Shown here: one piece after another, positions 1-50,130 of the stretch
Position numbering within the stretch: position 1 is the stretch's first letter
Layout of the letters: each line of letters starts with the position of its first letter
Notes under the pieces: generated by a model
What the model was told of the DNA's origin: nothing
The model's database searches: none
Seen by the model: only the letters and a program-made list of their open reading frames with translations
Source: Chloroflexota bacterium
Lineage (GTDB): Bacteria > Chloroflexota > Dehalococcoidia > Lucifugimonadales > G022566795
Assembly: GCA_022566795.1 (NCBI GenBank)
Contig: JADFIF010000003.1
Span: 1 to 50,130, forward strand
Length of the DNA stretch: 50,130 nucleotides
Direction of reading: 5' to 3'
Translations under genes and position numbers: made by a program

Positions 1-314
1 GCGGAGCGTGATCTGCTATCCGGGCTCGGCCCGGTCGTGCACCAGGGCCACTTCTGAGCCCTCCCTGGTGGTCGCGACTTCGAACACAGGCTTGAATGGC
101 GCCTTGGGCTTGTCAATACAAAACACATCTTGTTTGGCGGCTCGACGGGAAGCGTGGAGTCGGCTGTTAGGAGCCAACGAGCACAGGACTTACCAGAACA
201 GGCCACTCGACCACGTTTCAGACCTCATCCGCTTTGGGTTTGAACTTTGCCTGAAACACAGAACACGAATGCTGGCTGCCGCGTGAGACCAAACGCGAGT
301 TCTACGCGGCCGCA

Positions 315-567
315 TCACCACCCTGGCCAATCGGCACCAGCACCCGGCCCGAGAACATGCCAGTGCATGTGCGGCGTCGCACCGGGAGCCGCAGCATTGG
401 CTCTCACGTAGAACCCCTCACCATCTAGGAGGCCGAGCGAAGTCGCGGTCGCTTGAATCGCTCGGACCATCGACGACAGAGGCAAGGACACGGTCGTCCT
501 CGTGGACGCGCTGAACGTCGAGCTTTCCCGAGAGGATGTCTTCGCAATACCAGTCACGCAGAGCCAT
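315..567 (-). pseudogene. HIT (histidine triad) family hydrolase, disrupted
   Basis: The N-terminal part MALRDWYCEDILSGKLDVQRVHEDDRVLA lies in the frame of ORF 418..705. The C-terminal part ..GFYVRANAAAPGATPHMHWHVLGP.., carrying the HxHxH triad, lies in the frame of ORF 315..557. The roughly 25-30 aa normally between these blocks is absent. This implies a frameshift plus an internal deletion, or a sequencing error. Confidence 0.55.
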
Positions 568-901
568 CAGCCCACCACATCCTTTCGGACAAGAATCCTC
601 AGGCCCACGAAAAGTCACCGTCGCCAATGAGAAAAGGCCCCAACCGCAACTTTCGTTGCCGAAGCTGGAACTTCCGTTCTGTGGGATCACATCATGTGAG
701 GTCATGTCTAGCCATGACTAGACATGACAGGACGAGTCATGAGTAGGCACGGCGCTTCCGTGGTGGCCGGGCGCGTGGCACTTTCTGGATCTGGCCCTTG
801 AGCAAATCAGGCTGCCACAGGGCTTCCGAGCTCCTGCCCGGGCACCACATTCCTGGCACTAAGGGGCGTGAAGATGGGCCGGGCACGCCGCCAGGCGACC
901 A

Positions 902-929
902 TTGACAGCGCCGAGAGCCAACCTACAAT
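902..929 (+). promoter_or_regulatory. sigma70-like promoter candidate upstream of first DUF1326 gene
   Basis: TTGACA (902-907), a 16-nt spacer, then TACAAT (924-929), about 145 nt upstream of ATG 1076. This is a consensus match only. Confidence 0.35.
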
Positions 930-1075
930 GCGCCTGTTTAACCATTTCGCAGCCGATCGAAAGCGCGGGTGGGCAAAAAACCTTTCAGGTCTTCTGGCAG
1001 CGGCGCAATCAGAAGTTCGCAGAATGACAGCTTAACGAAACTGTTGGCCGCGAAGTGGTTCTGACGGAGGACACC

Positions 1076-1720
1076 ATGGCACAGGTTGACTGGTACATGG
1101 AAGGAGTAGAGTTCAGCAATTGCAATTGCGACTACGCCTGTCCTTGCCAGTTCGAGTCACTCCGGCCCACGAACGGACACTGCCGCGGCTTCGCGGCCGT
1201 TCAGATCGACAACGGCTACTTTGGAGACGTGGCACTCGATGGCCTCTGCGCAGCCCTCCTCTACGCCTGGCCCGGACCGATCTACGAGGGCAACGGCGAG
1301 ATTCAGGCCGTCGTCGATGAGCGGGCGGACGCCAAGCAACGAGACGCTCTTGTTACAGTCCTGTATGGTGGCGAGACCGACCCGGGGGCGACCCACTGGT
1401 GGGTCTATCGGATGATGTCGACCACGGTCTATCCCACGATCTTCAAACCCATCGAGTTCGAGGTGAACATCGACCGCAGAACTTCGCGCATTGTAATCCC
1501 CGGCGTTCTCGACTCCACGGGCCGTCCGATCCGAAGCCCGGCGACGGGGGCTGAGCATCGCGTCCGCATCGACCTCCCGAATGGGATCGAGTTCGAGACC
1601 GCAGAGATCGGCAGCGCCACTACGAAGACGACGGCCTCAATCGCCCTCGACCTCAAGGACACGTACGGTCACTTCTGTGTTCTCCGCCACTCGGGAAAGG
1701 GAGTGGTCCGCTCACGATAG
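1076..1720 (+). CDS. DUF1326 family protein (Cys-rich, putative metal-binding)
   Basis: Lies in ORF 1055..1720. ATG 1076 is preceded by GGAGG (1066-1070). The translation has WYMEGVEFSNCNCDYACPCQF..GHCRG and a DERADAKQRDAL..LYGGE block. Length is about 214 aa, typical of DUF1326 as I recall the family. Confidence 0.8.
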   Translation: MAQVDWYMEGVEFSNCNCDYACPCQFESLRPTNGHCRGFAAVQIDNGYFGDVALDGLCAALLYAWPGPIYEGNGEIQAVVDERADAKQRDALVTVLYGGETDPGATHWWVYRMMSTTVYPTIFKPIEFEVNIDRRTSRIVIPGVLDSTGRPIRSPATGAEHRVRIDLPNGIEFETAEIGSATTKTTASIALDLKDTYGHFCVLRHSGKGVVRSR

Positions 1721-2354
1721 AAGCCATCCTTTTCGTGATTGGCGGCCTTTGAACTTCTCCACAAGCTCATAACCCCAGCGCTAGTTTGGGGGAACGAGAC
1801 CCGATGGATGTGCATGTGACGGCTCGTAGAACTACGGCCTTGGAGGAAGCTTCGCCCTCGGCCGGTGGGGCAGGGTGGATCCGGCGCCTTTGCGTGGGAA
1901 CGTGGGTCGCTTCGAGCCAGGATGTCACCTCATACTTTCAAGCACCGTACCCAACGTGTGCTAACCCGGGAACGGGTTTACGGCGGGCAAACCCACAATT
2001 TACGAATGTTGGGATGGTTGGGCAGGTGTGATTAGCCGAGGAATGCCGTTGCAGTGCAGGTGAGTTTGCCCTTCCACTGACTTTCTGGCCAAGCCGCCGA
2101 CGGCGCGAGCCAACCCACTCCAAGAGCCTTCAGATGGCATCCGTCAATCGCCGGAGCTGCCCTTGTGACAAATTAGCGTGTCAAATGCCAAACGTCGTAT
2201 CCATGGTTAACGATGCTTGTACGATGCCTTAAGCCTTGACCAAAAGGGAGTGGGTGTGCACTCTACAGGCGCCAAAGATCACCGCCAGCGGCGCCTGCCG
2301 TTGACCTGATATGGGGGGTCGCGAGTTTCAACCAGGGGAAAGGAGGAGAAACCC

Positions 2355-2969
2355 ATGGAAAGCGATCCGTGGCGTATTCACGGCGAGATCATTGACACAT
2401 GCAACTGCGAGGTGATCTGCCCCTGCACCCTTGGGGCACCCCCGACTGAAGGCAAATGTCTTGGGAATGTGGTGTGGTCGATTGACGAAGGGCGATATGG
2501 ATCAGTCGATCTCACAGGTCTCGCCGTCGTCTTAGCATTGTACGCACCCGGTCCGAAGTTTGACGACGGCAACTGGCGGGTCGCAATGTATGGGGATGAG
2601 CGGGCGACCTCGGAGGAGCGGGGAGCCCTCGAGACGATCTTCCTGGGTCGGGCCGGTGGTTTCTTTGACGAATGGCGTCAGCTCACTGCTGAGGTCGTCG
2701 GTGTGAAGTGGCTGCCGATCCAGGTCGAACGCGTAGGTCGGAAGCGGACCGTGCGCGTTGGCGAGGTGCTCGACATTGAAGGCGAGGGGATTGCGGGTCC
2801 CCAAGCCGGATCCTGTACGCAGTTGCTGAACCCGCCGTTTTGGAAAGGGGCCCCCTTTCCGGCCAACATCGGTCGGTCAAGCCGCTTTCGGTATGAGGAC
2901 TTCGATTTGCACTGGGAAGCGCCAGGCAAGGCCTGCAGCTTTTCAGAGTTCCTTTACGAAGGGCCATAG
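2355..2969 (+). CDS. DUF1326 family protein, second paralogue
   Basis: ATG 2355 is preceded by GGAAAGGAGGAGAA. The translation has IHGEIIDTCNCEVICPCTLG..GKCLG and DERATSEERGALETIFLGRAGG. It shows the same Cys spacing as the 1076..1720 product. Confidence 0.8.
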   Translation: MESDPWRIHGEIIDTCNCEVICPCTLGAPPTEGKCLGNVVWSIDEGRYGSVDLTGLAVVLALYAPGPKFDDGNWRVAMYGDERATSEERGALETIFLGRAGGFFDEWRQLTAEVVGVKWLPIQVERVGRKRTVRVGEVLDIEGEGIAGPQAGSCTQLLNPPFWKGAPFPANIGRSSRFRYEDFDLHWEAPGKACSFSEFLYEGP

Positions 2970-3210
2970 CTAATCTAACCTGTGCAGCGGTTTAGCTGGC
3001 AGTGCTCTCGCCGAATCGTGTACTATCGCGGGCCCCAGGTCGTTACAAGCTCCTGGCGAAGGTGAAAAGTGACGGTCACGGACGACTGTCCATGCTGCTA
3101 TTACGGCGGTATTGGACCTGGCCCGCGGCGACGGCACCAAGTTTTCCGTCCCAGACATGCCAGTGGGAGAGCGGTGGTTCCGCCACCATGAGTTCGTTTA
3201 GCTGGAGCGT

Positions 3211-4035
3211 TTGAGCCAAGAGGCTAAGCTACAAATCGCAGTGATGCAGATGCAAAATGTAATGTCCCTAGACGCCGTGCTACGGCGAGACCGGGTGGTG
3301 GTAATGGCCGGCGTTGTAGCATTGGCGGCACTGGCCTGGGCTTACATGGTGTACCTGGCTCAGAGCACCAGCGATATGGGCCATGGTATGGCAGCGGCCC
3401 AGCTGCAGTCATGGAGCGCCGTCGACTTCGGCCTGATGTTCCTCATGTGGGCGGTGATGATGGTGGCCATGATGGTCCCCACCGCCGCCCCCATGATTCT
3501 GCTGTTCGCCACCGTCAACCGCCGGCGCAGGGAACAGGAGCGGCCCTACGTGCCGACGAGCGTATTCCTTTCGGGCTACGTGATCGTTTGGAGCGGGTTC
3601 GCAGCCCTGGCTACCGGGGCCAATTGGGGCCTGCACGTCAATTCCTTGCTCTCCTCAATGATGGGGACGAGCTCCAGCGCCTACCTGGGCGGCGCCCTCC
3701 TCCTGACTGCCGGAATCTTTCAGTGGAGCCCCTTGAAGTACGCCTGTCTGTCCCACTGCCGTTCTCCTCTGGGATTCCTCATGGCCGAGTGGCGGGACGG
3801 CGCCGGGGGAGCCCTGCGAATGGGCCTGAAACACGGCGTCTATTGCCTGGGCTGCTGCTGGGTGCTGATGGGCCTGCTCTTTGTCTTGGGGGTGATGAAC
3901 CTGCTCTGGATCGCGGCTCTGGCGGCCTTCGTGTTGATGGAAAAGGTCATCCACAATGGCCATCTGGTCAGCCGGGTTACCGGCCTGCTTTTGGCGGGAT
4001 GGGGAGTGTGGATGGTGGCGGCCGAGCTGGTCTAG
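3211..4035 (+). CDS. DUF2182 family integral membrane protein (predicted metal-binding)
   Basis: Multi-pass hydrophobic protein containing LRRDRVVV..LAWAYMV and FLMWAVMMVAMMVPTAAPMILLFA, plus CLSHC and CLGCCW cysteine clusters. The family is classically adjacent to DUF1326. The start is uncertain: TTG 3211 or ATG 3244. Confidence 0.75.
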   Translation: MSQEAKLQIAVMQMQNVMSLDAVLRRDRVVVMAGVVALAALAWAYMVYLAQSTSDMGHGMAAAQLQSWSAVDFGLMFLMWAVMMVAMMVPTAAPMILLFATVNRRRREQERPYVPTSVFLSGYVIVWSGFAALATGANWGLHVNSLLSSMMGTSSSAYLGGALLLTAGIFQWSPLKYACLSHCRSPLGFLMAEWRDGAGGALRMGLKHGVYCLGCCWVLMGLLFVLGVMNLLWIAALAAFVLMEKVIHNGHLVSRVTGLLLAGWGVWMVAAELV

Positions 4036-4376
4036 CTCCTCAGGTGCTGGACCCTAGGACAGCCTGGCAAGGACCCGTGCCACCACCTCCGGCATGTTGC
4101 CCCTCGGTCCTCCGTTCCCCGCGGGTCCACTATCAGGAATAGCTGCTGCTCATGACATGGTTCTTGCGTATCCTCGTGTGATCATTGAACTCTTTGAGCA
4201 TCTCTACCTCGAACCCTCATAGTCCCCAAAGCGCAAAGCCCATCCACGCCCCTGCCTGGCCTACGATGCTGATGGAAATGGTAAGGCCGACCTGATTGGT
4301 TGCCAATCCGATTGGAAGTGCGTACAGGAGGTGGCGCATCGATTGGATAACGCTGGTTTACGGAGTACATTGATGA

Positions 4377-4544
4377 GGATACAGGCCCGTACTCTGGTTG
4401 GATCCGGGACCAGATTGCCCGATTTCGCAAAAGGGGGGAGACAATTCCCAAGAGGACATCGACTCCCATGCACAAGAATGGATTGCCCTTAACCGGGACC
4501 TGTTTGATACTTGGCTGGAGCAAGCCCGGCAGGCTGCTCAGTAA
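4377..4544 (+). pseudogene. possible C-terminal remnant of a glycine-betaine/ProX-type substrate-binding protein
   Basis: An open frame without a credible start ends in ..GGDNSQEDIDSHAQEWIALNRDLFDTWLEQARQAAQ*. The A-x-x-W-I-x-x-N-x(5-6)-W tail resembles ProX/OpuAC C-termini. Neighbouring frames also contain protein-like pieces. Recollection-based, so weak. Confidence 0.25.
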
Positions 4545-4604
4545 ACCAGCTCCGGAAGCGTCAAGCAACTATCGGCTCACAACAAAATCACGGAGGTGCA
4601 ACTC

Positions 4605-5609
4605 TTGAGTTCCTATAAGGCTGAGTATATCTGGATCGACGGTCAGAAGCCTACGGCAAAGCTGAGATGTAAGGCCAAGATCGTGCCAGAGGGAGCAGAC
4701 CCTCCAATCTGGGGCTTTGACGGGTCGAGCACAGAGCAAGCTCCAGGTAGCAACTCGGATTGCGTACTGAAGCCCATTTTCATTTGCCCTGACCCGATTC
4801 GCGGAGGAGATAACAAACTGGTTCTCTGTGAGGTTCTCCTCACCGATATGTCACCGCATCCCTCGAATACACGAGCTGCTCTTGTGGCCGTCGCCAAGAA
4901 GTACGCGGAGTTCGACACGTGGTTTGGCATCGAGCAGGAGTATACATTGTTCAGTGGCGCGCGACCGCTGGGGTGGCCCGTCAACGGCTTTCCCGCGCCG
5001 CAGGGAGGATATTACTGCGGCGTCGGCTCGGATGAAGTGTTCGGCCGTCCGGTCGTCGAAGCACATCTGGACAACTGTCTGGATGCCGGCCTCGGCATCG
5101 GCGGTATCAACGCAGAGGTGATGCCTGCGCAGTGGGAGTTCCAGATCGGGCCACTCGGTCCCGTAGAGGTCAGTGACCAGCTCTGGGTGGCCAGATGGCT
5201 CTTGTATCGCACCGGCGAGCAATTCGACGTGAGCGCGGCGTTAGATCCGAAGCCAGTCAGGGGTGACTGGAACGGCGCCGGCGCACACACCAACTTCTCA
5301 ACCAAATACATGAGGGAAAACTACGACGCGTGTATCGCAGCAGCCGAGGCTCTCGGCACGAAACGTGAACTTCACATAGCCAACTACGGTGACCGAATCG
5401 AAGAACGATTGACCGGCCTCCATGAAACATGTTCGTACAGGGAATTCCGTTACGGGGTCTCTGATAGAGGGGCGTCGGTCAGGATTCCTTGGCAGGTCGC
5501 TCGAGACCAGAAGGGCTATATCGAAGATAGGCGACCTAACGCCAACATGGATCCCTACGTCGTCACACGGCTAGTCGTAGAGACCGTGTGTGGAGCGGCC
5601 TCCGCCTAA
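4605..5609 (+). CDS. glnII: glutamine synthetase type II (GSII, eukaryote-like)
   Basis: The translation has SSYKAEYIWIDG..WGFDGSSTEQA..FGIEQEYTLF..GGYYCGVG..AEVMPAQWEFQIGP..NGAGAHTNFS..RIPW..GYIEDRRPNANMDPY. I prefer the TTG 4605 start, which sits 8 nt after GGAGG (4592-4596). The GTG at 4596 overlaps that SD sequence. Confidence 0.92.
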   Translation: MSSYKAEYIWIDGQKPTAKLRCKAKIVPEGADPPIWGFDGSSTEQAPGSNSDCVLKPIFICPDPIRGGDNKLVLCEVLLTDMSPHPSNTRAALVAVAKKYAEFDTWFGIEQEYTLFSGARPLGWPVNGFPAPQGGYYCGVGSDEVFGRPVVEAHLDNCLDAGLGIGGINAEVMPAQWEFQIGPLGPVEVSDQLWVARWLLYRTGEQFDVSAALDPKPVRGDWNGAGAHTNFSTKYMRENYDACIAAAEALGTKRELHIANYGDRIEERLTGLHETCSYREFRYGVSDRGASVRIPWQVARDQKGYIEDRRPNANMDPYVVTRLVVETVCGAASA

Positions 5610-5638
5610 GCCGTGACTCTGGAGAAACACTCGACATG

Positions 5639-5681
5639 CTGACCCAGGGGCGGGCGGCCACGGGCCAGTCCCCTGGGTCAG
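5639..5681 (+). terminator. stem-loop downstream of glnII (putative intrinsic terminator)
   Basis: A perfect 12-bp inverted repeat, CTGACCCAGGGG (5639-5650) and CCCCTGGGTCAG (5670-5681), starts 30 nt after the glnII stop. Only a weak T tract (TTGT) follows. Confidence 0.45.
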
Positions 5682-5750
5682 TTGTCCAGCACAAGTTCCG
5701 AGATCGGCGCAGAGGATACCTGCTCAGGGTCAATGCATCTACGCTCTTGT

Positions 5751-6011
5751 TCAATCTCTTGACATGACCGCACCCAGTTCCTCCGCGGTTTTCCAAATCG
5801 GGAGAAACTCAGGGTCGTCGTAGGTCTTGCCGTTTACATGATCGCCGATCATCGCCCCTTTGAGCCCGAGCTCGGTGATCGAGCGCTCGAGCTCGGCAAC
5901 CGCAGCCCTCACGTCCCGCATCGGAAGATTCGCCAGGCCGGCGAAGTGGGTCGGGTGGTCCTTCGTCAGCTGCGAAACGTGGTCGTTGGCCTCCCTGGAT
6001 ATCTTGGCCAC
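5751..6011 (-). pseudogene. amidohydrolase-2 (ACMSD/LigW-like) internal fragment
   Basis: The 86-aa ORF reads ..HPTHFAGLANLPMRDVRAAVAELERSITELGLKGAMIGDHVNGKTYDDPEFLPIWKTAEELGAV.. This matches only the middle third of an amidohydrolase_2 barrel of about 330 aa. The N-terminal metal-binding HxH region and the C-terminal half are both missing. Confidence 0.6.
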
Positions 6012-6321
6012 GGTATCAGCAGATGCCGTAGAATCGGACGTGCCGGAAGGACTCCCTACTGGCGCGTATGACCGCGGCGATGTGCGTCCCTTTGCTACGG
6101 TCCTCGAATCGGCCCGCCCCGGTTTCAGCTTGACTCTCTCCGTTGCAGAGCTACAATCGTCCTACCACTCCATCTCCGTATGGGGAGGGAAATGGCCACA
6201 GAGCGCCTCCAGCGACAGGTTGATCGACTTCTCGACGAGATCGAATCTGCGACCACTGAACGCAACTGGGAACTGGTGTTTGAGCTCGCCGAGGATGTAC
6301 CCGGCATGCGAAGGAGATGGA

Positions 6322-7071
6322 ATGACCGACGACGACCCGTTGGACCTTCTACCCTATTACGAGCCCCTGCGCGTCTCGGACGTGTGCGACGCGCTGGACG
6401 GAATCGGCTACTTCAACGTGGGGCTCATGGACCGCGAGGTACGCCCCCTTTGGCCCGGCATGAGCTTCTGGGGCGTCGCTTTCACCGTGCGCTGCGTCCC
6501 GGCCAACCGTCCTATGTGGAAGCTGAACTCGACCGAGGAGATCGTCCGCGCCCACGGCATATGGTTCGATGAGGTCGGTGTCGTCCGCTACCAAGACCAG
6601 ATACGGAAGGGCCACGTCATCGTGAACGCGACCGGCGGCGGGCAGGAGGTCGGCCAGTGGGGGTCGGCCAATAGCCTGTCGGTGATTGCAGCCGGAGCGG
6701 TGGGCATCATCACCGACGGCTACTGCAGAGACACCGATGAGCTCATCCTTCAGCAGACCCCGATCTGCTCCCGGGAGCGGGGGAGGACCATTATTCCAGG
6801 GCGCATTGAGGTGGTGGAGGTCCAGACGCGTGTCAGCTGTGGGGGCGTTCAGGTCGCGCCCGGCGACATCGTCGGTTGCGACGGCGACGGCATCGTCGTC
6901 GTGCCTCAAAGCGTCGCGGCCGAGGTGGCCACCCACTCCCGGGCCATCCTCATCCATGACATGAAGGCCCGGCTCGGTCTGTACGGGAAGCTAGGCATGG
7001 CCTTCGACGCAACCGTGGACGTCGCGAAGATGGAGGCCTACTTCGCGGAGCTGGACAGCTCCCAAACGTAG
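6322..7071 (+). CDS. RraA family protein (RraA / 4-hydroxy-4-methyl-2-oxoglutarate aldolase-like)
   Basis: ATG 6322 is preceded by AAGGAGA (6311-6317). The translation has ..VSDVCDALDGIG.. and GQWGSANSLSVIAAGAVGIITDGYCRDTDEL, the RraA signature region. The upstream 150 codons of ORF 5860..7071 are antisense to the amidohydrolase fragment. Confidence 0.85.
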   Translation: MTDDDPLDLLPYYEPLRVSDVCDALDGIGYFNVGLMDREVRPLWPGMSFWGVAFTVRCVPANRPMWKLNSTEEIVRAHGIWFDEVGVVRYQDQIRKGHVIVNATGGGQEVGQWGSANSLSVIAAGAVGIITDGYCRDTDELILQQTPICSRERGRTIIPGRIEVVEVQTRVSCGGVQVAPGDIVGCDGDGIVVVPQSVAAEVATHSRAILIHDMKARLGLYGKLGMAFDATVDVAKMEAYFAELDSSQT

Positions 7072-7144
7072 CGGCCGCGCCGGGGTTAATCGCAACATCG
7101 GCTCAAGCCGCCGGAGTAGATCGCACCACTGTCTTCCGTTGGAG

Positions 7145-8158
7145 TCAGAGCCTGTGCACTTCGGGCAGCACCTCTTTGCCCACCAGCTCGATGTGATCGA
7201 GTACCTCCCGCTCCGACATCCCTGGGTAGAAGAGCCGCAGGCAGACCTGGGTGAAGCCTAGCTCCCTGTACCGTGCAAGCTGCTCGATGCAATCATGGGG
7301 GCTCCCGATAATGAAGGTGCTCTCGATTAGCGCATCCAGGTCCCCGGTCACCTTGCTGGTCAACTCCGCGTCCGAGCCCTGCAGTCCGTGCTCCCCGTAA
7401 ACCTCGTACTTCCGCTGGAACCCGGTCCGCGCCTTGTCCAGCGCCTCCTCCCGGCTGCCGGCGCAGAAGAATTCCCTGAGGATGATCATGTCCTCCGGGA
7501 CCGAGTGACCGTGCCGGTCCAACTCCTCGTGATATGACTCAATCTGACGGCGGATGGTGTCGTATGGCTGGGCAGGCCCGATGAACAGGATGCACCCCTC
7601 GCGGCCAACCCTGCGGACCGCCGGGTCGCTCATGCCCGCCAGCCAGATCTTGGGATGGGGCTTCTGGTACGGCCTCGCTGTGGGACGGGCGCCGGTGACG
7701 TGGAAGTAGCGCCCGTGGTGGGTCACCTCCTCTTCCGTCCACAGTCGAACCATCAGCTCCAGCGCCTCGGAGCTGCGCGCCGCCCGCTGAGACATCTCGG
7801 TGCCGAAGGCCTCGCACTCCTCCGGCCGGTACCCGAGGCCAAGGCCGAGGATGAAGCGGCCCTGGCAGATGTGGTCTAGGGTCGCTACCTGCTCCGCGAC
7901 GTCAACGGGATTGAGCAGCGGCAGCAGTAACACCGAGGTCGCCAGCTTCATGTCACCCGGCTCCGCAGCCAGCCGGGCCAAAACTGGAAACGGCTGGAAG
8001 TGCTGAAACGGGTCGATCAGGTAGTGGTGCGCCCAACAGTAGGTGTCGAAGCCCACATCCCTCGCCGCGAGGAACTGCTCTAGGTGGTCCTGCCACTGTT
8101 GTTGCAGGTCGACGCTGCCTCTATCGACCACCTGGCCTACTTGGTAGCCTACTTCCAT
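7145..8158 (-). CDS. LLM-class (luciferase-like) flavin-dependent oxidoreductase
   Basis: 337 aa. The translation has ..GFDTYCWAHHY..LATSVLLLPLLNPVDVAEQVATLDHICQGRFILGLGLGYRPEE..PKIWLAG.. The SD sequence GAGAGG lies 7 nt upstream of the ATG. Confidence 0.88.
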   Translation of the reverse strand: MEVGYQVGQVVDRGSVDLQQQWQDHLEQFLAARDVGFDTYCWAHHYLIDPFQHFQPFPVLARLAAEPGDMKLATSVLLLPLLNPVDVAEQVATLDHICQGRFILGLGLGYRPEECEAFGTEMSQRAARSSEALELMVRLWTEEEVTHHGRYFHVTGARPTARPYQKPHPKIWLAGMSDPAVRRVGREGCILFIGPAQPYDTIRRQIESYHEELDRHGHSVPEDMIILREFFCAGSREEALDKARTGFQRKYEVYGEHGLQGSDAELTSKVTGDLDALIESTFIIGSPHDCIEQLARYRELGFTQVCLRLFYPGMSEREVLDHIELVGKEVLPEVHRL

Positions 8159-8328
8159 GGCTTTGCCTCTCTATTCCCAGCGCGGCCTCTTCAACATCGT
8201 TCCTGGCCGTCCATCGGTGCCGTTCAGCGATTGGCGCCCATTTGCTCTGACCTGCTCTCCCACCTAGGCCGCGTGGACTGCCGCAGAGAGCTCGGTCGTC
8301 AATGCCCCAGTCGCGATCGCCGGCCCGC

Positions 8329-9522
8329 CTAAACGTAGAGGTCCATGGGAGCCGAAGCTGTTTGCCATTCGGCGCCGTCTTCGGTGATCAGGAACTGGTC
8401 CTCTATCGACACGAAGATGTCGCCGCCGTCGCTGTAGCAGATGGTCGGTTCGAGCGTAACTATCATGTTGGGCTGAAGCACCGTGTGGTCGTTCAGTGCC
8501 AGGTAAGGCGGCTCGTGAACCACCCGTCCAACCCCGTGACCCGTGTAAGGGACCACCGGAGGGTAGCCCGTCTCCTCGTATAAGCCCAGCTCGACCTGAC
8601 GAATGTGTGACGCCCGTACCCCGGGCTTTAGCTCAAGCATCATGCGCTCGACCAGCCCTCTCTCGAGCGCGTGGGCACGCTCCATGTCCGCACTCACGTC
8701 GCCGAAGGCGACTATGCGGGAGAGGTTACAGATGTAGCCCTGATATTTGCCCTGAGCGTCCACTCGAAGGTATTGCCCACGCTTTAGGGGATTCCCGGTG
8801 GAAGGGGGGCTGCCATTGATGAGATTGACGCCGGCGGGTCCGAAGATCACGTACACCCGCTCGTACTCGAGGCCTTCCGCCATGCATTTTTGGATGAACA
8901 GGCGCTGCACATCCGCCTCGGTCATGCCCTCTTCGGCTGCGTGGACCGTCTGTAGCCAGGCGCTACAGGTACGTACACATGCTTCACTAAGACGGCGTAC
9001 CTCTTCCTCGGACTTGATCATTCGGAGGTCCCATAGCACATCCTCGACATCTACCAGCGTTGCCTTGGACAAGAGCTCCTGGAGTCTACGCGCGTACTTG
9101 ACCCCAAGGTAGCGCTCCTCGATGCCGATGGTTGCCTCGGCAAGCCCTTTCTCACGCAACGCGTTAGCCGCGACCTCCATCGGGTCCCCCGGCTCCGGGC
9201 TGGGGTTCAAAGGGTCGTCCCAGGTCTGAATGTAGTAGCCTGGCCCCCAGAACCTGCGGTCCTGAATCCACGGGTCGAGGAAGCTGACGGTCGTCGCCTC
9301 GCTGGCCCCGGCGACGAGGAAGGGCCCCCGAGACTCCTCGGCGGGAAGTCCCACCAGGGTCTTGTGGGTAACCGTCGTATCCCAGAGCAGGTAGTAGTCG
9401 TCGCTGACGGGGTGCCAGTAGTCGGACAGATACCCCACGGCGTGTTTGGAGGACGCCAGAATGACGTCAATGCCCCGCTCCCTCATGAGCGCGGAGGCTC
9501 GTTCGTAGTCGAAGAGCTGCAT
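8329..9522 (-). CDS. M24 family metallopeptidase (Xaa-Pro peptidase / creatinase-like)
   Basis: 397 aa. It has a creatinase-type N domain (RGIDVILASSKHAVGYLS) and a pita-bread C domain (..DAQGKYQGYICNLSR..GHGVGRVVHEPP..VTLEPTI..). Confidence 0.88.
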   Translation of the reverse strand: MQLFDYERASALMRERGIDVILASSKHAVGYLSDYWHPVSDDYYLLWDTTVTHKTLVGLPAEESRGPFLVAGASEATTVSFLDPWIQDRRFWGPGYYIQTWDDPLNPSPEPGDPMEVAANALREKGLAEATIGIEERYLGVKYARRLQELLSKATLVDVEDVLWDLRMIKSEEEVRRLSEACVRTCSAWLQTVHAAEEGMTEADVQRLFIQKCMAEGLEYERVYVIFGPAGVNLINGSPPSTGNPLKRGQYLRVDAQGKYQGYICNLSRIVAFGDVSADMERAHALERGLVERMMLELKPGVRASHIRQVELGLYEETGYPPVVPYTGHGVGRVVHEPPYLALNDHTVLQPNMIVTLEPTICYSDGGDIFVSIEDQFLITEDGAEWQTASAPMDLYV

Positions 9523-9750
9523 TTTGGGTTCCCTCTTTCTCTACGCGGCTAATCTCCGTCGCGGCCCGCTTCGCCTCTGCCGGCGTGCACTTCGAACACC
9601 AGATGGGACCCCGCCCGTCCGTTCCGGGGTCACGTTCGAGGGCGTTCTCCGCGAGGGCTCAATGCGACTGATTCCAGGGCTTTTCCGCCCTTGCTTCAGC
9701 AACCCTGCTCCCCGCGTTCGTGTGGCGCCGCTTGCTGCCACTCTAGTACC

Positions 9751-9896
9751 TAGAAACTATCTCAAAATTCCGTCTGGGGAGTCCAGAGGGGCTGACCCTC
9801 CGGCAAAGGGTCTGGGGGATGTGGCCCCAGTAGCCAAAGACCCTTGGGGCGGGTGGGTGTGAACATGGCATTTGCCTTTTTGAGATAGTTTCTTAA
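9751..9896. repeat. structured intergenic palindromic element (copy 1, bounded by a 16-bp inverted repeat)
   Basis: AGAAACTATCTCAAAA (9752-9767) is the exact reverse complement of 9878-9893. The interior holds nested stems AAGGGTCT(9806-9813)/AGACCCTT(9838-9845) and CTGGGG/CCCCAG. It also carries the GGTCTGGGGG and GGCGGGTGGG cores shared with 9903-10068 and 34225-34320. Confidence 0.7.
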
Positions 9897-9902
9897 TCAG
9901 CG

Positions 9903-10068
9903 AGAAAGCGATACGTACTTTTCCCCACCCACGCGCCCGTGGGGGTTTAGGGTCTGGGGGACACCCCCAGACCCCCGTCAGTCCCGACGAGTTGGGACTT
10001 GGATCCCCCGGGGAGCCCGAAGGGGCTTGTGCCCCCTCGGAGCCTTTTCGAGGGTAGGTGGGCGGGAT
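9903..10068. repeat. structured intergenic palindromic element (copy 2, inverted relative to the 34225-34320 copy, with a ~70-bp internal insertion)
   Basis: The first ~60 nt (AGAAAGCGATACGTACTTTTCCCCACCCACGCGCCCGTGGGGGTTTAGGGTCTGGGGGACA) and the last ~35 nt match the reverse complement of 34225-34320, with only a few substitutions by eye. It contains a perfect hairpin GGGTCTGGGGG-ACA-CCCCCAGACCC (9950-9974). Confidence 0.75.
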
Positions 10069-10218
10069 GTATCAGGACTTATGCAACAAAGCACCAGTCA
10101 TGAACTTGCCGCAATCAGAACTGGACCGATTGAGCACTGACCGTTCTCATGTCCCGCACTATACCATCATGATTCACGGACCGCTGGCCTCTTAGGGGCA
10201 CGAGACGTCAACGGCCTG

Positions 10219-10262
10219 CCTCGCGTCGTCAAGGGGTTACCCTTCGGGTTGACGACGCGAGG
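10219..10262 (-). terminator. stem-loop after the HExxH-protein gene
   Basis: A perfect 14-bp inverted repeat, CCTCGCGTCGTCAA (10219-10232) and TTGACGACGCGAGG (10249-10262), lies 28 nt beyond the stop at 10290. There is no U tract. Confidence 0.4.
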
Positions 10263-10289
10263 TCGCCGCGACGGTAATGGCTGGGAGCC

Positions 10290-11567
10290 CTAGCTATCGC
10301 CCGGTCGCGCCTTAATTTGCTCTAACTCCCTGATGAACTGGCCGTAGTCGGATACTCCAGCAATGCCGGTGATGAAGTCACCGAGATCTGGGACCAGGGT
10401 GTTGTACTCTTGAAGTTCGTCGCCGATCGGACTTATCGAGGCTGCACTCTCCGCGTATGTGCCGTTGAACGCGAAGAACGCCTGGTTCAACTTCCGTATG
10501 AAGAAGCCGTTCTCCACGAACAGTATCCTTCGCTGCTCCATGTAGGCCTCGGCCTCTTCTATCCTGCCCTCGGCCAGGAGCTCATCAACCCTTAGCCGGG
10601 TCTTACGCATTTCCACTCTGAACTCGAATCCCCCGGCCTCCTCGAGAGTGTGATCCATCTCCGGCGAAGCCTCGACATTTGTCGGCGGCGACTGATCGAT
10701 GGTTCCGCCCAATCTCTGGAAGGCACGGTCGCCTATCTCCCTTCCTGCTATGTCCGCCATCGTTTCGTTGAGGATCCGCATGTTGCGGCTCGCGTGCAGA
10801 TTTTGCCCAAGTGGCTTGAAGAAGAAGTAGTGATGCAGCCACTCGTGTGCCGATGTTTGCAATGTCCAACGCAGAGGACGCGCCCTTGGGACCGATGCCG
10901 GGTAGGTTGCCACGCCTCCGATATTCAGTACCAGCGCGGCTAGGTCGACCTTGTCGAGCAGTTTGGCTTCTACCTCGTCCCGCTCGCTGACCTTGATACG
11001 AGAGTCCAGGAGGACTTCGTGGGTTCGGATAATGGCGTCTCGGGGGGACGTGACCAGGAGCTTCGGAAGATCGGTCAATCGAACGTCGACGGGGGGGAAC
11101 ATGAACTCGCCCCAGGAGGCGAAGCCTTCTTCGACGATGACAGCGCTGATGACAGCTTCAAGCGTTTCTTCGACGTCGTTTCGCAGCTCGTTTCGCCGAG
11201 CCGTCAGCTGTTCCAGCTCAGCCTCCAATTTGCCGACATCGGTGGCCGCGTCGCGAGTTGTGCCGGCCACTACTCCCTCAATCTCGGAACTGATCCTGGA
11301 TGCATCTTCTGCGACCCTGAAGAACTCCTCGATTTGGAGGCGTTTGTCCATCTCGGATCGAGAGTTCCACGGGAGCGCCGTCACGAGACGGTGAATCCAT
11401 TTGCGGGGGAAGTTGGCGAGGTGCCAGGCAACCAGGTCGTGCCGATACGCGGCCGCAGCCTCCTCGGCGGGGTTCAAGCCAAGGGAGTCCCTGCCGAAGG
11501 CCGAAAGCGTGAGCAATGCCAGGCCCAACACAGCCCACTTGAGCACCTTGGCCGGTCTCCGTCTCAC
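10290..11567 (-). CDS. membrane-anchored hypothetical protein with HExxH motif (putative zinc metallopeptidase-like)
   Basis: 425 aa. It has an N-terminal hydrophobic anchor (KWAVLGLALLTLSAF) and a coiled-coil-like acidic stretch (KLEAELEQLTARRNELRNDVEETLEAV). The HEWLHH motif is encoded at ~10830-10847, followed by NETMADIAGRE. The GTG start overlaps the stop of the upstream ORF (GTGA). I recognise no named family. Confidence 0.7.
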   Translation of the reverse strand: MRRRPAKVLKWAVLGLALLTLSAFGRDSLGLNPAEEAAAAYRHDLVAWHLANFPRKWIHRLVTALPWNSRSEMDKRLQIEEFFRVAEDASRISSEIEGVVAGTTRDAATDVGKLEAELEQLTARRNELRNDVEETLEAVISAVIVEEGFASWGEFMFPPVDVRLTDLPKLLVTSPRDAIIRTHEVLLDSRIKVSERDEVEAKLLDKVDLAALVLNIGGVATYPASVPRARPLRWTLQTSAHEWLHHYFFFKPLGQNLHASRNMRILNETMADIAGREIGDRAFQRLGGTIDQSPPTNVEASPEMDHTLEEAGGFEFRVEMRKTRLRVDELLAEGRIEEAEAYMEQRRILFVENGFFIRKLNQAFFAFNGTYAESAASISPIGDELQEYNTLVPDLGDFITGIAGVSDYGQFIRELEQIKARPGDS

Positions 11568-11812
11568 GTCGCCGCTATCCCTCTCGCCTTATCAGCTCGC
11601 CAGGGCAAACCACCCGACGCCCAACGCGGAGGGCACAGATAGCTGTCCGTAGTAGCGTCGTAGACGGACCGGTCCTTAAAGAAAGCAACGTTCGGGCATG
11701 ACGGACACGTCGCCTCCACGCGTACCTGCTTCCAGGTTCCGCTGTACGGTACCCCTCCGTTCGCCAGGGTGATCGGTCCCCGCGCTCCCGCCGACTCTTC
11801 CAGCATGGTCAC
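11564..11812 (-). CDS. small hypothetical Cys-containing protein
   Basis: About 80 aa with ..VEATCPSCPNVAFFKDRSVYDATTDSYLCPP.. Codon third positions are G/C-biased like the neighbouring genes. Its stop overlaps the downstream start (GTGA). There is no clear SD. The start is GTG 11812 or ATG 11806. Confidence 0.4.
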   Translation of the reverse strand: MTMLEESAGARGPITLANGGVPYSGTWKQVRVEATCPSCPNVAFFKDRSVYDATTDSYLCPPRWASGGLPWRADKARGIAAT

Positions 11813-11825
11813 CAGCAGGGCTAGT

Positions 11826-12842
11826 TTACGGCGTAAACGCCTCGTTGGCTGCGCTATCGCTGGAGCCGGGCGAAACGCCGCCGGCGACGACGTAGATAAT
11901 GCCGTTCACGACGGCCGAGCCCAGGCCGTGCCGCGCCGTCGGCATCGCCGTCGCGTTCACCCACGAGTCGGTGGCCGGGTCGTACGCCTCGTTTTCGTCG
12001 AACGTACCATCAGGACCCTCGCCGCCGAAGGCATAAACGACACCGTCCAGCGCCGCCGCTGCGAGACCGCTGCGGGTCGTGGGCAAGGGCGCTCTGGCCG
12101 ACCAGGTGTCCGTAGCGGGGTCGTACTCCTCGTTGATGTCCAGGTTGGCTCCGAAGCTGTGCCGAAGACGGCCGCCTATCCCGTAGATCTTGCCTTCGAC
12201 GACGGCCACCGCCAGGTGATCGCGGGCCCGCTTCATAGACGCCAGGGCGCTCCATGTGTCGGTCGCTGGGTCGTAGACCTCCAGGGACCCGACGTTGCGC
12301 TGGCCGAATCCCTTTACTCCCCCAATGGCGTATACCCTGCCATCGAGGGTCGCGGCGGCCAACGCACCGCGTGACGTGGGCATGTCAGCCCGCGCGCTCC
12401 ACGTGTCCAACTGCGGATCGTACTCGAAGAGGCTGTTTGCCGGAGCGAAGCGGTCGTCGAAGCCGCCCAGAATGTACAGCTTTCCGCCGGCACTTGCAGC
12501 CGCGGGGTGGTGCAGGGCCGCCGGCAGCGGGGCCTTTTCGGTCCATGAGTCCGTGTCTGGGTCATACGCCTCGACCCTGGACGTTACTCTTCCGCTGCCT
12601 GTCAGGCCGCCGATCACGTAGACGTTGCCCTCCAGTGCCGCCACCGCGACCTCGCTTCGAGGGGAGGGCAGGGGAGCCAAGCGCCGCCAGTTACCGGCGC
12701 CCCGAGTATCAGCCTCGGTGGACGCCGCTACCCCGGTGGGCGCGGCCGGCGGTGCGGCAGTAGGGCTACCGCAGCCTGCCAACAGCAGTGCCAAGGCCCA
12801 GGCCAGGCCCACGACGGGCGTCTTCGGCGGCTCGGTCAGCAC
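11826..12842 (-). CDS. Kelch-repeat beta-propeller lipoprotein
   Basis: 338 aa. It has a lipobox LLLAGC near the N-terminus and six repeats of the ..G(K/R)(L/I/V)Y(V/I/A)(I/F)GG.. / ..YDP.TD(S/T)W.. pattern. The start codon is GTG. Confidence 0.85.
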   Translation of the reverse strand: MLTEPPKTPVVGLAWALALLLAGCGSPTAAPPAAPTGVAASTEADTRGAGNWRRLAPLPSPRSEVAVAALEGNVYVIGGLTGSGRVTSRVEAYDPDTDSWTEKAPLPAALHHPAAASAGGKLYILGGFDDRFAPANSLFEYDPQLDTWSARADMPTSRGALAAATLDGRVYAIGGVKGFGQRNVGSLEVYDPATDTWSALASMKRARDHLAVAVVEGKIYGIGGRLRHSFGANLDINEEYDPATDTWSARAPLPTTRSGLAAAALDGVVYAFGGEGPDGTFDENEAYDPATDSWVNATAMPTARHGLGSAVVNGIIYVVAGGVSPGSSDSAANEAFTP

Positions 12843-13001
12843 GCTAGCGGTTGCCGCCGTGACTGGGATGGGGGGCTTTTCTGGCGGGTAGGGTCACGTC
12901 GGCCCTCCGAAGAGGCGGATCATTGTTGAGGGGCTAACCGCGGGAGAGCGCGCAGAGATGAATCAGCCGTTGCCCTGTTTCAGCGCTCGCGGCGGTGAAA
13001 C

Positions 13002-14324
13002 CTACGGACGCACAACGCTGCCGTCGGCGCGACGCAGCGCATCCCAAGCACCGCCGTGTTCGTACTCCTTGAAAGGATAACTCGCCGCCAGCTTCTCGTC
13101 GATGTCGATGCCCAGGCCGGGCTTCCCGTTGGGCCACATGTAGCCGTCACGTACCTCCGGACACCCAGGGAACACCTCTTTCGTTCGCTCGGGAAAGATC
13201 GCGTACTCCTGGATCCCGAAATTCCACGCGTTCAGGTCCAGCATCAGGTTCGCCGCGTGCCCCACTGGAGACGTATCCCCAGGGCCGTGCCACGCCGTCC
13301 GCACGCCGAACGCCTCGCACAGCGCCGCGAGCTTCCGCGCCGGCGTCAGCCCTCCGATCTGCGAGATGTGCACGCGCATGAAGTCGATCAGCCGGTCCTT
13401 CACCATCGGGATGATCTCGTGGGGGTTGTTGTACAGCTCGCCCATGGCCAAAGGCGTGCTCGTCTGCTGACGTACCATGCGAAAGTAGTCGTTGTCCTCC
13501 GGCGCGAACAGGTCCTCGAGGAAGAAAAGCTTGAACTGCTCAACATCCTTGGCGAGGCCGAGCCCCAGGATTGGCGGGATGCGCTCGTGGACGTCGTGTA
13601 GTAGCTCGACGTCCCAGCCCAGTCTGCTGCGCAGGTGTTCGAAGAGGCCCAGCGCCGACCGGAGGTAGGGTCTCGGCTCGAAGATGCCTGGTGGGTGGGC
13701 GTACCTCTTGCCACTCTCGTGGACGCCGAGCCTGTGGGTGACCCATCGGGGGCCGGCAGGCGGATCCTGTGTGGGTGTGGTCGAACCGGCGTGCCTTCCG
13801 TAAAGCAGGTCCGCCTCAGTCGCACCGATACCCGTTCCGTAGCCGCTGAACCCCGGCGTATCGACCTGCACGCGGATGTAGTGGAATCCGCCCTCCATGA
13901 AGGCGCGGACCATCTCTTCCACGGCCTGTGGCTCGGCACCGGAGGCGTGCACATACACGGCGGCGGCGTCTCGGGCCTTGCCGCCGAAGAGGTCGTAGAC
14001 CGGCATGGCCGCGATCTTTCCCTTGATGTCCCACAAGGCCTGGTCCACGCCGCTGAGGGCGTTATTGAGCACAGGTCCGTTGCGCCAGTAAGACGAGACG
14101 TAGCTGGACTGCCATATGTCCTCGATGTCAGCGACGTCTCTGCCGAGCAGGAAGGGCCTGAGGTAGTCGTTGACGGCGGCGGCCACGGCGGTCGGCCTCT
14201 GAGTGAAGGTGGCGCACCCGAGGCCGTAGAGTCCCGGCTCGCTGGTCTCTACCTTTACGACCGCCAGCCGGATGTCGTCGGGCTCGGTGAAGATAACCCT
14301 GATGTCTCGGATTGTTATGCTCAT
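13002..14324 (-). CDS. enolase-superfamily dehydratase, D-mannonate dehydratase (ManD/RspA-like) subgroup
   Basis: 440 aa. The N-terminus MSITIRDIRVIFTEP..VVKVETSEPGLYGLGCATFTQRPTAV..YLRPFLLGRDV.DIEDIWQSSYVSSYWRNGPVLNNALSGVDQALWDIKGK..PVYDLFGG is typical of ManD-subgroup enzymes. Confidence 0.85.
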   Translation of the reverse strand: MSITIRDIRVIFTEPDDIRLAVVKVETSEPGLYGLGCATFTQRPTAVAAAVNDYLRPFLLGRDVADIEDIWQSSYVSSYWRNGPVLNNALSGVDQALWDIKGKIAAMPVYDLFGGKARDAAAVYVHASGAEPQAVEEMVRAFMEGGFHYIRVQVDTPGFSGYGTGIGATEADLLYGRHAGSTTPTQDPPAGPRWVTHRLGVHESGKRYAHPPGIFEPRPYLRSALGLFEHLRSRLGWDVELLHDVHERIPPILGLGLAKDVEQFKLFFLEDLFAPEDNDYFRMVRQQTSTPLAMGELYNNPHEIIPMVKDRLIDFMRVHISQIGGLTPARKLAALCEAFGVRTAWHGPGDTSPVGHAANLMLDLNAWNFGIQEYAIFPERTKEVFPGCPEVRDGYMWPNGKPGLGIDIDEKLAASYPFKEYEHGGAWDALRRADGSVVRP

Positions 14325-14530
14325 GGCAGCCTGCAGCTATCTGGTGCTCTAACGATCCTCGGTTGTGGAAGTATAGGGGCTAACCCAGGCTTGTGCAAAA
14401 GGACCCGGAATCGTACTTGAACTATCCGGCCTCCTGGCTAGTTCGAGGTTGGACCGGATGTCCCTCATCCTTGATGACCACGGCGCTGCTACTGTGGCGC
14501 CCCAAGCGGTAGTCCTACTTTGAGACTTGC

Positions 14531-14559
14531 TTGCCCGGAAGTCGCGGTTGCACTATATT
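14531..14559 (+). promoter_or_regulatory. sigma70-like promoter candidate for the Gfo/Idh/MocA gene
   Basis: TTGCCC (14531-14536), a 17-nt spacer, then TATATT (14554-14559), about 37 nt upstream of GTG 14596 in a divergent intergenic region. Consensus match only. Confidence 0.35.
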
Positions 14560-14595
14560 TCCCGATGTAACTCAGACCCGGTCAGGAGTCTAATC

Positions 14596-15603
14596 GTGCC
14601 GATTCGTGTTGCAGCTATCGGGATGACCCACTGGCATTCGCTTTATGACTCCGCGTACCTCCGTCACCTTGCTGACATGCCTGACGTCGATATTGTGGGG
14701 ATCCAGGACGACAATCACGAGATTGCAAGGCATCGGGCCAATGAGGTGGGGGGTGGCATTCCCACATTTACCGATTACAGGCAGATGCTGGGAGACGTTG
14801 AGCCCGACTTTGTGTTGGCGTTGGGACGGCATGACACGATGGCGGATACGGCCCACTACTTGCTGGATAACCAGATCCCGTTCGTGATGGAAAAACCCAT
14901 GAGCTACAGTGCGCGGCAGCTCCGTGGTGTCGTCGACAAAGCGGTCGCCACGAACGGCTTCGCTGCGGTGCCCTTGGGCAGGCGCTACTCCCCCTTCGTA
15001 CAGTGGGCGAAGCGGTTTGTGACGGAGGGCACCTATGGCCCTATGTGCCACTTCTACTCACGTCAGAACCGCCCATCGCCGCTGCGATATGCTGCCTGGG
15101 GCGCTGAGTGGATGCTGAACCCGAAGATTGCGAATGGAGGCTGTCTGCGCAATCTGGGAAACCACGGCCTCGATGCGTTCGTGTATCTCACCGGAGAAGG
15201 GGAGAACATAACGGTCACGGGCGCGCAGCTGAGTTGGAGCACCCATAGCCAGCAAGTAGAGGACTATGCGTCGGTGCTGATCGAGTCAGCATCTGGAGTG
15301 CTGGGTACCGTCGAGGTGGGAAACGCCTTTCCTGGCGACGGCACAGACGGCCAGTGGAAAGTAGCGTTTCGTGACGCCATTCTCATCTCGAACAGAGACG
15401 AGGTCACTCTAGAGACCGCAGACGGCGCCAAGATTCTGCCTCCGCCTGACGGGTCACCCTCCAATGTCTTGCGCCAGACGGTGGAGGCCGCTGCTAGAGG
15501 AGATGAGCCGCCGGTAAGCGTCCGCGACTGTTACCTGGCGGTCCGCCTCATCGATCTGGCATATATCGCCGCGGGCAACCCCTATGGGACGGCCGAAGTG
15601 TAA
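14596..15603 (+). CDS. Gfo/Idh/MocA family oxidoreductase
   Basis: GTG 14596 lies 6 nt after AGGAG (14584-14588). The translation has IRVAAIGMTHWHS..VDIVGIQDDN..PDFVLALGRHD..IPFVMEKP.., a Rossmann N domain followed by an alpha/beta C domain. Confidence 0.75.
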   Translation: MPIRVAAIGMTHWHSLYDSAYLRHLADMPDVDIVGIQDDNHEIARHRANEVGGGIPTFTDYRQMLGDVEPDFVLALGRHDTMADTAHYLLDNQIPFVMEKPMSYSARQLRGVVDKAVATNGFAAVPLGRRYSPFVQWAKRFVTEGTYGPMCHFYSRQNRPSPLRYAAWGAEWMLNPKIANGGCLRNLGNHGLDAFVYLTGEGENITVTGAQLSWSTHSQQVEDYASVLIESASGVLGTVEVGNAFPGDGTDGQWKVAFRDAILISNRDEVTLETADGAKILPPPDGSPSNVLRQTVEAAARGDEPPVSVRDCYLAVRLIDLAYIAAGNPYGTAEV

Positions 15604-15901
15604 CGAGACGAACCTGAGTGGCGGCGAAGACTCTTGGCTTGGCCACCGGACGGCGTCCCGTCGCTCGCCACCTCCCCACGGATCTAGCGACGCTGCCGAC
15701 CAACGAACTGGTGACTGTGGGAAGAGGTGGATGAGCATCAGTCGAACCAGACCGCCCTCACTCGAATCATGTTGGTAGTAGCGCAGGCTTACCTCCAGTC
15801 TGTGCGCAGCCCTTAGAGGAGATCTCACTCAGCGGCGGTTTCCAATCGGCCGGCGTTGCGGTTAGAATAGGCGCCACCCCACCGCGAAGGAGACGACGAG
15901 A

Positions 15902-16561
15902 ATGGCGCAGGTTCACGATATGTGGGTCACGCCCGGCCCCCAACCAAACGGACTTCAGGCGGCCGACGACGGCCTCTGGGTGATCGACCAGACGGACAAC
16001 CATCTCTACAAGCTGAGCTGGGACGACGGCTCGGTGATCGAGGACCTGCCTACGGGAACGGAGCACTCCAGCGGCGTGACCGAGGGGGGCGGCATGCTGT
16101 GGGTCGCCTCGACCTACAGCTGCGAGCTGTTCAAGCTCAATCGGGACGGCACGACGGCGGAACGCTACGACACCCCCGGCAAGGGCGTCGTCGTCTTCGG
16201 CGATCCCAATCGGAGCCGAGTCACGGGCGCCCACGGGATGGAGTGGGTAGACGACGACAACATGTGGGTGGCCGTCCCGCCGGCCCAGAAGGTCTTTCTT
16301 ATGGACCCGGCGACGATGGAGGTCAAGCGCTCGATCCCCACCCCGGGTACCCGGCCCCACGGGCTCTTCATGCGCGAAGGGGAGATGTGGCTGGGCGACA
16401 CTCAGATGGGCAAGATCCACCGGCTGAACCCGGACGACGGTGACGTGCTGGATGAGATCGACGTTCCGGCGCCCGAGGTACACGGCATGACGCTCCACGA
16501 CGACAACATCTGGTTCTGCTGCGCGGTGACCCGCCGGGTGTGTACGGTACCGCTGCCCTAG
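15902..16561 (+). CDS. five-bladed beta-propeller protein (glutaminyl-cyclase-like / Vgb-like fold), function unknown
   Basis: 219 aa. ATG is preceded by AAGGAGA. Five repeats of about 40 aa each contain a ..(L/M)W(V/L/F).. strand: DGLWVID, GMLWVAS, DNMWVAV, GEMWLGD, DNIWFCC. The family assignment is tentative. Confidence 0.65.
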   Translation: MAQVHDMWVTPGPQPNGLQAADDGLWVIDQTDNHLYKLSWDDGSVIEDLPTGTEHSSGVTEGGGMLWVASTYSCELFKLNRDGTTAERYDTPGKGVVVFGDPNRSRVTGAHGMEWVDDDNMWVAVPPAQKVFLMDPATMEVKRSIPTPGTRPHGLFMREGEMWLGDTQMGKIHRLNPDDGDVLDEIDVPAPEVHGMTLHDDNIWFCCAVTRRVCTVPLP

Positions 16562-16570
16562 CGTTGGGGC

Positions 16571-16753
16571 CATGAGAGCCGGCCGCTTCGCCGAGAAACC
16601 CATCGTACGGCCCACAGGCTGGACTCCGATAATGGCGCAGTGCTGGACGAGGTCCATGTGCCCGAGGCCCCGCTTGACGGCCTAACGTCCCACGATGGGA
16701 CGCTGATACTCTGTAGCGACCCGAGTCGGCAGGTCTGCCGCGTGCTCGCCTAG
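16571..16753 (+). pseudogene. truncated, frameshifted tandem duplicate of the 3' end of the 15902..16561 propeller gene
   Basis: The translation AHRLDSDNGAVLDEVHVPEAPLDGLTSHDGTLILCSDPSRQVCRVLA* (frame of 16640, stop 16751-16753) aligns with the parent C-terminus IHRLNPDDGDVLDEIDVPAPEVHGMTLHDDNIWFCCAVTRRVCTVPLP*. An MRAGRFAEKP.. piece in another frame aligns with the parent MREGEMWLGD. Confidence 0.6.
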
Positions 16754-17193
16754 CCTCTGCGCTCGGCGGTTCACGGCTACGTCTACGCCTTCCGCCGCAA
16801 GGCGGGCTACCCGCATTCGCCGGCACCAACATGGCGAAGTGCTCGGGCGGGAGGCCTCACCACAGCTGTGTCGGACCGTTCAGTGTGAGTCTGGACGGAG
16901 CACCGGTTCCCCTCAGACCGTCCAGGTCATGGAGCAGGCCGAGAACAATATATCGCTCAGGCCCCGGCTGCTCCGCGAAGGTCTTATGGACCTCGAGCCT
17001 TGTAACGCTCATGTAACGCGACTGAGGCTTCATGGTATGGATGGCCGATCACTCCTGTGGTGTGGGGTTCGAGGAGTCGAGGGTTGTGCTGAGCTCGATA
17101 GGGGACTTGCGCGGTTACACGTCAGCGGAAATCGATGTAGAGGCCTCCGCGCGAAGCGGGTCAGCGCCGTCTCCCGGGCCCAGCCGGGATGGG

Positions 17194-17292
17194 CTAATCG
17201 AGATACGCTGGCACGGGAGGGGAGGCCAAGGCGTCGTCACCGCGGTACCTGGGGTGAAGTCGAAACGGGCCAGTTCAGTGCCGCGCTATTAG
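17194..17292 (+). pseudogene. possible 5' remnant of a 2-oxoacid:ferredoxin oxidoreductase gamma-subunit gene
   Basis: LIEIRWHGRGGQGVVTA (17194-17244) matches the characteristic N-terminus (M.EIR.HGRGGQG.VTA) of PorG/KorC-type subunits. The frame then degenerates and stops after 16 more codons. Confidence 0.3.
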
Positions 17293-17368
17293 GCAAAAGG
17301 TCACGAGAGGCAGGTGGGGTGCTATCCTCCAGTATCTCCCTCCGGCTCAGCACGCGCCATCAGTGGCG

Positions 17369-18367
17369 TCATACCGGATTCTTGGCGGATACGAGCGTCA
17401 GCCCGCCGGACATAGACGTGATATTGCCGTCTTCGAATCCAGCCTCGGTCAGCCATTCTAGGTACTCTTGCCGTGTGTAAGCCTGGCCCTCATCGTAGAT
17501 GTTCAGCGTCATGAGGCTGAAGCCCACTGCGACGGCGGGCGAAAGTCGAGAGTTCTCTACGATGTGGCCGATGACGAAGATGGCGCCCCCGGGCTTCACC
17601 GTTGGACGGATATTCGTTAGCGCGCGCACCGCGTCATCAGGGGACAGAACCTGGATTAGAGCCCTGAGGGCGACAACATCGTACGGACCGGCGGTCAGCC
17701 GTTCAAGCACATCCCCGACAGCGACCTCCACTCGTCCATTCAGTCCAGCTCCGTCGATAATCCGCTGTGTGATGGGAGCCACCCCTGGCAGCTCTATCAC
17801 GGTCGCTGTGATATGGGGGCACTCCCTGGTGATTGCCATGGCGAGTCCTCCCGAGCCCCCTCCGATGTCAGCGAAGGTGAGCACCGACGACAGGTCGACA
17901 AGGCGGGCCAGCTCGTGCCCGCTCGACTCGGCGCCGCCTTGGAGGCTACGAAGGAAGAACTCCAGCTCATCTTCTGAGGCATTAGAGAAGTCCAGCTTGG
18001 CCTGAGGGGTGCCTGTGCGGATGGACTCTGCCGTCTTGAGTGTCGCCTCCCATCCTAATGCCAACCGTGCATGCATCCCGCCGAGGTAGTCAGCGTTGCC
18101 GCGAACCAAGAAGCGCTCTGCCTCCTGGGTGTTGGAGAATCGCTCGTCCTCCACTTCCAACAGACTGGCTAATACGAGTGAGTAGAGCAGAGGCCTCAAT
18201 TTCAACGGGCGGACGTCGAGTGTCTTCGCCAGCTCCTCCAACGACATCGGTCGATCTTTCAGCGGCGTGAACACGTCCAGTTGCATGCCCGCGAGCATGG
18301 CGAAGGACTGATCAGCTCCGGTTCGAAGCTTGTTAATCGTGTCAGGCCCGGGTAGCTGGTCCGTCAT
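17369..18367 (-). CDS. class I SAM-dependent O-methyltransferase (family 2 with N-terminal dimerisation/wHTH domain)
   Basis: ATG 18367 lies 7 nt after AGGAGG. The translation has ..FADIGGGSGGLAMAI.. as the SAM motif I, and ..YDVVALRALIQVLSPDDA..VKPGGAIFVIGHI.. Confidence 0.85.
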   Translation of the reverse strand: MTDQLPGPDTINKLRTGADQSFAMLAGMQLDVFTPLKDRPMSLEELAKTLDVRPLKLRPLLYSLVLASLLEVEDERFSNTQEAERFLVRGNADYLGGMHARLALGWEATLKTAESIRTGTPQAKLDFSNASEDELEFFLRSLQGGAESSGHELARLVDLSSVLTFADIGGGSGGLAMAITRECPHITATVIELPGVAPITQRIIDGAGLNGRVEVAVGDVLERLTAGPYDVVALRALIQVLSPDDAVRALTNIRPTVKPGGAIFVIGHIVENSRLSPAVAVGFSLMTLNIYDEGQAYTRQEYLEWLTEAGFEDGNITSMSGGLTLVSAKNPV

Positions 18368-18425
18368 GAATGACCTCCTAGGACGAGGGCGTGGTGAAGA
18401 CCCGGACGTCAGGGAAACTGGCGAC

Positions 18426-18620
18426 CTATGCAAGGCTCAGAGACGATGCGCTTTCGTACTGGTCGTAGGACAGCGCATTGAGGAGCCTCGCTCGCTGGTG
18501 GAGGCAGTCTAGCAGCGACGTCCCGATGGCGTCAAACTGCCGCCTGAGTCCGGCGGGAAGCGTTGTAGGCGACGTGAACTTGCCATGTGAGCTTGCTTGA
18601 AGGAAGGTCAGATCCGGCAA
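18426..18620 (-). CDS. small hypothetical ORF (possibly a DinB-like fragment)
   Basis: A 64-aa ORF with a TTG start lies between the CoA-transferase and methyltransferase genes on the same strand. Third-position GC is coding-like. I see no SD or recognisable domain. Confidence 0.2.
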   Translation of the reverse strand: MPDLTFLQASSHGKFTSPTTLPAGLRRQFDAIGTSLLDCLHQRARLLNALSYDQYESASSLSLA

Positions 18621-18660
18621 AGTCGCGTCCGACAGTTTTTCCCACAGCGCCGGCCGGGCA

Positions 18661-19863
18661 TCACTCTGAGTGACCGGGCTGAACTATATCGGCGATCTGA
18701 TCCTGACTGTAGCCGAGCTCACGCAACACCTCTTGCGTATGCTCACCAGACATAGGCCCAGTGCGACGTACCCTCGCTGCCGTCTGGGAGAGCTTGGGGC
18801 CTACTCCAACCTGGCGGACCGGTTCCCCATCAACTTGGCCTACCTCCTGGCTCATCTCCCTGTGGCGTATCTGAGGGTCCTGGAACACCTCGTCCAGGGA
18901 GTACACCGGGCCGACTGCCACGTCACCGGCACGACGCAGTGTCTCCCACCACTCGTCACGCGTGTAGGTGCGGAATATTCGTCGGAACCGATCGAAGATC
19001 TCCGGGTAGCGCTCCTGTTCGTGTTGATGCGGAATGAACTCCTCCGTACCCAGTGCCCTACATAGGTTTTCCCAGAACCCGGGCTCGATGCACCCAATGC
19101 TCAGGTACTTGCCGTCCTTACATCGATAGGTGTTGTAGTAGGGCGCGCCCCCGTTCAGGGGCATCGCCCCGGGTCGGGGCACTATGCCCGTTCGGAAGAA
19201 GTCCGATGCCACCGCCGCCAGCATATAGGCCACGCCGTCGGTCATGGCGATGTCCACGTACTGGCCCCGTCCCATCTTCTCCCTGGCCAACAGCGCGCCC
19301 ATGATGCCCACGACGGCCTGCAGGCCTCCAGCGGCGTAGTCGGCGATGATGTTGTAGGGTATGGCCGGTGGTCCATTCTCCTCTCCAATGAGACCCAACG
19401 CGCCTCCGATGGACAGGTAGTTGATGTCGTGACCTACCAAGTCGCGATAGGGGCCGTCCTGTCCATAGCCGGATATTGAGCAGTAGACCAGTCGGGGGTT
19501 GGCGGCGCTGAGGGTGTCATAGTCGCACCCCAGCCGCTGGACTACCCCTGGCCGGAACCCTTCCACAAACACATCGGCATCCTGGCAGAGGCGTTTTAAT
19601 GCTTCTTGGGCCTGCGTGCGCTTCAGATCCAGCGCAATGCTGCGTTTGTTGCGGTTGAGGGCGTTGAAAGCCGCAGCACGGCGTTGGTCGCCAGCATCTG
19701 CTATGCCGGCGTTCCCGCCCTCTTCAGCTAACTGGGAGGAGCGCCGCGGCTCCTCCACGCGAATCACCTCTGCACCCATGTCGCCCATGACCATGGTGCA
19801 GAAGGGGCCCGGGGCTAGCCGGGTCAGGTCCACCACCTTGATTCCGTCCAGAGGCATTACCAT
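18661..19863 (-). CDS. family III CoA-transferase (CaiB/BaiF family), paralogue 1
   Basis: ATG 19863 is preceded by AAGGAAA. The translation has MVMPLDGIKVVDLTRLAPGPFCTMVMGDMGAEVIRVEEP.. and ..YCSISGYGQDGPY..GHDINY.. Confidence 0.88.
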   Translation of the reverse strand: MVMPLDGIKVVDLTRLAPGPFCTMVMGDMGAEVIRVEEPRRSSQLAEEGGNAGIADAGDQRRAAAFNALNRNKRSIALDLKRTQAQEALKRLCQDADVFVEGFRPGVVQRLGCDYDTLSAANPRLVYCSISGYGQDGPYRDLVGHDINYLSIGGALGLIGEENGPPAIPYNIIADYAAGGLQAVVGIMGALLAREKMGRGQYVDIAMTDGVAYMLAAVASDFFRTGIVPRPGAMPLNGGAPYYNTYRCKDGKYLSIGCIEPGFWENLCRALGTEEFIPHQHEQERYPEIFDRFRRIFRTYTRDEWWETLRRAGDVAVGPVYSLDEVFQDPQIRHREMSQEVGQVDGEPVRQVGVGPKLSQTAARVRRTGPMSGEHTQEVLRELGYSQDQIADIVQPGHSE

Positions 19864-19900
19864 GAGCGTTTCCTTGGCGGCATAGTCGGCGCCCCGGCTC

Positions 19901-21157
19901 TTAGAGAGACGTCTCCAGGACCTCCTGGGCCACCAGGTCAGCGACCTCATCGTCGGTGAGGCCGATGAACTCCTTGAGGATCAACTCGTTGTGCTCTCCA
20001 ACTAGCGCATGGGCCATACGCAGCGCCCCGGGAGATTTGGAGAGAAGGAATTGCAATCCGTCGTATGGCATGGGGCCGCACTCTGTGTGGTCGAGCCACT
20101 GAAAGAAGCCGCGGTGCGCTAGCTGGGGATCGTTCCATAGGTCGGACTGATTCTGGACGACGCCGGCGGGCACTCCCGCCCTTTGCAAGAGGTCCATGAG
20201 CTCGTGAGCTCTGTGGTTGGCCGTCCACTTCCCCAGAAGGAGAGCCAGCTCTTGCTCGCTCTCCTTGCGGCCAGCCGCTGTGGAGAAGCGGCTCCCCTGT
20301 GTCCAGGAGGGGTTGCCCATGACGGTACATAGGGCTTCCCATTCCTCGTCGGAGGTCACTGCGATAGCGCACAAGGACTCTGTCGTACCTTCCGGCATGC
20401 AGGGATAGACCCCGTTGGGCGCGTAGTCTATGTCCAGGTTGCCCTGGCGCTCCATGGCGTGGCCGTTGGCCAGGTAGTCCATGATGACTGGGGCCAGGAA
20501 CTGCGTTGCGCACTCGAACTGAGAGAGGTCCAGCTGCTGGCCCTTGCCGGTACGCCGGCGGAACTCCAGAGCGGCAACTATGGCGGCGAGGGCGTTGGGC
20601 GGGTTGACGAAATCAGCGTAGGCTCCCTGGGGGATGGAGGGGCCACGATCGGGCCAGCCGGTGATGTGGTAGAAGCCCGCCAGCGCAGCGGCCAGCTGCC
20701 CGAAACCCGCGTACCGGGCATGGGGTCCTGTCTGCCCCATCTGGCAAGTGCTGAAGTAGATGATGTCGGGCTTAATGGCCCGGACGGCCTGGTAATCGAG
20801 GCCCCAGTTGCGCATGGTCTTGGGGGTAAAACTCTCGGCGACAATATCGGGCTGCCATCGGCCGATGATCCGTTCGACCAACTCTCGGCTCTGCGGCACG
20901 GACATGTTCAAGCCCAGCCCATACTTGCTGGTGTTGAAGTTGGCTGCAAACTGGCTCCGATTGATCCCGGGCCGCGCGTCCTTAAAGGGTGGTACGCCGC
21001 GGAGCACATCGGGGCGTGATACCGACTCGATGTGGATTACCGTGGCCCCGTGGTCGGCCAGATACTTCGTGGTGATGGGGCCCACTCCCACCCAGGTGAA
21101 ATCCAGCACTCTCAGACCCTCAAAGGCCATGGCCGCGGTCACGGGTTCGCCTCGCAT
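19901..21157 (-). CDS. family III CoA-transferase (CaiB/BaiF family), paralogue 2
   Basis: The translation has ..FEGLRVLDFTWVGVGPITTKYLADHGATVIHIES.. The start is either ATG 21157, 4 nt after the upstream stop, or ATG 21130. Confidence 0.85.
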   Translation of the reverse strand: MRGEPVTAAMAFEGLRVLDFTWVGVGPITTKYLADHGATVIHIESVSRPDVLRGVPPFKDARPGINRSQFAANFNTSKYGLGLNMSVPQSRELVERIIGRWQPDIVAESFTPKTMRNWGLDYQAVRAIKPDIIYFSTCQMGQTGPHARYAGFGQLAAALAGFYHITGWPDRGPSIPQGAYADFVNPPNALAAIVAALEFRRRTGKGQQLDLSQFECATQFLAPVIMDYLANGHAMERQGNLDIDYAPNGVYPCMPEGTTESLCAIAVTSDEEWEALCTVMGNPSWTQGSRFSTAAGRKESEQELALLLGKWTANHRAHELMDLLQRAGVPAGVVQNQSDLWNDPQLAHRGFFQWLDHTECGPMPYDGLQFLLSKSPGALRMAHALVGEHNELILKEFIGLTDDEVADLVAQEVLETSL

Positions 21158-21161
21158 GTTT

Positions 21162-22427
21162 TCATATCACTCCCTGCGCCTGAAGCTGAGTCATCCTGTC
21201 CTCGGCGAGGCCCAATTCCGTGACGAATACCTCATAGTTGTGCTGGCCAAGGCGGGGTGCCAGATGCCTTGTCCGGATAGGGGTCTCACTGAACTTGATA
21301 AAGGGACCGGTGTAGGTGAGTGACGCGTCGAGGTCAGGGTGGTGCATCTGTGTCCAGAAACCTCTCGCCTTGAGTTGGGGACTCTCCCAGATATCCTGGA
21401 CCGTATTGCACGGCGCTAGCAATATGCGGTGCTCCAGGGCGCGCTGGAACAGCTCCACCTTGGTCTTCGTGATCAGGAACTCTCCTATATGCTGCTCTAA
21501 GGCACGAAGCTCCGCCAGGCCCTCGTCACCCCTGGCCGACAGCTCGCCGGGAGTCCAGGAGTCCCAGTTCCCCAATGCCATGAACTCCGGTGTCACGCCC
21601 TCCTCTTCCATCCAGCGGACCATGGGGGATATGAAGCCGCTGCCATTGAAAACGACGCTGACATAGCCGTCTTTGCAGGGGAATACACCCTTGGTGCGTA
21701 CGGCGCCGCCGGTCCTATAGGCCCCAGCCCTCTCTAGGTTCACGTTGTGGAGGGGAGGGAAGGCCGTGGCGCTCATCAATGTCCAGATCACAGCCACCTG
21801 CATAGATACGTCCACATGCTGCCCTTCGCCGGTTCTCTGACGGTGCCAGAAAGCCACCATGGAGCCGGCTGCAGCCTGGGCGCCCGCGTTGAGCTCCGCC
21901 TGGGGAAATCCGATCCTTACAGGCGGGCGGTCTGTGTCGCCGGCGAGGTGTTGCATGCCGCCCATCGACCAGGCCACGATGTCCGGGGCCTTATGCTGCG
22001 CGTGCGGGCCGGTTTGGCCGTTGGGGCTAATGGACGTCATTATCAGGCCGGGGTTTGCGCAGCTTAGGCGGTCGTAGCCCAAGCCCAATTCGTCCAGATA
22101 GCCCGGCGGATAGGACTCTATGACAAAGTCGCTTTTGCGCACCAGGTCTGTGAAGATATCGTGCCCATCTCTTGTCTCCAGATCGAGCGTGATACCGCGC
22201 TTGTTCAGGCAGTAGGCATACCAAAAAAGGCTGCGTTCCGGGTTAGGATCGTCAAGGTAGAATGGGCCTCTGGACCTGGTGGGACTGCCCTGGGGTGGCT
22301 CCACTTTGATGACATCGGCTCCCAGGTCGGCGAGGACCTTGCCGCACCAGTTGAAGCCGCCCTCGGTCAAGTCCAAGACTCGATAGGGGCCCAGCGGGAG
22401 GTCCGAGATCTCTCGCTCGTCCTTCAT
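21162..22427 (-). CDS. family III CoA-transferase (CaiB/BaiF family), paralogue 3
   Basis: 421 aa with ..LGPYRVLDLTEGGFNWCGKVLADLGADVIKVEPP.. Confidence 0.85.
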   Translation of the reverse strand: MKDEREISDLPLGPYRVLDLTEGGFNWCGKVLADLGADVIKVEPPQGSPTRSRGPFYLDDPNPERSLFWYAYCLNKRGITLDLETRDGHDIFTDLVRKSDFVIESYPPGYLDELGLGYDRLSCANPGLIMTSISPNGQTGPHAQHKAPDIVAWSMGGMQHLAGDTDRPPVRIGFPQAELNAGAQAAAGSMVAFWHRQRTGEGQHVDVSMQVAVIWTLMSATAFPPLHNVNLERAGAYRTGGAVRTKGVFPCKDGYVSVVFNGSGFISPMVRWMEEEGVTPEFMALGNWDSWTPGELSARGDEGLAELRALEQHIGEFLITKTKVELFQRALEHRILLAPCNTVQDIWESPQLKARGFWTQMHHPDLDASLTYTGPFIKFSETPIRTRHLAPRLGQHNYEVFVTELGLAEDRMTQLQAQGVI

Positions 22428-22849
22428 TCGTGTGCTCCCGGTGCGGCCTGAACTAGCCGTGAATCGATGATGGCCGTACCATACACCCTCTCAAGACGCA
22501 GTCAAATCTTACGCCGTGCTACCGAAACAAATGCGTAAGAGCGGTTAGGCGGCGACGTCCTCCGCGGCCGTCTGGGCCTTGCCTACCAACAAATTCGGGA
22601 CGCCATTGCCAGCCTCGGACCCTACTGCGTGACCGGTCCACGCGCCACCAGGTTCCAGTTCGGCGACTCTGACATGGGCAAGCCGTCGCTCATCATCATC
22701 AGCGGGAAGAAGATGTGCGAATGGAAGCTGGACTTCAAGGCCACCGTGACCCAAGGCCCTCACAAGCGGCATAGGGTCGCTGGATAGGGAGGGCCGGGCC
22801 GCACCCGGCCGGGGCGCCGCCGCGATGTGCGCACCGGTGGCAGCAGCTC

Positions 22850-23167
22850 TTAGGTCGAGTCCGCACTCGCGCGTTCTTTGAAGGCTTGCCGGAGCTGCGA
22901 CAATACTGACTCGGGCCCGTGGGCGACTATTATCGCAGTCGAGGAATTCTTCCCTTGAATCTTTGTGCTCAAGTAGCGAACGTCCGCATGAGAGACACCG
23001 GCTCCGATTACAACCGCGTCGAAGTAGGAAGAGCTTGCCAGGTCCAGGGCGGTGGCGTCACTCAGAGTTGACGTTACGATGTGGCCGTCAGCCTCCAGGG
23101 TCCGCGTAATCCTGTGCGTGGTGCCCTCGTGCCGCCCAACCACGAGGATTCGTGAGGGCTTGGTCAT
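22850..23167 (-). CDS. small CheY-like (pseudo-receiver / flavodoxin-like fold) hypothetical protein
   Basis: ATG 23167 lies 9 nt after AGGAG. The translation MTKPSRILVVGRHEG..FDAVVIGAGV..AIIVAHGP has receiver-like strand spacing. The N-terminal acidic DD pair is absent. Confidence 0.5.
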   Translation of the reverse strand: MTKPSRILVVGRHEGTTHRITRTLEADGHIVTSTLSDATALDLASSSYFDAVVIGAGVSHADVRYLSTKIQGKNSSTAIIVAHGPESVLSQLRQAFKERASADST

Positions 23168-23421
23168 GAATGCTGGACTCCTGAAGCCGGGGCCCTGGCT
23201 GCTGCGCCGTAGCTGCACCGACGATGACTAGCTCGGCAGGGTGCGCGTATTCGCATGTCTTTGCCCTTCGCGAACGGCGCGAGTACGCGATGTATCTTGC
23301 CCTGGCGAGCCTTGCTCGAGCGCAGGGAGTGTAGCAGCGCCTAACGAAGCTCGTCAAACTGTGAAAATGGCTACGGAACCGCCAGACAGTACCTGGCAAC
23401 CGGCGAAGGCATCGGAAATTG

Positions 23422-24915
23422 TCACCATAGGCTTCGTCCGGAATGGGGTTTTGCAGGGGTCAGGTTCAAGGACTCGATAATCGTCGGGAAAAGGTCTACC
23501 GTCCGCACCGGCCCACTCGACGACAACGGACGGTTGCTCAGGATGGGCACATTCATGTGCTCGCTGCACAACGCGCCGTGCGACGACCGATGCTCAGGCC
23601 ATTCACGTCGCCCTCTCAGATCGTATCCTGGTCTGGCTGTTACCACAATGTCACCGGTCCGCTGACTCGTGAACAGTTGCCATATCTGCTCCAGGGCATC
23701 GGGAAACCGGGTATCCGCAGTCAACTCCAGCGCATCGGCCTCGTGTATCGCGGTGCGAGGAAGGCCAAGCTGCAAGGGGTCTGAGCCGTCGTAGCCATAG
23801 ATGTAGGATTCACAGTCCTTGCTCAGGAGAGCCGTCCCCGATCGCGACACGATCTTAATCGCTCCACCGCTGTGCCGGTAGGCGATCCACTCGATTTCGG
23901 TCCGCTGGCGAAGCGCCTCGAGCAATCGCCCGTGCTCGCCTTCCAGTTCGTCGCCGACCGACGGCCTTTCCCACTTGCCATCCGAGGATACGTAAACGTT
24001 GGCGAAGGAGTTACCGGAGATCGCGACGGCGGCGTCCGCAACACGCCGAAAAATGCTGGGGTGCTCGAAAACCCTGTAGCCGAGATGTGAGAGCAGTCGG
24101 CTCAGATCCAGGTGTTCGGCCGTCTCGGTGTGGCCGTGATCGCTTGAGAGCAGGAGGTGGGTCCTGTCCCAGACGCCGATGCGTCTCAGACGGTCGACCA
24201 GGGTGCCGACGGCAGCGTCGATTCGCCGATAGGCGTCGAGCGTCCGACGGTGTTCGGGGCCGTGGGCGTGTGACGCGGTATCGACGTCGAGCATTGGGAA
24301 AAAAATGAATCGGGGCCAGTTGTCATCCATCTTCCGGAGGGCACGCAGCAGGCTCCCCAGCACAAACTTGTCGATAAAATCCGCCCGCTTGAGGTAGTGG
24401 GAAAAGAACATGAAAGGTATCGAACTGCCATGGAAACGGCTGAACCCTGGAGCGAGTCCGCGGTGGATGTCGCTGCGTATAGCCAGCGAGCCGGGGCACA
24501 GCTCGAACATTGTTTCCAGCCCATTGGGCAGGTCGCCGTTGAACCGGAGGTGAGCCGGCCCAATGTAAGAACGGTGGCCTTTGACGACCCCGTTGTTGAA
24601 GGTGAAACGAGACTTTTCCACCCAGCGGATGCCCGGTATGTTGGCGGTCCCGGGATACTGGCCGGTAAGCATGGGCAGATACGCTACGTTCGTAACGCTC
24701 GGCAGAACTGTGACCCCTTCGTGATAGGAGCCTTCCGCGAGGAGGTGACGTGTAATGTTTGGCAGGTCACCCGATGCGCACAACGCCTTGAGGACGTCGG
24801 GTCTGAAACCATCCGCCAGTAAGAGAATGGCAAGATCGATGTCGCCGGTGCGCGTCGACACGGGTGACGGGGTTCCGGCCCCTGTGATGGCCGGCTCCCC
24901 TTGTCCAGGAATCAT
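23422..24915 (-). CDS. alkaline-phosphatase-superfamily protein (type I phosphodiesterase / nucleotide pyrophosphatase family)
   Basis: The translation has ..ILLLADGFRPDVL..VLPSVTNVAYLPMLTGQYPG..IPGIRW.. and ..LLLSSDHGHTE.. I prefer ATG 24915, which sits 8 nt after GGAGG and forms an ATGA overlap with the upstream ORF. The ORF-track start 24930 is the alternative. Confidence 0.85.
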   Translation of the reverse strand: MIPGQGEPAITGAGTPSPVSTRTGDIDLAILLLADGFRPDVLKALCASGDLPNITRHLLAEGSYHEGVTVLPSVTNVAYLPMLTGQYPGTANIPGIRWVEKSRFTFNNGVVKGHRSYIGPAHLRFNGDLPNGLETMFELCPGSLAIRSDIHRGLAPGFSRFHGSSIPFMFFSHYLKRADFIDKFVLGSLLRALRKMDDNWPRFIFFPMLDVDTASHAHGPEHRRTLDAYRRIDAAVGTLVDRLRRIGVWDRTHLLLSSDHGHTETAEHLDLSRLLSHLGYRVFEHPSIFRRVADAAVAISGNSFANVYVSSDGKWERPSVGDELEGEHGRLLEALRQRTEIEWIAYRHSGGAIKIVSRSGTALLSKDCESYIYGYDGSDPLQLGLPRTAIHEADALELTADTRFPDALEQIWQLFTSQRTGDIVVTARPGYDLRGRREWPEHRSSHGALCSEHMNVPILSNRPLSSSGPVRTVDLFPTIIESLNLTPAKPHSGRSLW

Positions 24916-25250
24916 ACGGTGCACCTCCATGCGACCAGCTCAACCGAGATTCCCCCTTGACCGCAGTACCCTATCTCGTTACGGCCGCAAGCGCCAGACC
25001 GTCCTGGGGCTGCGCTGAATAGCAGATTATCCACGCATGACGCATGCGTCGGTACCTGAATGGCTGAGGCGGTGCCATGGGACGGAGGCTGATCTGCTAT
25101 CCGAGGCTCGGCGTCCGGGTCGTCCGCCAGGACCACATCCGAGCCTTCCCGCCTTGAACGAAGGAAGGCTCGACCCTTCGACTTCAAGCCCGACAGCGAC
25201 GGTATCAGACCCTCACGAATTGGCTTCCAGGATGTGACGAGGAGGGCCAC
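24912..25250 (-). CDS. hypothetical ORF translationally coupled to the AlkP-family gene
   Basis: 112 aa with a GTG start. Its stop TGA overlaps ATG 24915 (ATGA), and its 3' end contains the SD for the next gene. The hydrophobic N-terminal segment would extend upstream only via a non-canonical start. The sequence is not convincingly protein-like. Confidence 0.3.
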   Translation of the reverse strand: MALLVTSWKPIREGLIPSLSGLKSKGRAFLRSRREGSDVVLADDPDAEPRIADQPPSHGTASAIQVPTHASCVDNLLFSAAPGRSGACGRNEIGYCGQGGISVELVAWRCTV

Positions 25251-25315
25251 GACCAGGAGGAACCAGAGGACTGAGGTGGCAAGTTTTAGATGTCAGGAAG
25301 TCTTGCATCTGGTCC

Positions 25316-26326
25316 CTATGGCGCCCTGGCATATATCTGAATCCGGTGCCGATTGCTCTCGACGACGTATAGCCTGCCCTGCTCGTCGAGCTTTACCGAG
25401 ATCGGGCCCCAGAAGTAGGGCTCGACCCGGGCGGACTCCTCGTGGGCGGTCGCGACCTCTTCGGTCATTTTGGGCATCAGCTCGGAGGCCTCTCGGGCCG
25501 CCTTCTCGTCCCAGTTCGCCTCGTAGAACTGCCGCGCCCATACGGACAGCGTCGCCTCCCCACGCAGCCTCTGCAAGAATCGGCCGTCCGCGTCCAGCAC
25601 CTGCACTCGCTCGTTACCCCAGTCAGCGACGTACACGTGTCCCGCCCTGTCCACGGCAACACTGGATGGGCGATGAAACTGTCCATCGTCGTGTCCCGGC
25701 TCCCCGAACGACGCCACGAAGGTCCCGTCCGGCAAGAACTTTTGGATTCTGTCGTTGCGCCAGTCGGCGACGTACACGTGCCCATGCGAGTCCAGGCCAA
25801 CTCCCCAGGGAAGGTTGAACTCTCCGGCGCCGCCACCCTCCGTCCCCCACGACAGCAGCCATGCGCCAGCCTTCGTGAACTTCTGCACGCGGCTGTTCCG
25901 GGAGTCCACCACGTACAGGTTGTCGTCCGCGTCGAAGGCGAGGCCCGAAGGCGCGTGGAGCTCTCCGACGCCGCTTCCGTGGGTCCCCCACATGGACAGG
26001 AAACGGCCCGAGCCGTCGAACACCGAGATCCGGTGGTTGTGCTCGTCGGCGAGGTAGAGGTTACCGTCCCGATCGAAGGCCAGCGCGGTGGGCCAAACGA
26101 ACTGGCCGTCCCCAGAGCCATAAGACCCGAAGTCGCCATAGTATTCGCTCTGGAGGTCGCAGATGCCGACCCGGATGCCGTAGGTCTGCAGGGGGTTGGT
26201 CCTGCTGAGGACGTACATGCGGCCGTCGCTGCGGATAGCGACGTCGACGGGGTTGCTGAAACCCCGTCCCTCCATGGCGACGATGCCGATCGTATGGCTG
26301 TACCTAAGAGCGAAGGCTGAAGGCAT
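25316..26326 (-). CDS. NHL-repeat six-bladed beta-propeller protein, paralogue 1
   Basis: ATG 26326 gives MPSAFALRYS.. The translation carries repeated ..F..P.G(V/L)A.D..G..YV(A/V)D..N.R(I/V)Q(K)F.. blades. It is clearly paralogous to 41611..42615, for example sharing FDADDNLYVVDS.N.RVQKFTK. Confidence 0.88.
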   Translation of the reverse strand: MPSAFALRYSHTIGIVAMEGRGFSNPVDVAIRSDGRMYVLSRTNPLQTYGIRVGICDLQSEYYGDFGSYGSGDGQFVWPTALAFDRDGNLYLADEHNHRISVFDGSGRFLSMWGTHGSGVGELHAPSGLAFDADDNLYVVDSRNSRVQKFTKAGAWLLSWGTEGGGAGEFNLPWGVGLDSHGHVYVADWRNDRIQKFLPDGTFVASFGEPGHDDGQFHRPSSVAVDRAGHVYVADWGNERVQVLDADGRFLQRLRGEATLSVWARQFYEANWDEKAAREASELMPKMTEEVATAHEESARVEPYFWGPISVKLDEQGRLYVVESNRHRIQIYARAP

Positions 26327-26525
26327 GGTCAATTCTTGTCCCCACTGACGAGCCGCAGGGCCTAATGTGTCCAACACGCGACTGTGCCGCTTGTAGGACG
26401 CGCCGCCCCGGTGAGTAACTTACCGCGACGCTTTCGCCATTGCAACTCATCTTGGAAAATCGCGTTGCGGAGCGATCGGCTGCCTCGGTAAGATGCATCA
26501 GCCCAATCGGGTCGGGGAGGAAGCC

Positions 26526-27428
26526 ATGCGAGTGGGATTCATCGGGATAGGCAATATCGGAAAACCCATGGCCGAGCAGATTATCAGGGCAGGACATACG
26601 CTGGTTGTCCACGATTTGAGGAGGGACGCGGCCACGTCCCTGGTCGCGGAGGGCGCGATCTGGGCAGGGTCGCCGGCCGAGGTCGCGACCGGATGCGATG
26701 TGGTCTGCACCTGCCTGCCCGGGCCCAAGGAGGTGGAGCCGGTCGTACTTGGCGAAGGCGGAATCGCGGCGGGTATGGTGCCTGGGTCCGTCTACGTCGA
26801 TCACACCACCAACGCTCCGTCTCTCGTCCGGCGGCTCCGTGACCTGCTGGCGACGAAGGGCGTGGACACGCTCGACGCCCCCGTCAGCGGAGGCATGGAG
26901 GGCGCTCGGACCAGGGACCTGGTCATGCTCGTCGGAGGGGATGCGACAGTCGTTGAGAAGGTCAGACCGGTCCTCGACTCGATGGCGAAGACCGTAATGC
27001 ACGTCGGCGACGTGGGCGCGGGATGCGTCTGCAAGCTTGCGCACAACTGCGCGGGGTTCTCCATCGACCTGGCCATGGTCGAGTGCATGACGCTCGCCGT
27101 CAAGGCCGGTGTCGACCCGGCTATCCTCGTGAACGTGTTTCAGAGGTGCGCCATCGGCAGGAGCTTCGATCTGCACGTCCGCTTGCCGGCGACCCTCTTT
27201 CAGGGCGACTTCGAGCCCCGGTTCGCGTTGAAGGTCGCGAACAAGGACATGACCCTGGCGACCGAGCTGGCGCAGGCGCTTGGGGTCCCGATGAAGCTGG
27301 CCGAGGCGTCCGCCGAGCAGATGTCGGAAGCGATGTCCCGTGGACTGGGGGATCGAGACAGCTCCGTGTTCCTGACTCTGCAAGAAGAGCGCGCCGGAGC
27401 GCAGATCAGAACCGGAAGTCAGGGCTAG
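26526..27428 (+). CDS. NAD(P)-dependent oxidoreductase, 3-hydroxyisobutyrate dehydrogenase (HIBADH) family
   Basis: ATG 26526 follows GGGGAGG. The translation has MRVGFIGIGNIGKPMA..DAPVSGG..GAGCVCKLAHN.. Confidence 0.88.
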   Translation: MRVGFIGIGNIGKPMAEQIIRAGHTLVVHDLRRDAATSLVAEGAIWAGSPAEVATGCDVVCTCLPGPKEVEPVVLGEGGIAAGMVPGSVYVDHTTNAPSLVRRLRDLLATKGVDTLDAPVSGGMEGARTRDLVMLVGGDATVVEKVRPVLDSMAKTVMHVGDVGAGCVCKLAHNCAGFSIDLAMVECMTLAVKAGVDPAILVNVFQRCAIGRSFDLHVRLPATLFQGDFEPRFALKVANKDMTLATELAQALGVPMKLAEASAEQMSEAMSRGLGDRDSSVFLTLQEERAGAQIRTGSQG

Positions 27429-27434
27429 ACCGCC

Positions 27435-28850
27435 CTATGCCAGCTGAAACTCTCTGGTGGACGCGATGAGGCGCAGCATCTCCGCGACGCGTTGCTGAGG
27501 CCGTTCGTCGGACGCCACGTCGGCGAGGTCGAGGTCTCCCTCGGCGGCGGCATGGTCGGCGAGGGCTTCGCGGGTGTCCCTCGCAACGGACGATAGACCG
27601 AGCAGATCGAGGCAGCCGTCCACAAGCTCGCGCGGGGTCATGCGCCCCTTCCGCTCGGACGCGAGTCTTTCGACCAACGCCCGAACGCCCGGTTTCGCCA
27701 GATCGCCCAGGTACCTGGCGGCGAAGTTGACCCGCTCCACCAATGCGCCGCTATCTATCCACTCTCGGCCCTCGTGCCAGCCCTCGACGCTGGGAGGATT
27801 CAGGAGCTCCTGCCCCATGTATCCCGTCACCAGCGCCGCCTCCCACGCTTCGAGAGTCGGCCAGGCCAGCGCATCGGCCGCTCTGAGTGTGCCCGCCACC
27901 ATCTCCGCCGGGCTCTTCACGTGGGCGAAGCGCACCTGCTCGGACCTGAAGAGCTCCGAGAGGAACATGGTGCTCAGAACCGCGCGAATCTCACGGCCGG
28001 AGTCGAAGTAAGTGCGCTGCATCGCATCGACCAGCGCCCGCCCCTCATCGTCGATCTCGTCGGCGACAAAGAACTGGAATAGCCTGGAACACACGAAAGC
28101 CGCCGTCGCCGGGTTGCGTACGATGATGTCCACAACGTCATCGCCCTCGAACCGGCCGGTCTGCCCGAGAACGGTTTTCTCGCCGCCGTCGTGGTCGTCG
28201 CGCCTATACTCGTACTGCCAAGCCACCCGGCCGTAGGGCCAGATAGACGCCTTGTGGGACCTGAGAGCCATGAACTCGGCGTTTTGTATCGTCCCGCCCG
28301 TGAAGGCCCTGGCGCACTCCTTGATATCCTCTTCGGTATAGTTTCCGATCCCCATCGAGAACAGCTCGAGCAGCTCCCGGCCGAAGTTCTCGTTGATGGA
28401 ATCCGTGTGGTTGTCGTTGTTGTCGAGCCAGAAGATCATCGCGGGGTCCTTCGAGACCGCGACCAACAGCGTGCGAAAGTCGCCCAGGCCGCAGTGGCGG
28501 AACATGTCGATCTGACTCATTAGAGTTTTGACCTGATTGACCTTCCGCTCGCCGGTGGCGAACAGGCCGTGCCAGAACAGCGCCATCTTTTCCACCAGCG
28601 GCGCGTCCGTCGAGACCATCCGATACAGCCAGTTGGCCACCGCGCTATCGACGAGCCGCAACTCCGACTGGTCTACGTGGTAGCGGCGGATGATATCTTC
28701 GGGCAGCGACCGCGGAGCCTCCGGGCTCAGCAACGCCTCGACGGTCGCCTCATACCCGTCTGCAACGCATACGTCGATCTCCTCGGGCGTGGCGCCGAAC
28801 CCCGCCCGGCGCATCAGGTGGGCCATCAGAGCTCGGTCTGTCACTGTCAT
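27435..28850 (-). CDS. DUF1800 domain-containing protein, paralogue 1
   Basis: ATG 28850 lies 6 nt after AAAGGA and gives MTVTDRALMAHLMRRAGFGATPEE.. The protein aligns along its full length with the 43950..45359 product (..PAMIFWLDNN.NH..NEN.GRELLELFS.G.GNYTE.D..PPSVEGWH.G.EWI.SG.LV.RVNF..). Confidence 0.85.
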   Translation of the reverse strand: MTVTDRALMAHLMRRAGFGATPEEIDVCVADGYEATVEALLSPEAPRSLPEDIIRRYHVDQSELRLVDSAVANWLYRMVSTDAPLVEKMALFWHGLFATGERKVNQVKTLMSQIDMFRHCGLGDFRTLLVAVSKDPAMIFWLDNNDNHTDSINENFGRELLELFSMGIGNYTEEDIKECARAFTGGTIQNAEFMALRSHKASIWPYGRVAWQYEYRRDDHDGGEKTVLGQTGRFEGDDVVDIIVRNPATAAFVCSRLFQFFVADEIDDEGRALVDAMQRTYFDSGREIRAVLSTMFLSELFRSEQVRFAHVKSPAEMVAGTLRAADALAWPTLEAWEAALVTGYMGQELLNPPSVEGWHEGREWIDSGALVERVNFAARYLGDLAKPGVRALVERLASERKGRMTPRELVDGCLDLLGLSSVARDTREALADHAAAEGDLDLADVASDERPQQRVAEMLRLIASTREFQLA

Positions 28851-28900
28851 CGGGTATCCTTTGATCATCGCGTTCAGGGCACTCTGAGCCTACGATGCAC

Positions 28901-30574
28901 TCAACGCCTGTCCCTGGGGATAATTGGCAGCGTCACGTGGGACGGTCGCTGAGCGTCGTGGTAGACCGTCTGATTCGCCACTCTCATGTCGGCTGAGATG
29001 CCAGGAGCGGCGCCCGTGTTGAGGTTCCTGGAGAAGCGCGGGAAGTTGCTGCTCGAGACCTCCAGGCCGATGCGGTGTCCCCGCCTGAACAGGTTGCTGG
29101 TCTCCCAGAGATCTATGCGGAGCTCGTAGACCTCTCCGGGCTCGATAGGCGTAGGGTGCGCCAGTGACTTCCGGCACCGGGCGGGGCGTATCCCCTCGCA
29201 AAGGACCACGGCCTTGCCGTCGGGGTAGCAGTCTACGAGCGCCGCTGAGAAGTCGGTGTCGGGGGCATCGGACGAAATGTAGAGAGTCACCTCAACCGGC
29301 CCGGTGACCTCGACGTCCTCCTCCAGTCGAGCCGATCGGTACACGAGAACGTCGTCCCTCCGCTCCACGGGGCGGCGGTCCCAAGGCCCGCTATTGGCGA
29401 GCATCATGTAAGACCCACCGAGAGTCGGAACGGGGTCGTTGGGATCGTAGCTGAATGTGTCGGCGGGCTCCGCCTCGGGGTGCGTCGTGCTAAGAGTGCC
29501 ATCGCCCGCGAGGGAGTTCGCGGCTTCGAGGCTGTGGAGGTAGAACCTGGTGAACTCGGTACGGGCAAGAGGCCATTCGACCTCGGACCGCCAGGCGTTC
29601 TCCCCCATGACGAAGATTCGGATTGGCGGCTCGTCGTCGATGCCGTTGTCGATCCCCCTCAGCCGCCGGTCGTACCACCGCAGTTGCTCTTCGACGATAT
29701 CGAGCGCGGCCGCCTGGCCGAAGTCGATGCTGCCGAAGGGCTCGCATCCGCCGATGTTCGAGTGGCTCCACGGGCCAACGAGCAGCCGGGTGCGCCGGCG
29801 GCTCTCGTCCGTGCGGGACTGAGTCCTCCAGCCGGTATGGAGCTTGAACGCCTCGTGAAGCAGGTTGTCGTACCACCCGGTGATGAAATAAGCGGGCGTC
29901 TCAACCTCCCCGTACCGGCCTCTGAGCCCATACCCGCTCCAAAACTCGTCGTACGTAGCGTGGCGGACGGCGTCCCTGTAGAACGGCAGGTCCACGATGT
30001 CGTCCAGCGCCGACTCCAGCGGCAACCTTCGCCAGAGCACATCCCAATCTAGCAGGCTGGTGGACTCGCGCTTCATGGTCCGCCCCGCCATGTTCACGAA
30101 GTTCATGGCGACGTGGAGCTGGAGGGCGCCATCGACATAGAAGTGCCCGAAGTTGTCCTGCTGCGAGGCGATGGGGACCAGTGCCTTCAGGTACGGGCTG
30201 CGCTGCGTCGCCGGCAGCGTCTGCGTAAACCCGACGTAGGAGATGCCGAACATTCCCACGTTGCCGTCGCACCAGGGCTGGGAGCCGATCCACTGGATTG
30301 TGTCGTGGCCGTCGTTGGCCTCGTTGACGTAAGGCTCCCAGGGGCCATCCGAGTCGTGGCGACCTCGGCAGTCCTGCATTACCACCGCGTATCCCCTCTC
30401 CACGAACCTGCGAGTCCACGCGACGTACCGCTCCTGCTGCTTGTCGTAGATGGTGCGGATGAGCAGCGTTGGGAAGGGCGCCCCGACCGTTGGCCGATAG
30501 ATGTCGCAGGACAGCAAGACACCGTCCCTCATCGGGGCTCGGACGTCGAGCTGCAGGACTAAAGGCTGCGTCAT
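28901..30574 (-). CDS. CocE/NonD family hydrolase (S15 X-Pro dipeptidyl-peptidase-like)
   Basis: 557 aa. The translation has ..MRDGVLLSCDIYRP..FPTLLIRTIYDK..GYAVVMQDCRGRHDSDG.. and a GISYVG nucleophile elbow, followed by a C-terminal jelly-roll domain. Confidence 0.88.
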   Translation of the reverse strand: MTQPLVLQLDVRAPMRDGVLLSCDIYRPTVGAPFPTLLIRTIYDKQQERYVAWTRRFVERGYAVVMQDCRGRHDSDGPWEPYVNEANDGHDTIQWIGSQPWCDGNVGMFGISYVGFTQTLPATQRSPYLKALVPIASQQDNFGHFYVDGALQLHVAMNFVNMAGRTMKRESTSLLDWDVLWRRLPLESALDDIVDLPFYRDAVRHATYDEFWSGYGLRGRYGEVETPAYFITGWYDNLLHEAFKLHTGWRTQSRTDESRRRTRLLVGPWSHSNIGGCEPFGSIDFGQAAALDIVEEQLRWYDRRLRGIDNGIDDEPPIRIFVMGENAWRSEVEWPLARTEFTRFYLHSLEAANSLAGDGTLSTTHPEAEPADTFSYDPNDPVPTLGGSYMMLANSGPWDRRPVERRDDVLVYRSARLEEDVEVTGPVEVTLYISSDAPDTDFSAALVDCYPDGKAVVLCEGIRPARCRKSLAHPTPIEPGEVYELRIDLWETSNLFRRGHRIGLEVSSSNFPRFSRNLNTGAAPGISADMRVANQTVYHDAQRPSHVTLPIIPRDRR

Positions 30575-30617
30575 TCGAACTCCGTGAGCCGCCCGGTTCC
30601 GGCTGACCTTCGTCTCT

Positions 30618-30824
30618 TCACGAGGTGGCAGTTTGCGTTGACCCGTATCGGGAACCCACGAACACTAGCAGGGCCACAATGATAAAGACCGACGCTTCGC
30701 CCACATGCCTCCCACCACCATCATCCAGGATGTGCTGGAGGTGAGTCCCTGCCCACAGTGCCAGCACGATAGATATCAACCCTAATAGTAGGCTCGTGCG
30801 TCGTAATATCTGGCGCAAGTTCAT
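30618..30824 (-). CDS. small two-helix membrane protein, hypothetical
   Basis: 68 aa with two hydrophobic helices, LLLGLISIVLALWAG and VFIIVALLVFVG. It sits between the XDH-like and CocE genes on the same strand, with a purine-rich AAGGGTGG upstream. Confidence 0.5.
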   Translation of the reverse strand: MNLRQILRRTSLLLGLISIVLALWAGTHLQHILDDGGGRHVGEASVFIIVALLVFVGSRYGSTQTATS

Positions 30825-30965
30825 CTACCACCCTTCTAAGCCTGCTGCTTCACCTGTTCAGATTCCGGCTGATGAACTCTCGTACCCTGTCCTCATCGAG
30901 GGTTTCAAGCGTCAGCAGCCTGCCGGGCCTACGCCAACCGGACGGTCGGTGGACTCAGCGGCGGA

Positions 30966-33263
30966 TCACTTTTTCTGATGCTTCCAGATAGCCTCGGTCA
31001 CCGCGACGGGATTCATCGGCAGCCGGTCCATTCGCACGCCGATCGCCCGGTGCACCGCGTTGGCCACGGCGGCGGGAGGGGGTACGATCGACACCTCGCC
31101 CACGCCGCGGACCCCGAATGGATGGCCGGGGTTGGCCACCTCCACGATCACCGTGTCGATCATCGGCAGGTCTAGGCTCGTCGGCATCCGATAGTCCAGC
31201 AGGCTGGAGTTCATCATCCGGCCGTCCTCGCTCATGAAGTACTCCTCGTTGAGGGCCCAGCCGATGCCCTGGGCGGCGCCGCCCTGCATCTGACCCTCGA
31301 CGTAGCTGGGATGAATGGCCTTGCCCGCGTCCTGCACGATGGTGAACCTGAGCACGTCCACCTTTCCAGTCTCGGGGTCGACCTCAACGTCGGATATGCA
31401 GCCCGCGAAGGCGCCCCCGACGCCCGTGGCGTTGAGGGCGGCCCGGCCGACTATGGGGCCGCCTGTGCCGTTAAGCTGTGCGGCCAGCTCCGCAAACGAC
31501 ATGCTGAGCTCCGGGTCGGCCTTCGCCCGGAAGACGCCGTCCCGGAGCTCGACGGTGTCGGAAGCGATGTCCCATATGGCGGCGGCCCGCTCGATCATCT
31601 GGTCTCTGAGGTTCTGTGCCGCCAGGTAGGCGGACCAGCCCGTCTTGAAGGTGACGCTGCTGCCGCCGGTGCCGCTCGTGTAGCCTACGGAATCGGTGTC
31701 GACGACGGCGGGGTGCACGTCCTCGGCGCTGATGCCCAGGACCTCGGCGGCCTGCATGGCGACCGAAACCCGCGTCCCGCCGATGTCCGTCGACCCCTCT
31801 ATTAGATTCACAGTCCCGTCCGCGTTCACGCTGATGGTGCAGCTGGATTCGGCCCCGCCGTTCATCCAGAACCCCACGGCCACGCCACGCCCGCGGTTGG
31901 GCCCCTCCAGAGGCGCGCTCCAGTGCGGATGGCTCTTCATCGCCTCCAGGGTTTCCACCAGCCCGATCCGAGGGAAGACCGGACCGCTGGCCCTTCTCGT
32001 GCCTTCCCTGGCCGCATTGTTCAGTCTGAAGTCGATGGGATCTAGTCCCAGCTTCAGCGCCAGCTCGTCTACCACCGTCTCCGCGGCGAAGCTGGCGTTG
32101 GTGGCGCCGGGAGCCCGGTAGGCGCCCGATTTGGGCTTGTTGACGACCACGTCGTAGCCGTCGATAACCACGTTGGGTATGTCGTATGGGCCGAAGACGC
32201 ACTCGGCCGCGGCGCCCACCGGCGAGCCGGGGAAGGCGCCCGCCTCGTAGGCCAGAAACGCCTGTGCGGCGGTGATCTTTCCATCTTTCGTCGCGCCGAT
32301 CTTTATCTTGATCTGCGAGCCGGACGTGGGTCCCGTGCTCTCGAAGACCTCCTTTCGGGACATGACGATCTTGACCGGGCGCCCCGTCTTCTTCGATAGC
32401 AGGGCCGCCACGGGGTCGTGGTACAGCGGGAACTTTCCGCCGAAGCCCCCTCCTATCTCCATGGGCGTCACCTTGACCCGGGAGACCGCTAGATCGAGGG
32501 CCGCCGCGACGGCGCCGCGCACCTCGAACGGGCCCTGCGTACTCGTCCACACGTGGACTCTTCCGTCGCTGTTCCACAGTGCCGTGACGTTCTGAGGCTC
32601 GATGTAACCCTGGTGCACGGTGGCCGTGTTGAACTCTCGCTCGATGATAACGTCGGCCTGCGCGAACCCCGCGGCGACGTCGCCAAGCTTGTGCTGGAAG
32701 TGCTCGGCGACGTTGCTGACCTTCGTAAGCCGCTCACCGAACTCCTGCGTCTGGAGGTCCTCGATCAGGACCGGCGCACCGTCCGCCATGCCTTCCGGCG
32801 CCGTAAGCACCGGCGACAGGACCTCGTAGTCGACGTCGATCAGTGCCAATGCCTCGTCAACGATGTGGAGGCTCGTGGCGGCGACTCCCGCGACGGCATG
32901 GCCCGCGTAAAGCACCTTGCCATGGGCCAGGACGTTCTGCCTCATATAGCCCAGGTCCATGGAGCCCTCACCATAGTCCACCATCCCGCCCGGCTCGGTC
33001 GCCGGCAGGTCGCCGGCGGTCACCACGGCGCGTACGCCCGGAAGCGCCTCCGCTCTGGAGGTGTCGATCGACTTGATGCGGGCGTGGCTGTGAGGGCTCC
33101 GCAGGATTCCCCCGTGCAGCAGGCCCGCCGCTTGGAAGTCCGCGCCGTAGAGGGCTCTTCCGGTGACCTTATCCGGGCCGTCGTGGCGAATCGGGCGCGT
33201 GCCCACCACGTTGAACTGCTCCGTCGAAAGGACTACGTTGGGTTCGTAAGCTGTCGTCGCCAT
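30966..33263 (-). CDS. xanthine dehydrogenase / aldehyde oxidase family molybdopterin-binding large subunit (CoxL-like, not a form-I CODH)
   Basis: 765 aa. The translation has ..VGTRPIRHDGPDKVTGRALYGADF..HARIKSIDTS.A..LPGV.AVVT.. and ..GGGFGGK.. The SD AGGAGA lies 7 nt upstream. I did not see the form-I CODH active-site loop motif. Confidence 0.88.
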   Translation of the reverse strand: MATTAYEPNVVLSTEQFNVVGTRPIRHDGPDKVTGRALYGADFQAAGLLHGGILRSPHSHARIKSIDTSRAEALPGVRAVVTAGDLPATEPGGMVDYGEGSMDLGYMRQNVLAHGKVLYAGHAVAGVAATSLHIVDEALALIDVDYEVLSPVLTAPEGMADGAPVLIEDLQTQEFGERLTKVSNVAEHFQHKLGDVAAGFAQADVIIEREFNTATVHQGYIEPQNVTALWNSDGRVHVWTSTQGPFEVRGAVAAALDLAVSRVKVTPMEIGGGFGGKFPLYHDPVAALLSKKTGRPVKIVMSRKEVFESTGPTSGSQIKIKIGATKDGKITAAQAFLAYEAGAFPGSPVGAAAECVFGPYDIPNVVIDGYDVVVNKPKSGAYRAPGATNASFAAETVVDELALKLGLDPIDFRLNNAAREGTRRASGPVFPRIGLVETLEAMKSHPHWSAPLEGPNRGRGVAVGFWMNGGAESSCTISVNADGTVNLIEGSTDIGGTRVSVAMQAAEVLGISAEDVHPAVVDTDSVGYTSGTGGSSVTFKTGWSAYLAAQNLRDQMIERAAAIWDIASDTVELRDGVFRAKADPELSMSFAELAAQLNGTGGPIVGRAALNATGVGGAFAGCISDVEVDPETGKVDVLRFTIVQDAGKAIHPSYVEGQMQGGAAQGIGWALNEEYFMSEDGRMMNSSLLDYRMPTSLDLPMIDTVIVEVANPGHPFGVRGVGEVSIVPPPAAVANAVHRAIGVRMDRLPMNPVAVTEAIWKHQKK

Positions 33264-33309
33264 TAGGCATTCTCCTACTCAGCTACTTTCTTGCTCGCGG
33301 CCTCAGCGG

Positions 33310-34092
33310 CTAGCCCATGACCAACCCGCCGTCGACGTTCAGCGCCTGACCCGTGACGTAGTTGGACGCCTGGGATGCCAGAAAGACGACGGCCTCCGCG
33401 ATGTCTTCGGGCTTCGCCATCCGCGCGATGGGCAGGCTCTCTACGCCGTAGTCGAAGCCGCGGGTCATATCCGTGTCGGTGCCCCCGGGGCAGACGGCGT
33501 TACAGTAGATTCCGTAACGGCCGCCATCCTTGGCGACCCAGTTTGTGAAGGCGAGCACGCCGCCCTTGGCGGCGGCATAGGCCGGGCCCGACCGGCCGTG
33601 GAGCGCGTCGGCTCCGTCGGAAGACTTCGACACGGCGCCGCCGATCTTTCCCGACACCGAGGAGATATTGACGATCTTGCCATATCCCCGCTCCTTCATC
33701 GACGGGAACACCGCCTGGGTCATCCGGTACGCGCCCGTCATCACGACGTCTACGTCGCGGTACCAGATCTCCTCGGTGGTCTCCTCGAGTCCGACTCGAC
33801 TCAGCACGCCGGCGTTGTTCACCAGGATGTCGATTTTTCCGAACTCATCGAGGCAACTGTTCACCACCTTAGCGACATCCGCGCTCTTCGTCACGTCGCA
33901 CCCTACCCCCAGGGCGCGGCGTCCACGGTCGCGAACGTCGGATATGGTTTCGTCAACGGAAAGCAGGTCGGCCGCGACCACGTCGGCCCCCTCGCGGGCC
34001 AGCGCGCACGCGATCGCCTGCCCAATACCGCGAGCCGCGCCGGTCACGATCGCCACTCTGCCCGTCAGATCGATTGGGCCGCTCACGGACAT
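33310..34092 (-). CDS. short-chain dehydrogenase/reductase (SDR)
   Basis: ATG 34092 gives MSVSGPIDLTGRVAIVTGAARGIGQAI.. with an NNAG motif and YAAAK (YxxxK). The upstream 183 codons of ORF 33310..34641 are non-protein-like and overlap the divergent gene. Confidence 0.88.
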   Translation of the reverse strand: MSVSGPIDLTGRVAIVTGAARGIGQAIACALAREGADVVAADLLSVDETISDVRDRGRRALGVGCDVTKSADVAKVVNSCLDEFGKIDILVNNAGVLSRVGLEETTEEIWYRDVDVVMTGAYRMTQAVFPSMKERGYGKIVNISSVSGKIGGAVSKSSDGADALHGRSGPAYAAAKGGVLAFTNWVAKDGGRYGIYCNAVCPGGTDTDMTRGFDYGVESLPIARMAKPEDIAEAVVFLASQASNYVTGQALNVDGGLVMG

Positions 34093-34224
34093 GTGCTCGC
34101 TCACCCCGGTCGTCGACACGTAACTCACCTCCGCAACCCATCGATGCCCAGGAGTATATCCCCTCGAGGCCTCCCAGTCGACGGCGGACGGAGCCGAGTG
34201 CTTGGTTGAATAAACCTTGATAGA

Positions 34225-34320
34225 TCCTACCCACCCACCCTCGAAAGGCTCCGAGGGGCTTGTCCCCCAGACCATAAACCTCACGGGCGGGTGGGCGGGG
34301 AAAAGTACGTATCGCTTTCT
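34225..34320. repeat. structured intergenic palindromic element (copy 3, compact form) with G-quadruplex-type arm
   Basis: This 96-bp unit is the reverse complement of the two ends of 9903-10068. Its arms CCCACCCACCC (left) and GGGCGGGTGGG (right) are near-complementary. It lies in the divergent intergenic region between the SDR gene and the ATPase-like gene. Confidence 0.75.
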
Positions 34321-34489
34321 TGCCAACCAAGCACTAGCATATGCTCGCGTTGGCCAATGGAAGCGGCGGACGCGGGCCGGAAAATCCACTCTTCCGCGCC
34401 CGATGCCTTTCGCACGCCAGCCAGGGCAGCTATAGCTACGACGTTCGATGTAGGCTACCATGGTGGCTGGTCCGCGAGAGGGAACAGTA

Positions 34490-35212
34490 ATGTCTGAGCT
34501 TACCCTGGTCGACCTCGTTCGCAACGGCACGATGAACGCCGAGATAGCGGCAACCCTGGCGTCCATCGCGGCCGAGCAGCACTCGTTCATGGTGGTGGCC
34601 GTGCCGCGGTTCGCGGGGAAGAGCACCGTCACGAACGCCATGCTGCATTGCGTGCCGGCGAACGTGCCAGTGCACCGTCTGAGTGGCGACGAGGCGGAGA
34701 TGGACCGGCTGAAGCGCGACGCTGGCGGTGGCTACCTGGTGGTCGGTGAGTTCAGCAGGGCGCCGGTCCCAGGCTACATCTGGGGCCCACCGGTGCGGAA
34801 GGTGTTCGAGACGATGCGGGCGGGCTATTCGCTTTCCACGGCCCTGCACGCGCCCTCGGTGGACGATGCCTACGCCGCCATTTGCCGGACCAACGGCGTT
34901 CCGGATGAGGACGCCTCTCGCCTTACCTACATGGTCTACATCCAACGGATGGGCGACGACGAGGACTCGTTCTGGCGGCGCATCGCCCAGGTCCATGAGG
35001 TAGACAGGGTTGCGGACGGCAGGCCGCAGGGTCGTGTGCTCCATCGCTGGCAGGAGCGGGACGACAGGTTCGAGCAGGTGGAAGAGCCCCGGCTCCTCGC
35101 CGTCGGCGCAGATCGGCTGCGCGAGCGTGCTCGCCGGCTCGCCGAATTGGCATCATCGGGCCGGACCGGCGTGGAGGACGTGCGGTGCGTCGTAGCCGGC
35201 TCCGAGCGCTGA
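34490..35212 (+). CDS. minimal single-domain VirB11/CpaF/PilT-superfamily ATPase-like protein (degenerate Walker A)
   Basis: ATG 34490 follows GAGAGGGA. The translation has LVDLVRNGTMNAEIAATLASIAAEQHSFMVVAVPRFAGKSTVTNAML (P-loop-like AGKST), GYLVVGEF (Walker-B-like) and GYSLSTALHAPS (His-box-like). Length is about 240 aa, with no N-terminal domain. Confidence 0.6.
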   Translation: MSELTLVDLVRNGTMNAEIAATLASIAAEQHSFMVVAVPRFAGKSTVTNAMLHCVPANVPVHRLSGDEAEMDRLKRDAGGGYLVVGEFSRAPVPGYIWGPPVRKVFETMRAGYSLSTALHAPSVDDAYAAICRTNGVPDEDASRLTYMVYIQRMGDDEDSFWRRIAQVHEVDRVADGRPQGRVLHRWQERDDRFEQVEEPRLLAVGADRLRERARRLAELASSGRTGVEDVRCVVAGSER

Positions 35213-35321
35213 CCCACCGCTAGCCCACTGGGGCCTCTACGGCTACCGGGGGGATGGACCCTGGGCCGCCACAACCGACTCAAGCCACAAGTCTGGCTCT
35301 TGACGACCTAAGGAGGAACCC

Positions 35322-36224
35322 ATGGTTGACCGGACGATGACGGGCGTCTATCCAATTCTGTCTATGCCGTTCGACGACAAGGGTCGCATCGAGGTCGAGG
35401 ATCTCCAGCGGGAGGTCGAGTTCGCCATCGACGCCGGCGTACACGGCCTCGGCATCGCCATGGCCTCAGAGATCTTCAAGCTCTCGGAGGCCGAGCGAGA
35501 CCTGGCGACGACGACGGTCGTCGAGCAGGTGCGCGGTAGAGTCAAGGTCGTCGTCAACACCGGCGCGCCGGGCACCGACCTGGCCGTCCAGTACAGCCGG
35601 CGCGCCCAGGAGCTGGGCGCCGACGCCGTCATGGTCATTCCTCCGACCGCCATTCCAACCACCAGCGCCCAGGTCCGGGAGTACTACCGGCGCATCTCCG
35701 ACGCCATCGATGTGCCCATATTCATCCAGGACATCGACAGCGCCCCAGTGCCGCCGCCGTTGGCCGTCCAGATCGCCAGGGAGAGCGAGAAGGCGTGCTA
35801 CGCCAAGGTCGAGACGCCGCCGACGCCCCCGCGCGTCACCGAGGCCAAGGCGCTGGGAGGCGACGACCTCATCGTCTTCGGCGGCGCCGGCGGCAACTTT
35901 TTCCTCGAGGAGCTGCGCCGCGGGTCGGTCGGAACGATGCCGGCGTGTGCGATTCCCGAGGTGTTCCGGCGCACCTGGGACCTCTACCAGCGAGGCGCCG
36001 ACGACGAGGCGACGAGAGAGTTCAATCGATATGGGCCGCTCTTGCGGCAGCTAGGGCAGGGGCTGGGAATCGCCTATCACCTGACCAAGGAGGTCCTGCG
36101 GCTCAGAGGCGTCTTCCGGAAGGGCGCCCACGTCCGCCATCCAGCGGCGCCACCTGACGCATTGGCCTTCCAAGAGACCGCGCGGCTCGTGGAGGAGCTT
36201 GAGCTGGAGCCGGTGGCGGCCTAG
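35322..36224 (+). CDS. dihydrodipicolinate synthase / N-acetylneuraminate lyase family (DapA-like class I aldolase)
   Basis: ATG follows AAGGAGG. The translation has GVYPILSMPFD.. and ..GVHGLGIAMASEIFKLSEAER..VVVNTG..GADAVMVIPP.. The Schiff-base Lys context is CYAKVE. Confidence 0.85.
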   Translation: MVDRTMTGVYPILSMPFDDKGRIEVEDLQREVEFAIDAGVHGLGIAMASEIFKLSEAERDLATTTVVEQVRGRVKVVVNTGAPGTDLAVQYSRRAQELGADAVMVIPPTAIPTTSAQVREYYRRISDAIDVPIFIQDIDSAPVPPPLAVQIARESEKACYAKVETPPTPPRVTEAKALGGDDLIVFGGAGGNFFLEELRRGSVGTMPACAIPEVFRRTWDLYQRGADDEATREFNRYGPLLRQLGQGLGIAYHLTKEVLRLRGVFRKGAHVRHPAAPPDALAFQETARLVEELELEPVAA

Positions 36225-36282
36225 GGCGTCGTGGTTTCCAGGACCCGAATCGTGTCGCCGATCAGGGCTCAGACGCTAAGTA

Positions 36283-37128
36283 CTAGTTCGGGGCGCTGGT
36301 GAGCAGGAATCCGCCGTCAACAGGAATGACGGCACCAGTCACGAACCTGGCCTCATCGCTGGCGAGATATACGGCTGCCCAGGCGATGTCCCATCCTTCG
36401 CCCTCCAATGGAAGTGGAGTCGAGGCCTCCCGCGTCTCACGCATATGCGATGCCCCGTGCGCGACCCTTGGAGTCCACATTAGGCCGGGCATGATGCAAT
36501 TGACGCGGATGTTGTCGGCGGCGTGGTCTAGCGCCATAGCTTGGGTTAGGCCAACGATCGCTGCCTTGTTGACGGTGTAGAGGACCGAAGAAGACTCTCG
36601 CTTGGGCCTAAGAGCCGTCACCGACGACACGTTGACGATCGCCCCGCCACCGGTGGACTTCATGTGGGGTATCGAGTAGCGGCTCATGTGAACGGCGCTC
36701 ATCAGGTTGACCGCCGCGCTCCGCTGCCAGTCGTCGTCGGTGGCTTCGAGGACGTTCCCATGGCCGCCGCCGCCCACGTTGTTGTGCAGCACGTGAAGTG
36801 CACCGTACCTCTCCACCGCCGCGTCCGCTGCGCGTCCGCAGTCCTCGGGCTTGGTGACGTCCGCGACCACCGAAATGGCCGCTCCGCCTTCGGCCTCGAT
36901 CCTGACGCGAGTCGCCTCCGCCCATTCCAAGACGGCGTCCACCAATACTACTCGGGCCCCTTCCCTTGCCATGAGAATCGCGGTAGCCGCGCCGTTGCCG
37001 ACGCCCTCGCCTCCGTAGGTACCGGCTCCGCTTACGATCGCCACCTTCCCGTCAAGTCTCAGATCCGCTCGTCTGTTCACAGTGTCCCTCGAAAAGCGCT
37101 GGTACAAAGCCGCCTGTCGATCTGCCAT
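36283..37128 (-). CDS. short-chain dehydrogenase/reductase (SDR)
   Basis: ATG 37128 gives MADRQ.. The translation has KVAIVSGAGTYGGEGVGNG.., HNNVG and YTVNK (YxxxK). Confidence 0.85.
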   Translation of the reverse strand: MADRQAALYQRFSRDTVNRRADLRLDGKVAIVSGAGTYGGEGVGNGAATAILMAREGARVVLVDAVLEWAEATRVRIEAEGGAAISVVADVTKPEDCGRAADAAVERYGALHVLHNNVGGGGHGNVLEATDDDWQRSAAVNLMSAVHMSRYSIPHMKSTGGGAIVNVSSVTALRPKRESSSVLYTVNKAAIVGLTQAMALDHAADNIRVNCIMPGLMWTPRVAHGASHMRETREASTPLPLEGEGWDIAWAAVYLASDEARFVTGAVIPVDGGFLLTSAPN

Positions 37129-37208
37129 GCAGCGCCTCCGGCCGAAGCGAAACACGTCAGCTCAACGGCCGCCACCGACGCCACGCCGACGCCAGCGAGG
37201 CGGGGTCG

Positions 37209-37619
37209 CTAGCCGTCTACGCCCCGATCTTCTTCGAGGACCTGGAGGTAGAGGAACGCACCTGTACAGATCGTAGCCTCTTCGCAATGCCCTCCGATGA
37301 GCTCGCCTGAAGGACGGGCTGCGGCAATATGCACGTGCGTGCGTATGCCACCCTCCGGCAAGGGCTGAATGTATCCTTCCGCGCTTACAATCTCCAGGAT
37401 CTCGTCGACCGTTTGCCGCTCAAATCCGAACTCGCCGTCATCGTCCCGGCAGAGGTTCCGAAGCCGCAGGCTGCTCAAGCTGCCGATGCAAGACGAGATT
37501 ACGGCCGACCGAATGCCCTCCGAGCGCGCAAAGGCGTCGAGGCCGGCGACGAGAGCCTCGTCGGGCGCGAACCGGCGATAAATCACTCGAGATGGCCTAG
37601 CGTCCCAACTCTCATTCAA
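37209..37619 (-). CDS. PPC (DUF296) domain-containing protein
   Basis: 136 aa. The TTG start lies 6 nt after GGAGG. The translation ..GLDAFARSEGIRSAVISSCIGSLSSLRL..EILEIVSAEGYI..THVHIAAARPSGELIGGHC.. follows the PPC/DUF296 pattern. Confidence 0.7.
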   Translation of the reverse strand: MNESWDARPSRVIYRRFAPDEALVAGLDAFARSEGIRSAVISSCIGSLSSLRLRNLCRDDDGEFGFERQTVDEILEIVSAEGYIQPLPEGGIRTHVHIAAARPSGELIGGHCEEATICTGAFLYLQVLEEDRGVDG

Positions 37620-38647
37620 TTGGTACCTCCGTCCGTGGGGTGGGCGTCCGTGGAGTAGATCGCGATATCGGAGTCCCCTTTTTCGGTGAAACGCTAGTCC
37701 ACGTCGCTGAAGATGTCAATCAGGGAGCGCCGGAAAGCCAATCTGTACGGCTGAAACTCTCGCTTGCAAAGGGTCTAGAGATCTTTTTCGGGGAACACCC
37801 GGCTTCCTGTACAGCCTCCAGCATAGCGTCGAGGAGAGGTGCCCGGGCCTCACTCCAGAACAAGTGCCCGGCGTTTTCCCCATAGAATCAGCCCGTATTC
37901 CACATCTTAAAGGGCTTGTCATCCTGGCGGTGCTCCGCCTCCACCGTAATCGCACGGCAGGTGTGTCGCAGGAGTCCTCGATGAGGACCATAGTAGCGCA
38001 TAGACGCGCGCCCCTGGAAGGACTGTCGCCTCCACAGCCGGCAGCGGTCGCAGGGCGGGTCCGCCCGCCTGCGTTTCTTCGTTCACCGCCCTGGACCATG
38101 GATTGGCGTCACGGCTCGGACCCCGGCGCCACGCCCGTCGCTCCTCAGCCGCCCTGGCCGAGACCGGCCGTCTTGCCTTCTTCGTGCTGAGAGCTCCCAC
38201 CCTGTAACGGCTCTGTAACGTCGGGGTGGTCACATCACTATTTGGATAAGTGGCGGACTTGGACTTCGCCTGCGCGACAATCACCAACGTCGGTGCCCTG
38301 ATCTCCGAGGGCACGACTTTCTTGGAGACGTCCAATCCTGAATGGTTAGCGACCCTCGGGATGGACTGTGGAACCCCTGGAGCTCAACAGACGACTTGCG
38401 ACCGCCCACGGAGCGTCGGCGTCACTAGGGCGGCGACCGCCTGGGCGAGGTTAATCGCAAACTCAATAGCTGTCAGCAATCAGCAAAACTGGGACGCATT
38501 GGAACCCGAGAGATCGAGTCAACCCGAGGCCCCCATCGTCATGGTCAAGATGGGGACGCCGGCTCATTCGACGGCGGGAGAGCCATGACGATATGATGCG
38601 AGCGGACATATACTAGGAATCGCCCCGTTCTAACCGTGCAGGAATAG

Positions 38648-39724
38648 GTGAGTACCCAATTCGTTAGCAACGAGCAGATCATTCAGGTGGCCAGACGTAA
38701 CCTTGCCCAGGGTGCATGGGACTATCTGGTCGGCGGTTCGGAGTCGGAGACGACGATGCGTCGCAACCGGCTGTCATTCGACCGAATCGCCTTTCGCCCG
38801 CGAGTGCTCGTGGATGTGTCGAGCATCGACCCTTCGACAACTTTCCTTGGCCACAGACTGCGGACACCGGTGATGCTGGCTCCTCTCGGCTCACTACAAA
38901 CCTTCGCACCCGAGGGAGCCGCCGCCGTCACCAAAGCGGCAGCCGAGTTCGGAACGATGCACGTGCTCAGCTCCGTTACGCAGCCAAGTCTCGAGGAGAC
39001 AGCGGCGAGCGCCGGAAACCCCAAGGTCTTCCAACTGTATATCCACGGCGATTGGGCCTGGATCGAAGATATCGTCGGCCGGGCGAAGCAGGCTGGATAT
39101 ATGTCTCTCTGTCTCACCGTAGACACCGCGCACTACAGCCGACGAGAGAGGCCGATGCTGAGCGGTTGGGCTCCGCCAACGAGGCGCGGCACCATCGACC
39201 GATCTCACCAGGCCTCGCTTACCTGGGAAACGGCATTCAGAATCAAGGAGATGGCCGGTCTCCCTTTCATGCTCAAGGGCATCGGGACAGCGGAGGACGC
39301 CGCGCTGGCGGTCGAAGGTGGGGTCGACGTCATATGGGTGTCGAATCATGGTGGGCGCCAGCTCGATCATGGGCTGGGAACGATGGACATGCTTCGTGAG
39401 GTCGTCGACGCCGTGGGGGGCAGGGCCGACATCGTCGTCGACGGTGGGATTCAGCGCGGAGCCGATGTCGCGAAGGCGGTAGCCCTCGGGGCCAGGGCTG
39501 TCGCCATCGGCAGGCTCCAGGGCTTCGGGCTTGCGGCGGCCGGCGCAAAGGGCGTCGTTCGTGTCCTGGAGATCCTGGAGGATGAGCTCGTGATTGCGAT
39601 GGGTCTGATGGGAGTAACGTGCATCGATCAGCTTACGCCGGCATACGTGTGCGAAGCCGAGGCCGTCACGCCGCCTCACGAGATGAGCGCGTGGATCAAC
39701 ATGCCGGGCGGGAGGATAATGTGA
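38648..39724 (+). CDS. FMN-dependent alpha-hydroxy acid oxidase/dehydrogenase (LldD / glycolate oxidase family)
   Basis: 358 aa with a GTG start. The translation has ..AWDYLVGGSESETTMRRNRLSFDRIAFRPRVL..P.MLAPLG..FQLY..LCLTVDT..KGI....DA..A...G.D.IWVSNHGGRQLD..DGGI.RG.DV.KA.ALGA.. Confidence 0.88.
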   Translation: MSTQFVSNEQIIQVARRNLAQGAWDYLVGGSESETTMRRNRLSFDRIAFRPRVLVDVSSIDPSTTFLGHRLRTPVMLAPLGSLQTFAPEGAAAVTKAAAEFGTMHVLSSVTQPSLEETAASAGNPKVFQLYIHGDWAWIEDIVGRAKQAGYMSLCLTVDTAHYSRRERPMLSGWAPPTRRGTIDRSHQASLTWETAFRIKEMAGLPFMLKGIGTAEDAALAVEGGVDVIWVSNHGGRQLDHGLGTMDMLREVVDAVGGRADIVVDGGIQRGADVAKAVALGARAVAIGRLQGFGLAAAGAKGVVRVLEILEDELVIAMGLMGVTCIDQLTPAYVCEAEAVTPPHEMSAWINMPGGRIM

Positions 39725-39855
39725 CTTTCAATATGGGCCGTACAGGCATCCACTATGATGCGCTGTCTCACACTTGGCGAGACCAGAGCCAAAAGGCATA
39801 GCCCGGAACTTCCGGCGAAATCCAGGTTGACGCGGCCCGATCGGAGGCCATCGAG

Positions 39856-40947
39856 ATGGCATCGCCTAACTTTCAACACACCGTCTACATCGGCACGTAC
39901 ACCAGCGGCGAGGGCGAGGGCATCTACGTCTACCGCATGGACCCGGACACCGGCGCCCTTAGCCTTTCGTCGGCAACCGGCGGGATCAAGAACCCGTCGT
40001 TCCTGGCCGTCGCCCCCGGCCGGCGACACCTCTACGCCGTCAGCGAGATAGGCGATGTCCAGGGCCCGCCGCAGGGACGCGTCAGCGCCTTCGCCATCGA
40101 CGCGAAAACCGGCGGGCTCACGCTGCTCAACCACCAGCCGTCCCAGGGCAATGGTCCGTGCCATCTGAGCGTCGACGCCACCGGACGTTACGTGCTCGTG
40201 GCCAACTACCAGTCCGGCAGCCTGGGGATGCTGCCCATCCAGCCAGATGGACGCCTCGGACCGGCCACGGAGTTTGTCCAGCATTCCGGGTCCAGCGTCG
40301 ACCCCGACCGCCAGAGGGGCCCGCACGCCCACTCCATTACGCCGGACCCGACGAACCGCTACGCCCTCGCCGCCGACCTGGGCATCGACCAGGTTTTGGC
40401 CTACCGGCTTGACCTTTCGACTGGAAGGCTTGTCGCGACTGACCCGCCCTACCACGCAGATCCCGGCGCCGGCCCGCGCCACCTCGACTTCCACCCCAAC
40501 GGCAGGTACGCCTACCTCATCAACGAGCTCGACTCCACCGTGACAGCGCTGGCCTACGACGCGGCCGCCGGCGCCCTGACGGAGATCAACACGGTGCCGG
40601 CGCTACCAGACGATTTCGACGGCCTCAGCCACACGGCGGACATTCACGTGTCGCCCTCGGGGAGATTCGTGTACGGCTCCAATCGCGGCCACGACAGCAT
40701 CGTCATCTACGAGATCGACCCCGACACCGGAGGCATAGCCCTCGTTGGACACCAGCCCACCGAGGGCAAGACGCCAAGAAACTTCGCCATCGACCCCTCT
40801 GGAAAGTTCCTGCTGGCCGCCAACCAGCACTCCGACACCGTCGTCACCTTTCGCATCGACCCCGACACCGGCACGCTCGCCCCGGCGCGCCAGGTGGCCC
40901 ACGTGCCGAGCCCAGTGTGCGTGAGGTTTTTGGCGGCCGCGCGGTAG
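39856..40947 (+). CDS. lactonase family protein (7-bladed beta-propeller, 6-phosphogluconolactonase / cycloisomerase-2 family)
   Basis: ATG lies 8 nt after GGAGG. The translation has VYIGTYTSGEGEGIYVYRMD..G.L..NPSFLA..HLYAVSE..GPCHLSVD..G.YVLVANY.SGS.. and ..PRHL.FHPNGRYAY.INEL.S.V.. Confidence 0.88.
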   Translation: MASPNFQHTVYIGTYTSGEGEGIYVYRMDPDTGALSLSSATGGIKNPSFLAVAPGRRHLYAVSEIGDVQGPPQGRVSAFAIDAKTGGLTLLNHQPSQGNGPCHLSVDATGRYVLVANYQSGSLGMLPIQPDGRLGPATEFVQHSGSSVDPDRQRGPHAHSITPDPTNRYALAADLGIDQVLAYRLDLSTGRLVATDPPYHADPGAGPRHLDFHPNGRYAYLINELDSTVTALAYDAAAGALTEINTVPALPDDFDGLSHTADIHVSPSGRFVYGSNRGHDSIVIYEIDPDTGGIALVGHQPTEGKTPRNFAIDPSGKFLLAANQHSDTVVTFRIDPDTGTLAPARQVAHVPSPVCVRFLAAAR

Positions 40948-41049
40948 CTATTCGCCTCGGCAACCGCCGCCGTCCACGGGCGGGGTCCCGCCAAGGGGCC
41001 CTTCAGAGGCCTAATGCAGCACTCCTCGGCAGAGCCTGATCTTTCAGGT

Positions 41050-41301
41050 CTACGAGCCTTCGTGCACCTCGGTGATCTCGTCCGCGAGAAGGCCGTGGGC
41101 TTCACGGTGCGCCGCTTCGCCCGCTTCTCTGCTTGGAGCCTCAAACAGACAGAAGACGGATCCTTCGGCCTCGTTGTACCAATATCTCAGGAACTCGACT
41201 CCGTGCTTCCCTTGCACCTCCAGGTCCCTCGCGTGGGCACCTGCGACAGCTTCTGCGGTCAGACCTTCTACGTTCTTGTGGACGTCCATGTAGAGCGGCA
41301 T
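41050..41301 (-). CDS. DUF4242 family protein (SCO4226-like, putative nickel/metal-binding)
   Basis: ATG 41301 lies ~9 nt after AAGGAGG. The translation is MPLYMDVHKNVEGLTAEAVAGAHARDLEVQGKHGVEFLRYWYNEAEGSVFCLFEAPSREAGEAAHREAHGLLADEITEVHEG. The upstream 46 codons of the ORF-track entry are unlikely to be coding. Confidence 0.75.
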   Translation of the reverse strand: MPLYMDVHKNVEGLTAEAVAGAHARDLEVQGKHGVEFLRYWYNEAEGSVFCLFEAPSREAGEAAHREAHGLLADEITEVHEGS

Positions 41302-41480
41302 TTCGTCATGCCTCCTTTCGTTGATTCCTTGGCTCCGCGCGATAGGTGTGTAGCATACCACCAGGGTCTCACTTCTTGGTGCCGGGTGAAGAGCGAGTCG
41401 TCGCGGACCCTGTAACACAAAGAGGGCGGATGCTGCCATTCGCCCTCGAAATCGCTCTTAGCACCGACCTCGAACCCCCG

Positions 41481-41611
41481 GCCTACCCTCGCGGGTCCAG
41501 GGCTGGCCCTGGCGGGTCCGCTTCAACCCGCCGGCGACCTGCCGCGACACTCGCATGGCAAAGGCAAAACCGCGCCCAGCCTACCCTCGCGGGTCCAGGG
41601 CTGGCCCTGGC
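41481..41611. repeat. two perfect 33-bp direct repeats, each containing a hairpin
   Basis: GCCTACCCTCGCGGGTCCAGGGCTGGCCCTGGC occurs at 41481-41513 and again at 41579-41611. Each copy contains the palindrome CCAGGG-CTGG-CCCTGG. The second copy abuts the stop codon of the NHL gene at 41611-41613. Confidence 0.8.
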
Positions 41612-42615
41612 TAGAGGTTAAACTGCGGCTCCAGGTAGTTCTTCTCTTTGGCGTAGACCTGCAGACGCCCTCGGGTGCTTTCGGTGATGATGATCCGGTC
41701 CTCGTCGTCGATGGCTATGCCTACGGGGCGCTCGAACAGTCCGAGCGGAGTCCGGTCCTTGACACGCCGGTACGCCTTGACGACGTCGGGATTGGACTCG
41801 ACGACCTCCTTCGCCCACTTCGAGAACTCGGTGGCATCGCCGTACAGCGCCGCCAGGGCGTTGCCCTCGGAGTCGTAGATCTGTACCTTCTTGTTGCCCC
41901 AGTCGACGACGTAGACGTCGCCCTCGCTGTCCACCGCGACGTCCGATGGCCGTTTGAGGTCGCCGCCCTGACCCGGCTCGCCGCCAAAAGTGAGCAGCGG
42001 CTTGCCGTCGCCGGAGAACTTCTGCACACGGTCGTTGCCCCAGTCGGCCACGTAGACGTCGCCGTCCTTGTCGACGGTTACGCCCCAAGGACGGTCGAGC
42101 TGCCCCTCACCGCTTCCAGAGCCGCCCCAGCTGGTTATGAAGTTGCCGTCTTTGGTGAACTTCTGCACCCGATCGTTCAGGCTGTCGACGACATAGAGAT
42201 TGTCGTCGGCGTCGAACGCGATGCCCGAGGGGCCGCTGAGCTCGCCTTCTTTGGAGCCCGCCTCTCCCCACTGGCCGAGGCGCTCGCCGTCGGCGCTGTA
42301 CCAGGCGATAAAGTTTCCGTACTCATCGGAGCAGTAGAGCTTGTCGTCCTTCGAGACCGCCAGACCCACCGGCCACGTAAACTCCTGCCGGCCGAAGTCG
42401 CCGATGAGCTCGTCGTCCATCGTTATCTTGCCGATGCGTTTGTTCTGCGCAACGACGCCCCCGGCACCCTCCTGCCCTCGGCTGAGCACGTACATCGAGC
42501 CATCGCGGGCAATGGCGACCGCGGTAGGCTGAGTGAAGCCGTTGCCCGCCGCCGCGTTGCGGCCTATCGCCTTCACGAAGTTCCAGGTGCGCCCGGCAAC
42601 CGTCGTAGTTTCCAT
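41611..42615 (-). CDS. NHL-repeat six-bladed beta-propeller protein, paralogue 2
   Basis: 334 aa. ATG lies 7 nt after AAAGG. It has the same blade pattern and the same pre-terminal non-propeller insertion as 25316..26326. Confidence 0.88.
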   Translation of the reverse strand: METTTVAGRTWNFVKAIGRNAAAGNGFTQPTAVAIARDGSMYVLSRGQEGAGGVVAQNKRIGKITMDDELIGDFGRQEFTWPVGLAVSKDDKLYCSDEYGNFIAWYSADGERLGQWGEAGSKEGELSGPSGIAFDADDNLYVVDSLNDRVQKFTKDGNFITSWGGSGSGEGQLDRPWGVTVDKDGDVYVADWGNDRVQKFSGDGKPLLTFGGEPGQGGDLKRPSDVAVDSEGDVYVVDWGNKKVQIYDSEGNALAALYGDATEFSKWAKEVVESNPDVVKAYRRVKDRTPLGLFERPVGIAIDDEDRIIITESTRGRLQVYAKEKNYLEPQFNL

Positions 42616-42731
42616 CGCAGTACCTTTCTGTCCTAGATTTCACTGGCCGGGTCCGATGGCGCCGCAAGCCGAATGCGCCGCCGAACCGCGGTCGTCCAGC
42701 GTCCCCCTGTGCGTCGACCAGACACCCGGCC

Positions 42732-43880
42732 TTATGCGCCGTTCGTCTTGATGAACTGGGGCGCCTCGAATTGGCCGTTCACGATGGGCTTGGCGTCCAA
42801 CTTCATCCAGTCGTTGAGGATGGTGGAGTAGACGCCTCGGAAGTCCTGGTTCGGGACCAAGTCGCCCTGCTCCAACGCCTCGGCGCGCGTCTCCGGGTAC
42901 TCGCTGTACCAGCCGCCCTTGACTTTCGGTCCGATGGCGAAGCAGACGCCCGCCGCGCCGTGGTCGGTGCCCGAGCCGTTGTCTCGGACCCGCCGGCCGA
43001 ACTCTGAGAAGAGGAACATGACGACGTTCTCGTCGGCATCTTGCTCGCGAAGGTCGTCCCAGAAGTCGGTGATGGCCTCGGACACGTCGGTCCATAGCTG
43101 GGCGTGGGTTGTTGCCTGGGCGGCGTGAGTGTCGAAGCTGCCGTGCTGCGTGTAGAAGATTCGCGTGCCCAAATCCGCTGTGTGGATCGTCGCGACGTCG
43201 CGCAGGCTCCTGGCGATAGGGCTGGCGCCGTACTCGACGCTCGAGGAGTACGTGTCGGGCGCTGTCTTCAGGATGTCGGCGCCTTTGAGCGCGTCCAACC
43301 CAGTCTGGCCGAGGTACTCCATCACCGGCCCGGTGCCGAGGGCGGGGCCATACATGTTGGCGAAGCGCTCGAGCATCCGGGTGCGCTGCGCTTCCTCCTC
43401 GATGCTGGTCAGCAGGCCGTAGGTGGAGAGGTCTGCCACCGAGGCCACGGACACCCCTCGCGCCACCAGCGCCCGAGGTAGCCCCTGGCCGATGTTGACC
43501 GCCGTGATGGGGTTCTCACTCTCCGGGTCGATGTCGCGGATGGCGCGTGCCAGCCAGCCCTCGGTCCCGACCGTGTCCGGCTCGCAGGTGTGCCAGATGT
43601 CCATCGACCGGAAGTGCGACCGCGGCGAATTTGCGTAGCCCACGCCGTGGATGATGGCCATGCCGCCCTGCTCGAACTTGTCCTTCAGAGGGGCCATGGC
43701 CGGGTGCAGGCCCAGCTCGTCGTTGAGCTTCAGGACCCGGTCCTGAGGAATCTGAAGCGACGGCCGGGAGTCGTAGTAGTTGCCGTCCGTGTACGGGATC
43801 ACCGTGTTGAAGTAGTCGTTGCCACCGGTCAGCTGCAACACGACCAGCACCGGGGGTTTGCTATTGCCATTGGTAGTCAT
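42732..43880 (-). CDS. DUF1501 domain-containing protein (alkaline-phosphatase/sulfatase-superfamily fold), no Tat/signal leader
   Basis: I prefer ATG 43880, which lies 9 nt after AAGGAG. The ORF-track TTG 43898 contains that SD. The translation has ..VLVVLQLTGGNDYFNTVIPY.., ..HGSFDTHAAQ.. and ..GSGTDHGAAG.. Confidence 0.85.
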   Translation of the reverse strand: MTTNGNSKPPVLVVLQLTGGNDYFNTVIPYTDGNYYDSRPSLQIPQDRVLKLNDELGLHPAMAPLKDKFEQGGMAIIHGVGYANSPRSHFRSMDIWHTCEPDTVGTEGWLARAIRDIDPESENPITAVNIGQGLPRALVARGVSVASVADLSTYGLLTSIEEEAQRTRMLERFANMYGPALGTGPVMEYLGQTGLDALKGADILKTAPDTYSSSVEYGASPIARSLRDVATIHTADLGTRIFYTQHGSFDTHAAQATTHAQLWTDVSEAITDFWDDLREQDADENVVMFLFSEFGRRVRDNGSGTDHGAAGVCFAIGPKVKGGWYSEYPETRAEALEQGDLVPNQDFRGVYSTILNDWMKLDAKPIVNGQFEAPQFIKTNGA

Positions 43881-43949
43881 ATTCGAGCGCTCCTTCAAGA
43901 TTTGCTTTTGGCAAGATTTGCCTGCGGCAAGACTTTGGTCTGGCGGCTC

Positions 43950-45359
43950 TTAGCCGAACTGATACTCTCGCGTCGCGGCGATCAGGGCCAGCATGTCCCC
44001 AACGCGCCGGGACGAGCGGGCGTAGTCCTCTTCGGTGGCCCAGGAGATGGAGCCCTCGCTCTCCGCGTGGGAGAGCAGTTCCCTACGCGTGTGCTCGCCC
44101 ATCTCGATCGGCCCCATCAGATCGAGACACTGGTCGACGAGTGCCTCCGCCGTCATGGCCGAGCCGTTGGATTCGGCGACCCTCTTGATTATGCTCTTGA
44201 CGCCGGGCAGCTCGGTGTTGCTGACGCGGTCAGCCACGAAGTTCACGCGCTTCACCAGCGAGCCGCTGTTGATCCACTCCTTGCCGGTATGCCAGCCCTC
44301 GACGCTGGGCGGGTCGAGGATCGCCTGGCCCATGTACCCGGGCTCCTTGCCCATGCCCTCCAGCCGCGGGTCCGGGCCGGCCAGATCGCCGGTGAGCCCC
44401 AGCGTCCCGACGACGACCTCCACCGGGCTCTTGACTTTCTGGTAGGTGGACTCCTTGAAGAAGTCGGAGTTGAACATGGTGCGTAGGACCGGCTTGATCT
44501 CGAGCCCCGAGCTGACGAAGGTCTCGCGCAGAGTCTCTACCGCTTCAGGGTCCCTGGGCTCCTCGATGTTCCACGCCGGGACCTGCGGCTCGTCGGCGAC
44601 GAAGAAGTTGTACAGGTGCCGCGCGATGAACTTGCTGCACGCGGGCTGCTGGACGACGATGTCTATGATGTCCTCGCCGTTGAAGTTTCCGGTGTGCCCC
44701 AGGAAGGTCTTCTCGGTGAAGTCATGGTCCTCCGGCCTGTACTCGAAGGTCCACGGGAAGCGCCCGTAGGGGAAGCGCGGCATCTTGGCGCCGATGGTCC
44801 AGCCGGTGAACGCGCGGGAGCACTCGAAGACGTCCTTCTCGGTATAGTTCCCGACTCCCAGGGAGAAGAGCTCGAGAAGCTCTCGGCCCCAGTTCTCGTT
44901 GGGGGCGTTCCGGTGGTTCTCGTTGTTGTCCAGCCAGAAGATCATGGCCGGATTCTTGGCAATCTCGACGAGCAGGTTCCGGTAGTTGCCCATCCCAATG
45001 TCTCGGAATATCTGGATCTGCTCCAGGAGGTGATTGCAGTTGTCCACCTTGGCGTTGCCGGTGGCGAATACGTGATGCCAGAAGAGCGCCAGCTTCTCTT
45101 CGAGGGGTCGCTCCGTGTTCACCATCTGGTAGAGCCAGTTGGCCTGTCCAGGGTCTGCGGCCCCACCCGGTACCTCGGTGATGGGATGGTAGCGCCAGAG
45201 CAAGAACTCGTCGACCGGCGGTGCCGTCGGATTGATAAGCTGCTCCACCGTCTCCTCGTAGCCCTGCTCGGCCAATCTCTCGACCTCGTCTCGAGTCGCA
45301 CCGAACCCGGCGCGTCTCATGAGGTGGGACATCAGGGCAATGTCTTCTTTGTTCGGCAT
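43950..45359 (-). CDS. DUF1800 domain-containing protein, paralogue 2
   Basis: 469 aa. ATG lies 5 nt after AGGAGG and gives MPNKEDIALMSHLMRRAGFGATRDE.. The protein is collinear with 27435..28850. Confidence 0.85.
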   Translation of the reverse strand: MPNKEDIALMSHLMRRAGFGATRDEVERLAEQGYEETVEQLINPTAPPVDEFLLWRYHPITEVPGGAADPGQANWLYQMVNTERPLEEKLALFWHHVFATGNAKVDNCNHLLEQIQIFRDIGMGNYRNLLVEIAKNPAMIFWLDNNENHRNAPNENWGRELLELFSLGVGNYTEKDVFECSRAFTGWTIGAKMPRFPYGRFPWTFEYRPEDHDFTEKTFLGHTGNFNGEDIIDIVVQQPACSKFIARHLYNFFVADEPQVPAWNIEEPRDPEAVETLRETFVSSGLEIKPVLRTMFNSDFFKESTYQKVKSPVEVVVGTLGLTGDLAGPDPRLEGMGKEPGYMGQAILDPPSVEGWHTGKEWINSGSLVKRVNFVADRVSNTELPGVKSIIKRVAESNGSAMTAEALVDQCLDLMGPIEMGEHTRRELLSHAESEGSISWATEEDYARSSRRVGDMLALIAATREYQFG

Positions 45360-45437
45360 GCCTACCTCCTGGCTTCTTGTTCTTCGGCGCTACGAGATTG
45401 CTGAAAAAACCCTTTGGACCATCCCCTTCGACGATGC

Positions 45438-45914
45438 TCAGGGCAGGCTTTGTGGCGCCTGCTGCTGACCGCCCTCGCGCGCCTGACACTGTGGACAGAC
45501 GCCGTAGTAGTCGGTCCGCCGATTCACCAGCCGGTATCCGGTCGCCGCTGAGATGGCCTCCAGAGGCTCGCTCGGCTCGACCATCTCCAGGTCCTCGATC
45601 TTCTCGCACTCGACGCAGATCAGGTGCGGATGGGCCTGGGGAATTCGCCCATCGTACCGATTGGCGGCGCCGCTGAACTCGATCTCGAGGACCTGCCCCG
45701 TTTCCTTCAGCAGCTCGATTGTGTTGTAGATGGTGGCCAGGCTGGTGCTGGGGAAGTATCGCCTGACCTCTTCGTGAATCTCGCCCACGCTGGGGTGCCG
45801 GTCGCTGGCGACCAGGACCTCCAAGAGCTTGGCGCGGCGCGGCGTCAGCGCGACGCCCTTCTCCGCGAGCGAGGCACGCATCTCCGTCAATCTCTCTTGC
45901 AGATGGTCTGCCAA
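45438..45914 (-). CDS. Fur family transcriptional regulator (Fur/PerR/Zur/Nur-like)
   Basis: 158 aa. It has a winged-helix N domain (LTPRRAKLLEVLVASDRHPSVGEIHEEV..SLATIYNTIELL) and a C domain with HPHLICVECEKIED and CPQC, a Cys4 structural site. The TTG start is uncertain. Confidence 0.85.
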   Translation of the reverse strand: MADHLQERLTEMRASLAEKGVALTPRRAKLLEVLVASDRHPSVGEIHEEVRRYFPSTSLATIYNTIELLKETGQVLEIEFSGAANRYDGRIPQAHPHLICVECEKIEDLEMVEPSEPLEAISAATGYRLVNRRTDYYGVCPQCQAREGGQQQAPQSLP

Positions 45915-45969
45915 CCAGTGGCCCCCAGGAAATGGTAATTCGGGAGTTCGCCTGTGAAAGATTTAACAA

Positions 45970-45984
45970 ATTAGAATGGTTCTA
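45970..45984. promoter_or_regulatory. PerR/Fur-box-like palindromic operator candidate
   Basis: TTAGAAtggTTCTAA is a perfect 6-3-6 inverted repeat and a near 7-1-7. By my count it matches 11 of 14 positions of the Bacillus PerR-box consensus TTATAATnATTATAA. It lies 56 nt upstream of the Fur-family start in an AT-richer patch. Confidence 0.5.
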
Positions 45985-46334
45985 AAATCTCTCACAGAGG
46001 TACGTTAAACGAGTTGGGTCAGAGTTGTCAAGTGCCTGCTAAAAACGGGGTTCGGGGGGAAGTAGTGGGTAGCAGGCGGCTCCCCTAATGTCATGTCGAG
46101 CGGAATCGAGACATCTCAGGCGCACTACACAGCGGAGCCAGCGTTGACTCGCTCAGAAGCCTCTTAGACCCCTCGACTTCGCTCGGGGTGACATGGTGCC
46201 GGCCGGGCGCGACGTGATGCGTCAACGCGGGGGTCGCACCTCGGTGAAAGCTCTGGGTTGAACTGGGGCTCCGCCGATGCGAGAATACGCGCCGTGCGAC
46301 TCCGAGATGGCAACTACAGAGGCGAGGTACTGCG

Positions 46335-49300
46335 ATGGCCGTGACTCAGAATATGCTTAACGCGCTCGAGTGGCGGTGCATCGGGCCTCCGCGCGGCGGA
46401 CGGGTCGTCGCGGTTGCCGGAGACCCGGTCAACCCGGCCGTCTTCTACTTCGGGGCATGCGCCGGTGGGGTCTGGAAGACCGACGACGCGGGGACCTACT
46501 GGCAGAACGTCTCCGACGGCTTTTTCAAGACCGCCTCTGTAGGCGCCATCGAGGTCGCCCCCTCAGACCCGAACGTGATCTACGCCGGGATGGGCGAGGC
46601 CTGCATCCGGCTGGACGTCAGCCACGGCGACGGGGTGTACAGGTCGACCGACGCCGGCAAGACCTGGTCGCATCTGGGGCTCCAGGATACGCGGCATATC
46701 GCCAGGGTCCGGGTCCATCCTCGCAACCCGGATATCGTCTACGTCGCGGCCCTGGGTCACGCCTTCGGACCCAGCGAGCAGCGTGGTATTTTTCGCTCCA
46801 CCGATGGCGGCAAGACGTGGGAGCATGTGCTGTCCAAGGGTCAGGACGCCGGCGCCGCCGACCTGTCGATGGACCCCAACAATCCCCGCGTGCTTTTCGC
46901 GGCCATCTGGGAGGCCCGCCGCACCTTCTGGAGCATGTCCAGCGGCGGCTCCGCCAGCGGGCTCTACCGCTCGACCGACGGCGGCGACACCTGGACCGAT
47001 ATTACCGACAACCCCGGACTGCCCAAGGGGCTCAAGGGCCGCATCGGCGTGGCGGTCTCGCCGGCCAAGTCGGGCAGGGTGTGGGCCACGGTCGAGGCCG
47101 AGGACTGCGGGCTGTACCGCTCGGACGACGGCGGCGACACCTGGGAGCTGGTCAGCGACGACCGGGACCTGCAGGGCCGCCCCTGGTACTACCAGCACGT
47201 CTTCGCCGACCCTCAGGACCCCGACACCGTGTGGATCCTGAACTACCAGTGCTACAAGTCGATAGACGGCGGCAAGAACTTCACGCAGGTGTCGACGCCT
47301 CACGGCGACAATCACGATCTGTGGATCGACCCGCGCAATCCCCAGCGAATGATCGAGGGCAACGATGGCGGGGCCTGCGTCTCCTTTAATGGCGGCGACA
47401 CCTGGTCGACCATTTACAATCAGCTTACGTCCCAGTTCTACCACGTCGCGACGGACACCCAGTTTCCCTACCGGGTGTACGGGACCCAGCAGGACAACTC
47501 CGCCATAAGCGTGCCGTCCCGGACCCACAAGGGCGCCATCCCCTGGGGCGACTGCTACACCGTCGGCAGCTCCGAGAGCGGCTACATCGCGGTCCATCCG
47601 GAGGACCCCAACATCGTCTTCTCGGGCGCCATCGGGAGCTCCCCCGGAGGAGGCGGCAACCTGCTGCGCTACGATCACAGGACCGGCCAGGTCCGCATCG
47701 TGACCGTGTGGCCCGAGATCAACATCGGCTACGGCGCCAGCGAGATGAAGTACCGGTTCCAGTGGACCTACCCCATCCAGTTTTCGCCCCACGACCCGCG
47801 AGTGCTGTACGTGGCCGGGAACATGGCGTTCCGGTCGGAAGACGAGGGCAGCAGCTGGACGCCGATCAGTCCCGATCTGACCCGCAACGACGTGTCGAAG
47901 CTGGGGCCTTCGGGCGGCCCGGTGACGCTGGATACCTCCGGGGCCGAGACGTACGCGACGATCTTCGCCTTCGTCGAGTCGCCGCACGAGGCCGGCGTCT
48001 TCTGGGCCGGCTCGGACGACGGCCTGGTGCACATCTCCCGCGACGGCGGAGCCAACTGGACGAACGTCACGCCGCCCGCGCTGCCGGAGTGGTCGCTCAT
48101 CAGCATGATCGAGGTGTCGCCGCACGACGCGGCCACGGCGTACATGGCCGCGACCCGGTACAAGGCGGACGACAACCGCCCGATGCTCCTGAAGACGAAC
48201 GACTACGGCGCCAGCTGGACGGAGATCAACGCAGGAATCCCCGCCGATGACTTCACGCGGGTAATTCGGGCAGACCCCGGCCGCCGCGGGCTCCTCTACG
48301 CGGGCACCGAGACGGGCGCCTACGTATCGTTCGACGACGGCGGCTCGTGGCAGCCCATGCAGGCGTCTCCTTCGACAGGCTCAGGACGGGGTCTGCCGGT
48401 GGCGCCGGTCTACGATCTGCAGATCAAGGACGACGACCTCATCGCGGCGACTCACGGGAGGTCGTTCTGGATTCTCGACGACGTGACGCAGCTCCATCAG
48501 ATCAGCGACGACCTCCAGGGCCAGCGGTTCAAGCTCCTCAAGCCTCGGACCACCTACCGGCTGGCGTCGCCGTTCAGAGGCCGAAAGCCGTCCGAGGGCA
48601 AGAACTACCAGCTCTCGCTGGGGGCGGCGGTCACGTTCACGGAGTCCAAGGGCGCTCATGGAGAGACCGTTCGAAAGTTCCTGGACGCGGGACAGAACCC
48701 TCCCGACGGGGTCGTGGTCAGCTACTGGCTCGGACCGGATCACGGGGACGACCTTAGCTTGAGCTTTCTGGATGCAGCGGAAAATCTCATCGTCAGCTAC
48801 TCGAGCAAGGAGCCCGAGAAGGGCTCGGACGAAAAGAAGCCGGAGCCCCGCCCGCCGGCGGAGCCAGGCATGAACCGATTCGTCTGGAACATGCGCTACC
48901 CCGACGCCCAGAAGGTGCCGGACGACAAGCTGATGGAGGACCGCGAGTTCAAGCCCCTGGCGCCGCCCGGCACCTATCAGGTACGGCTCACGCTGGGCGG
49001 CGACTCGCAGAGAGAGTTTCAGACGCAGACATTCGAGATCGTCAAGGACCCGCGGGTCGCGGCGACACAGGACGACTTCGACGCCCAGTTCGAGCTGCTG
49101 ACGAGGATCCGCGACAAGCTGTCCGCCACTCACGAGGCGATCGTGCGCCTGCGGAGTGTCCGCCAGCAGGTGGACGAGTGGGTGGCGCGGGCTGAGACTC
49201 ACTCGGCCAGCCAGATCGTCTCAGACACGGCGGCGGCACTGAAGGAGAAGCTGACGGAGATCGAGAACGAGCTGATTCAGGTCGAGTACAAGGGAGCGCG

Positions 49301-49538
49301 AGACCGGCTGAACCTGCCCTCCAAGCTCAACTCCAGGCTGGCGGAGATCACGGCGGTGGCCGCCGCCGCCGACTTCGCGCCTCCGAAGCAGGCGTACGAG
49401 GTGTACGACGCCGTCGTCGCGCGGATCGACCCGCATCTCCAACGCCTTCAGACGGTGATCGACGACGACGTCTCGGCCTTCGAGAACCTCATTCACGAGC
49501 TGGGCATCCCGGCCATAGTCCCCAAGTCGACGGCGTGA
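46335..49538 (+). CDS. BNR/Asp-box repeat, VPS10/sortilin-like double beta-propeller protein (GH74-like glycosyl-hydrolase-related)
   Basis: 1067 aa with at least 9 Asp-box-like motifs: STDAGKTW, STDGGKTW, STDGGDTW, SDDGGDTW, SIDGGKNF, SEDEGSSW, SRDGGANW, TNDYGASW, FDDGGSW. There is no obvious signal peptide. Confidence 0.85.
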   Translation: MAVTQNMLNALEWRCIGPPRGGRVVAVAGDPVNPAVFYFGACAGGVWKTDDAGTYWQNVSDGFFKTASVGAIEVAPSDPNVIYAGMGEACIRLDVSHGDGVYRSTDAGKTWSHLGLQDTRHIARVRVHPRNPDIVYVAALGHAFGPSEQRGIFRSTDGGKTWEHVLSKGQDAGAADLSMDPNNPRVLFAAIWEARRTFWSMSSGGSASGLYRSTDGGDTWTDITDNPGLPKGLKGRIGVAVSPAKSGRVWATVEAEDCGLYRSDDGGDTWELVSDDRDLQGRPWYYQHVFADPQDPDTVWILNYQCYKSIDGGKNFTQVSTPHGDNHDLWIDPRNPQRMIEGNDGGACVSFNGGDTWSTIYNQLTSQFYHVATDTQFPYRVYGTQQDNSAISVPSRTHKGAIPWGDCYTVGSSESGYIAVHPEDPNIVFSGAIGSSPGGGGNLLRYDHRTGQVRIVTVWPEINIGYGASEMKYRFQWTYPIQFSPHDPRVLYVAGNMAFRSEDEGSSWTPISPDLTRNDVSKLGPSGGPVTLDTSGAETYATIFAFVESPHEAGVFWAGSDDGLVHISRDGGANWTNVTPPALPEWSLISMIEVSPHDAATAYMAATRYKADDNRPMLLKTNDYGASWTEINAGIPADDFTRVIRADPGRRGLLYAGTETGAYVSFDDGGSWQPMQASPSTGSGRGLPVAPVYDLQIKDDDLIAATHGRSFWILDDVTQLHQISDDLQGQRFKLLKPRTTYRLASPFRGRKPSEGKNYQLSLGAAVTFTESKGAHGETVRKFLDAGQNPPDGVVVSYWLGPDHGDDLSLSFLDAAENLIVSYSSKEPEKGSDEKKPEPRPPAEPGMNRFVWNMRYPDAQKVPDDKLMEDREFKPLAPPGTYQVRLTLGGDSQREFQTQTFEIVKDPRVAATQDDFDAQFELLTRIRDKLSATHEAIVRLRSVRQQVDEWVARAETHSASQIVSDTAAALKEKLTEIENELIQVEYKGARDRLNLPSKLNSRLAEITAVAAAADFAPPKQAYEVYDAVVARIDPHLQRLQTVIDDDVSAFENLIHELGIPAIVPKSTA

Positions 49539-50130
49539 TCCGCTCGCGGGGCTTCGCCTACATCACCGCCGCCGACTTCACGGTGCGGTCGGCCTACCAG
49601 ATGGGCAAGACACCCTTGCTGCCCATCTACGCGGCCACGTTGGGCGCCGGGGACGTATTTCTGGGCTTCATCGTTTCTGTATCCACGCTGACCGGCATGC
49701 TGCTGAAGCCGCTCGTCGGCGTCCTCTCGGACCGATGGGGCCGGAGAGGCTGGCTGCTGGTCGGCACGGCCTTCTTCGCGGGGATGCCCTTCGTGTACCG
49801 CTTCGTGAGCACGCCCGAGCAGCTATTCGCGGTACGGATGGTCCACGGGCTGGCGACGGCAATATACGGCCCGGTGACGCTGGCCTACGTGGCGGAGCTT
49901 TCTCAGGGCCGGAGGGCGGAGCGTCTGGCCTGGTTCGGCACGGCGCGGAACGCCGGGTACGTGGTGGGTCCCGCGCTGGCGGGATGGATGCTGCTGACGC
50001 TGGACCCCGTTGCCGTGTTCACGGTAGTCGGCATGGTGAGCAGCCTGGCGTTCGTGCCCGTGCTGCTGCTGCCCGAGACGCGTGCCGCCCCCGGGGCATC
50101 GCGCCCTCCTCTGCTGAGGCAGGCCCTGGG
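49535..50130 (+). CDS. MFS transporter (3'-truncated by the window edge)
   Basis: Not in the supplied track because it has no stop within the window. GTG 49535 overlaps the upstream TGA (GTGA). The translation is VIRSRGFAYITAADF..LLPIYAATLGAG..TLTGMLLKPLVGVLSDRWGRRGWLLVG..VRMVHGLATAIYGPV.., which includes the MFS loop 2-3 motif (G.LSDRWGRR). Confidence 0.8.
   Translation, partial: MIRSRGFAYITAADFTVRSAYQMGKTPLLPIYAATLGAGDVFLGFIVSVSTLTGMLLKPLVGVLSDRWGRRGWLLVGTAFFAGMPFVYRFVSTPEQLFAVRMVHGLATAIYGPVTLAYVAELSQGRRAERLAWFGTARNAGYVVGPALAGWMLLTLDPVAVFTVVGMVSSLAFVPVLLLPETRAAPGASRPPLLRQAL

Follow-up and report, generated by a model that had tools for sequence, protein, structure and literature searches.

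In the window, that is, the whole 50,130-nt stretch of DNA analysed here, two minus-strand genes (8329-9522 and 10290-11546) enclose a gap of 767 nt (9523-10289), which had been put at 750 bp in the original prediction. The gene at 8329-9522 encodes an M24 Xaa-Pro peptidase that is 66% identical to its counterpart in Candidatus Lucifugimonas marina, a SAR202 bacterium, and the homologues of the flanking proteins are labelled Chloroflexota or Dehalococcoidia. The gene content of the window is that of ordinary metabolism and is rich in oxidoreductases. No transposase was found among the 20 window ORFs scanned, the ORFs across the element region gave no match in Pfam, and exact-protein look-ups with three flanking proteins returned no match. 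Three ENA metagenome scaffolds and one contig (L076; contigs are referred to by L numbers) of the WGS project SMUX01 contain the same locus, elements included, with an identity of 99.3-99.6%. An apparent indel in L002 proved to be a scaffold gap, in which Ns at L002:1357-1456 replace window positions 16531-16797, and is no real polymorphism. The tetranucleotide CTAG is about three-fold rarer in the window than expected from base composition (56 observed against 170), and the TA dinucleotide is depleted there as well (1180 observed against 1718 expected). Other repeats were also noted. A perfect 14-bp inverted repeat without a T-run, CCTCGCGTCGTCAA-N16-TTGACGACGCGAGG, occurs at 10219-10262, 28 nt beyond the stop codon of the 418-aa gene; it may be a T-less terminator or a further palindromic element. 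A 37-nt direct repeat (41477-41513 and 41575-41611; 97% identical, 98 nt apart) occupies a gap between convergent genes and is unrelated to the MITE families described below. Paralogous gene blocks at about 25.7-28.6 kb and 42.0-45.1 kb, with 61-75% nucleotide identity and an offset of about 16.5 kb, go back to an old segmental duplication that took in an NHL-repeat gene together with adjacent genes, including a homologue of the DUF1800 gene of L189.

Three copies of a GC-rich palindromic repeat had been predicted for the window, and nhmmer profiles detect exactly three and none further. For the 767-nt gap, two adjacent elements had been proposed. The alignment of copies places element 1 instead within the left arm of a single element of the element-2 type, which extends from 9743 to 10097 on the plus strand, is bounded by CTAG...CCAG and has ends that match those of seven other copies. 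Element 1 is preceded by the left terminus of this outer element (9743-9752), and element 2 is followed by its right terminus (10084-10097); both therefore sit inside one element. The outer element begins with CTAGTACCTA (9743-9752), which ends in the TA that would have received element 1 (compare CTAGTGCC-TA-GTCAGC in L099 and CTAGCATT-TA-GTCAGC in L181), and its left arm continues beyond element 1 as ATCAGCGAGAAAGCGATACGTAC (9896-9918), conserved in the third window copy, c3, and in L099, L122, L139 and L181. There follow a C-box, CCCCACCCACGCGCCC (9923-9938), which represents the conserved module CCCACCCRCCCGCCC of Chloroflexota copies, and the perfect 11-bp hairpin HP1, GGGTCTGGGGG-ACA-CCCCCAGACCC, which had been predicted for element 2, was located at 9950-9974 by inverted-repeat search and is family-wide. 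The second hairpin, AGTCCCGAC-GAG-TTGGGACT (9980-9999), is a lineage-specific replacement of the hairpin HP2 described below; it is present in L122, L130, L139 and L164 and truncated in L167. A third, optional hairpin, CCCCCGGGGAGCCCGAAGGGGCTTGTGCCCCCTCGGAGCC (10005-10044), is either there or missing as one block from copy to copy. A G-box, GGGTAGGTGGGCGGG (10052-10066), pairs with the C-box in the predicted fold, and the right arm and terminus, ATGTATCAGGACTTATGCAACAAAGCACCAG (10067-10097), match the ...GCAACCAAGCACTAG of L164, L167, L181 and L130.

Element 1 itself is an element-1-type MITE of 141 nt at 9753-9893 on the minus strand. The perfect 16-nt inverted repeat by which it had been said to be bounded was recovered as AGAAACTATCTCAAAA/TTTTGAGATAGTTTCT at 9752-9767 and 9878-9893, giving perfect terminal inverted repeats (TIRs) of 15/16 nt with TA at 9751-9752 and 9894-9895. 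On the minus strand, its inner unit runs in the order C-box, degenerate HP1, HP2 and ACTCCCC. Independent relatives, 84-87% identical to element 1, occur at two loci, L139:1104-1248 and L193:9523-9691 (nhmmer E 2e-44 and 3e-39). These copies carry the terminal repeat NGWAACTRTCTCAAAA, and TA stands on both sides in all three cases (window, L139 and L193). In-silico removal of 9753-9895, comprising element 1 and one TA, rejoined CTAGTACC-TA-ATCAGCGAGAAAGCGATAC, a sequence collinear with the left arms of L099 (CTAGTGCC-TA-GTCAGC...) and L181, both of which are uninterrupted. This comparison suggests that the left arm of the element-2 type, as in L099 and L181, corresponds to a paralogous empty site for element 1, which would have inserted into TA with duplication of the TA.

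The third copy, c3, is an element-2-type MITE of 143 nt at 34195-34337 on the minus strand (nhmmer E 6e-32), bounded by CGAGTGCTTGGTTG...CAACCAAGCACTAG. Its position in a divergent region had been described correctly: it lies between an SDR gene that starts at 34092 on the minus strand and a 240-aa gene that starts at 34490 on the plus strand. The two ends of element 2 had been reported to reappear there in reverse complement as a unit at 34225-34320. The matches are real (9903-9963 against 34320-34261, 92%, E 5e-16; 10033-10062 against 34258-34230, 93%, E 1e-4), but the true copy is larger than that interval. The cores said to be shared were found again, GGTCTGGGGG being exact in three of three copies and GG(C/T)(G/A)GGTGGG present in all three. 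Folding into long imperfect hairpins was likewise borne out, both for c3 (-30.5 kcal/mol, z -3.5 against shuffles) and for the composite at 9743-10097 (-83.6 kcal/mol, z -5.5 against shuffles, single-strand DNA fold). The difference in length between element 2 and the 34-kb copy had been taken as an insertion or expansion of about 70 bp in element 2. It is explained instead by a deletion in c3, because six of the seven other element-2-type copies keep a complete HP1 and a following hairpin, of the AGTCCCGAC...GTCGGGACT type or a GGGGC...GCCCC variant (truncated in L167). By the alignment, c3 is an internal deletion derivative that lost about 69 nt, comprising the 3' arm of HP1, the second hairpin and one half of hairpin three. 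The complement of its C-box (34285-34300 on the plus strand) is a G-quadruplex motif, GGGCGGGTGGGCGGGG, the sole short-loop motif of this kind in the 50-kb window, and it lies about 190 nt upstream of each divergent gene start. A G-quadruplex was rejected as a consistent property of the copies in the window, where the complete short-loop motif occurs in c3 only. The full four-tract motif is present in many family members outside the window.

Dispersed relatives and element ends

When metagenome contigs were scanned for the HP1 hairpin, at least 120 matches were obtained, many of them at contig ends, and further copies were found at unrelated loci, which bears out the MITE-like repeat that had been suggested. 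Among the matches listed, seven are element-2-type relatives with unrelated flanks (L099, L122, L130, L139, L164, L167 and L181). All seven loci come from SMUX01, the project that also carries the window locus, and the SMUX01 copies presumably belong to the same genome or organism. Across element-2-type copies, nhmmer E values range from 1e-26 to 1e-49. In total, at least nine element-2-type and at least three element-1-type loci were counted, across metagenome contigs and not per genome.

Aligned element-2-type copies start with C-TA-GTGC... and end with ...GCAACCAAGCAC-TA-G, so that the type can be written C-TA-GTGC...GCAC-TA-G, with a size of about 140-210 nt. CTAG or C-TA is found at the left end in eight of eight copies; at the right end TA-G is kept in four of eight and degenerate in the other four. 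The terminal inverted repeat reaches 14 nt in c3, whereas most copies have about 7-8 nt of it (CTAGTGC), beyond which complementarity is imperfect; the long, imperfectly complementary arms enclose GC-rich hairpin modules. Copies of the element-1 type measure about 141-165 nt and have TIRs of 15/16 nt with TA on both sides. The units in the window measure 141, 143 and 212 nt.

Indels of whole hairpins distinguish the copies. L130 is a chimera in which an element-1-like left half is joined to an element-2-like right half at HP1; the two families therefore also recombine at the shared hairpin. The copies in L167 and L181 are placed 30-50 nt upstream of gene starts. Since copies are 79-87% identical, the family is old, and it is probably no longer very active. 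Contigs often end in HP1 (the end of L003 corresponds to window position 9960, and many of L068-L187 end in this way), and the repeat is a systematic breakpoint of metagenome assembly.

The hairpin unit inside the elements

Read on the C-rich strand, the core consists of the C-box CCCACCCRCCCGCCC, a spacer of about 10-15 nt, HP1, CCSG, HP2 and ACTCCCC, where HP2 has the form (G/C)CAGAGGGG-loop-CCCCTCTG(C/G). Further occurrences of this unit were found in Dehalococcoidia/Chloroflexota MAGs and in numerous untyped metagenome contigs, some of which contain two to three copies each. In some copies a different 5' hairpin replaces the C-box, and the contigs that carry units with differing 5' modules range from 49-69% in GC content. 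Species-representative genomes, when scanned with a pattern, gave 64 matches, which were mostly due to chance (Streptomyces, Sphingomonas and others) and also included real relatives in Dehalococcoidia and Chloroflexota MAGs. The plasmid collection gave no match to the canonical unit as query, and viral contigs gave none to the HP1+HP2 pattern. Many of the HP1-pattern matches outside Chloroflexota are a different long palindrome or single hairpins, and these were discarded as unrelated or convergent given the size of the database. The long palindrome, ATGGCGAGCGCGGGAGCGCGAGCCTATAAYGGGGGTCTGGGGGC-loop-GCCCCCAGACCCCCRTTATAGGCTCGCGC..., is very abundant, has only the HP1-like core in common with the unit and lies mostly at contig ends (L070, L080, L085, L090, L094, L098, L105, L113, L121, L123 and others). 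At L008:137-406, a tandem duplication of about 200 bp holds one diverged unit copy per repeat. At L193:9523-9691, L046:226-335 and L033:5190-5273, either the loop of HP1 or the stretch separating HP1 from HP2 contains an inserted module, CCCTTCGAC(N)GCTCAGGRCAGGC, which has the look of one more small repeat nested within these hairpins.

A covariance model, which had been proposed as a check, was built from seven units with the structure given by hand, in place of MAFFT and RNAalifold, by which HP2 was misaligned. The model recovered 33 strong matches. In the resulting alignment, which was fitted to the model and seeded on HP1, so that HP1 is invariant by ascertainment, 95.6% of the cells pair, and HP2 shows compensatory changes. 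Both sides have changed in five of the nine HP2 pairs, the closing pair being GC in 16 units, CG in 10, AU in 3 and UA in 1, and the values observed on this alignment were reached by no shuffle and no slid register. The core hairpins are either under selection to pair or copied as palindromes. As to their role, the most economical guess is that a cruciform or a single-strand hairpin forms when the element transposes or the DNA replicates. A plain TIR transposon would not require compensatory changes in HP2, and these hint at a further constraint.

When genes were called roughly on the basis of GC3, about 42 of 45 units fell between genes. By the same rough calls, sense and antisense placements are about equal in tandem gene contexts (roughly eight each), and convergent contexts outnumber divergent ones by about 9 to 2. 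Such a distribution agrees with a DNA repeat that has been purged from promoters, not with a strand-specific RNA.

Probable mobilisation, alternative readings and significance

We consider it probable that the three copies are old MITEs, DNA transposons that neither code for protein nor move autonomously, and that they fall into two related families of an as yet uncultured Chloroflexota bacterium of the Dehalococcoidia type. In kind they are best read as an ordinary bacterial repeat, yet one undescribed for this group; the literature search found no description of these element sequences. The transposase would be of the IS630/Tc1-mariner type, with its gene elsewhere in the genome; it would bind the terminal inverted repeats, excise the element and paste it into a TA, often within CTAG, with duplication of the TA. 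The composite at 9743-10097 would have arisen when an element-1-type copy entered a TA of an element-2-type copy, within the left arm of the latter. The element-2-type copy at 34 kb has lost about 69 internal nt, and the core unit (C-box, HP1, HP2 and ACTCCCC) is carried by the MITEs.

IS630-family elements insert into TA and duplicate it, a duplication characteristic of IS630/Tc1-mariner transposition, and the transposition chemistry has been described for ISY100 (PMC2170065). An IS630-family IS with HTH and DDE_3 domains lies at L189:15841-17081 in a related 3.99-Mb Chloroflexota genome, with the ends CTAGTGGTCCAAC.../...GTTGAACCACTAG, imperfect terminal repeats of 26 nt and CTAG at both ends. 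It starts with CTAG and GTG, as do the element-2-type ends, with which it has only CTAGTG in common. Fragments of rve and HTH_Tnp_1 transposases lie directly downstream of this IS. Because the elements have TA flanks, because CTAG stands at their ends though it is rare in the window, and because the L189 IS ends in CTAG and GTG, mobilisation in trans was probably by a transposase of the IS630/Tc1-mariner type. The search with element ends through the collected loci gave only further MITE copies and no autonomous IS with matching terminal repeats. Contigs L188-L195, reached through homologues of the M24 peptidase and the 240-aa protein, gave no orthologous empty site; their synteny is not that of the window, with which homology breaks off at 9596 and at 34411/34479, the flanking proteins being 77-95% identical.

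Known MITEs derived from IS630/Tc1-mariner elements include RUP of Streptococcus pneumoniae, the cyanobacterial Nezha-type elements and the eukaryotic Stowaway elements. In general, MITEs measure about 70-300 bp, do not code for proteins and have TIRs of about 15-30 bp. The window copies resemble such MITEs in being small (141-212 nt) and non-coding, in having TIRs with TA on both flanks, in their dispersed intergenic copies and mutual nesting and in folding into long hairpins. They differ in that no partner IS with matching ends was present among the loci searched, in the short terminal repeats of the element-2 type, and in an interior that consists of GC-rich hairpin modules common to other Chloroflexota repeats instead of a deleted transposase gene. 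Correia/NEMIS elements of Neisseria are about 100-160 bp long, have TIRs, a TA duplication and internal deletion variants, occupy promoter and inter-gene sites and possibly form transcribed hairpins. The elements described here are like them in size, in TIRs with TA, in internal deletion variants and in promoter or inter-gene sites, but are unrelated in sequence and host phylum, and nothing here points to promoter, IHF or RNase III functions. In a published list, NEMIS is counted as a MITE (PMC3733652). As far as sequence features go, the element-1 type appears to carry the MITE features tested, and the element-2 type to be weaker in its terminal repeats.

The original prediction had left the choice between a REP/MITE-like family and a small structured RNA, and had set terminators aside. 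Its MITE-like part is upheld by copies at unrelated loci, TIRs and TA flanks, and the dismissal of terminators agrees with the lack of a T-run; the other parts fared less well. HP1 and HP2 could be mobile ssDNA hairpins of a RAYT-like tyrosine transposase, from which larger palindromes were built as in the BIMEs of E. coli. HP1 (25 nt) and HP2 (about 23 nt) fall within the size range of REPs, and the elements, in which hairpin modules of either orientation are joined into mosaics by conserved linkers, recall the short GC-rich palindromic units of REP/BIME systems, which are mosaic and alternate in orientation, are intergenic and biased to gene 3' ends, and have stems maintained by compensatory change (PMC3733652). 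The pairing of HP2 (five of nine pairs), the preference of the units for intergenic regions, especially between convergent genes, and the occurrence of the unit with different 5' modules in many lineages point the same way. However, REPs are defined by a GTAG (or CGTC) tetranucleotide beside the palindrome (PMC3733652), and this is absent beside either stem, HP1 being flanked by TTG/TAG...CCCG and HP2 by CCGG...ACTCCCC. Neither the 20 window ORFs scanned nor the precomputed Pfam annotations of L188-L195 contain a tyrosine transposase, and the window copies have TIRs and TA flanks, which are not products of RAYT-type transposition. A REP/BIME-like origin is thus unlikely. Much the same holds for the idea that the inner unit is an undescribed structured element itself, beyond cargo, either REP-like with its own ssDNA transposase or a DNA or RNA structure captured repeatedly by mobile scaffolds; we doubt it, the points in its favour being the compensatory changes in HP2 and the recurrence of the unit with different 5' modules. 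Such an element would be present in Dehalococcoidia/Chloroflexota, possibly in other lineages too.

A small structured or cis-regulatory RNA family, transcribed from intergenic regions or read through in them, would account for folds far more stable than shuffles, for the HP2 covariation and for the conservation of the unit across many Chloroflexota. We regard it as distinctly improbable, since Rfam gave no match at the gathering threshold (the best permissive scores were 16-21 bits against the 38-90 needed), orientation towards genes is unbiased, elements 1 and 2 being opposed within one gap, and no neighbouring gene family is consistent. Single unrelated contigs hold two to three copies, whole hairpins are gained or lost among copies, no promoter or terminator consensus lies inside the elements, and the covariation comes from an alignment fitted to the model structure and seeded on HP1. 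Factor-independent terminators or mRNA-stabilising 3' hairpins are suggested by the GC-rich perfect hairpins and by the many units between convergent genes, but they are very unlikely here: no stem is followed by a T-run, a terminator scan found no site in 9450-10350 or 34000-34550, c3 lies between divergent gene starts, the L167 and L181 copies precede gene starts, and both orientations occur. Local duplication or chance similarity of GC-rich sequence has next to no probability. With one mismatch allowed, the 10-mer GGTCTGGGGG indeed shows no enrichment in the window (11 occurrences, 7.5 expected), whereas full-length matches with E values of 1e-16 to 1e-49 occur at at least nine unrelated loci, and these independent copies, with conserved ends and module order, refute that explanation.

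As TA-duplicating MITEs, the elements indicate past activity of TA-targeting cut-and-paste elements in the lineage, and the nested insertion and the deletion derivative provide datable insertion markers. The repeats break metagenome assemblies of genomes of the Dehalococcoidia/SAR202 type, whose contigs end at HP1, spawn spurious ORF calls and mark synteny breakpoints; a profile of the elements would aid the assembly and annotation of a very abundant, uncultured group. Because of its covariation, the family-wide hairpin unit also offers a modest lead to a possible REP-like system of Chloroflexota. The main value of the finding is practical, for the assembly and annotation of Dehalococcoidia-type genomes, with the secondary lead that the hairpin unit may be independent.

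Follow-up and report, generated by a model that had tools for sequence, protein, structure and literature searches.

A conserved perR-DUF1800-DUF1501-NHL gene cluster with a putative PerR operator in SAR202-type Dehalococcoidia

Results

In the window, which is the whole analysed stretch of 50,130 nt from a Chloroflexota bacterium, the minus strand carries five co-directional genes between positions 41050 and 45914, in the order regulator, DUF1800, DUF1501, NHL and DUF4242. The original prediction, made from the sequence letters, had named these families, their order and their spacing; all five family calls were upheld by Pfam profile matches, and the intergenic gaps, computed from starts backed by ribosome-binding sites and orthologues, measured 78, 69, 116 and 309 nt, in agreement with the sizes given there. 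Gaps of 69-116 nt could accommodate internal promoters. The features of the locus are the following:

46026-46031, minus strand: -35 element TTGACA of the inferred operon promoter; TTGAC invariant in 21 aligned orthologous upstream regions
46002-46007, minus strand: -10 element TAACGT (TAnnnT), at a spacing of 18 nt from the -35 element; its T, A and T identical in all 21 loci
45971-45985, no strand assigned: putative PerR-box-like 7-1-7 operator TTAGAACCATTCTAA, a conserved match to TTAGAAnnnTTCTAA
45438-45914, minus strand: PerR-type Fur-family repressor, 158 aa, TTG start (PF01475, E = 7.6e-26)
43950-45359, minus strand: DUF1800 protein, 469 aa, leaderless (PF08811, E = 5.6e-102)
42732-43880, minus strand: DUF1501 protein, 382 aa, leaderless, putative catalytic subunit (PF07394, E = 7.3e-24)
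41611-42615, minus strand: NHL beta-propeller, 334 aa, leaderless (PF01436, E = 6.4e-38, four significant repeats)
41477-41513 and 41575-41611, minus strand: two 37-nt direct repeats in the gap after the NHL gene, 97% identical; none expected by chance
41050-41301, minus strand: DUF4242/SCO4226-like gene, 83 aa (PF14026, E = 4e-23; PDB 4oi3, 1.2e-13)

In regard to the regulator, its best PDB matches were B. subtilis PerR 2fe3 (3.2e-25) and S. pyogenes PerR. His40, Asn64, Asp88, His95, His97 and Asp108 correspond to H37, N61, D85, H91, H93 and D104 of PerR, and Cys100, Cys103, Cys140 and Cys143 to its two CxxC pairs. Hallmarks of PerR proteins are Asp104, an Asn within helix H4 and two pairs of CxxC cysteines (PMC8638967), and the signature residues and both CxxC pairs were unchanged across 18 orthologues; the JGI label on the orthologues is 'Fur family peroxide stress response transcriptional regulator'. 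Judging by these residues, the regulator is a canonical PerR-type repressor and not a generic Fur, and the earlier wording "metal- or peroxide-sensing" narrows to PerR-type. Peroxide responsiveness is nevertheless taken as putative, since the score against the NCBIfam PerR equivalogs lies under the cut-off (105.8 bits vs 180) and the box differs from that of B. subtilis at one position per half-site.

The 21 orthologous upstream regions are otherwise just 58% identical, and the sole invariant blocks of their alignment are TTGAC, TA..T and TT.GAA...TTC.A. From this conservation and the spacer of 17-18 nt (TTGACA to TAnnnT) across the conserved loci, we infer that TTGACA/TAnnnT is the sigma-70-like promoter of the operon; a consensus promoter scan did not pick it up because its -10 element is weak. 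The 7-1-7 operator TTAGAAnnnTTCTAA (TTAGAAT-n-ATTCTAA) lies about 15-20 nt downstream of the conserved promoter in 21/21 aligned loci, in exact or near-exact copies; its distance to the regulator start further downstream ranged over 52-143 nt in 23 loci measured. One exact match per locus was found in 11 of the 15 genome loci and in L081-L088. In the window, TTAGAACCATTCTAA is the single match at up to two mismatches, with 0.23 expected, a uniqueness which is not significant alone and gains its significance from the conservation across genomes. A palindrome had been noticed upstream of the regulator, one base off its true position (45971-45985), and the proposal that it and the regulator control the gene string is supported by the conservation of the box in other genomes.

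The confident AF2 model of the DUF1800 protein (pLDDT 82.6, pTM 0.86) is mainly alpha-helical, and Foldseek returned no match for it in the PDB (best E = 1.0, query-normalised TM-score <=0.18 among the 50 matches listed). The residues that are invariant throughout its family are charged or polar (E155, N156, R159, E160, D176, H212, D213).

For the DUF1501 protein (AF2 model with pLDDT 65.7, pTM 0.77), Foldseek matched sulfatases, LtaS and YejM at E ~1e-6, with probability 1.0 and TM ~0.4, which points to an alkaline-phosphatase/sulfatase fold. The residues D22, S88, H89, D250, H252, D306 and H307 do not vary between SAR202 and the proteins of Thermus, Azospirillum and Vibrio, the core D / S-H / DxH / DH is common to the whole family, and the motifs GGNDxxN, FDTH and GTDHG, already read from the sequence by eye, are unchanged in 52 homologues. 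Based on this pattern and on the model, the protein is very probably a metalloenzyme. Confidence in this model is only moderate, with pLDDT <50 in the loops that would form the active site, and the mapping of residues to metal ligands is therefore a putative one that follows the superfamily pattern. The type I sulfatase motif C/S-x-P-x-R is missing, and no solved structure was matched at the sequence level.

The beta-1 strand of the DUF1501 protein begins about 10 residues past the Met, leaving no leader. The proteins of Thermus, Azospirillum and Vibrio have RR (Tat) leaders of 30-50 residues, and of the further full-length DUF1501 representatives listed, at 35-45% identity, nearly all measure 400-440 aa and have an N-terminal extension of 35-55 residues. 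No real Tat leader occurred in the 80 related loci, and the suggestion that leaderless DUF1800 and DUF1501 proteins are cytoplasmic held.

The closest solved relatives of the NHL protein are TRIM-NHL proteins (Thin 8e-72, TRIM2, TRIM71), PknD and Brat, while its matches to enzymes are far weaker (PAL 8e-9, Vgb lyase 1.6e-5); it also matches Pfam SGL (SMP-30/gluconolactonase family) at 1.8e-12. In its sequence it thus resembles binding-type propellers, and its length and its homology to the six-bladed TRIM-NHL and PknD suggest six blades.

An intact DUF1800-DUF1501-NHL triad was present at 72 of the 80 Dehalococcoidia loci, which bears out the NHL gene as an extension of the pair; three of the exceptions are contig ends. 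Regulator, DUF1800, DUF1501 and NHL follow each other in this order and direction in the 15 closest genome loci, in L081-L088 and in L092-L094, and the order survives differing flanking genes; in L007 the NHL gene is displaced downstream by about 2.5 kb. Among regulator orthologues at 62-64% identity, the triad follows in 3/3 sampled, and in L083 the regulator gene and DUF1800 overlap by 11 nt. Pairwise identities of the three triad proteins correlate (r = 0.91-0.93), which is partly owed to their common species phylogeny, and DUF1501 is the best conserved of them (mean pairwise identity 0.65, vs 0.61 and 0.48). As far as gene order and sequence conservation tell, the conserved unit is perR-DUF1800-DUF1501-NHL, four genes, in SAR202-type Dehalococcoidia (Chloroflexota), and within it DUF1800-DUF1501-NHL is a self-contained, leaderless triad, inherited, duplicated and co-evolving together.

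The triad is heavily duplicated, and only its most conserved copy has PerR and the box. In 61 paralogue loci there is no regulator and no operator box upstream of DUF1800, which qualifies the original prediction. Neighbours of the paralogues include luciferase-like monooxygenases, CoA-transferase III, enoyl-CoA hydratase, SDR, GMC and Dpp-type ABC importers. A second, partial set, overlooked in the original prediction, is present in the same window, where DUF1800 and NHL paralogues without DUF1501 adjoin an NPP-type phosphodiesterase.

The DUF4242 gene, previously counted as a module member, was found only in this contig and in one close relative (L081/L082), the closest one, whose copy a frameshift breaks in two; it was absent at all 80 genome loci. 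Judged by this distribution, it is a lineage-specific passenger outside the conserved operon, and the nickel/metal hint falls away with it. The two direct repeats exist as described, with a length of 37 nt instead of 33 bp; they are missing from all 91 loci compared, have no Rfam match, and the fold z-score is -1.5. On the same comparative grounds, they are not part of the conserved module.

Discussion

As a best guess, to which we would assign a probability of about 0.55, the locus is a PerR-controlled four-gene operon encoding a peroxide-derepressed, cytoplasmic complex that processes phospho- or sulfo-esters. PerR with Fe(II) or Mn(II) would occupy the operator just past the transcription start and shut off its own operon. 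H2O2 would oxidise the His residues that bind Fe, by analogy with B. subtilis PerR, and with the oxidised repressor off the operator, the three proteins would be produced in the cytoplasm. The DUF1501 protein would be the catalytic subunit, a metalloenzyme of the alkaline-phosphatase/sulfatase superfamily with Ser88 as the nucleophile and the metal(s) held by Asp22, Asp250/His252 and Asp306/His307, and its reaction would be cleavage or transfer of a phosphate- or sulfate-type ester. The DUF1800 protein would act as its obligatory helical partner, while the propeller, binding-type and fastest evolving, may recruit or select the substrate. Triad paralogues without PerR would perform the same chemistry on other substrates within the SAR202 catabolic expansion, the PerR-linked copy being the presumed ancestral one.

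A less probable, still sizeable alternative is that the triad represents a further catabolic set for dissolved organic matter without any oxidative-stress role, and that PerR is a global regulator parked upstream, autoregulated, with its real targets (catalase, peroxiredoxin, Dps, rubrerythrin) elsewhere. Autoregulation of perR is normal in B. subtilis, 61 paralogue triads do without PerR or box, and their neighbours are typical SAR202 catabolic families. However, the linkage between PerR and the triad outlasts rearrangement of all surroundings, the overlap in L083 shows how close the regulator and DUF1800 genes can lie, and the four genes are preceded by only one visible promoter/operator footprint. 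Moreover, the PerR-linked copy is the most conserved one (DUF1501 identity 77-99% among the homologues listed), which would be unusual for a peripheral catabolic enzyme.

PerR-type proteins can also report Fe or Mn status, their DNA binding being lost when these metals are scarce, and together with the Fur-family membership of the regulator, the SCO4226-like nickel-binding homologue downstream and the probable metalloenzyme nature of DUF1501, this could suggest a metal-starvation module (Fur/Zur/Nur-type) with a sensor of Fe, Zn or Ni, DUF4242 as a nickel accessory and DUF1501 as a metal-sparing or metal-handling paralogue. We consider this improbable. PerR boxes start with TT, Fur boxes with TG and Zur boxes with TC, and the operator here starts with TT; DUF4242 is missing elsewhere and decaying in the closest relative. 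PerR/Irr are set apart from Fur, Zur, Mur and Nur by Asp/Glu at 104 and Asn/Arg in the recognition helix (PMC8638967), and the regulator has Asp, not Glu, and Asn, not Arg, being PerR-type in 18/18 orthologues.

Least credible is the absence of any enzyme complex, with independent proteins, or with the NHL protein (lyase/lactonase-type) or DUF1800 as the catalyst and DUF1501 as an accessory, as NHL-type propellers do include enzymes (PAL and Vgb match weakly, and SGL gives a Pfam hit), DUF1800 owns an invariant charged set and the second locus in the window lacks DUF1501, yet DUF1501 shows the highest conservation within the triad and keeps a full superfamily-type catalytic set, and the strongest propeller matches are non-enzymatic binding domains.

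With the peroxide-derepressed ester-processing operon as the preferred reading, an old "unknown gene pair" becomes testable within the oxidative-stress response of SAR202-type ocean and sponge Chloroflexi.

The DUF1800-DUF1501 (COG5267-COG4102) pair known from Proteobacteria, Thermus and others shares the Pfam families, adjacency, order and invariant DUF1501 residues with the locus studied here. The typical pair, however, is exported, with an RR Tat leader on DUF1501 and a lipobox-like N-terminus on the Vibrio DUF1800, whereas all three proteins here are leaderless; it is also longer (395-436 aa for DUF1501 and 544-549 aa for DUF1800, vs 382 and 469 aa), and the three typical pairs inspected have no adjoining NHL or Fur-family gene, while here NHL is fixed and one copy comes with PerR. 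Members of the alkaline-phosphatase superfamily (type I sulfatases, LtaS, phosphoethanolamine transferases, YejM, NPP) have the D/nucleophile/DxH/DH arrangement and a similar fold in common with DUF1501, but the latter reaches a TM of only ~0.4, lacks the formylglycine motif and needs, or always accompanies, DUF1800.

The regulator resembles B. subtilis PerR in the Fur fold, the residues H37/D85/H91/H93/D104, Asn61, the Cys4 zinc site and a 7-1-7 inverted repeat starting with TT at its own promoter, although it is only ~35% identical to it and under the NCBIfam PerR cut-offs. The B. subtilis box consensus is TTATAATnATTATAA, from which the operator here, TTAGAATnATTCTAA, differs at one position per half-site. 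The genes beside the regulator encode three function-unassigned proteins, and not catalase, AhpC, Dps or haem genes as with B. subtilis PerR.

In Planctomycetes and Verrucomicrobia, PSCyt/PSD1 and DUF1501 modules also consist of DUF1501 with a partner protein and have many paralogues per genome (Kamneva et al. 2012, PMC3542564), like the SAR202 triad. Their partners have cytochrome-c-motif and carbohydrate-binding domains, and the proteins of these modules have signal or Tat peptides, whereas the triad is without cytochrome domains, cytoplasmic and has NHL as a third partner; a weak, sub-threshold PSD1 match of the DUF1800 protein (E = 0.0046) hints at a relationship between the two partner families. 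In SAR202, COG3391 (propeller), COG4102 (DUF1501) and COG5267 (DUF1800) are among the 50 most abundant COGs and were reported to be correlated (Saw et al. 2020, PMC6946804), in agreement with the many triads found here. This co-abundance had escaped the original prediction. Saw et al. listed the three as 'uncharacterized conserved proteins', and their paper contains no account of the operon, of the lack of leaders, of the copy linked to PerR or of its operator (PMC6946804).

Organization and conservation of the operon

The original prediction described five co-directional minus-strand genes, with a Fur-family regulator heading a DUF1800-DUF1501-NHL propeller-DUF4242 string. The genes and their family assignments were recovered, all five Pfam matches lying well over threshold, and the intergenic gaps measure 78, 69, 116 and 309 nt.

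45438-45914, minus strand: Fur-family regulator gene (perR), TTG start at the position of the closest relative's ATG
43950-45359, minus strand: DUF1800 gene, Pfam match 342.5 bits
42732-43880, minus strand: DUF1501 gene, ATG with GAAGGAG ahead, Pfam match 85.1 bits
41611-42615, minus strand: NHL propeller gene, PF01436 repeats
41050-41301, minus strand: DUF4242/SCO4226-like gene, Pfam match 81.8 bits

The GGNDxxN, FDTH and GTDHG motifs of DUF1501 were found as described and are invariant in 52 homologues. The two repeats of the last gap exist as well, at a length of 37 nt (97% identical) instead of the proposed 33 bp, and so does the palindrome upstream of the regulator, whose coordinates shift slightly to 45971-45985 (sequence TTAGAACCATTCTAA). 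As genes, motifs, repeats and palindrome were all found, the observation is therefore confirmed with these small corrections.

In regard to the conservation of this organization, DUF1501 relatives were scanned using one genome per species, which gave at least 593 matches, and the best 80 of them, every one from Dehalococcoidia or Chloroflexota MAGs, were taken. DUF1800, DUF1501 and NHL (hereafter the triad) are adjacent, co-directional and in the same order in 72 of the 80 loci. In the eight exceptions, a contig end cuts the locus (three), DUF1501 stands alone (three) or the genes are rearranged (two). Of the 80 loci, only those 15 with a DUF1501 at least 79% identical to that of the window have the regulator. 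It was also found in further metagenomic loci, deep-ocean contigs included, where priA and rplS are neighbours of the four-gene unit and the genes of the regulator and DUF1800 overlap. When regulator orthologues were sampled at 62-64% identity, the triad followed in three out of three, in three different genomic surroundings.

The inclusion of DUF4242 in the module did not hold. The gene is missing in all 80 related loci, and besides the window it was seen only in L081 and L082, two of the further loci, where it is frameshifted; its protein reaches 73.8 bits against the NCBIfam SCO4226 equivalog (cut-off 125). DUF4242 is a passenger in the variable NHL-priA gap and not a module member. Since the regulator and the triad are kept together and DUF4242 is not, the conserved unit is perR-DUF1800-DUF1501-NHL.

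In the closest relative (DUF1501 96% identical), the frameshift-split DUF4242 gene occupies L081 12586-12835 and L082 12589-12838, and a nearby 7-bladed lactonase gene is in two pieces. Such broken genes suggest that the variable NHL-priA region is decaying.

The PerR-type regulator and its operator

The regulator matches PF01475 at E = 7.6e-26 and 91 bits (cut-off 23). Its closest solved structures are the PerR proteins of B. subtilis (2fe3, 3.2e-25) and S. pyogenes, with all Fur, Zur and Nur structures ranking behind. Three features mark canonical PerR proteins: Asp, not Glu, where B. subtilis has Asp104, Asn, not Arg, in helix H4 of DNA recognition, and a pair of CxxC motifs (PMC8638967, which cites Parent 2013 and Caux-Thang 2015). 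In the window protein, the regulatory metal site H37/D85/H91/H93/D104 is present as H40, D88, H95, H97 and D108, with Asp at the 104 position, while N64 aligns with PerR N61 in helix H4 (Asn, not Arg), and the two CxxC motifs of the structural Zn site are C100/C103 and C140/C143. An alignment of the window protein with 17 orthologues from other genomes revealed that His37, Asn61, Asp85, His91, His93, Asp104 and the four Cys are all invariant, and the JGI annotation of orthologues reads 'Fur family peroxide stress response transcriptional regulator'. By its sequence signatures, the window regulator belongs among the PerR-type members of the Fur family. Of the NCBIfam models, PerR (Clostridia type) fits best, with 105.8 bits, below the curated equivalog threshold of 180, and the remaining Fur, Zur and Irr models all score lower. 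Because all NCBIfam equivalogs, PerR included, score under cut-off, the regulator represents a distant lineage.

The operator-like box, TTAGAAnnnTTCTAA, was found exactly once per locus. It invariably precedes the regulator gene, and in the 23 loci where the distance to the gene start was measured it amounts to 52-143 nt. Of the 15 closest species genomes, 11 have the exact box, as do the further loci L081-L088, and it is near-exact elsewhere; the additional loci L092-L094 carry it too. Most often the box reads TTAGAATCATTCTAA, a perfect 7-1-7 inverted repeat. The PerR box of B. subtilis is TTATAATnATTATAA, from which the window box differs at one position per half-site, keeping the TT start that accompanies Asn61. 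In 61 paralogue loci, i.e. triad copies devoid of the regulator gene, the 400 nt ahead of DUF1800 hold no box at up to two mismatches.

The upstream regions of the regulator, aligned from 21 loci, share an overall identity of just 58%. Nothing in the alignment is invariant except three blocks: TTGAC(A), then TAnnnT at a distance of about 17-18 nt, then the box after roughly another 15-20 nt. This conserved arrangement reads as the phylogenetic footprint of a putative sigma-70-type promoter whose start site is closely followed by the operator. Comparative alignment revealed this promoter, in contrast to a consensus scan, which found no promoter and no terminators over shuffled expectation. A TTTCACA motif was also observed about 15-20 nt downstream of the box in many, not all, orthologous leaders (window 45945-45955, L001, L010, L081, L083, L093, L094 and others).

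Folds and conserved residues of the triad proteins

Searches of DUF1800 and DUF1501 against PDB sequences, with single sequences and with a profile, gave nothing meaningful. For DUF1501, an AF2 model of moderate quality (pLDDT 65.7, pTM 0.77) gave 90 Foldseek matches in the PDB at E <=0.001, with sulfatases and LtaS at the top (probability 1.0, E ~1e-6, TM only ~0.4) and including carrageenan sulfatases and YejM at E ~1e-6. According to this model, DUF1501 has the alpha/beta fold of the alkaline-phosphatase/sulfatase superfamily. A putative catalytic set is retained, with D22, S88-H89, D250-x-H252 and D306-H307 invariant from SAR202 to Proteobacteria and Thermus, and these residues appear to follow the superfamily order of metal ligands and nucleophile. 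The formylglycine motif of type I sulfatases, C/S-x-P-x-R, is not present in DUF1501, where the context of the putative nucleophile is N-S-P-R-S-H-F.

The DUF1800 model is confident and mostly helical (pLDDT 82.6, pTM 0.86), and its best PDB match in Foldseek has E = 1.0, with a query-normalised TM of at most 0.18 among the 50 matches listed. Residues invariant across the family comprise Arg, Glu, Asn, Asp, Lys and one His, a set that does not amount to a haem or Cys/His metal signature. DUF1800 also weakly matches PSD1 (E = 0.0046, under the Pfam threshold), the partner domain of DUF1501 in Planctomycetes (PMC3542564). A likeness of its 'FWHH' motif to the distal 'AWH' motif of peroxidases was considered and dropped, because Foldseek showed no fold of the peroxidase kind and the His varies within the family.

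The NHL protein has four significant PF01436 repeats and matches six-bladed TRIM-NHL domains at 8e-72 to 1e-50, its own blade number being taken from homology. It is nearest to propellers of the binding type (TRIM-NHL, PknD), with the enzymatic PAL and Vgb lyase much further off.

Duplication and leaderless state of the triad

The pairwise identities of the three triad proteins correlate at r = 0.91-0.93 over 72 triads, with mean identity highest for DUF1501 (0.65) and lowest for NHL (0.48). The triad is duplicated as a unit, several genomes within the best 80 loci having two or more. Individual loci present further variants: two complete tandem triads with an extra NHL gene (L026 5538-14702), two NHL genes in succession (L037 8357-10483) and a second triad 5 kb downstream (L058 13454-15130). 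In 13 paralogue triads, a conserved gene of ~107 aa lies on the same strand directly downstream of NHL, at ~9.2-10.3 kb in each locus (L044, L047, L049, L055, L059, L061, L063, L066, L073-L076 and L079). It has no Pfam match, is missing from the window, and may provide one triad subfamily with a fourth component. In search of a substrate hint, the PerR-less triads were inspected for conserved neighbours, and none was found. Dpp/Opp-type ABC importer genes flank 13 of ~65 loci and were dropped as evidence, because they belong to one of the most abundant SAR202 families and their rate is, by a rough estimate, close to background.

The window also holds a second, partial set:

27435-28868, minus strand: second DUF1800, a paralogue at 48% identity
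26493-27428, plus strand: NAD_binding_2 gene, 3-hydroxyisobutyrate-dehydrogenase-like, between the second DUF1800 and the second NHL
25316-26377, minus strand: second NHL, a paralogue at 43% identity
23422-24930, minus strand: leaderless PF01663 NPP-type phosphodiesterase, 385 nt downstream of the second NHL

DUF1501 is missing from this set (23422-28868), so another enzyme of the alkaline-phosphatase superfamily may stand in. A metagenome scan for relatives of the phosphodiesterase beside the second NHL gave just two 2-kb contigs.

The triad is leaderless. On the window's DUF1501 both an RR motif and a hydrophobic stretch are missing, as had been predicted, and none of the 80 loci has a Tat leader on this protein; RR motifs upstream of some paralogues were examined as candidate leaders and all fall ahead of the conserved start codon. 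DUF1501 proteins of Thermus, Azospirillum and Vibrio have classical RR leaders and are without an NHL neighbour. In an exhaustive search of 1.84 billion representatives, in which DUF1501 has 12,730 representatives at 50% identity, the leaderless clade forms a single full-length 50% cluster. The next full-length relatives (35-45% identity) are, nearly all among those listed, 400-440 aa long with an N-terminal extension of 35-55 residues. Three representative proteins at 39-43% identity (P0365, P0396, P0405) are short, 375-399 aa, and aligned from their first residues, and therefore other leaderless lineages may exist outside the SAR202 clade. Solitary leaderless DUF1501 genes (63-74% identity) occur in L021, L043 and L046, where neither DUF1800 nor NHL was detected in the 7-kb flanks.

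Local repeats and neighbouring genes

The repeats of the NHL-DUF4242 gap lie 98 nt apart:

41477-41513: 37-nt direct repeat
41575-41611: 37-nt direct repeat, beginning at the NHL stop codon

Each contains two short GC hairpins, CCAGGG/CCCTGG and ACCC-GCGA-GGGT. Further copies were found neither in the window nor in 91 loci, there is no Rfam match, and the fold z of -1.5 is not significant; the repeats are treated as a local feature of this lineage-specific gap. The DUF1800-DUF1501 gap holds a 16-nt tandem direct repeat at 43896-43927 (CAAGATTTGCTTTTGG / CAAGATTTGCCTGCGG) and a small hairpin. Divergent from perR, a 1067-aa BNR/Sortilin-Vps10-type protein is encoded at 46335-49538; it scores under the cut-off of the F510_1955 glycosylhydrolase model and recurs in L081/L082 and in part in L093; orthologous loci that are more distant lack it.

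Proposed model and comparison with known systems

Our preferred reading is a PerR-controlled operon built around a DUF1501-centred enzyme, to which, as a composite, we give a probability of roughly 55%. Metallated PerR would sit on the operator and repress the operon, and H2O2, through Fe-catalysed His oxidation, or loss of Fe or Mn, would release it. DUF1501 could be a metalloenzyme with a Ser nucleophile, either an esterase or a transferase, whose substrate is an ester of the phosphate or sulfate type, with DUF1800 as its obligate partner and the NHL propeller as a fast-evolving recognition subunit. The regulatory and architectural part probably holds, and the enzymatic part is less likely than not.

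The main rival, in which PerR acts globally and just happens to sit ahead of a catabolic triad of the ordinary kind, appears unlikely to us. A metal-starvation module is still more improbable, as both the PerR signatures and the lack of DUF4242 conservation speak against it.

Going beyond the PerR-controlled operon itself, one could speculate, at rather long odds, that the PerR-linked triad serves SAR202 as a cytoplasmic peroxide-stress system so far unrecognised. The three proteins would form a machine, with an alkaline-phosphatase-fold enzyme and a helical partner of PDB-absent fold, that repairs or removes an oxidation-derived phospho- or sulfo-ester compound, or remodels a cofactor/metal pool, and that was ancestral to the large SAR202 expansion of triads for organic-matter catabolism. 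If true, the widespread DUF1800/DUF1501 pair would gain its first physiological role, and the triad would bear on the reason for the light sensitivity of cultured SAR202 strains. Such strains are light-sensitive (PMC10444878), which makes the hypothesis testable.

In the dark ocean, SAR202 ranks among the most abundant clades of bacteria, and DUF1800/DUF1501 is a very large family pair without a function that is massively duplicated there; related modules are also massively duplicated in Planctomycetes and Verrucomicrobia (PMC3542564). COG3391, COG4102 and COG5267 are among the 50 most abundant SAR202 COGs, where they were found to be correlated and left as 'uncharacterized conserved proteins' (Saw et al. 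2020, PMC6946804). The triad COGs are not listed in the supplement of the SAR202 cultivation paper. A literature search by DUF and COG names found no functional study of DUF1800/DUF1501; it gave papers on chitin-synthase co-transfer, the Entotheonella vesicle proteome, a PVC module and the SAR202 COG correlation, and none on the operon, the leaderless clade or the PerR link. The co-abundance part of the pattern is already published, and these latter three were not found described. The locus provides a defined regulatory input, which had been missing; it has a canonical PerR, a footprinted promoter and operator, and a fixed cytoplasmic three-protein set. The confident DUF1800 model without a PDB neighbour is a good target for structure determination. 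Its interest rests on strong conservation in a globally abundant clade, on a regulatory handle for a long-standing function-less pair, and on the PDB-absent fold of the partner.

Compared with the DUF1800/DUF1501 pair as known from Azospirillum, Vibrio and Thermus, the window's genes are alike in that both Pfam families exceed the gathering threshold and are adjacent, with DUF1800 first. However, described members are typically exported, with a Tat leader on DUF1501, whereas those of the window are without export signals, and the unit adds two fixed components, NHL and PerR. In regard to PerR-autoregulated stress operons, the window operon would work alike, but its cargo is unlike any known member of a PerR regulon.
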